Shown one piece after another: positions 1 to 17,799 of a DNA stretch of 17,799 nucleotides. Below the pieces are notes generated by a model, which searched no databases, was not told the DNA's origin, and saw nothing but the letters and a program-made list of their open reading frames with translations. Numbering within the stretch: position 1 is the first letter of the stretch; every line of letters begins with the position of its first letter. The position numbers were made by a program, and so were the translations under genes. The stretch spans positions 1-17,799 of the forward strand of contig CAXTTL010000085.1 in NCBI GenBank assembly GCA_964247135.1, in the 5' to 3' direction. Source of the stretch: an uncultured Deinococcales bacterium (GTDB lineage Bacteria; Deinococcota; Deinococci; Deinococcales; JAAFIG01).

Positions 1-57
1 GAGGGTAATGTCTTTCAGGTTGTGTTCTCGAGCGCCACGCACCACGATCTTATCCAT
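1..57 (-). CDS. uvrA: Excinuclease ABC subunit A, N-terminal fragment (runs off the window start)
   Basis: Reverse complement of 1-57 translates to MDKIVVRGAREHNLKDITL, the characteristic UvrA N-terminus. SD-like AGAGGGG lies just upstream (63-69 on the minus strand). Confidence 0.93.
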   Translation of the reverse strand, partial: MDKIVVRGAREHNLKDITL

Positions 58-312
58 GTTGACCCCTCTTTTATTGCGTCACAGACGATTGAAGGTTAAA
101 TTTTGGAACATCAAGAATTTCAACGTCCCACGATATCATCTGGCGGCGGCGTATGTACAGAGCCAAATGCGGTATTGATAACGGGGTGAAAACGTAACGC
201 GATTCGCAGTGAATACCCCTCGAGTTGTGTTAGATTCCTCAGTTCAAAAGACCAGTTGATTTGATCAAAGTTTGAGTGAGTCCATATTTAAATCTCGAGT
301 TGGCAGTTGGTA

Positions 313-368
313 GTAGGGTGCGCCTCGCGCACCGTCTTTCACGTGTTTTGATGTGAGGGGCACCTTGC
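313..368. repeat. GTAG-type REP plus degenerate inverted partner (REPIN-like doublet)
   Basis: GTAG-GGTGCGC-CTC-GCGCACC at 313-333 has a perfect 7-bp stem. It is followed by a spacer and a decayed inverted copy ending AGGGGCACCTTGC. It aligns, including the spacer, to the reverse complement of 3646-3833 once the insert there is removed. Confidence 0.75.
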
Positions 369-391
369 AATCCTTGAGTTTATTGCTCGAG

Positions 392-1291
392 TCAAACCGC
401 TTCCAAATCTGGAGCCTTCATAGTTTCTCGAGTTGGGATTTGCGAGAGGATCATGGCAAGCAAAACCAAACCCGCGCCAATCCAACCGTTTAAATTCAAA
501 ACCTCACCCAACCACAGGTACGAAAAAACGGCGGCGAACACTGGCTCGAGCGAGTAGATCACGGCGGCTTGAAAGACGGGTACCGCTTTTTGGGCGGTTG
601 TTTGCAGCAATGTCGTCAAACCCGCCGCAATCAAGCCCAGGTAAAGCACGGGCAGCAAACTCGAGCCGAGCAAGGCTTTCGGGATTCCGTGCTCGAGGAT
701 GCCTGGTAACGCCCACAAGCCGCCCAGAATGCCAACCACCAGCACTTGGGTGCTGGCAAGCTGCAAACTTGAGTGACGGCTTGAAACGCGGTCTAGCAGC
801 AAAATATAAATGGCGTAACTGATGGCGCAACCCAGCGTCCAAAGGTCACCGAGCGAAAATTTCAGGGTTTGGGCGTTAAAGCTCATGATACCAATGCCAG
901 CCAACGCCAGAAATGCTGCGACAAACGCCATTCTGGGCACGGATTTGCCCAAGAACGGCAGCGCGAGCGGTACAAAAATCACATTCAAACCCGTGATGAA
1001 CGCTGCCCTGCCGCTCGAGATGCTTTGAATGCCGACGGCTTGAGTCAAAAAAGTGATGAACAACAACACACCCAAAGGCAGTGCGTCGCGCCACAGGTTT
1101 AGACTCGAGCCTTTCAAAAAAGGCAAGAAAAAAAGCCCTGAAACCAAGAACCTTGCCGCCACCAACTCGGCGGGAGAGAGTGTTTTGGTAACAATTTTGA
1201 CGCCAGGAAAAGTGGTTCCCCAAATGAGTGTTACCAGCACCAACAGTAGCACGCCCACGGTTTGGCTTGGGGTTTTAAAAAAGAACTTCAT
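392..1291 (-). CDS. EamA/DMT family permease
   Basis: 299 aa, about 10 hydrophobic segments, motifs LIWGTTF, AAFITGLNVIFVP, GDLWTL, YSLEPVFAAVFSYLWLGE. Confidence 0.92.
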   Translation of the reverse strand: MKFFFKTPSQTVGVLLLVLVTLIWGTTFPGVKIVTKTLSPAELVAARFLVSGLFFLPFLKGSSLNLWRDALPLGVLLFITFLTQAVGIQSISSGRAAFITGLNVIFVPLALPFLGKSVPRMAFVAAFLALAGIGIMSFNAQTLKFSLGDLWTLGCAISYAIYILLLDRVSSRHSSLQLASTQVLVVGILGGLWALPGILEHGIPKALLGSSLLPVLYLGLIAAGLTTLLQTTAQKAVPVFQAAVIYSLEPVFAAVFSYLWLGEVLNLNGWIGAGLVLLAMILSQIPTRETMKAPDLEAV

Positions 1292-1308
1292 GGCTAGCGC
1301 AGCCTAAC

Positions 1309-1336
1309 AAAAAAGCCCCCAACGTTGGGGGCTTTT
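1309..1336 (-). terminator. Intrinsic terminator of the TPR gene (potentially bidirectional)
   Basis: Perfect palindrome AAAAGCCCCCAACGTTGGGGGCTTTT (1311-1336) ending in a T6 run on the minus strand, 13 bp past the stop at 1350. Confidence 0.85.
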
Positions 1337-1349
1337 GGTTTGGTGTGGT

Positions 1350-2489
1350 TTAACGGCTGCCGGCGGTGGTTGGGCATTTGAGTTTAACGGCTGCCTCCTG
1401 CGCGTCTTTGTAATCGGCTTTGATCTTCAAGGCTTTGGCGTAATTGGTGCAGGCATCGTCTTTCTTGCCCAGGCTTTCGTTGGCTTGACCCAACCAAAAC
1501 CAGTAGCCGTACTCGTCGGGAGCCATCAAGACCGCTTTGGTGAATTGGGCGCTGGCATCTTTGGCTTGACCCAACTCGAGGTACAAACGCCCGAGGTAAT
1601 AATAATTCTCGTGGTAGGTCAGTGGGTCGAGCTTGACCGCCAACTCGAGCATCTGACGGGCTTGGTTTTTGTCTTTGGTGATGTAGAGAATAATGCCGTA
1701 CTGTCCAACCACGAAAGCGTCTTTGCGAGCCGTGGCAGAACGGTTGAAAGCCTGTTTGCATTGCGAGAGGGCATCACTGGTTTTGCCGTTCAAACGCAGC
1801 GCCTTGCAGTAAAAGGCTTGGGTGATGTAATCGCTCGGTTTGGAATCGAGCGCTTGACGCAAAGCATCGGTGGCTTCGTCGTACTTGCTCATTTGAAGGT
1901 ACAACGCGCCAAGGTTGAAAAGCACAATCGAATCGTCGGGGGCAAATTGCAGGGCTTGCTTGAAGAACTTGATGGCGTTGTCTGGTTCTTTTTTGTACTT
2001 GTAAATCGTGCCGCGCAGGTTGTTGACTGCCGCTTTGGCTTCGTTGGTGGTCACAATGCGCTCGGCATCATCGAGCACCCGCAGTGCCTCGTCCAATTGA
2101 CCCTTTTGCAAAGCACGGTCGCTCGAGTCGGTGTACTGACTGACGTAAGTTTGCGCCAAGACCAGGTAGCAGCGCCAGAATTGACCGTCGATGTCAATGC
2201 AGCTTTTCATGTGGGTGATGGCGGCTTGGTAGAGGCGCAAATGCAGCTCGACGCGTGCCAGGTTGTACAGGGCATCAGTGTTTTTAGGCTCGAGCACCAA
2301 GCAATTTCTGAAGACCACGTAGGCGGCTTGATAATCGGCTTTGGAATAATAAAGCTTGCCCAGGGCGGTGTATTCTTTACAGGTCGCGGCGGGTTGAGTT
2401 GGCGTGGCGCCTTGCGCAAACGCAGGCACGGAGAATACTAGAAACGCGAACAGGGTCAAAACGAAATGAAAAGGGTTTTTTGGTTGCAC
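1350..2489 (-). CDS. Secreted tetratricopeptide-repeat protein
   Basis: Multiple TPR motifs (ALYNLARVEL, VLFNLGALYLQM, YYYLGRLYLELG, WFWLGQANESLG) and a signal peptide ending AFA-Q. Start moved from 2612 to GTG 2489 because AAGGAGA precedes it. Confidence 0.88.
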   Translation of the reverse strand: MQPKNPFHFVLTLFAFLVFSVPAFAQGATPTQPAATCKEYTALGKLYYSKADYQAAYVVFRNCLVLEPKNTDALYNLARVELHLRLYQAAITHMKSCIDIDGQFWRCYLVLAQTYVSQYTDSSDRALQKGQLDEALRVLDDAERIVTTNEAKAAVNNLRGTIYKYKKEPDNAIKFFKQALQFAPDDSIVLFNLGALYLQMSKYDEATDALRQALDSKPSDYITQAFYCKALRLNGKTSDALSQCKQAFNRSATARKDAFVVGQYGIILYITKDKNQARQMLELAVKLDPLTYHENYYYLGRLYLELGQAKDASAQFTKAVLMAPDEYGYWFWLGQANESLGKKDDACTNYAKALKIKADYKDAQEAAVKLKCPTTAGSR

Positions 2490-2626
2490 ACAATCTCCTT
2501 CATGAAAAACCCTCGCGGGTGCTTTCTTTTGATGCTTACTGGTGTCATTCTGGCTGGAGGACATGAGCCGAACAAGGTTTTTGATTAAGCACAAATTTAA
2601 CTTATCTTCCAAATTGGGGCAGTGCC

Positions 2627-3217
2627 TTAATGAATGGTACTGAGTACTTCTTGACGTTCGAGCGCATCGTGTGCCCGTTGGCTCGAGAGACGATCACCGG
2701 TTTCGGATAAAAACAACGGACCGCGCGAACGCCCAGACAGGTACGAACGCAAGACGCGACTCGCCTCGCCAAGTTTGACCCGCACGCCAGAAAGCAAGGT
2801 CAGGGCATTGTCGCGCCAACTGACATCCTCGGCGTTCAGCATCACGATTTCAGTGACGCGCAACTGCGTGGTCTGAACGATCTCACCGAGCGCCTGATTG
2901 CGGTTGCGCACATAAGATTCTTGCGCCACGCGCGGCGAACGGTGGGGAATGCTGACCCGTAACGCGGGATTTCGCTCGAGTTGCCCTGAGAACTCCAGGA
3001 AATCACCATACGCCCGCAACGCCGCCAACTTTCGTGACACGGTTGCCCTGGCTGTGCCACGACCTGCCAGCACGGACAAGTAATTCTCGAGGTCGGGCGC
3101 GTCAAAAACCCGCACAGACTCGAGCGCCATTGTCACATCGGCAATGTAGGCACGGATGGTTCTTTCGCTCGAGCCTCGGGCTTCGAGATACGTTTGAAAA
3201 TCTTTGGTTGCTTCCAT
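2627..3217 (-). CDS. XerC/XerD-like tyrosine recombinase homolog lacking the C-terminal catalytic half
   Basis: N-terminal integrase SAM-like core (SERTIRAY...RATVSRKLAALRAY...RNPA), box I-like TQLRVTEIVMLNAEDV and PLFLSETGDRLS. The ORF stops at 196 aa, before any HxxR motif or catalytic Tyr. Confidence 0.75.
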   Translation of the reverse strand: MEATKDFQTYLEARGSSERTIRAYIADVTMALESVRVFDAPDLENYLSVLAGRGTARATVSRKLAALRAYGDFLEFSGQLERNPALRVSIPHRSPRVAQESYVRNRNQALGEIVQTTQLRVTEIVMLNAEDVSWRDNALTLLSGVRVKLGEASRVLRSYLSGRSRGPLFLSETGDRLSSQRAHDALERQEVLSTIH

Positions 3218-3361
3218 CGCGCTTGAAGTTTACGAACCCCTGCCAGCGAAGAGGTGAATGTGATGTGAGAAGCGTGGGGCAGGGAGCTTCTCTGGGATTG
3301 ATGGCTTCACAGGTGCTCGAGCCGAAAGCACACAAAGCTTCACGAGCCTGAATCGGTGTGA

Positions 3362-3385
3362 GGGTAAGGCGTGCCTCGCCCCTCC
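3362..3385 (-). repeat. Degenerate REP-like hairpin
   Basis: Minus strand GGAG-GGGCGAGGC-AC-GCCTTACCC: an imperfect hairpin with a GTAG-like tetramer in the divergent intergenic region. Confidence 0.35.
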
Positions 3386-3408
3386 CAGAGCCTGTTAAAC
3401 TCGAGCCT

Positions 3409-3633
3409 GTGAAACCTCTCGCCACGTACCTCTCGCTCGGTTTGCTGGGCATTTTTGCCCTGACCCTGATTTACCAAGTGCTGGTCGGCAAAGTGCCTCG
3501 AGAAATCTTCGCGGTTTTGATTGTCGCTCAAGCCCTGACCCGAATTTGGGGCAACCGTAACGGCGGCAGGAATGGTTGGTTTGGTGTGGGTTTATCGTTG
3601 CTGCTTGCCGCCGCGATCTTGTTTGCCAAATAA
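3409..3633 (+). CDS. Small membrane protein (74 aa, 2-3 TM)
   Basis: Hydrophobic ORF. Start GTG 3409 chosen because TAAACT (3396-3401) lies 7 nt upstream, fitting a leaderless promoter; the ORF track start is 3358. Confidence 0.65.
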   Translation: MKPLATYLSLGLLGIFALTLIYQVLVGKVPREIFAVLIVAQALTRIWGNRNGGRNGWFGVGLSLLLAAAILFAK

Positions 3634-3645
3634 CCTCGAGATGCC

Positions 3646-3833
3646 GTAGGGTGCGCTTCTTGACCATAAAATGCACCTTCTTGATTCCAAGACGCACCTT
3701 CTTGACCATAAAATGCACCTAACGGGCATGGTCGCTAACGGGCGGAATCGCTGACGGGCTTGGGGCGCTCACGGGCATGGTCGCCCCGCGCACCAGAGGT
3801 ACGTGAGACACGGTGCGCAAGGCGCACCCTAAC
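3646..3833. repeat. REPIN-like doublet whose first REP is interrupted by a 128-bp nested repeat array
   Basis: GTAGGGTGCG (3646-3655) joined to CCCCGCGCACC (3784-3794) reconstitutes a REP. An inverted REP GGTGCGCAAGGCGCACCCTAAC lies at 3812-3833. The element sits between convergent genes. Confidence 0.8.
3656..3783. repeat. Nested A3-B4 short-repeat array
   Basis: Three 21-bp units CTTCTT-N6-AARAYG-CAC (3656-3676, 3677-3697, 3698-3718), then four 16-17 bp units CTN-ACGGGC-N6/7-G (3719-3734, 3735-3750, 3751-3767, 3768-3783). Confidence 0.9.
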
Positions 3834-3839
3834 AAAAAC

Positions 3840-6530
3840 TTAAAATTTTCCGTCTTCAGGTTGCGGCAACCCCAGCCCCTCGAGTTGCCCCAAAATCAGG
3901 TTTTTGTCGCCCACCAAGACCAGCAAACTTTTCTCGAGCGCTAACATGTTGGGCGCGAGCGTGTTGAGGCTGGCGGCGTCAAAGGTCGAGAGTTCATCGA
4001 GGGTTGCGCCCAAGCTCGAGAAGGGTTTGCCTTGCACAAATAATTCTTGGGCAGTGCCAATCAGACCCTCGAGCGTCCCAAGGCTGGCGATGGTGTTGAA
4101 ACGCCGTACCGCTGCGGTTTTGCTGGCTTCCTCCGGTGTGATGTCCCCTGGGGTGAGGCGTTTGAATTCGCTCAAAAACTCGCGCAGGCTGGCTCCGGTC
4201 ACGCTGGCTTCGACATCGGTTGCGATGCGCAAATAGCCACTTTTTTGGTTTTGATTCAAGCTCGAGTACACGCCGTAGGTGTATCCCTTGTCTTCGCGCA
4301 AGTTTTGCATCAATCGGCTGGTGAAGGTGTCGCCCAACAGGACGTTCAGGCTGGCGAGTTGGTTGCTGCTGGGGTCGGTTGCCAGCGGCGCAGGAAAGAT
4401 AAAACGAATCGCGGTTTGACTCGAGCCTGGACGGTCCACAATCACCACGCGCTGGGTTTGATTGGCGGGTTGCGGGTAGTTGAGGGTCTCGAGCGGTTTG
4501 CTGGTGTTTTTCCAACCTTTTAATGCCGCCTCGAGCGCGGTTTTGAAATCGCTGGGCTTCAGGCTGCCCGCCGCAAAAACGAGCGCATTGTGCGGTTGCA
4601 TCACGGTTTTGTATTCGGCAATGACATCGCCGAGTTGCATTCTGGAAACGCTCGAGATGTTGCCATTAACCGAATTGGCGGCTGGGTGATCGCGTCCAAA
4701 ATACTCGCGCAGGGCAACTTTGCGTGCCACGGTGTCGATGTCGTCCTTTTCGGCTGCCAGTTCGCTGAGTTTGGAACGTTGGATTTCCTTAAAATTGGAA
4801 ACTTTAAAGCTTGGACGCAGCAGGGCGTCGCCGTACAACTCGAGTGCCGCCTTGAGGTTGGCGCTGGCGACGCTCAGGTTAACCGTCGAAAATTGCAGGT
4901 CGCTGCCGGCGTTAAAACTCGCGCCAATGCCGTTCAGGGCTTGCTCGAAGGCTTGGGCATCGCGTTTTCCGGCACCCAGACCGAGCAATTCGGTCATGAT
5001 GCTCGAGCGTCCGGCGTTATTTTGGTTTTCAATGTCTGCGCCGCCACGAAACAGCGTTGAAATGTACGTCAGTGGCAGGTTCGCACGCTGCCAGTAATTG
5101 ACTTTGACGCCGCTCGAGAGGCTGAATTCGGTCATGGCTGGGGGTTTAAACGTGGTAATGGCGGAGTCTGGCGGACGCGGCACGTTGACTTCATCGCTGT
5201 TGCGGCTTGGGGCTGGCAGCACGTTGATCACGACTCTGGCATTGAAATTTAAAACCAGTTTGGCACGCGCCAACAAACTTTTTGGCGTGACCTTGCGGTA
5301 GCGCTCGAGGTCAAAGGCAAAACTGTTCGGGTTGCCCAGGTAAAACTGGTAATTGTTCAAGGCATCGGCTTTGGCAGCCAAATCTTGCAAGGCTTCAAGT
5401 TTGTGGGTCTCGAGCGCCCGAACATAAGGCACCAAGCTTGCGGCACTCACGCCTTTTTTCAAGAATTCCTTGAGGTTTTTGTCAATCGCCGCCTCGAGCT
5501 TCCCTGGCGTGATGCCGCTGGCAGGGATGGCTTCAATGCTAAACACGCCACCCAAGGCTTGCGAAATGTTGGACACGCTGACATCGTCCGCCAAACCCGC
5601 CACCACCAAATTCTGGTACAACCGACTCGAGTAACCCTCGCCCAGCACCTGCGCCAGCAGATCGGTTTCGGCATCGTTGTAACCGTACAAGCGCGGGCTG
5701 TGCCACGCCATAATCACTTTCGGCGCGGAGACGTTGTCGGCAAAGGTGGCGCGTTTGACCGCCAGCAATTTTGCATCGGGCACGGGTTTGCGCAAAATAT
5801 CGGACGCTCTGGGAATGCTTTTAAACAAACCCGAGATCAGTGGCTTGATTTTCTTGGGGTCAAAATCGCCAGCCACCACCATCGAGGCGTTGTTCGGCAC
5901 GTAATAGGTGTTGAAAAACCGTTTGACATCCGCCACGGTTGCCGCGTTCAAATCCTCTTCGGTGCCAATAACCGGATTGAAATACGGATGGTTGCTCGGG
6001 TACAGGTATTTGCTCAACGCATCCTCGGCTTGGGCATAAGGCGTGCCAATCACGTTCTGACGCATTTCGTTCAAGACCACATTGCGCTGCAAATCGAGTT
6101 TTTTCTGGTCAATGTTTTTGCCCAGATTCGCCATCCGATCCGCCTCGAGCCACAACAGCGTCGGAAGTTGCGAACTCGGACCGCTCGAGTAATAATTGGT
6201 GTAATCGGCGTTGGTGCTGGCGTTGTTGCTGCCGCCGCCCGCCTCCATGATCTTGTCAAAATTGGGCGCGGCTTTGGTGCCCATGAACATTAAATGTTCA
6301 AACAGATGCGCGAATCCCGAACGCATGGCGGGTTCGTCCTTGGAACCGACCCGAAACCACAAGTTGACCGCCGCCGTCGGCAGGCTGTGATCGACGTGCA
6401 AAATCACGGTCAGACCGTTTTGCAACACGTACTTTTCGGTCGCCACGTTGAGCTTTTGGGCAAATGCTCCGGGCAGCAAGCTCGAGACGGTCAAAGCGGT
6501 AAAAATCAGGGTTTTTTTGAATCGGTTCAT
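3840..6530 (-). CDS. Secreted M16 (pitrilysin/PqqL-like) zinc peptidase
   Basis: 896 aa with a signal peptide (AFA-Q), inverted zinc motif AHLFEHLMF, NASTNADYTNY, and C-terminal SRLMQNLREDKGYTYG. Confidence 0.95.
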   Translation of the reverse strand: MNRFKKTLIFTALTVSSLLPGAFAQKLNVATEKYVLQNGLTVILHVDHSLPTAAVNLWFRVGSKDEPAMRSGFAHLFEHLMFMGTKAAPNFDKIMEAGGGSNNASTNADYTNYYSSGPSSQLPTLLWLEADRMANLGKNIDQKKLDLQRNVVLNEMRQNVIGTPYAQAEDALSKYLYPSNHPYFNPVIGTEEDLNAATVADVKRFFNTYYVPNNASMVVAGDFDPKKIKPLISGLFKSIPRASDILRKPVPDAKLLAVKRATFADNVSAPKVIMAWHSPRLYGYNDAETDLLAQVLGEGYSSRLYQNLVVAGLADDVSVSNISQALGGVFSIEAIPASGITPGKLEAAIDKNLKEFLKKGVSAASLVPYVRALETHKLEALQDLAAKADALNNYQFYLGNPNSFAFDLERYRKVTPKSLLARAKLVLNFNARVVINVLPAPSRNSDEVNVPRPPDSAITTFKPPAMTEFSLSSGVKVNYWQRANLPLTYISTLFRGGADIENQNNAGRSSIMTELLGLGAGKRDAQAFEQALNGIGASFNAGSDLQFSTVNLSVASANLKAALELYGDALLRPSFKVSNFKEIQRSKLSELAAEKDDIDTVARKVALREYFGRDHPAANSVNGNISSVSRMQLGDVIAEYKTVMQPHNALVFAAGSLKPSDFKTALEAALKGWKNTSKPLETLNYPQPANQTQRVVIVDRPGSSQTAIRFIFPAPLATDPSSNQLASLNVLLGDTFTSRLMQNLREDKGYTYGVYSSLNQNQKSGYLRIATDVEASVTGASLREFLSEFKRLTPGDITPEEASKTAAVRRFNTIASLGTLEGLIGTAQELFVQGKPFSSLGATLDELSTFDAASLNTLAPNMLALEKSLLVLVGDKNLILGQLEGLGLPQPEDGKF

Positions 6531-6607
6531 CTTAAACCAAGGGTATCACCTATGCCAATGACCGTGTTGAAATCGTAAATTTGATTTAAAACAGGTAGAC
6601 TTCGAGC

Positions 6608-7486
6608 GTGAAAATTGGTTTACCAGATACTTTAAGATACCAGCGTTACGGCGCGTGGTGGGAAGCGTTTTTAACAAATCTTGGCGTTGAGATCATCAAA
6701 CCCAGCCTGCCACTCGAGGATTCACTGAGCGAGGGAATGCGTCTGATGCCCTCCGAACCCGTGACCGTGCAATTGTTCGTCGGACGCGTGCTCGAGCTTG
6801 CGCCGTTGGTCGATGCCATCATAGTTCCAGACTTGAACCCTGGCGCCGAACCAGGCATGGGACAAGCGGTTGACCCCTGGATGGTAGACCTTGCCAGTAT
6901 GCTCTCACGGCGCTTTTCGCTGCCGGCACTGCACAGCATTCCAACCCGTCTGAACGAAACCGAAACCTCGGGTTTTGCCGTGCGGCTGGGCGTGAACATG
7001 ATGCAAAACACGACCCTGGTGCGGCGTTCGATGGACCGAATGCAGACGGGCTTAAAACCTGCCAAACCCAGCGAACCAATATGGGCAAAAGCGGGTTTCT
7101 CGAGCATCGGTTTGGTCGGCGACCCAAGCTTGCTCGAGACAGAATTTTTACTCAAAGATTTTATCGCCCTTCTCGAGCAATATAAGCTCCATGCTGTGAA
7201 CGCCAGCGAGATGCCCCGCGAAAAAGTGCTCGAGTTTGGACGCAAGAAATTACCAGACGCGCTCGAGACGGACGTTGAAACCGTGGGCGGCGCGACGTTC
7301 TTGGAGGGCAAAGCCCAGATTTTGGGTCTGATCGCGCTTTCGCCCGCCAACGCGCCACTGCAAACCAAACTTGGCAAAGACATTGTCAAACGCGCCCGAA
7401 AACCGAGCATTCAACTCGAGCTTGGGGCGGTTGACCTCGAGATGAAAGTGGCGGCGCTTGCGGGGTTGTTTGGGGAAGTGAATTAA
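6608..7486 (+). CDS. DUF2229-like / acyl-CoA dehydratase activase-related protein (divergent, cysteine-free)
   Basis: N-terminus MKIGLPDTLRYQRYGAWWEAFLTNLGVEII, VDAIIVP and IGLVGDP resemble that family. TAGACT lies 6 nt before the GTG. Confidence 0.6.
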   Translation: MKIGLPDTLRYQRYGAWWEAFLTNLGVEIIKPSLPLEDSLSEGMRLMPSEPVTVQLFVGRVLELAPLVDAIIVPDLNPGAEPGMGQAVDPWMVDLASMLSRRFSLPALHSIPTRLNETETSGFAVRLGVNMMQNTTLVRRSMDRMQTGLKPAKPSEPIWAKAGFSSIGLVGDPSLLETEFLLKDFIALLEQYKLHAVNASEMPREKVLEFGRKKLPDALETDVETVGGATFLEGKAQILGLIALSPANAPLQTKLGKDIVKRARKPSIQLELGAVDLEMKVAALAGLFGEVN

Positions 7487-7560
7487 GCTCGAGTGTTCTC
7501 GGATTTATGGATAGCCAAATGCGGTATTTTTCTTGCTGAACACGGAGAACGGCAGATTGC

Positions 7561-7674
7561 CTCCTCTCATCCCCGACCCTTCTTGACCATTCCCGCACCT
7601 TCTTGTTTTCAAGACGCACCTTACGGGCGAAACCGCTTCGGGCATGGTCGCTTCTCTTCCAGGAGAGAAGGGAG
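7561..7674. repeat. Palindromic intergenic element (CTCTCATCCCCGACCCTTCTCT...AGAGAAGGGAG) interrupted by a 72-bp nested array
   Basis: Removing 7579-7650 gives the perfect 9-bp stem CCCTTCTCT-TCCAGG-AGAGAAGGG preceded by a C-rich leader. Located between convergent genes. Confidence 0.7.
7579..7650. repeat. Nested A2-B2 short-repeat array (same family as 3656-3783)
   Basis: Units CTTCTTGACCATTCCCGCAC (7579-7598), CTTCTTGTTTTCAAGACGCAC (7599-7619), CTTACGGGCGAAACCG (7620-7635), CTTCGGGCATGGTCG (7636-7650). Confidence 0.9.
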
Positions 7675-7721
7675 TTTTGTTGATTTCTCGAGAAATCGGA
7701 ATTCCGTTTCTCAAACGCCAT

Positions 7722-8540
7722 TCAGTTTTGGACTGGCGGTTTGATGATCGGTTTTTTAACTTTCATCTCGTCGTTGTAGGCAATCTTGGTGTGATCCCCC
7801 TCGAGCGTTGCCCTGAAACTGGTTTTGTCTGCTCGGGCGAAGCGCTCGGTGTACTCGAAGACCTGGTTTTTTTCGTTGCTGATGATGCGTTGCGTGTACA
7901 AAATCGGTGCGCCGCTTTTAATGTCGAGTAGCCGCGCCAGCCAAGGTTCGGCTTTGATGGCTTCGATGATTTCTTCGCCGTGAACGAATTTTAAACCGTA
8001 TTTGACTTTCAAAATCTCGTACAGCGATCCCGTCAAATCCTGCTCGAGAATCCCTGGGGTCAGGGCGTAATTCAGGTGCGTGCGCTCGAGCATCAGGGGT
8101 TGATCGTCCACAAAACGCAATCGCAAGGTGACCGCCATGATGCTGTTCTTGGACATTTTCAGCACCCGAGCGCCGCGTCCAAGGGCTGGCTCGAGCACGC
8201 CCGAAATCAGTTTGGTGGTCGTCTCGAAGCCGGCTTGACGCATGTCTTCGGTGAATCCTTTGACCATGCTGAGGGGCTGTTCGACTTTGGCTGGCGCTGG
8301 GAACGTACCGCGTCCCTGTTGGCGCACCAACCAACCGTCCGCCTCCAGCGCTTGCAAGGCTTGACGCACGGTGGCTCGAGAGAGTTGCAACGCCTCGCTG
8401 AGGTCACGTTCGCTGGGCAGCGGCGTTTCGGCGTCCCATTCGCCGTGCTGCAAGGTTTGACCGATGGCGTCCCGAAGCTGCTTGTACAGCGGAATCAAAG
8501 AATTTTTGTCAAGTCGGTACAACGCGCCAGGAAGTTTCAT
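7722..8540 (-). CDS. GntR family (HutC/UTRA) transcriptional regulator
   Basis: wHTH PLYKQL...LPSERDLSEALQLSRATVRQALQALEADGWLVRQQGRGTF followed by a UTRA domain (GFTEDM, SLYEIL). SD GAGAGG lies 5 nt before ATG 8540 (alternative TTG 8543). Confidence 0.95.
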   Translation of the reverse strand: MKLPGALYRLDKNSLIPLYKQLRDAIGQTLQHGEWDAETPLPSERDLSEALQLSRATVRQALQALEADGWLVRQQGRGTFPAPAKVEQPLSMVKGFTEDMRQAGFETTTKLISGVLEPALGRGARVLKMSKNSIMAVTLRLRFVDDQPLMLERTHLNYALTPGILEQDLTGSLYEILKVKYGLKFVHGEEIIEAIKAEPWLARLLDIKSGAPILYTQRIISNEKNQVFEYTERFARADKTSFRATLEGDHTKIAYNDEMKVKKPIIKPPVQN

Positions 8541-8555
8541 CAAAGCCTCTCAAGT

Positions 8556-8591
8556 TAATGGTTCGTACCATTATGCTCGAGGTGGAGACCA
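8556..8591. promoter_or_regulatory. Putative GntR/HutC operator pair in the divergent gntR-MFS intergenic region
   Basis: Perfect inverted repeat TAATGGT-TCGT-ACCATTA (8556-8573) and a weaker GGT-GGAG-ACC (8581-8590). The TGGT-N4-ACCA geometry matches DasR/NagR-type boxes. Confidence 0.6.
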
Positions 8592-8604
8592 AAATACAAA
8601 CCCG

Positions 8605-9906
8605 ATGGCAGGTTTTGACGCATACAGTTCATCAATCGTGCCGTCTGGTAATCTCGAGCATGGCAAGATTACTGTGAATCCCGAGACTTCCGAACTGAAT
8701 CCCGCATCTCGAGCGCGAGCCTTGTACGTCCTGCTCGCCGCCACGTTCTTGATGTGGGGCGGTTTTTTCATGGTCATCCCATTGATTGGGCTGCACTTCA
8801 TCAACGACCTGGGTTGGGCTGCCTCGAGCATCGGTTTGATTCTGGCGGTGCGCCAATTTACCCAGCAGGGTTTGACCGTGTTCGGCGGGGCGCTGGCAGA
8901 CCGTGTGGGGGTTCGCGTTTTGATCCTCTCGGGCTTGCTGGTGCGCAGCATCGGTTTTGCCCTGATGGGTTTCGCCACCAATTTTGTGACTTTAATGCTG
9001 GCGAGTTTGCTGGCTGCCCTGGGCGGCGCGTTGTTCGATGCGCCGCGCAACGCCGCCATCGCCGCCTTGACCGAAGACAGTAACCGTGCCAAGTTTTATG
9101 CGCTCGGCGGTGTGATCGGAAACTTGGGTATGACGATTGGACCGCTGCTCGGCACGTTGCTGTTCAAAACCGGTTTCACCACCGTCGCCCTGGTCAGCGC
9201 CGGATGTTACGTCTTAACCCTGTTGCTGACCAGCATTTTCTTGCCCAACGTCAAAACCTCTGGCGACAGCAACCCGAACAAACCCCTGGCAGGCTTGGGC
9301 GTGGTCTTTGGGGACTCGAGGTTCGTGCTGTTCACCGTGTTTTTGATGGGTTACTGGTTGATGTGGTCGCAATTTAGCATCGCCATTTCGCTGGCGGCGG
9401 TGGCGGTGGCACACAGCAAAGACGCCGTCAGTTGGGTCTACACCCTGAATGCTTTGATGAGCGTGTTCTTGCAATACCCAGTCTCGAGGTTTCTGGCGGG
9501 CAGGGTTAGACCCATGCAAGCCGTGGTGATCGGCATGGGCGTCATGGCAATCGGCATTGGCAGTCTGGCTTTTGCTGGCAACATCGTCCTGTTTCTCTCG
9601 AGTTTGGTGGTTCTCAGCTTTGGCGGGGTGATCGCCACGCCGAGCGTTCAAACCACCACCGCCGAACTCGCCAACCCAAGACTGCTCGGCAGTTATTTTG
9701 GCGTCAATGCCCTGTCGTTGGCGGTTGGTGGAGGGCTGGGCAACTTGGTCGGCGGCACGCTCTACCAGACCAGTTTGCAACTCGAGAAACCTTGGCTGCC
9801 ATGGGTGGTCTTCGCTGGGGTCGGATTTTTATGCACGGTTGGTCTGGCGTTTTTGAATGCTCGGATTTCAGTGCAGCAGCAACGCGCCAACCAGACCAGT
9901 CAGTAA
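8605..9906 (+). CDS. mdtH: MFS transporter, MdtH-like
   Basis: About 12 TM segments; motifs LAVRQFTQQGLTVFGGALADRVG, LFDAPR, GSYFG resemble MdtH. Start is uncertain (ATG 8605 or GTG 8674); the track start 8464 overlaps gntR. Confidence 0.8.
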   Translation: MAGFDAYSSSIVPSGNLEHGKITVNPETSELNPASRARALYVLLAATFLMWGGFFMVIPLIGLHFINDLGWAASSIGLILAVRQFTQQGLTVFGGALADRVGVRVLILSGLLVRSIGFALMGFATNFVTLMLASLLAALGGALFDAPRNAAIAALTEDSNRAKFYALGGVIGNLGMTIGPLLGTLLFKTGFTTVALVSAGCYVLTLLLTSIFLPNVKTSGDSNPNKPLAGLGVVFGDSRFVLFTVFLMGYWLMWSQFSIAISLAAVAVAHSKDAVSWVYTLNALMSVFLQYPVSRFLAGRVRPMQAVVIGMGVMAIGIGSLAFAGNIVLFLSSLVVLSFGGVIATPSVQTTTAELANPRLLGSYFGVNALSLAVGGGLGNLVGGTLYQTSLQLEKPWLPWVVFAGVGFLCTVGLAFLNARISVQQQRANQTSQ

Positions 9907-10407
9907 AATCACCAGCATCGTGCTCGAGCGCTTGGTGTAAATCACAAAGGCTGCCAAAATTGTCAAAACCCCAGCAACAATCGCCGTTTGCAGATTCAAA
10001 CTCGAGAATGCCGCACGGGTCAAACTGAGCACGCCACCCGCCGAAAGACCCAAACCGATTGGCAGCAACGCTCCGCGAATCGCCCAAGACCACTTTGAGC
10101 GCTTTAATCGTTCCCAAACTCGAGCCAGTGCCGCAGAAGCGATTGCTCCAGGCAAAAACATGCCCAAAAAACCCGCAAAAGCCCCCGCCAGACCCGCCAC
10201 ACGAAACCCGTAAAACATCATGGCGAGCATGTTCGGTCCCGGCACGAACTGCCCGAGCGCGAAACCATCGGTGAATTCTCGGGTGGTCAGCCAATGGCGT
10301 TCGGTCACCAAGGAACGCGACATTTCCGAGAGCATGGCGACCCCACCACCGAAGCTGAGGATGCCGTAGCGCAGAAACTCGAGCAGCACCGTGAAAAAAT
10401 CAGGCAT
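9868..10407 (-). CDS. chrA: Short-chain chromate transporter (CHR), second subunit
   Basis: SFGGG, WLTTREFTDGFALGQFVPGPN. Overlaps the upstream partner by 8 bp and the convergent MFS 3' end by 39 bp. Confidence 0.9.
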   Translation of the reverse strand: MPDFFTVLLEFLRYGILSFGGGVAMLSEMSRSLVTERHWLTTREFTDGFALGQFVPGPNMLAMMFYGFRVAGLAGAFAGFLGMFLPGAIASAALARVWERLKRSKWSWAIRGALLPIGLGLSAGGVLSLTRAAFSSLNLQTAIVAGVLTILAAFVIYTKRSSTMLVILLTGLVGALLLH

Positions 10408-10942
10408 CGGGTTTCGCGTTCCAATTCAGGGCAATGCCGAGCGGCAGCAAGACCAGCAAGACCCACAGGATTGGCAGGTGAAGCACGCCGTTTGCCACGA
10501 ACGCCGCAAGGGCAATCAAGGGCGCTCCAATGGATTTCAGACCAGGCGGCGCGACCCGCGCCAGTGTTGCCAGCGAAATGCCCACCGCACCCGCCGCCAC
10601 GCCCGTGAGCGCCCCTGTGACCACAGGACTCGAGAATTCCCGAACCGCAAAATATGCAAAACTCAACCCCAAAATTGCCAGCATTCCAGGCAGGCACACG
10701 CCAACGAACGCCGCGATTGCCCCTCGGGTGCCGCGCAGGTGCATTCCGATGTGCGCGGCGAAATTGGCAAAAATAGGACCTGGAAGTAACTGGCTTAAAC
10801 TTAAACCCTCGAGAAATTCGGCTTCGGTCAACCAGCCGCGACGCGCGACGATGTGGTTGTGAATGTGGGCGCTGCCGCCGCCGCCAAAGGCACTCGCGCC
10901 GACGATCACAAACGCCTTAAAAATCTCAAAGCTTGAAGGCAT
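10400..10942 (-). CDS. chrA: Short-chain chromate transporter (CHR), first subunit
   Basis: AFGGG, WLTEAEFLEGLSLSQLLPGP. Start set at ATG 10942 (MPSSFEIF), with TATGCT 5 nt upstream; the longer ORF start only reads through the tandem repeat. Confidence 0.9.
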   Translation of the reverse strand: MPSSFEIFKAFVIVGASAFGGGGSAHIHNHIVARRGWLTEAEFLEGLSLSQLLPGPIFANFAAHIGMHLRGTRGAIAAFVGVCLPGMLAILGLSFAYFAVREFSSPVVTGALTGVAAGAVGISLATLARVAPPGLKSIGAPLIALAAFVANGVLHLPILWVLLVLLPLGIALNWNAKPDA

Positions 10943-10979
10943 AGCCCAGCATACGAGAATCAAGCGCTGGAAAACCGTA

Positions 10980-11067
10980 CCGCTCGGGTGACGGGTTCGA
11001 GTCCCGCTCGGGTGACGGGTTCGAGTCCCGCTCGGGTGACGGGTTCGAGTCCCGCTCGGGTGACGGG
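10980..11067. repeat. Perfect 24-bp tandem repeat, about 3.7 copies
   Basis: CCGCTCGGGTGACGGGTTCGAGTC at 10980-11003, 11004-11027 and 11028-11051, plus a 16-bp partial copy at 11052-11067. Confidence 0.95.
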
Positions 11068-11101
11068 CATTCAACGGCTCAGGCATGTCAAACTGCGGAA
11101 C

Positions 11102-12577
11102 GTGCGCCTTGTGACCCTAGCGAACATCAACCTTTCTTTAAACGCAAAACCCGTTTTGCACAACATCAATTTCACCTTGCTCGAGCATCAATGTTGGGCG
11201 ATTCTGGGCGCGAACGGTGCGGGCAAAAGTTCGCTGTTAAAGCTTGTGCGCGGCGATTTGTGGCATAACCCCAATGAGGGAACGCGAAGGTATTTTTTCA
11301 CCGACCCACCGCGCGAAAGCCCAATCGGCGCGAAAGAACAAATCGCCTTCGTCAGTCCAGAATTGCAAGACCGTTACGCCAGACTCGAGCTGTGGGTGAC
11401 GGGCGTGGACGTGGTGCGGTCGGGATTCGAGCAAACCGATTTTGTCCACACGGCACTGTTGCCAGATCAAGAAGCTCGAGTTCAAAAACTTCTGCACGAT
11501 TTTCAACTCGAGCCTTTGCGCGACAAACCCGTGTTGGAGATGAGCAAAGGGCAATTGCGCCGTATTTTGTTGGCTCGAGCACTTGTCAGCAACCCCAGGG
11601 TCTTGATGCTCGACGAGTGCTTTTCTGGGGTTGATCCAGAATCAAAAAAACACCTCATGCAAGTTGTGAACGATACGGCTCGAGCTGGCTTGACCGTGCT
11701 TTATACCACCCACCGAGCAGAGGAAAAACTCGAGTTCACCACCCACGAACTCAAACTCGAGCGCGGCAGAATCGTTGAAGAATTTCAAACCGTCAAGCCA
11801 ACCAAACCACGCCGTGCCAAAGCTCGAGCGTCCAAAAAATCGGTGCCATTGATCGAAGTACAACACGCCAACGTCTACCTGGGCAATCCTGTCGGCAGTG
11901 AAACCTCGCCGGACGGTTCGGGCGAACCCAGCAAAAAACTGGTGCTCGAGAACATCAACCTGACCATCTCGAGTGCGGAACACTGGGCGATTGTGGGGCA
12001 CAACGGCGCTGGAAAAAGCACCCTCTCCAAACTGCTGCTGGGCGAACTCGAGCCTGCGCTTGGCGGCACGGTCAAACGTTTTGGTTTGACTCAAATGCCC
12101 ATCTGGGAGCGTCAAGCCCGAATCGGTCTGATCTCGAGCGACACCCAAGTTCGGCATCGCGTGAATGCAAGCGGCGAAACGGTTGTTGCCAGCGGTTTTT
12201 TTGGCAGCGTCGGCTGGACATATCCGCTCGAGAAAGCCCAAAAAAACAGGGTTGCCGAACTGCTCGAAAAACTCGAGATCACGCATTTGGCACAAAAATC
12301 GGCGCTCGAGACTTCACACGGCGAACTGAAAAAATTGCTGATTGCCAGAAGTTTGGTGACACATCCCGACATCGTGATTCTGGATGAGGCGTTTGATTAC
12401 CTCGACGCACACTCGAGAAACCTGTTGTTTGAACTGATCGAATCCGAAGCTGACCGCACGCAATTTGTCACGGTGGCGCACCGACCCGAGGACATTCCGA
12501 AACTCAGCACCCACGCTTTAAGGCTCGAGGTTGGACGCATCACGTTTTGTGGGAAGATTGAGAATCTGAAGTTCTGA
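11102..12577 (+). CDS. modF: Tandem-domain ABC ATPase, ModF-like
   Basis: Two NBDs: GANGAGKS / MSKGQ / LMLDE and GHNGAGKS / TSHGE / VILDE, plus IAFVSPELQ and VVASGFFGSVG. Start placed at GTG 11102, after the repeat. Confidence 0.8.
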   Translation: MRLVTLANINLSLNAKPVLHNINFTLLEHQCWAILGANGAGKSSLLKLVRGDLWHNPNEGTRRYFFTDPPRESPIGAKEQIAFVSPELQDRYARLELWVTGVDVVRSGFEQTDFVHTALLPDQEARVQKLLHDFQLEPLRDKPVLEMSKGQLRRILLARALVSNPRVLMLDECFSGVDPESKKHLMQVVNDTARAGLTVLYTTHRAEEKLEFTTHELKLERGRIVEEFQTVKPTKPRRAKARASKKSVPLIEVQHANVYLGNPVGSETSPDGSGEPSKKLVLENINLTISSAEHWAIVGHNGAGKSTLSKLLLGELEPALGGTVKRFGLTQMPIWERQARIGLISSDTQVRHRVNASGETVVASGFFGSVGWTYPLEKAQKNRVAELLEKLEITHLAQKSALETSHGELKKLLIARSLVTHPDIVILDEAFDYLDAHSRNLLFELIESEADRTQFVTVAHRPEDIPKLSTHALRLEVGRITFCGKIENLKF

Positions 12578-12649
12578 ACGAACAATCCAGCCCTGCTCAT
12601 GGTGACCTGACGCACCCGAAGTACAATTCTAAAATCAGGAGGATGTGTT

Positions 12650-14158
12650 GTGACTCGAGTGTTCAGATTGATCTTGGTTTTGGCAATTCTGGGTTCGGCG
12701 GCGTATGCCATGCGAAATTTGTTTGTTGCAGGCGAAACTCGCAGCTTGCACGCCCACACCTCGAGTCCGTTGCTGGCGGCTTCCAACATCCCGCCCTTGC
12801 TCGATTACATCCCCAATTACTACCAGCACGTCAAACCAATTCTCGAGGCAAACTGCCTGACCTGCCATCTCGAGAACGGCATTGCACCGTTTAAACTGAC
12901 CGATGCCGCCAGCGCCGTACAATTCTCGCGCAGCATTTATATTGCCACCCGCGACAAACGAATGCCGCCCTGGATGCCAGGTGGCGAAAGCCCAGCCTTT
13001 CATCACGCCCGAAGACTCTCGAGTGAAGAGATTGCGATTCTGGCAAACTGGTCTTGGTCTGGCGCTCCGCTCGGCAACTCTGAAAATGCCAAGACTGCCA
13101 CGCCACTCGAGACGCCCGTCAACATCCGCAATGACCTTCAACTCGAGCCTGGATACGATTTTTCGCCCAATGCCCAACTCTCAGACGAGTACCGTTGTTT
13201 CACCCTCGACCCGAAATTTGACACGGATCGTTTTGTCACGGGTTACGACATCCTGCCAGGCAACCGCAAACTCGTGCATCACGTGCTGGTGTACGAACTT
13301 CCCGCAGGCATGATTTCGCAAGTTACGCAGCGCGAACGCGAAGAAAACGACGCTCGAGGTGGTTACACCTGCTTTGGAGGACCCAGACTCTCGAGTTCAT
13401 TGCCTTTGCTGGGCGCGTGGGTTCCTGGCAGCAGCGCCACCAAATTCCCTGCTGGCACTGCCGCCAAAGTGCGCGGCGGCTCGAGGTTATTGATGCAAGT
13501 GCATTACAACCTGTTTAACGGCACGGGCACAGACCAAACCACTTTAAAGCTCGAGCTTGGAGAAGTTGGTCAAAACTTTAAAACCCTGCTCAATTTTGGA
13601 CCTACCGCCCCAGTCGAAATTCCCTGCCCGAGAGATTATCCCAGCGACCTGAACGACCCTTGCAACCGCAGCGCCGCTTATGCCCGCGTGCTGGCACTCA
13701 ACAACTCTGGTGGCAACCAACGCCGCCGTGACGGACGAATCCTCGAGCAATGCCGCAAAAACCTTGACGATTACTTGACCCCCCGTGACCGAAGCGAAAT
13801 CAAAACCTCCTGCGATTACCCCGTGCCACCCGTGCAACTCGAGATTCGCGGGATTGCCGGACACATGCACTACCTGGGCAAAAACATCAAAGTCGAAATC
13901 AACCCCGACAATCCTGAAAAACGCAAAGTCCTGCTCGAGATTCCGCGCTGGGATTTTCACTGGCAGGGGTTTTACTGGCTCAAAACGCCGGTCATTGTCA
14001 ACCCAGGCGATACGGTGCGGATCAGTTGCACGTTTGATAACAGCCAGAAAAACCAACCGTACTTGAACGGTGAACAGCAAAAACCGCGTTACATTGTTTG
14101 GGGCGAAAGCACGGGCGAGGAAATGTGTTTGAGTTTTATTCAAGCGACGATTAAATAA
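12650..14158 (+). CDS. Exported heme c (CxxCH) plus type II copper monooxygenase (PHM/DBH-like) protein
   Basis: N-terminal signal/anchor, ILEANCLTCH, RMPPW, Cu-ligand motifs VHHVLVY, GHMHYLG and EEMCLSF, and WDFHWQ. SD AGGAGG at 12637-12642 and TACAAT at 12622-12627. Confidence 0.85.
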   Translation: MTRVFRLILVLAILGSAAYAMRNLFVAGETRSLHAHTSSPLLAASNIPPLLDYIPNYYQHVKPILEANCLTCHLENGIAPFKLTDAASAVQFSRSIYIATRDKRMPPWMPGGESPAFHHARRLSSEEIAILANWSWSGAPLGNSENAKTATPLETPVNIRNDLQLEPGYDFSPNAQLSDEYRCFTLDPKFDTDRFVTGYDILPGNRKLVHHVLVYELPAGMISQVTQREREENDARGGYTCFGGPRLSSSLPLLGAWVPGSSATKFPAGTAAKVRGGSRLLMQVHYNLFNGTGTDQTTLKLELGEVGQNFKTLLNFGPTAPVEIPCPRDYPSDLNDPCNRSAAYARVLALNNSGGNQRRRDGRILEQCRKNLDDYLTPRDRSEIKTSCDYPVPPVQLEIRGIAGHMHYLGKNIKVEINPDNPEKRKVLLEIPRWDFHWQGFYWLKTPVIVNPGDTVRISCTFDNSQKNQPYLNGEQQKPRYIVWGESTGEEMCLSFIQATIK

Positions 14159-14192
14159 GGCTCGAGATTTTAGATTCAGGTAGAGTTGATGT

Positions 14193-14702
14193 ATGGCAGC
14201 ATTTCACCCAGACGAATGGCAAAAGTTTGATTATCAGCTTTTGAGGAACAGTCCAGTGACTCTTTACCATCGTTTGGAAGTTTTGGATCAAGTTTTATTG
14301 CAGTTGAAAACAGAGGGTTACACAATTGACGAGTTGGATTGTTCCACTTGGAAATCGGAGGTGGATTTTCATAGAGATATTGCCAAATGTCTCGAGTTTC
14401 CAGATTATTATGGTCAAAACCTGGATGCTTTCAATGACTGCATGAAGGACATCGAAGTTCCAGATTTGGGTGGAAGAATTATTGTGCTTCGGAAGTTTGA
14501 TTCATTCGCACGGCATGAACCAGAAGTTGCGCAAAGCGTGTTGGATATTTTGGCAAGAAGCTCATGGCGTTTTTTGCTAATGGGACAACGACTCATGACT
14601 CTTGTGCAGTCTGATGACCCTCGTATTGCCTTTGATCGGGTCGGAGCACACCCTGTCAGATGGAATCCACAGGAATGGTTGAACAAAAATCGAGGATTGT
14701 GA
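14193..14702 (+). CDS. Barstar-family (RNase inhibitor/immunity) protein
   Basis: LDCSTWKSEVDFHRDIAKCLEFPDYYGQNLDAFNDCM matches the barstar motif FPxYYGxNLDAxxD. TAGAGT lies 6 nt before the ATG. Confidence 0.85.
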   Translation: MAAFHPDEWQKFDYQLLRNSPVTLYHRLEVLDQVLLQLKTEGYTIDELDCSTWKSEVDFHRDIAKCLEFPDYYGQNLDAFNDCMKDIEVPDLGGRIIVLRKFDSFARHEPEVAQSVLDILARSSWRFLLMGQRLMTLVQSDDPRIAFDRVGAHPVRWNPQEWLNKNRGL

Positions 14703-14750
14703 AAAATCCCTGTGTTGGTGAGCGCATATTCATGAATCATGAATAAACTT

Positions 14751-15275
14751 TTATCTCGAGATTCGGTTTTTCACAGCCCACATCAAAACCCCTTCAACCC
14801 TTACGCCCTCGAGTTCAGCCTCAACACAATCCACAGTTTCAAGCTCGAGTGTGGATAACCCGTTCAATGCTGGCTCCAGTCGGTCTGCGAGCGTGTTGGC
14901 GTTGTCGATTTGCAGTCCCGCGAAGCTCGAGCCGTCCGTAAAAACGTAGACTTTTAAATCATCTAAAATTTCACTCTCGAGCGCTTCGAGTTGTTCGCGC
15001 CCAGCAATCTCGAGGTAGAGTCTGCCGCGTCCACCCATGCCCTCACTTCGGTAGTCGATGGTCATTTGCGGACGGTCACTTGTGGGTGCTGCTCGAGTTT
15101 CTAAAACTTGATTCGCAAGTTGCTCGAGAGCATTTCTAATCTCGAGCATTTCAGTTTCGGTCAGATCATCCGAAACTGCATTCAAAGTAAATTCTCGCTC
15201 GAGTGCAGTTACCGCAAAAGCACTTGGTTTCACTCGAGCAATCATTTCAAGCCATTGTGCGGTGTTGCGTTTCAA
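14751..15275 (-). CDS. Hypothetical acidic protein
   Basis: 174-aa ORF whose TTG start overlaps the TGA stop of the upstream AGPS-like gene by 4 nt; no recognisable motif. Confidence 0.65.
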   Translation of the reverse strand: MKRNTAQWLEMIARVKPSAFAVTALEREFTLNAVSDDLTETEMLEIRNALEQLANQVLETRAAPTSDRPQMTIDYRSEGMGGRGRLYLEIAGREQLEALESEILDDLKVYVFTDGSSFAGLQIDNANTLADRLEPALNGLSTLELETVDCVEAELEGVRVEGVLMWAVKNRISR

Positions 15276-17041
15276 TCTTGACCGATGCCTTGGTTGGCAA
15301 TGCCAAAAATATTTTCGGGGTCAATCTCGTGTTTCGCGCCTTCAATCCAACTGCGCCCTGCGGCAGATTTCACTTGCTTGACAAATCCCGCCCGAAGTTT
15401 CCCAACGCCGTGATGATGACTGATCGACCCGCCGTGCGCCAGCAAGGTTTCCCTGGCGGCATTCTCGAGAATCGAGAAGGTTTCGGCGGGTTTTGGTTGC
15501 CCGACGGTCAGGGCAGCCAAGTAAAAGTACACGCACGCGCCACTGTGATACACCTGCGTCACGCGCCACGAGATGATCGGCTTACCTGGCAGGTTAAGGC
15601 GTTCGTGCTCGCTTAAAATGCGGTCTTTCACGGCTTGGCACATCCCTGGCAAGTCCGACCAGGCGACGCTGGTTTCAAAACTTTCGGCGCTGATGCCAAA
15701 ACGCATCAAAAAATCGCGGATGTAGGCAATGGCAAAGGTCAGTTGATAACCGCGTTTGCCGTTTTCTGGACCCGCCCTAAAACCGTTGTGCTTTTTGGCG
15801 AGCCTTCCGACTCGAGCGGCTTGATCGGCAACCTCGCTGGCTCTGCCCTCGTACAAAAAGGTGCAAGCGACCATCGAATCGGGCTTGAAGCCGAGTGGAC
15901 CGGTGACAATGCGACGCTCGAGGTTGGATTTCATTTTCTTGAACGAGTCTGTAACTTCGGGTTTTAAAGCTTGCCCCATTTGAAATTGAAAGTTGTCCAT
16001 CAACCTCGCGCTGGCGGGCAGTTGTCCGGCGTGCGCAAGATCTTTCATGAAGCCAAAACCAGACTCAAAATCGTGGAACAACACCGAGTCAAAACGTTTG
16101 ACTTCGGGCAGGGCAAAAATTTTCAGTTTGGCGCTGGTGATGATGCCGAAATTTCCTTCACTGCCGAAGGCGAGGCTGCGCGGGTCGGTACCCATCGATT
16201 CTCTGGGCATGGCTTGACCCGAAATCACGCCCTTGGCGGTGACCATGCGAACGTCGAGCACCAGGTCTTCGATGTTGCCATATTTATTTTTTTTCATGCC
16301 GCTCGAGCGGGTCGCAATCCAGCCGCCAACCGTTGAAAATTCGATGCTGTCGGGTTCGTGACCGAGTGTATAACCCAGTTTCTCGAGTTCCGCTTGAACG
16401 TCCTGTCCGACCGCGCCAGCCTGAATGTGCGCGAGGTTGTTGGCTTTGTCCAGCTCGAGGATTTTGTTCATGCGGCGCAAATCCACGCTGACGATGGCTC
16501 GGGTTTCATCCTCTGGGCATTGCAAGGCGTGGGAGACATTTGTGCCGCCGCCAAATGGCACGAGCACGACTTGGTGTTGAGCTGCCAATGCCACCAATTG
16601 AATCACTTGCTCTTCGGATTCTGGGTAGGTGACCATGTCGGGCGCTCGGTGCAAGTGTCCGAGTTTGATGGCGTAAACTTCCTCGAGCGCGTGACCGTGC
16701 CCGTGACGGCGGCGTGCCAGGTCGTCTTGGGTGTAAGAAATGCTGGCTGCATCCAGGGCTTTGCTCAGTTCTGGTAAATCTCGAGCGGCTGGAATGGGGG
16801 TCAAACCTTTTGGGGTGTAATCGTCTTGAAGTTTTAAATCCACGCCAATGATCCCAGATGCCCAGGAAAGCAGCGCGGGCATTCGTTTGCCCGAGATTTC
16901 GTAACGGCTTCCACCCAGGCTGATGACGCCATTCTCGAGGGTGAAATTGGTGTCGCTGTACCCCCAGCCGTCAAAACGTTCGCCGCGAAGCATGGACGGG
17001 TCGGCTTTGGGTTGGACATCGGTGGCGTTTTTCACGGACAT
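15272..17041 (-). CDS. Alkyl-dihydroxyacetonephosphate synthase-like FAD-linked enzyme (VAO/PCMH family)
   Basis: GWGY, PFGGGTNVSHALQCP, GHEPDSIEFSTVGGWIATRSSGMKKNKYGNIEDLV, GSEGNFGIIT, ARLMDN, ESFETS, RVTQVYHSGACVYFY and SISHHHGVGKLR are all AGPS-type motifs. TATACT lies 6 nt before the ATG. Confidence 0.88.
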   Translation of the reverse strand: MSVKNATDVQPKADPSMLRGERFDGWGYSDTNFTLENGVISLGGSRYEISGKRMPALLSWASGIIGVDLKLQDDYTPKGLTPIPAARDLPELSKALDAASISYTQDDLARRRHGHGHALEEVYAIKLGHLHRAPDMVTYPESEEQVIQLVALAAQHQVVLVPFGGGTNVSHALQCPEDETRAIVSVDLRRMNKILELDKANNLAHIQAGAVGQDVQAELEKLGYTLGHEPDSIEFSTVGGWIATRSSGMKKNKYGNIEDLVLDVRMVTAKGVISGQAMPRESMGTDPRSLAFGSEGNFGIITSAKLKIFALPEVKRFDSVLFHDFESGFGFMKDLAHAGQLPASARLMDNFQFQMGQALKPEVTDSFKKMKSNLERRIVTGPLGFKPDSMVACTFLYEGRASEVADQAARVGRLAKKHNGFRAGPENGKRGYQLTFAIAYIRDFLMRFGISAESFETSVAWSDLPGMCQAVKDRILSEHERLNLPGKPIISWRVTQVYHSGACVYFYLAALTVGQPKPAETFSILENAARETLLAHGGSISHHHGVGKLRAGFVKQVKSAAGRSWIEGAKHEIDPENIFGIANQGIGQD

Positions 17042-17080
17042 GCCTCGAGTATAAACGCTGAAAGTGTGGTTTCTCGAGTG

Positions 17081-17611
17081 TTACTTGCTTTGATGGTCAA
17101 GATTTTGGTTTAAACCCTGAAAACGTTCGACAATCTCGAGTTCGTTTTGTTTCTCGAGTGTGCTTGGCGCATGAATGTCCGCGCCCAGAATCGAGACTTG
17201 AGCGATGGCAAAAATCAATGTCTGGGCGGTGACAAACACCAGTATCCAAGCGCCCAAACTTGCCCCCTCGAGCACGAACAGCAGCGCGGCGAAGATGGCG
17301 GGAATGCTCGAGATTGCCCCAAGCAGAATTGCGGCTCGTAAGGCGGCGATAAAGGTTTTATGGCGCAATTCAGCAACCGCAATGCCAGAACCCAGCATGA
17401 ACAGGGCAAAACTGACGCCGGTCAAAGGCAACCACCAGTTGCGGTTGTAATGCTCGAGCTTCAAGATCAGCACCGCCAGGACGGCGGTCACCATGACCAG
17501 TGCCACCTGAGAGCCAAAAACGCCCAGCACGGCTTGACGCAACGCATTGGCAACATTGCCTTCGGGTTGTTGTTTTAAGGTTTTTTGTAGGTCGTTCAAC
17601 ATCTTGGTCAT
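17081..17611 (-). CDS. Hypothetical membrane protein (about 4 TM)
   Basis: 176-aa ORF with four hydrophobic stretches, co-oriented with the AGPS-like gene. Confidence 0.7.
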   Translation of the reverse strand: MTKMLNDLQKTLKQQPEGNVANALRQAVLGVFGSQVALVMVTAVLAVLILKLEHYNRNWWLPLTGVSFALFMLGSGIAVAELRHKTFIAALRAAILLGAISSIPAIFAALLFVLEGASLGAWILVFVTAQTLIFAIAQVSILGADIHAPSTLEKQNELEIVERFQGLNQNLDHQSK

Positions 17612-17799
17612 CGTACAGCGTTTTTATAAAGTTTAAGTACAACCTGGCTGCGCTGCCGAAAACGCAAATTTTGATTCTCGAGTAATCTAGAGCATGTCGC
17701 TGAAGTCAGACTTCGAGATGACGCCGCATGGAACGCTCGAGTTTTATTTTTTGGGTTCGGCTCGACTGGTTTTGAATGACCAGGAATTAAAATTATCGT

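Follow-up and report, generated by a model that had tools for sequence, protein, structure and literature searches.

Nested hairpin units of 36-39 nt in the loops of REP palindromes and of one another in a Deinococcales genome

An array of half units inside a REP hairpin

The window analysed here is the whole stretch of 17,799 nt that makes up contig C85 of a metagenome-assembled genome (MAG) of an uncultured Deinococcales bacterium (G000; 5.09 Mb, 386 contigs, 52.7% G+C, 84% complete). A plus-strand ORF (3358-3633) and a minus-strand gene for an M16 peptidase (3840-6530) converge in it, and between their stops lies an array of 128 nt (3657-3784), in which one unit of about 37 nt is represented by three left and four right halves. 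This unit reads TTCTTG, a stem of 5-6 nt, an A-rich bulge and GCACC in its left half, continued by T-N-ACGGGC, the complementary stem and CGC in its right half. The features are as follows, with L and R denoting left and right halves.

311-333, plus strand: empty copy of REP family 'A' (GTAGTAGGGTGCGC-CTC-GCGCACC), an unfilled-site control inside the window
3646-3656, plus strand: 5' arm of the host REP hairpin (GTAG tag and GGTGCGC), REP family 'A'
3657-3677, plus strand: L1, left half of the outermost unit (TTCTTG-ACCAT-AAAATG-CACC; stem GACCAT, partner R1)
3673-3769, plus strand: 97-nt block, 100% identical to C4:45120-45216 of the same genome
3678-3698, plus strand: L2, left half of the middle unit (stem GATTCC, partner R2)
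3699-3735, plus strand: innermost complete 37-nt unit (L3, 3699-3719, and R3, 3720-3735; stem GACCAT/ATGGTC)
3736-3751, plus strand: R2, right half of the middle unit (TAACGGGC-GGAAT-CGC; stem GGAATC)
3752-3768, plus strand: B3, orphan right half (TGACGGGC-TTGGGGC-GC) from a GCCCC-type unit; the window lacks the left half that belongs to it
3769-3784, plus strand: R1, right half of the outermost unit (TCACGGGC-ATGGT-CGC; stem ATGGTC)
3785-3794, plus strand: remainder of the host REP, namely the loop remnant CCC and the 3' arm GCGCACC (3788-3794)
3812-3833, minus strand: second REP of the host doublet, inverted and uninterrupted (the plus strand reads GGTGCGC-AAG-GCGCACCCTAAC)
7580-7651, plus strand: second nested array of the same family, an ACCAT-type unit enclosing a GTTTC-type unit

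The left halves of the array ('A' units, n = 3) are 21 nt long and read TTCTTG, a 5-nt stem, AARAYG and CACC, while the right halves ('B' units, n = 4) measure 16-17 nt and read T-N-ACGGGC, the complementary stem and CGC. Tandem Repeats Finder reported a 21-nt period repeated 3.1 times at 3656-3720 and a 16-nt period repeated 4.1 times at 3719-3784, and a repeat search recovers both periods. The original prediction, made from the letters of the window alone, held that the variable hexamers of the two kinds of half are reverse complements from the inside out, with B3 left over; the sequence bears this out, since L3 pairs with R3, L2 with R2 and L1 with R1, and B3 has no partner in the window. 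As single-stranded DNA, the innermost unit folds into a bulged hairpin (-5.6 kcal/mol), and the array region as a whole folds better than shuffled sequences, with z scores of -2.68 (plus strand) and -2.10 (minus strand) as RNA and of -2.95 as DNA.

The host of the array is the loop of a GTAG-tagged REP (repetitive extragenic palindrome) hairpin (GTAGGGTGCGC, array, CCC, GCGCACC) of family 'A', a family that also flanks, on contig C1, a gene for a RAYT, the HUH tyrosine transposase associated with REPs. Together with the uninterrupted REP at 3812-3833, whose outer 10 nt pair with 3647-3656, it forms a doublet of two REPs in inverted orientation (3646-3833), as in a REPIN. The second array of the window (7580-7651) has a different host, as it is inserted at the point ACCC^TTCTC (the caret marks the insertion point) of a repeat designated 'D' (CTCATCCCCGACCC ... 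GGAGAGAAGGGAG), and the orthologous 'D' repeat is empty in a congeneric genome, G005.

The unpaired half B3 is explained by the 97-nt block shared with contig C4, which consists of the middle unit, the unit inside it and the orphan right half. On C4 the block starts inside a GCCCC-type unit and is preceded by the left half of that unit (CTTGCCCCTGAAAGCAGCACC), so that B3 is there the properly paired right half of an enclosing GCCCC-type unit. In the window the same block, which starts with the T at the head of the ATTCC unit and ends with the final C of the GCCCC right half, occupies the CACC^T site of the ACCAT unit, which would account for the unpaired B3. The composite may have moved by using the next available 3' end, or the left half may have been lost later between 11-nt direct repeats (GCACCTTCTTG). 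Three of these points, namely the entry of units into REP loops, the REP nature of the present host and the source of B3 in the C4 block, were not part of the original prediction.

A genome-wide family of covarying hairpins

A pattern with free stems detected 167 contiguous left-plus-right units in G000, of which 101 have perfect complementarity over the 5-nt stem and 30 have one mismatch. The resulting 131 units, which answer the original expectation of solitary copies of about 37 bp, are 37 nt (66 units), 36 nt (33), 38 nt (11), 39 nt (8), 40 nt (12) or 34 nt (1) long, so that the typical size is 36-39 nt with a mode at 37 nt. When units were peeled from the sequence, these 131 were removed in the first round and 19 more in the second, the halves of the latter having been split by units already removed, which brings the family to about 150 copies. 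Many stem types occur (ACCAT, GTTTC, ATCCC, ATGCC, ATTCC, ACCCT, GCCCC and others), each with its own bulge sequence. Identical tandem runs were also found, with three GTTTC units in succession on contig C6 and four identical units in genome G009. An apparent excess of orphan right halves was considered as a sign of 3' read-through and was dismissed, as most of the parsed orphans had an upstream partner that had not been recognised.

The pairing of the stems holds beyond the window, as the original prediction required of additional copies. It was measured on an alignment of 68 distinct units from other genomes, collected with a pattern that fixes the constant parts only. In the 6-bp outer helix 92.4% of the cells are paired, and pairing falls to 33-45% when the partner is slid by 1-3 columns. 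Both sides have changed in 103 cells, against 34.5 in shuffles, a value matched by none of 500 shuffles, and such changes occur at five of the six pairs. All 68 aligned units share the consensus CTTCTTG...CGC.

Folded singly as DNA, the units form an outer helix, a 5' bulge of 4-6 nt rich in A, an inner helix and a tetraloop, with energies from -4.4 to -5.8 kcal/mol, and leave as tails TTCTTG at the 5' side and CGC at the 3' side. The inner helix is conserved: by both folding and pair counts, GC.CC pairs with GG.GC and closes an apical tetraloop T-N-A-C. The constant parts of the two halves are thus partly complementary, contrary to the original prediction.

The arrays lie mostly outside long ORFs (94 of 122, by a crude ORF map that covers 89% of the genome). 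The gaps that hold them are convergent in 24 cases and divergent in 9, against a background of 764 and 761, respectively. Relative to co-directional flanking genes, 17 arrays have the same orientation and 28 the opposite one; orientation is weakly associated with GC skew (Fisher p = 0.02, 67 arrays) and with gene strand (p = 0.047, 101 arrays), both determined on a fragmented MAG.

A scan of one genome per species returned at least 103 stretches matching the unit pattern, and the 80 stretches among the matches listed all belong to MAGs named 'Deinococcales bacterium'. Within the taxonomic family of the window, 17 of the 18 other genomes match, with 4-175 matches per genome (88 in G000) and with a single-contig assembly among them; the only genome devoid of matches is 2.3 Mb long and 82% complete. 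All genomes compared are metagenome-assembled, and related ones are not independent of each other. The pattern was absent from a first sample of 102 genomes of four sister families (0 of 26 in family f3), whereas a second sample of 150 gave one or two matches in 3 of 82 genomes of f3 and none in the 68 genomes of the others. Three of the four places involved resemble genuine intergenic units with complementary stems and the fourth a chance match in GC-rich coding sequence. Viral contigs scanned with the unit pattern gave no stretch, and the reversed pattern, used as a control, found nothing in 121 genomes. Together with the recurrence of the same architecture throughout the genome, this last result upholds the view that the regularity of the array is not due to chance.

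Nor has the family been found in catalogues, in line with what was first supposed. A scan of the whole window at Rfam gathering scores gave no match, and a search of main texts in the literature turned up neither this family nor any nested units of REP-like type from Deinococcales; the supplementary REP lists of PMC3733652 and PMC6006769 could bear on prior description. The family seems to be a previously undescribed miniature element of the REP/SDR kind, distinguished by a target built into the tip of its own hairpin.

Insertion points and orthologous sites

The order in which interlocked units pair was determined on informative quartets, defined as L-L-R-R arrangements in which 2 nt or more distinguish the left stems from each other, after all abutting halves had been tokenised. 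Among 45 such quartets, 31 are nested and none is crossed, as the original prediction had inferred from a single array. G000 contributes 22 (17 nested, none crossed, 4 with the inner pair only, 1 other) and the other genomes, represented by loci L001-L080, contribute 23 (14 nested, none crossed, 6 with the inner pair only, 3 other); the remaining quartets, which are unclear, mostly contain GCCC- or CTCGT-type stems, in which the arms pair imperfectly or are shifted relative to the 5 nt compared. As inferred from the arrangement, the order La-Lb-Rb-Ra excludes integration by recombination between two loop sites, which would give La-Rb-Lb-Ra.

By peeling, all 21 nested insertions were located at one point of the host unit, after CACC in 17 cases and one base later in 4. 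This point, CACC^T, is the 5' edge of the apical tetraloop of the host unit. The notion of an element of about 37 bp that inserts into its own centre therefore stands, while the point originally proposed, GCAC^CT, has to be moved one base to the right, to GCACC^T; this boundary and, with it, the unit ends TTCTTG...CGC are settled by insertions that directly follow an A or a T.

The unit is a discrete insertion of 36-39 nt that has exact ends, makes no target duplication and strongly favours hairpin loops and C^T. The outermost arrays occupy a few recurrent contexts, which are the loops of three GTAG REP families, the 'D' repeat and other small palindromes. The REP contexts are GTAGGGTGCGC^C.C GCGCACC, GTAGGGGCGCTGC^TTGCTGCGCCC, in which the host is found in both orientations, and GTAGGGGTGAACC^TTGTGTTCACCC; in the larger 'D' repeat the units sit at ACCC^TTCTC. 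In 28 of 169 arrays the two flanks can form a stem of 6 bp or more; site pairs drawn at random do so in 84 of 5000 cases. Target duplication is absent, as the two flanks differ (e.g., ACA-unit-AGG and GTGT-unit-TTCG), and contexts such as ...GAACACA-unit-AGGTTCACC... and ...GTAAGTGT-unit-TTCGTCCC define the inserted segment as TTCTTG...CGC. The base preceding the unit is C in 86 of 114 outermost arrays (86 distinct contexts; genome C, 26%), and a further 16 left flanks end in CT, which would also be C^T junctions if that T belongs to the unit tail. The base following the unit is T in 84 of the 114 (genome T, 24%). About a quarter of the junctions are not C^T, and the REP-A hosts, including that of the window, have C^C at the 3' junction.

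The sites were then compared with those of five genomes of the same genus (G001-G005), whose flanking genes are about 85-88% identical. Of 12 sites of G000 queried, 11 had an orthologue in at least one congener, and at each of these 11 at least one congener lacks exactly the unit or units. The empty alleles that the original prediction told one to look for are thus present, and with them a series of nesting depths. Units are gained and lost rapidly between species, on a comparison of presence and absence that is not polarized by a tree and in which some empty sites could be precise deletions.

At the window site, REP and array are both missing from G004 and G002, and G001 carries the REP doublet, its CTT loop uninterrupted. 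In G005 this REP contains another array, made of a GGTCTC unit and an ACCAT unit, and in G003 the REP points the other way and contains an array that differs again. At C54:12875, the clearest case, the site is empty in G003 and G004 (GGGC/TTCGAG; depth 0), G005 has one CTCGT-type unit (depth 1), and the CTCGT-type unit encloses in its loop a GTTTC unit in G000 or an ATCCC unit in G001 (depth 2). At C44:9602, one and the same point of a 'D' repeat is occupied by a GCCCC unit in G000 and G003 and by an ACCAT unit in G002, and is unoccupied in G001; because the occupants of one point differ, loss alone cannot explain the pattern. As a side observation, the window site of G005 also contains an unrelated MITE with a 10-bp duplication.

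Origin of the arrays and relation to known repeats

The array is probably a stack of copies of a non-autonomous mobile DNA hairpin of 36-39 nt that targets hairpin loops and carries its own target, and for the family as a whole a mobile-element nature is likely. According to this explanation, the unit would enter the exposed loops of DNA hairpins in its full length, first T to last C, without target duplication. Each inserted unit would bring a CACC^T at its own tetraloop and so offer a new target, from which successive Russian dolls could grow, and insertion beside a unit end (CGC^T) would give tandem runs. For the window, the history may have been that the GTAG-tagged REP hairpin between the convergent genes took an ACCAT-type unit into its loop, and that the loop of this unit then took the 97-nt composite also present on C4, which would be an ATTCC-type unit already holding an ACCAT-type unit, plus the right half of its former encloser.

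Three other origins have to be weighed against this. The units might be structural RNA or single-stranded DNA modules under selection (e.g., 3'-end terminators or mRNA-stabilising hairpins), their arrays grown by duplication and kept by selection on pairing. The strong covariation of the stems agrees with such a role, as do the folding of the array relative to shuffles (z of -2.68 and -2.10 as RNA, -2.95 as DNA), the location of 94 of 122 arrays outside long ORFs by the crude map covering 89% of the genome, and the excess of convergent over divergent gaps (24 vs 9), with the window array itself between convergent gene ends. However, the orientation relative to genes is mixed (17 same, 28 opposite), the hairpin of one unit alone is weak (-4.4 to -5.8 kcal/mol as DNA), units occur inside other repeats and ORFs, Rfam holds no match, and the sites are empty or otherwise filled at 11 of 11 places in species with flanks about 85-88% identical. 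Moreover, the pairing of a palindrome can also be maintained by copying from masters and may be a side effect rather than the origin of the family, so that this explanation is judged unlikely. The ladder of short stems in single-stranded DNA or RNA, offered in the original prediction as an alternative to insertion, may well be a consequence of the structure; it is not needed as a cause and fits the orientation and the polymorphism less well.

Still less probable is an origin devoid of transposition. In that case a tandem repeat family would have given rise to the arrays through slippage in replication, unequal crossing-over and gene conversion, all between its conserved motifs (GCACCTTCTTG, CGCTNACGGGC). 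The identical tandem runs on C6 and in G009 could arise by slippage, orphan halves and duplicated blocks do occur, and the 97-nt block common to C4 could be a conversion tract. Slippage, however, cannot bring about the enclosure of one intact unit by another whose stem differs, the arrangement of 31 of the 45 quartets with none crossed, and it is also opposed by the solitary, exact-ended units in unrelated contexts (REP loops, 'D' repeat, ORF) and by the different units at the same orthologous point in different species. That the array is an artefact of assembly is hardly credible. The MAG is fragmented (386 contigs, 84% complete), of the 15 sequencing runs listed, none of them RNA, the best contains a fraction of 0.17 of the sampled words of the stretch, and four public runs yielded contigs only of relatives and of other repeat copies, with no piece spanning the stretch; one X2 contig joins 3633 to 3832 by 56 other letters and resembles the array-free REP allele of G001. 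On the other hand, the array is only 128 nt long, the contigs of the four public runs carry many variants of the units, and the family with its nested arrays recurs in 17 of 18 separately assembled genomes, one of them a single contig.

If the units are mobile hairpins, their movement may proceed by single-strand cleavage and strand transfer at C^T, carried out by a RAYT acting in trans. The participation of a RAYT is a tentative proposal, made because the genome encodes several RAYTs and because the REPs of these are favoured hosts of the units. G000 has four Y1_Tnp matches and a fifth homologue on C383. The gene on C136 (1883-2383) is bracketed by inverted GTAG REP-B and that on C1 by inverted GTAG REP-A, the REP family of the window; the C383 homologue adjoins REP-C copies, one of which carries a unit. 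The TnpA-REP of E. coli is described as cutting single-stranded DNA between the C and the T of a CT, which may lie on either side of the hairpin, and as capable of strand transfer (PMC3479197). From chemistry of this type, a fragment running from T to C and pasted at C^T would be expected. Against a RAYT, about a quarter of the junctions are not C^T, and the units have no GTAG tag, which the same source describes as needed in cis by the E. coli enzyme (PMC3479197).

Several searches bear on the same proposal. At 23 Y1-like loci of 10 genomes (9 relatives and G000), in no case are units the end repeats of the gene; the flanking and internal repeats are GTAG palindromes, and units appear only as inserts within or beside them. 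The distribution of RAYTs was considered as a link to the enzyme and set aside as not specific to the unit-bearing family, given that homologues also occur in sister families that lack units (5 of 27 genomes in f2, 8 of 23 in f4 and 9 of 26 in f5). A search of G000 for matching halves 150-8000 nt apart gave 10 pairs, none of which was taken as an autonomous version with a gene in the loop, and four ACCAT-type pairs among them join separate arrays. The only clear IS200-type tnpA of G000, on C249 (132 bits; other IS copies may be missing from this incomplete MAG), was discarded as a source of the hairpin, its end hairpins (CGAAGCAAGCTTCG) being unrelated to the unit. It is conceivable that the unit targets itself as single-strand DNA and is the smallest mobile DNA with an integration site of its own; a REP-associated HUH nuclease would cut it at C^T...C^T and paste it into the apical loop of any extruded hairpin, that of the unit among them.

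Among known systems, the unit resembles REPs, BIMEs and REPINs in belonging to the 20-40-nt size class and in being an imperfect, bulged palindrome with a variable stem and conserved unpaired parts. As described for these repeats (PMC3733652), it has a high copy number, is mostly extragenic, enriched at gene 3' ends and lineage-specific, and occurs in a genome with RAYT genes; most of its junctions are C^T, the dinucleotide cut by the E. coli TnpA-REP (PMC3479197). It differs from REPs in having neither GTAG nor CGTC at either end on either strand, whereas the host hairpins do carry GTAG, and, unlike the REPs of a REPtron, it does not flank RAYT genes. In contrast to a REPIN, it is a single hairpin instead of an inverted doublet, and its entry into hairpin loops, both those of GTAG REPs and its own, gives nested arrays rather than the alternating ones of BIMEs. 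The unit thus works like a REP and may use REP enzymology, while lacking both the GTAG/CGTC tag and the position beside RAYT genes. The exclusion of CRISPR, simple tandem repeats and classical MITEs, made at the outset, remains valid: the halves abut with no spacers and form two repeat types in L...R order, which is not the organization of a CRISPR, and, contrary to MITEs, the insertions make no target-site duplication and have differing flanks. PATEs, which derive from IS200/IS605, are also distinct, as far as the C249 IS200-type hairpins of this incomplete MAG are concerned.

Compared by description, the nearest concept is that of the small dispersed repeats (SDR1-8) of heterocyst-forming cyanobacteria (Elhai et al. 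2008, Genome Res 18:1484), which are apparently mobile repeats of tens of nucleotides with a conserved predicted hairpin and compensatory changes. The present units belong to another phylum, are probably unrelated in sequence and have the apical loop of the element itself as target. They are also longer, at 36-39 nt against the 21-27 nt of SDRs, some of which reportedly nest within others. A fixed insertion point within a short repeat is on record for SDR5, which lies between the third and fourth base of HIP1 (PMC4390886). Closer in taxonomy, the same order contains the short noncoding SNRs of D. radiodurans, described as 295 copies of at least nine types with an 'unusual, mosaic structure' and as not found in D. 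geothermalis (PMC1978522); this likeness too is one of description, and the unit pattern is nearly absent from family f3 (0 of 26 genomes in one sample, one or two copies in 3 of 82 in the other).

Insertion specifically into palindromic units or REPs is a feature that the unit shares with elements of the IS1397 type. IS1397, a DDE-type element, produces a target duplication; such elements are full-length IS with their own transposase, while the unit is 37 nt long, has no gene and makes no duplication. IS that target palindromic units or REPs are those of Clement 1999 (IS1397) and of Tobes & Pareja 2006, both cited in PMC3116915, and REPs inserted within other small palindromes and ORFs are likewise on record (PMC3733652).

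The family shows that hairpin loops, those of REPs among them, can serve as insertion sites even for an element as short as 37 nt. It has long been asked how miniature repeats of the REP type spread; RAYTs cut and join REP DNA in vitro, but natural insertions are hard to observe. For this question the family offers exact footprints, defined ends, no duplication, a fixed self-target and an order of events recorded by nesting; furthermore, sites at which sister species differ by exactly one unit, or by a single level of nesting, provide substrates for strand-transfer tests with HUH nucleases. Should the self-targeting single-strand explanation be true, the nested arrays would be an ordered record of transposition and would supply both a testable substrate and a product of a RAYT.

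Entry into coding sequence is a further aspect, which brings to mind another class of palindromes. The Rickettsia palindromic elements (RPEs) are longer, about 100-150 nt, and differ in this from the units described here, most of which are 37 nt long and extragenic. Both RPEs, whose tag is CGTC, and REPs are small palindromes that can sit in frame inside ORFs (PMC3733652). In-frame entry of a unit would add a small peptide insertion to a protein: one unit of 36 nt lies in frame after codon 4 of an acetyltransferase-like ORF, and another unit lies inside a RAYT-like ORF.

Palindromes and units within open reading frames

In many RAYT-like ORFs of the family, that is, ORFs resembling the REP-associated HUH transposases, a perfect GTAG...CTAC palindrome lies in the middle of the coding sequence and keeps the frame open, separating two ORF halves that both match the query RAYT and are recovered as split matches. 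The loci concerned are as follows.

L159 (genome G003), RAYT-like ORF with internal palindrome
L162 (G005), same
L164 (G001), same
L166 (G002), same
L174 (G007), same
L176 (G011), same
Source genome, contig C5, 5357-5384, listed with these loci

Such a placement, with the REP lying inside the gene for its cognate transposase, might provide autoregulation. At another RAYT-like locus of G003 (L160, contig C488, 1771-1834), the internal REP holds a 36-nt unit in its loop, and the ORF is still open, with a length of 196 aa.

A unit also occurs in frame in an ORF of contig C44 of the source genome, which we take to be an acetyltransferase from a reading of its sequence; the adjoining ORF is presumably an argininosuccinate-lyase gene. 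The 36-nt unit (L126:15615-15650, corresponding to C44:21177-21212) follows codon 4 and adds 12 residues. The orthologue in the congener G001 is without the unit, and G003 possesses one at the orthologous site, with the stem changed on both arms and the pairing kept (GATCCT/AGGATC in the source genome versus GACCTT/AAGGTC in G003). In the same region, the upstream 461-aa ORF is terminated by the TAG contained in the GTAG tag of a REP (L126:15510-15513).

Neighboring elements and look-alike units

Two further features of the window are listed here.

2627-3217, minus strand, 196-aa ORF weakly similar to the SAM-like and catalytic domains of phage integrases
10980-11067, 24-nt perfect tandem repeat CCGCTCGGGTGACGGGTTCGAGTC, 3.7 copies, 100% matches

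The ORF precedes the array by about 430 nt. Its match to Phage_int_SAM_1 passes the Pfam cutoff; the remaining two domains, at 23.4 and 21 bits, do not reach theirs. The ORF may be a tyrosine recombinase in truncated form.

The orthologue of window 3634-3835 in the congener G005 (L105, contig C6) has the right half of a unit interrupted by an element of about 300 nt, which bears the terminal inverted repeats ACTCCGACTTAATC and GATTAAGTCGGAAT and is flanked by a 10-bp direct duplication, CATGGTCGCC. This element is a conventional MITE, whereas the units are not. A separate repeat, called D (CTCATCCCCRACCC TTCTCCC..GGGAGAAGGG), is found at window 7565-7690 and at about 40 other places in the source genome; it often bears a unit at ACCC^TTCTC, and empty copies also exist.

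Single intergenic look-alike units with complementary stems, such as TTCTTG-GACAG-AACG-GCACC-TACCGGGC-CTGTC-CGC, were found in the sister family f3 (L251-L253, in G149 and G143). Of 82 f3 genomes scanned, 3 carry such look-alikes, each with 1-2 copies. They may represent an earlier stage of the unit family at which copy numbers were low.

A highly iterated CTCGAG palindrome

Many CTCGAG sites lie inside the window, for example at 3636-3641 and 3880-3885. The whole source genome (5.09 Mb) contains 33,925 of them, 25 times the composition expectation, and 4,225 copies of GCTCGAGC, 45 times the expectation. The motif resembles HIP1 and is apparently a highly iterated palindrome of this kind in a Deinococcales lineage; a single literature search covering CTCGAG found no description. 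Across 10 genomes of the family, including the source genome, GCTCGAGC occurs 1,420-4,225 times versus 0-165 for the reversed word CGAGCTCG; the excess is much weaker or absent in the sister families.

Follow-up and report, generated by a model that had tools for sequence, protein, structure and literature searches.

Nested arrays of a short hairpin unit in repeated hairpins of uncultured Deinococcales bacteria

Positions 7579-7650 of the window, that is, of the whole 17,799-nt stretch analyzed here from an uncultured Deinococcales bacterium, contain two nested copies of a unit of about 37 nt, in the order L(GACCAT) L(GTTTTC) R(GAAACC) R(ATGGTC), where L and R are left and right halves. This array, designated array 2, probably arose when a non-autonomous mobile hairpin module inserted twice in succession. 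The unit belongs to a family in which the nesting is balanced, the two arms covary, orthologous sites are filled in one genome and empty in another, inner units have been exchanged, some copies lie in frame within genes, and the boundaries precede C, mostly as CT. The core of the original prediction, which had been made from the window alone and proposed a high-copy modular element sitting in hairpins, is supported by the at least 156 distinct arrays that were parsed.

The arrays in the window and their host hairpins

The consensus of the unit is CTTCTTG, a 5-nt arm, a 4-7-nt spacer, GCACCT-N-ACGGGC, the complementary arm, and CG. The ends of the unit pair with each other to form a 6-bp stem, the sequence of which is free as long as it is paired; the 5' tail and the loop are constant. 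The commonest arm type is GACCAT/ATGGTC, found in 49 of the 228 matched pairs from the listed arrays. In array 2, the hexamers are located at 7585-7590 (GACCAT), 7605-7610 (GTTTTC), 7629-7634 (GAAACC), and 7644-7649 (ATGGTC), and a direct check of the sequence found all the predicted strings in their places. The outer arms had been described as perfectly complementary over an extended length. This is correct for the hexamers, but the extension GACCATTCCCG/CGGGCATGGTC pairs at 10 of 11 positions, with a T/C mismatch at position 7. The inner pair, GTTTTC/GAAACC, is complementary at five of six positions, as claimed. GTTTTC is not the new hexamer it was taken for: it is a point-mutated member of the GGTTTC/GAAACC subtype, which was seen at least four times elsewhere with perfect arms. 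Related units of this subtype with perfect arms are carried by the loci L027 and L043.

Array 2 and array 1, at 3656-3783, have the termini CTTCTTGACCAT...GGGCATGGTCGC in common, in agreement with the original prediction. Array 1 is detected by Tandem Repeats Finder as a period of 21 at 3656-3720, which corresponds to the left unit, and a period of 16 at 3719-3784, which corresponds to the right unit. The motif GACCATNCCCG, with at most one mismatch, occurs six times in the window against 1.18 expected (one of 200 shuffles reaches six), and the motif ACGGGCN6GC occurs five times against 1.01 expected. The 67-nt core folds as DNA with -13.4 kcal/mol (z = -3.61; 0 of 200 shuffles equal). Array 2 is situated between convergent genes, a DUF2229-domain ORF (6608-7486, + strand) and a GntR/UTRA regulator (7722-8543, - strand). 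Across the whole window, the Rfam covariance models gave no match at the gathering threshold, and the tRNA, plasmid, and phage searches gave no match.

Table 1. Positions of the arrays, their parts, and their host repeats in the window
Feature	Position	Strand	Basis or remark
Array 2, two nested units, bracket word (())	7579..7650	+	Sequence and tokeniser
Outer unit, left half: CTTCTTG, arm GACCAT, spacer TCCC, GCAC	7579..7598	+	Token list
Inner complete 37-nt unit, arms GTTTTC/GAAACC, between GCAC and CT of the outer loop	7599..7635	+	
Inner unit, left half CTTCTTG-TTTTC-AAGAC-GCAC	7599..7619	+	Tokeniser
Inner unit, right half CTTACGGGC-GAAAC-CG	7620..7635	+	Tokeniser
Outer unit, right half: CTTCGGGC, arm ATGGTC, G (= CTTCGGGC-ATGGT-CG)	7636..7650	+	Token list
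Host repeat of array 2, left part (..CTCCTCTCATCCCCGACC), repeated terminator-like hairpin family	7557..7578	+	BLAST against the loci
Host hairpin of array 2, remainder (CTTCTCT TCCAGG AGAGAAG GG) and T-rich tail	7651..7679	+	Consensus scan
Array 1, L L L R R R R: three nested units GACCAT[GATTCC[GACCAT and orphan right half	3656..3783	+	
Orphan right half of array 1, TTGGGGC	3751..3767	+	
REP carrying array 1: GTAG head with left arm GGTGCG(C)	3646..3655	+	
Remaining loop and right arm GCGCACC of the REP carrying array 1	3784..3794	+	
Intact REP copy, inverse, adjoining array 1 (GGTGCGC AAG GCGCACC at 3812-3828)	3801..3840	-	83% complementary to 305-344
Intact REP copy (GTAG 313-316; GGTGCGC CTC GCGCACC 317-333)	305..344	+	

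Array 2 splits the stem CCCTTCT..CT/AGAGAAGGG, as had been predicted. Deletion of 7579-7650 gives GACC+CTTCTCTTCCAGGAGAGAAGGG, with a 9-bp stem, a 6-nt loop, and a T-rich tail, which is the uninterrupted form present in other copies. Deletion of 3656-3783 in array 1 gives GTAG-GGTGCGC-CCC-GCGCACC, with a 7-bp stem and a 3-nt loop as in intact REP copies. Excision thus restores the repeated hairpin and the REP, respectively, and both hosts in the window are themselves repeats. The host palindromes of the original prediction are not unique sequences; one is a GTAG-headed REP, and the other is a repeated terminator-like hairpin. In BLAST, the loci L027 (88% over 127 nt), L043, and L105 match window positions 7557-7679. 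A terminator-like hairpin persists beside array 2, with scan matches at 7651-7670 and 7652-7674, in terms of a consensus match only, the region having 9 sites against 9.0 expected. The pattern of this hairpin family gave 21 matches; after exclusion of one chance match and one match cut by a contig end, 19 readable copies remained among the listed loci, of which 5 have the uninterrupted form and the other 14 have an array, always at one point.

Together with the inverse copy at 3801-3840, the REP that hosts array 1 makes up an inverted pair, resembling a REPIN, of the family GTAG GGTGCGC NNN GCGCACC, and related REPs (GTAGGGGCG...) are frequent hosts of units in the MAG loci. A MITE-like composite of about 200 bp has the terminator-like hairpin as its left end; the composite has the inverted ends ..CCACCCTCATCCCCGACC.. 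and ..GAATGAGGGTGG.. and is seen at L003 (about 5800-6020; minus-strand view at 9332), L040, L049, L065, and L091. Window positions 7557-7700 correspond to its left part. Units also accumulate, in the opposite orientation, at a second site within the composite.

The family in Deinococcota genomes

The reference genomes were scanned with a pattern for the array center, CTTCTTG-N9-11-GCACCT-N-ACGGGC, which at least 108 stretches matched; because an intact center was needed, this census favors intact units. By our own arithmetic, about 13 chance matches are estimated over the whole collection. At least 105 loci (838 kb) were listed, of which 101 are from 15 Deinococcota assemblies, nearly all of them MAGs of uncultured "Deinococcales bacterium" together with one closed chromosome. 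The recurrence of the bracket grammar in these 101 loci, outside the window, is the strongest evidence that the pattern is real. The remaining four listed loci are single matches in unrelated phyla, and the two that were inspected (L005 and L033) fall inside ORFs. Many matches are at contig ends. The listed loci belong to genomes other than that of the window, and the comparisons of filled and empty sites rest on these loci. BLAST of the window against them gave repeat-sized matches only, plus one 67%-identical gene in L020.

A tokeniser for the left and right halves was run on the listed loci and the window. All the halves of an array are on one strand, as nested or tandem brackets. Among 156 listed arrays, 126 form balanced words (single, tandem, or nested), the commonest being () with 88 arrays, (()) with 23, ((())) with 5, and ()() with 3; the deepest is a 15-token tree in L025. 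The other 30 words are unbalanced, and some of these are tokeniser misses. The arrays are mainly outside genes: 23 of 155 listed arrays lie in open frames of at least 200 aa, compared with 53.9% of random positions.

The bracket structure is reflected in the pairing of the arms. In the 228 stack-matched pairs, 4.21 of the 5 variable arm positions are complementary, compared with 2.26 ± 0.07 for shuffled partners (maximum 2.50 in 1000 shuffles), and the 50 non-adjacent outer pairs, the halves of which are parted by inner units, score 4.18 of 5. In the 92 in-register units, 93.5% of the cells are paired, and slid registers reach 55.7% at most. Cells with double changes number 140 in these units against 52.0 ± 4.8 in shuffles, and the covariation score is 0.620 against 0.233 (0 of 500 shuffles). 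There are 69 arm combinations among the listed arrays. At least 12 arm types recur, each with its own spacer, so that whole units behave as lineages. The 28 listed arrays with clean nesting contain 23 different arm combinations, and in one of them the same type occupies adjacent levels. This mixing of arm types indicates insertion of foreign units rather than local duplication.

Some units are found in frame within genes. The 39-nt subtype reads LLDPK-AP-G-GS, a module of 13 residues. In L011 (670-3813), such a unit is in frame in a 1047-residue TPR-STAND protein, between conserved blocks. Among nine homologues of this protein (P0002-P0010; 61-100% identical over the searched part), the module is absent in seven, single in P0002, and present as three tandem copies in P0003, all at one site. 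More in-frame cases, all of them multiples of three, occur in L031, L038, and L048. It should also be mentioned that a putative ORF of 4299 residues in L051 (1851-14750) reads through about 120 residues of repeat-derived sequence with no stop; the repeat-derived part includes two units on the opposite strand.

Target sites, mobility, and mechanism

Filled and empty sites were found by comparison of synteny among the loci. One orthologous hairpin carries a four-unit array in L006 and is uninterrupted in L049 and L057. At the next REP, 200 nt away, the situation is reversed: L006 is intact, and L049 and L057 have a unit in the loop. The flanks of L006 are 87-88% identical to those of L049 and L057 over about 400 nt, and the hairpin variant itself also differs between these genomes. 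The uninterrupted hairpin that the original prediction called for in relatives is thus found both here and in 5 of the 19 readable family copies. In the orthologous three-deep arrays of L018 and L087 (91% column identity), the outer units are identical, but the middle and inner units differ in type, with changes on both arms. L010 and L065 have flanking genes in common and differ in their repeat mosaics. Another candidate for an empty site, L071 against L089 from a two-HSP search, was weak and lay inside other repeats, and it was set aside.

The boundaries are well defined. The first base of the unit is C in 106 of 123 listed arrays, and its second base is T in 119; immediately downstream of the unit there is a C in 122 arrays, and a T comes next in 95. 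The right flank is CC, CA, CG, or another non-CT dinucleotide in 28 of 123, and the internal boundaries of arrays all precede CT. The direct repeat CTTCT that was noted originally does exist at 7579-7583 and 7651-7655, but its reading as a target duplication does not extend to the family and was rejected. A 5-nt repeat flanks 16 of 122 listed arrays (4 of 104 outside the terminator-like hairpin family), a 3-nt repeat 50, and a 2-nt repeat 82, and array 1 has none. CTTCT flanks array 2 because the unit starts with the same bases that follow its insertion point there. The repeat reflects a target that resembles the start of the unit itself, not a staggered cut.

The preferred target is the loop of another unit. 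The original prediction of structure targeting is only partly borne out, in that 62 of 148 listed arrays are in recognized hairpin repeats and the loops of other units are preferred. The test in which the flanks were rejoined and folded gave less. Exact stems of at least 6 were found for 36 of 123 listed arrays against about 19.5 expected, and the rejoined flanks fold at -5.38 kcal/mol compared with -4.22 for shuffled partners and -3.95 for random positions, but base pairs that bridge the junction are no more frequent than at random positions (4.60 against 4.89). The fold evidence is too weak to claim general structure targeting. Loops of REPs receive units in both orientations (18 against 11 in the listed loci), and the orientation of the listed arrays to nearby genes is unbiased (53 same, 65 opposite). 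This lack of bias gives no support for a lagging-strand preference.

Explanations other than insertion of a mobile hairpin module were weighed against these data. A classical MITE, with a DDE transposase, the arms as short terminal inverted repeats, and a 2-bp CT target duplication, would be in accord with the inverted repeats at the ends of the unit and with the identity between the first two nucleotides of the array and those of the right flank, seen in 82 of 122 listed arrays. This CT/CT match is absent in the other 40, and the inverted repeat comprises just the five arm positions, which vary freely; with 69 combinations, no single sequence-reading transposase could recognize all of them. 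In addition, no parent IS with these ends was found in the 838 kb of loci, and we know of no DDE-type MITE as short as 37 nt. An origin of this kind is very unlikely. Immobile arrays might instead have expanded at their sites, through slippage during replication, template switching after fold-back, or unequal recombination inside palindromes. Perfect tandem runs (three copies in L016 and four in L042), the protein insertion present in one or three copies at a single site, the orphan halves, and the period-21 and period-16 arrays of Tandem Repeats Finder would all fit such growth. What slippage explains is the copy number within a site, not the arrival at a site: the same unit types are at more than 100 unrelated loci in 15 assemblies, 27 of the 28 listed nested arrays mix arm types, and orthologous sites differ by whole units. 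Such growth without mobility seems highly improbable.

The units might also be structures selected for function, such as terminators, mRNA-stabilizing hairpins, protein-binding sites, or structured RNAs, in which the function keeps the structure. REPs in other bacteria have secondary roles of this sort, and the location of array 2 in a terminator-like hairpin between convergent genes, the strong arm covariation, and the rarity of arrays between divergent genes (6 of 66 classifiable listed arrays) all agree with this explanation. It is unlikely nonetheless, for there is no Rfam match, the arrays of the window have unremarkable RNA folds (z from -0.45 to -2.20), the units are found in either orientation with respect to genes and to REP heads (18 against 11), copies are found in frame within coding sequence, and the arrival at new sites is left unexplained. 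A functional role is compatible with mobility as a secondary role of the units. Lastly, a tyrosine recombinase could act on folded single-stranded hairpins as on the attC sites of integrons, which likewise are read by their shape. An integrase-like ORF fragment is indeed located at 2627-3217 (- strand), 440 nt from array 1, with a weak Phage_integrase match (E = 3e-4, below the Pfam cut-off). This ORF is short (196 aa) as well as sub-threshold in score, there are no cassette ORFs and no attC-type core, and array 2 and most of the loci lack an integrase-like neighbor. Moreover, the crossover at attC is in the stem and is not known to give nesting. The integron-like reading is hardly credible and was rejected. 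The ORF at 2627-3217 itself has an N-terminal SAM-like domain and is possibly a remnant integrase.

We therefore return to insertion of a mobile module. In array 2, a GACCAT-type unit would have entered the base of the 5' arm of the terminator-like hairpin (GACC^CTTCTCT), downstream of the gene at 6608-7486. A GGTTTC-type unit would then have inserted between GCAC and CT in the loop of the first unit, and one arm mutation would have arisen later in the inner unit. In array 1, the same process might have occurred three times in the loop of the GTAG-headed REP, with one left half lost afterward. The units probably move as single-stranded DNA, the shape of the hairpin being recognized, and would be cut and rejoined at C|T by a HUH/Y1 enzyme acting in trans, either a RAYT or a TnpA of the IS200/IS605 type. 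The free arm sequence with strict pairing, the lack of duplication, and the C|T boundaries point to a single-strand enzyme of this class. Its best target seems to be the exposed loop of an existing unit, GCACC|T (GCACC|TNACGGGC), which would make insertion recursive. Tandem copies, orphan halves, and swapped units might be caused by recombination at the same boundaries, and the compensatory arm changes may be sped by repair within the hairpin.

There is a precedent for such a reaction: TnpA-REP of Escherichia coli is described as binding the REP hairpin on single-stranded DNA, cleaving at C|T, and exchanging strands between sites (PMC3333891). Different subclasses of Y1 enzymes are described as serving different repeat families (PMC6006769). 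No Y1/RAYT gene was matched by a short, crude RAYT motif in the six frames of the 838 kb of loci, no Y1 transposase was found among the six ORFs flanked by REPs (DciA, MetK, CoaE, PAPS reductase, and two with no family), and none was found among the 16 main ORFs of the window. Because the loci represent about 1-2% of those genomes, the absence of the enzyme is weak evidence.

It is possible, though rather doubtful, that the units belong to an undescribed system of single-strand recombination, in which a 37-nt substrate is recognized by its shape, its CTTCTT tail, and its constant loop, its own loop is the favored target, and half-modules of 16-22 nt are swapped at C|T. In such a system, targeting of its own loop would write balanced, tree-like hairpin arrays into the chromosome, the enzyme would represent an undescribed HUH/Y1 lineage, separate from the RAYT that serves the co-resident GTAG REPs, and the 39-nt subtype would naturally give rise to peptide insertions of 13 residues.

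Comparison with known repeats and further observations

The family works like REPs and BIMEs, the miniature derivatives of IS200/IS605, and, inside genes, the Rickettsia palindromic elements, but by the defining tests of each it does not appear to be a member of any of these groups. The resemblance to REP/REPIN-RAYT systems and BIMEs lies in short, high-copy, mostly extragenic hairpins whose pairing is kept as the sequence varies, in mosaic clusters with a copy number varying between strains, and in the cognate enzyme that acts on single-stranded DNA with a C|T cut (described in PMC3333891), for which a counterpart is proposed here. As a 6-bp covarying palindrome in at least 156, mainly extragenic arrays, the unit agrees with the definition of a REP. 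It differs in having CTTCTT on the 5' side of the stem (with an invariant TCTT in CTTCTTG) and no GT[AG]G; the GTAG is on the host REPs. Without the GT[AG]G head, the units are not typical substrates of a RAYT. They also prefer their own loop as the target, and no RAYT was found among the loci searched. In contrast to BIMEs, the units are nested or in tandem in one orientation, not paired head to head or tail to tail. Compared with DDE-type MITEs, they have no fixed-length duplication and no conserved inverted repeats, and the loci contain no parent IS.

Transposition of IS200/IS605 depends on hairpins in single-stranded DNA, needs no terminal inverted repeats, and makes no target duplication. 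The relation to hairpins, the lack of target duplication, and a short specific adjacent sequence may be features that the units share with IS200/IS605, PATEs, and ISDra2 of Deinococcus radiodurans. These elements are far longer, with a subterminal hairpin at each end, whereas both ends of the 37-nt unit form one hairpin, and no parent element of it was found in the loci. The miniature derivatives (PATEs) and ISDra2 are covered by references in PMC6006769. Rickettsia palindromic elements are described as palindromic repeats of about 150 bp that lie in frame in protein genes and add a peptide module (PMC10969869). The in-frame insertion into conserved protein genes is comparable to that of the 39-nt subtype in the TPR protein, as a similarity of behavior only. 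The Rickettsia elements are from an unrelated phylum and are longer (about 150 bp), only the 39-nt subtype of our units is a multiple of three, and the description of these elements in PMC10969869 does not mention nesting.

D. radiodurans, of the same phylum, has small noncoding repeats described as being "of an unusual, mosaic structure", with 295 copies of at least nine types (PMC1978522). Their likeness to the present units as mosaic small repeats is by description only, and no named Deinococcus species is among the at least 105 listed loci. The BOX elements of Streptococcus pneumoniae are also modular, consisting of a few short boxes, with a variable number of the internal module and a stable secondary structure. 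They are linear (A-Bn-C), in contrast to balanced nested pairs, and are unrelated in sequence and host. Our literature searches, which covered few subscription journals, found no description of the unit motif or of nested bacterial hairpin repeats; 12-mers gave unrelated primer matches, and the word "nested" is absent from a 2024 MITE review.

The family stands out by the small size of its unit, by the recursive targeting of itself, and by the clean record left behind. To our knowledge, it would be the smallest mobile unit described (37 nt). The minimal needs of a hairpin transposon become visible in it, namely a stem of 6 bp with no required sequence, together with an invariant 5' tail and loop. 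Because the units insert into the loops of each other, the order of insertion can be read from the nesting; the arm types are natural barcodes, and sites of sister genomes differ by whole units. If the enzyme is of the HUH/Y1 class, the units would be defined 37-nt substrates and possibly a compact system for site-directed insertion of single-stranded DNA. The repeats are also likely to break short-read assemblies, which is relevant to MAGs of this clade.

Several other features of the window were observed. A gene at 14193-14702 (+ strand) encodes a 169-residue Barstar-domain protein, with no recognizable barnase-like neighbor among the scanned ORFs; the adjoining ORF at 14751-15275 has no Pfam match. 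The palindrome CTCGAG occurs 135 times in the 17.8 kb against 3.35 expected (0 of 200 shuffles), and the next 6-nt palindrome occurs 17 times. The excess is clade-wide, with 4.5-7.8 copies per kb in the MAG loci, whereas two unrelated chance loci have 0.15-0.2 per kb. Of the copies within ORFs, 61 of 104 are in the phase CTC-GAG (Leu-Glu). CTCGAG resembles the highly iterated palindromes of the HIP1 kind. No report of such a palindrome for Deinococcota was found in a search that covered few subscription journals. At 10980-11067, a 24-nt sequence (CCGCTCGGGTGACGGGTTCGAGTC) is repeated perfectly in tandem (3.7 copies, 100% match), at the overlap of a chromate-transporter ORF (10400-11086, - strand) and an ABC-ATPase ORF (10988-12577, + strand).
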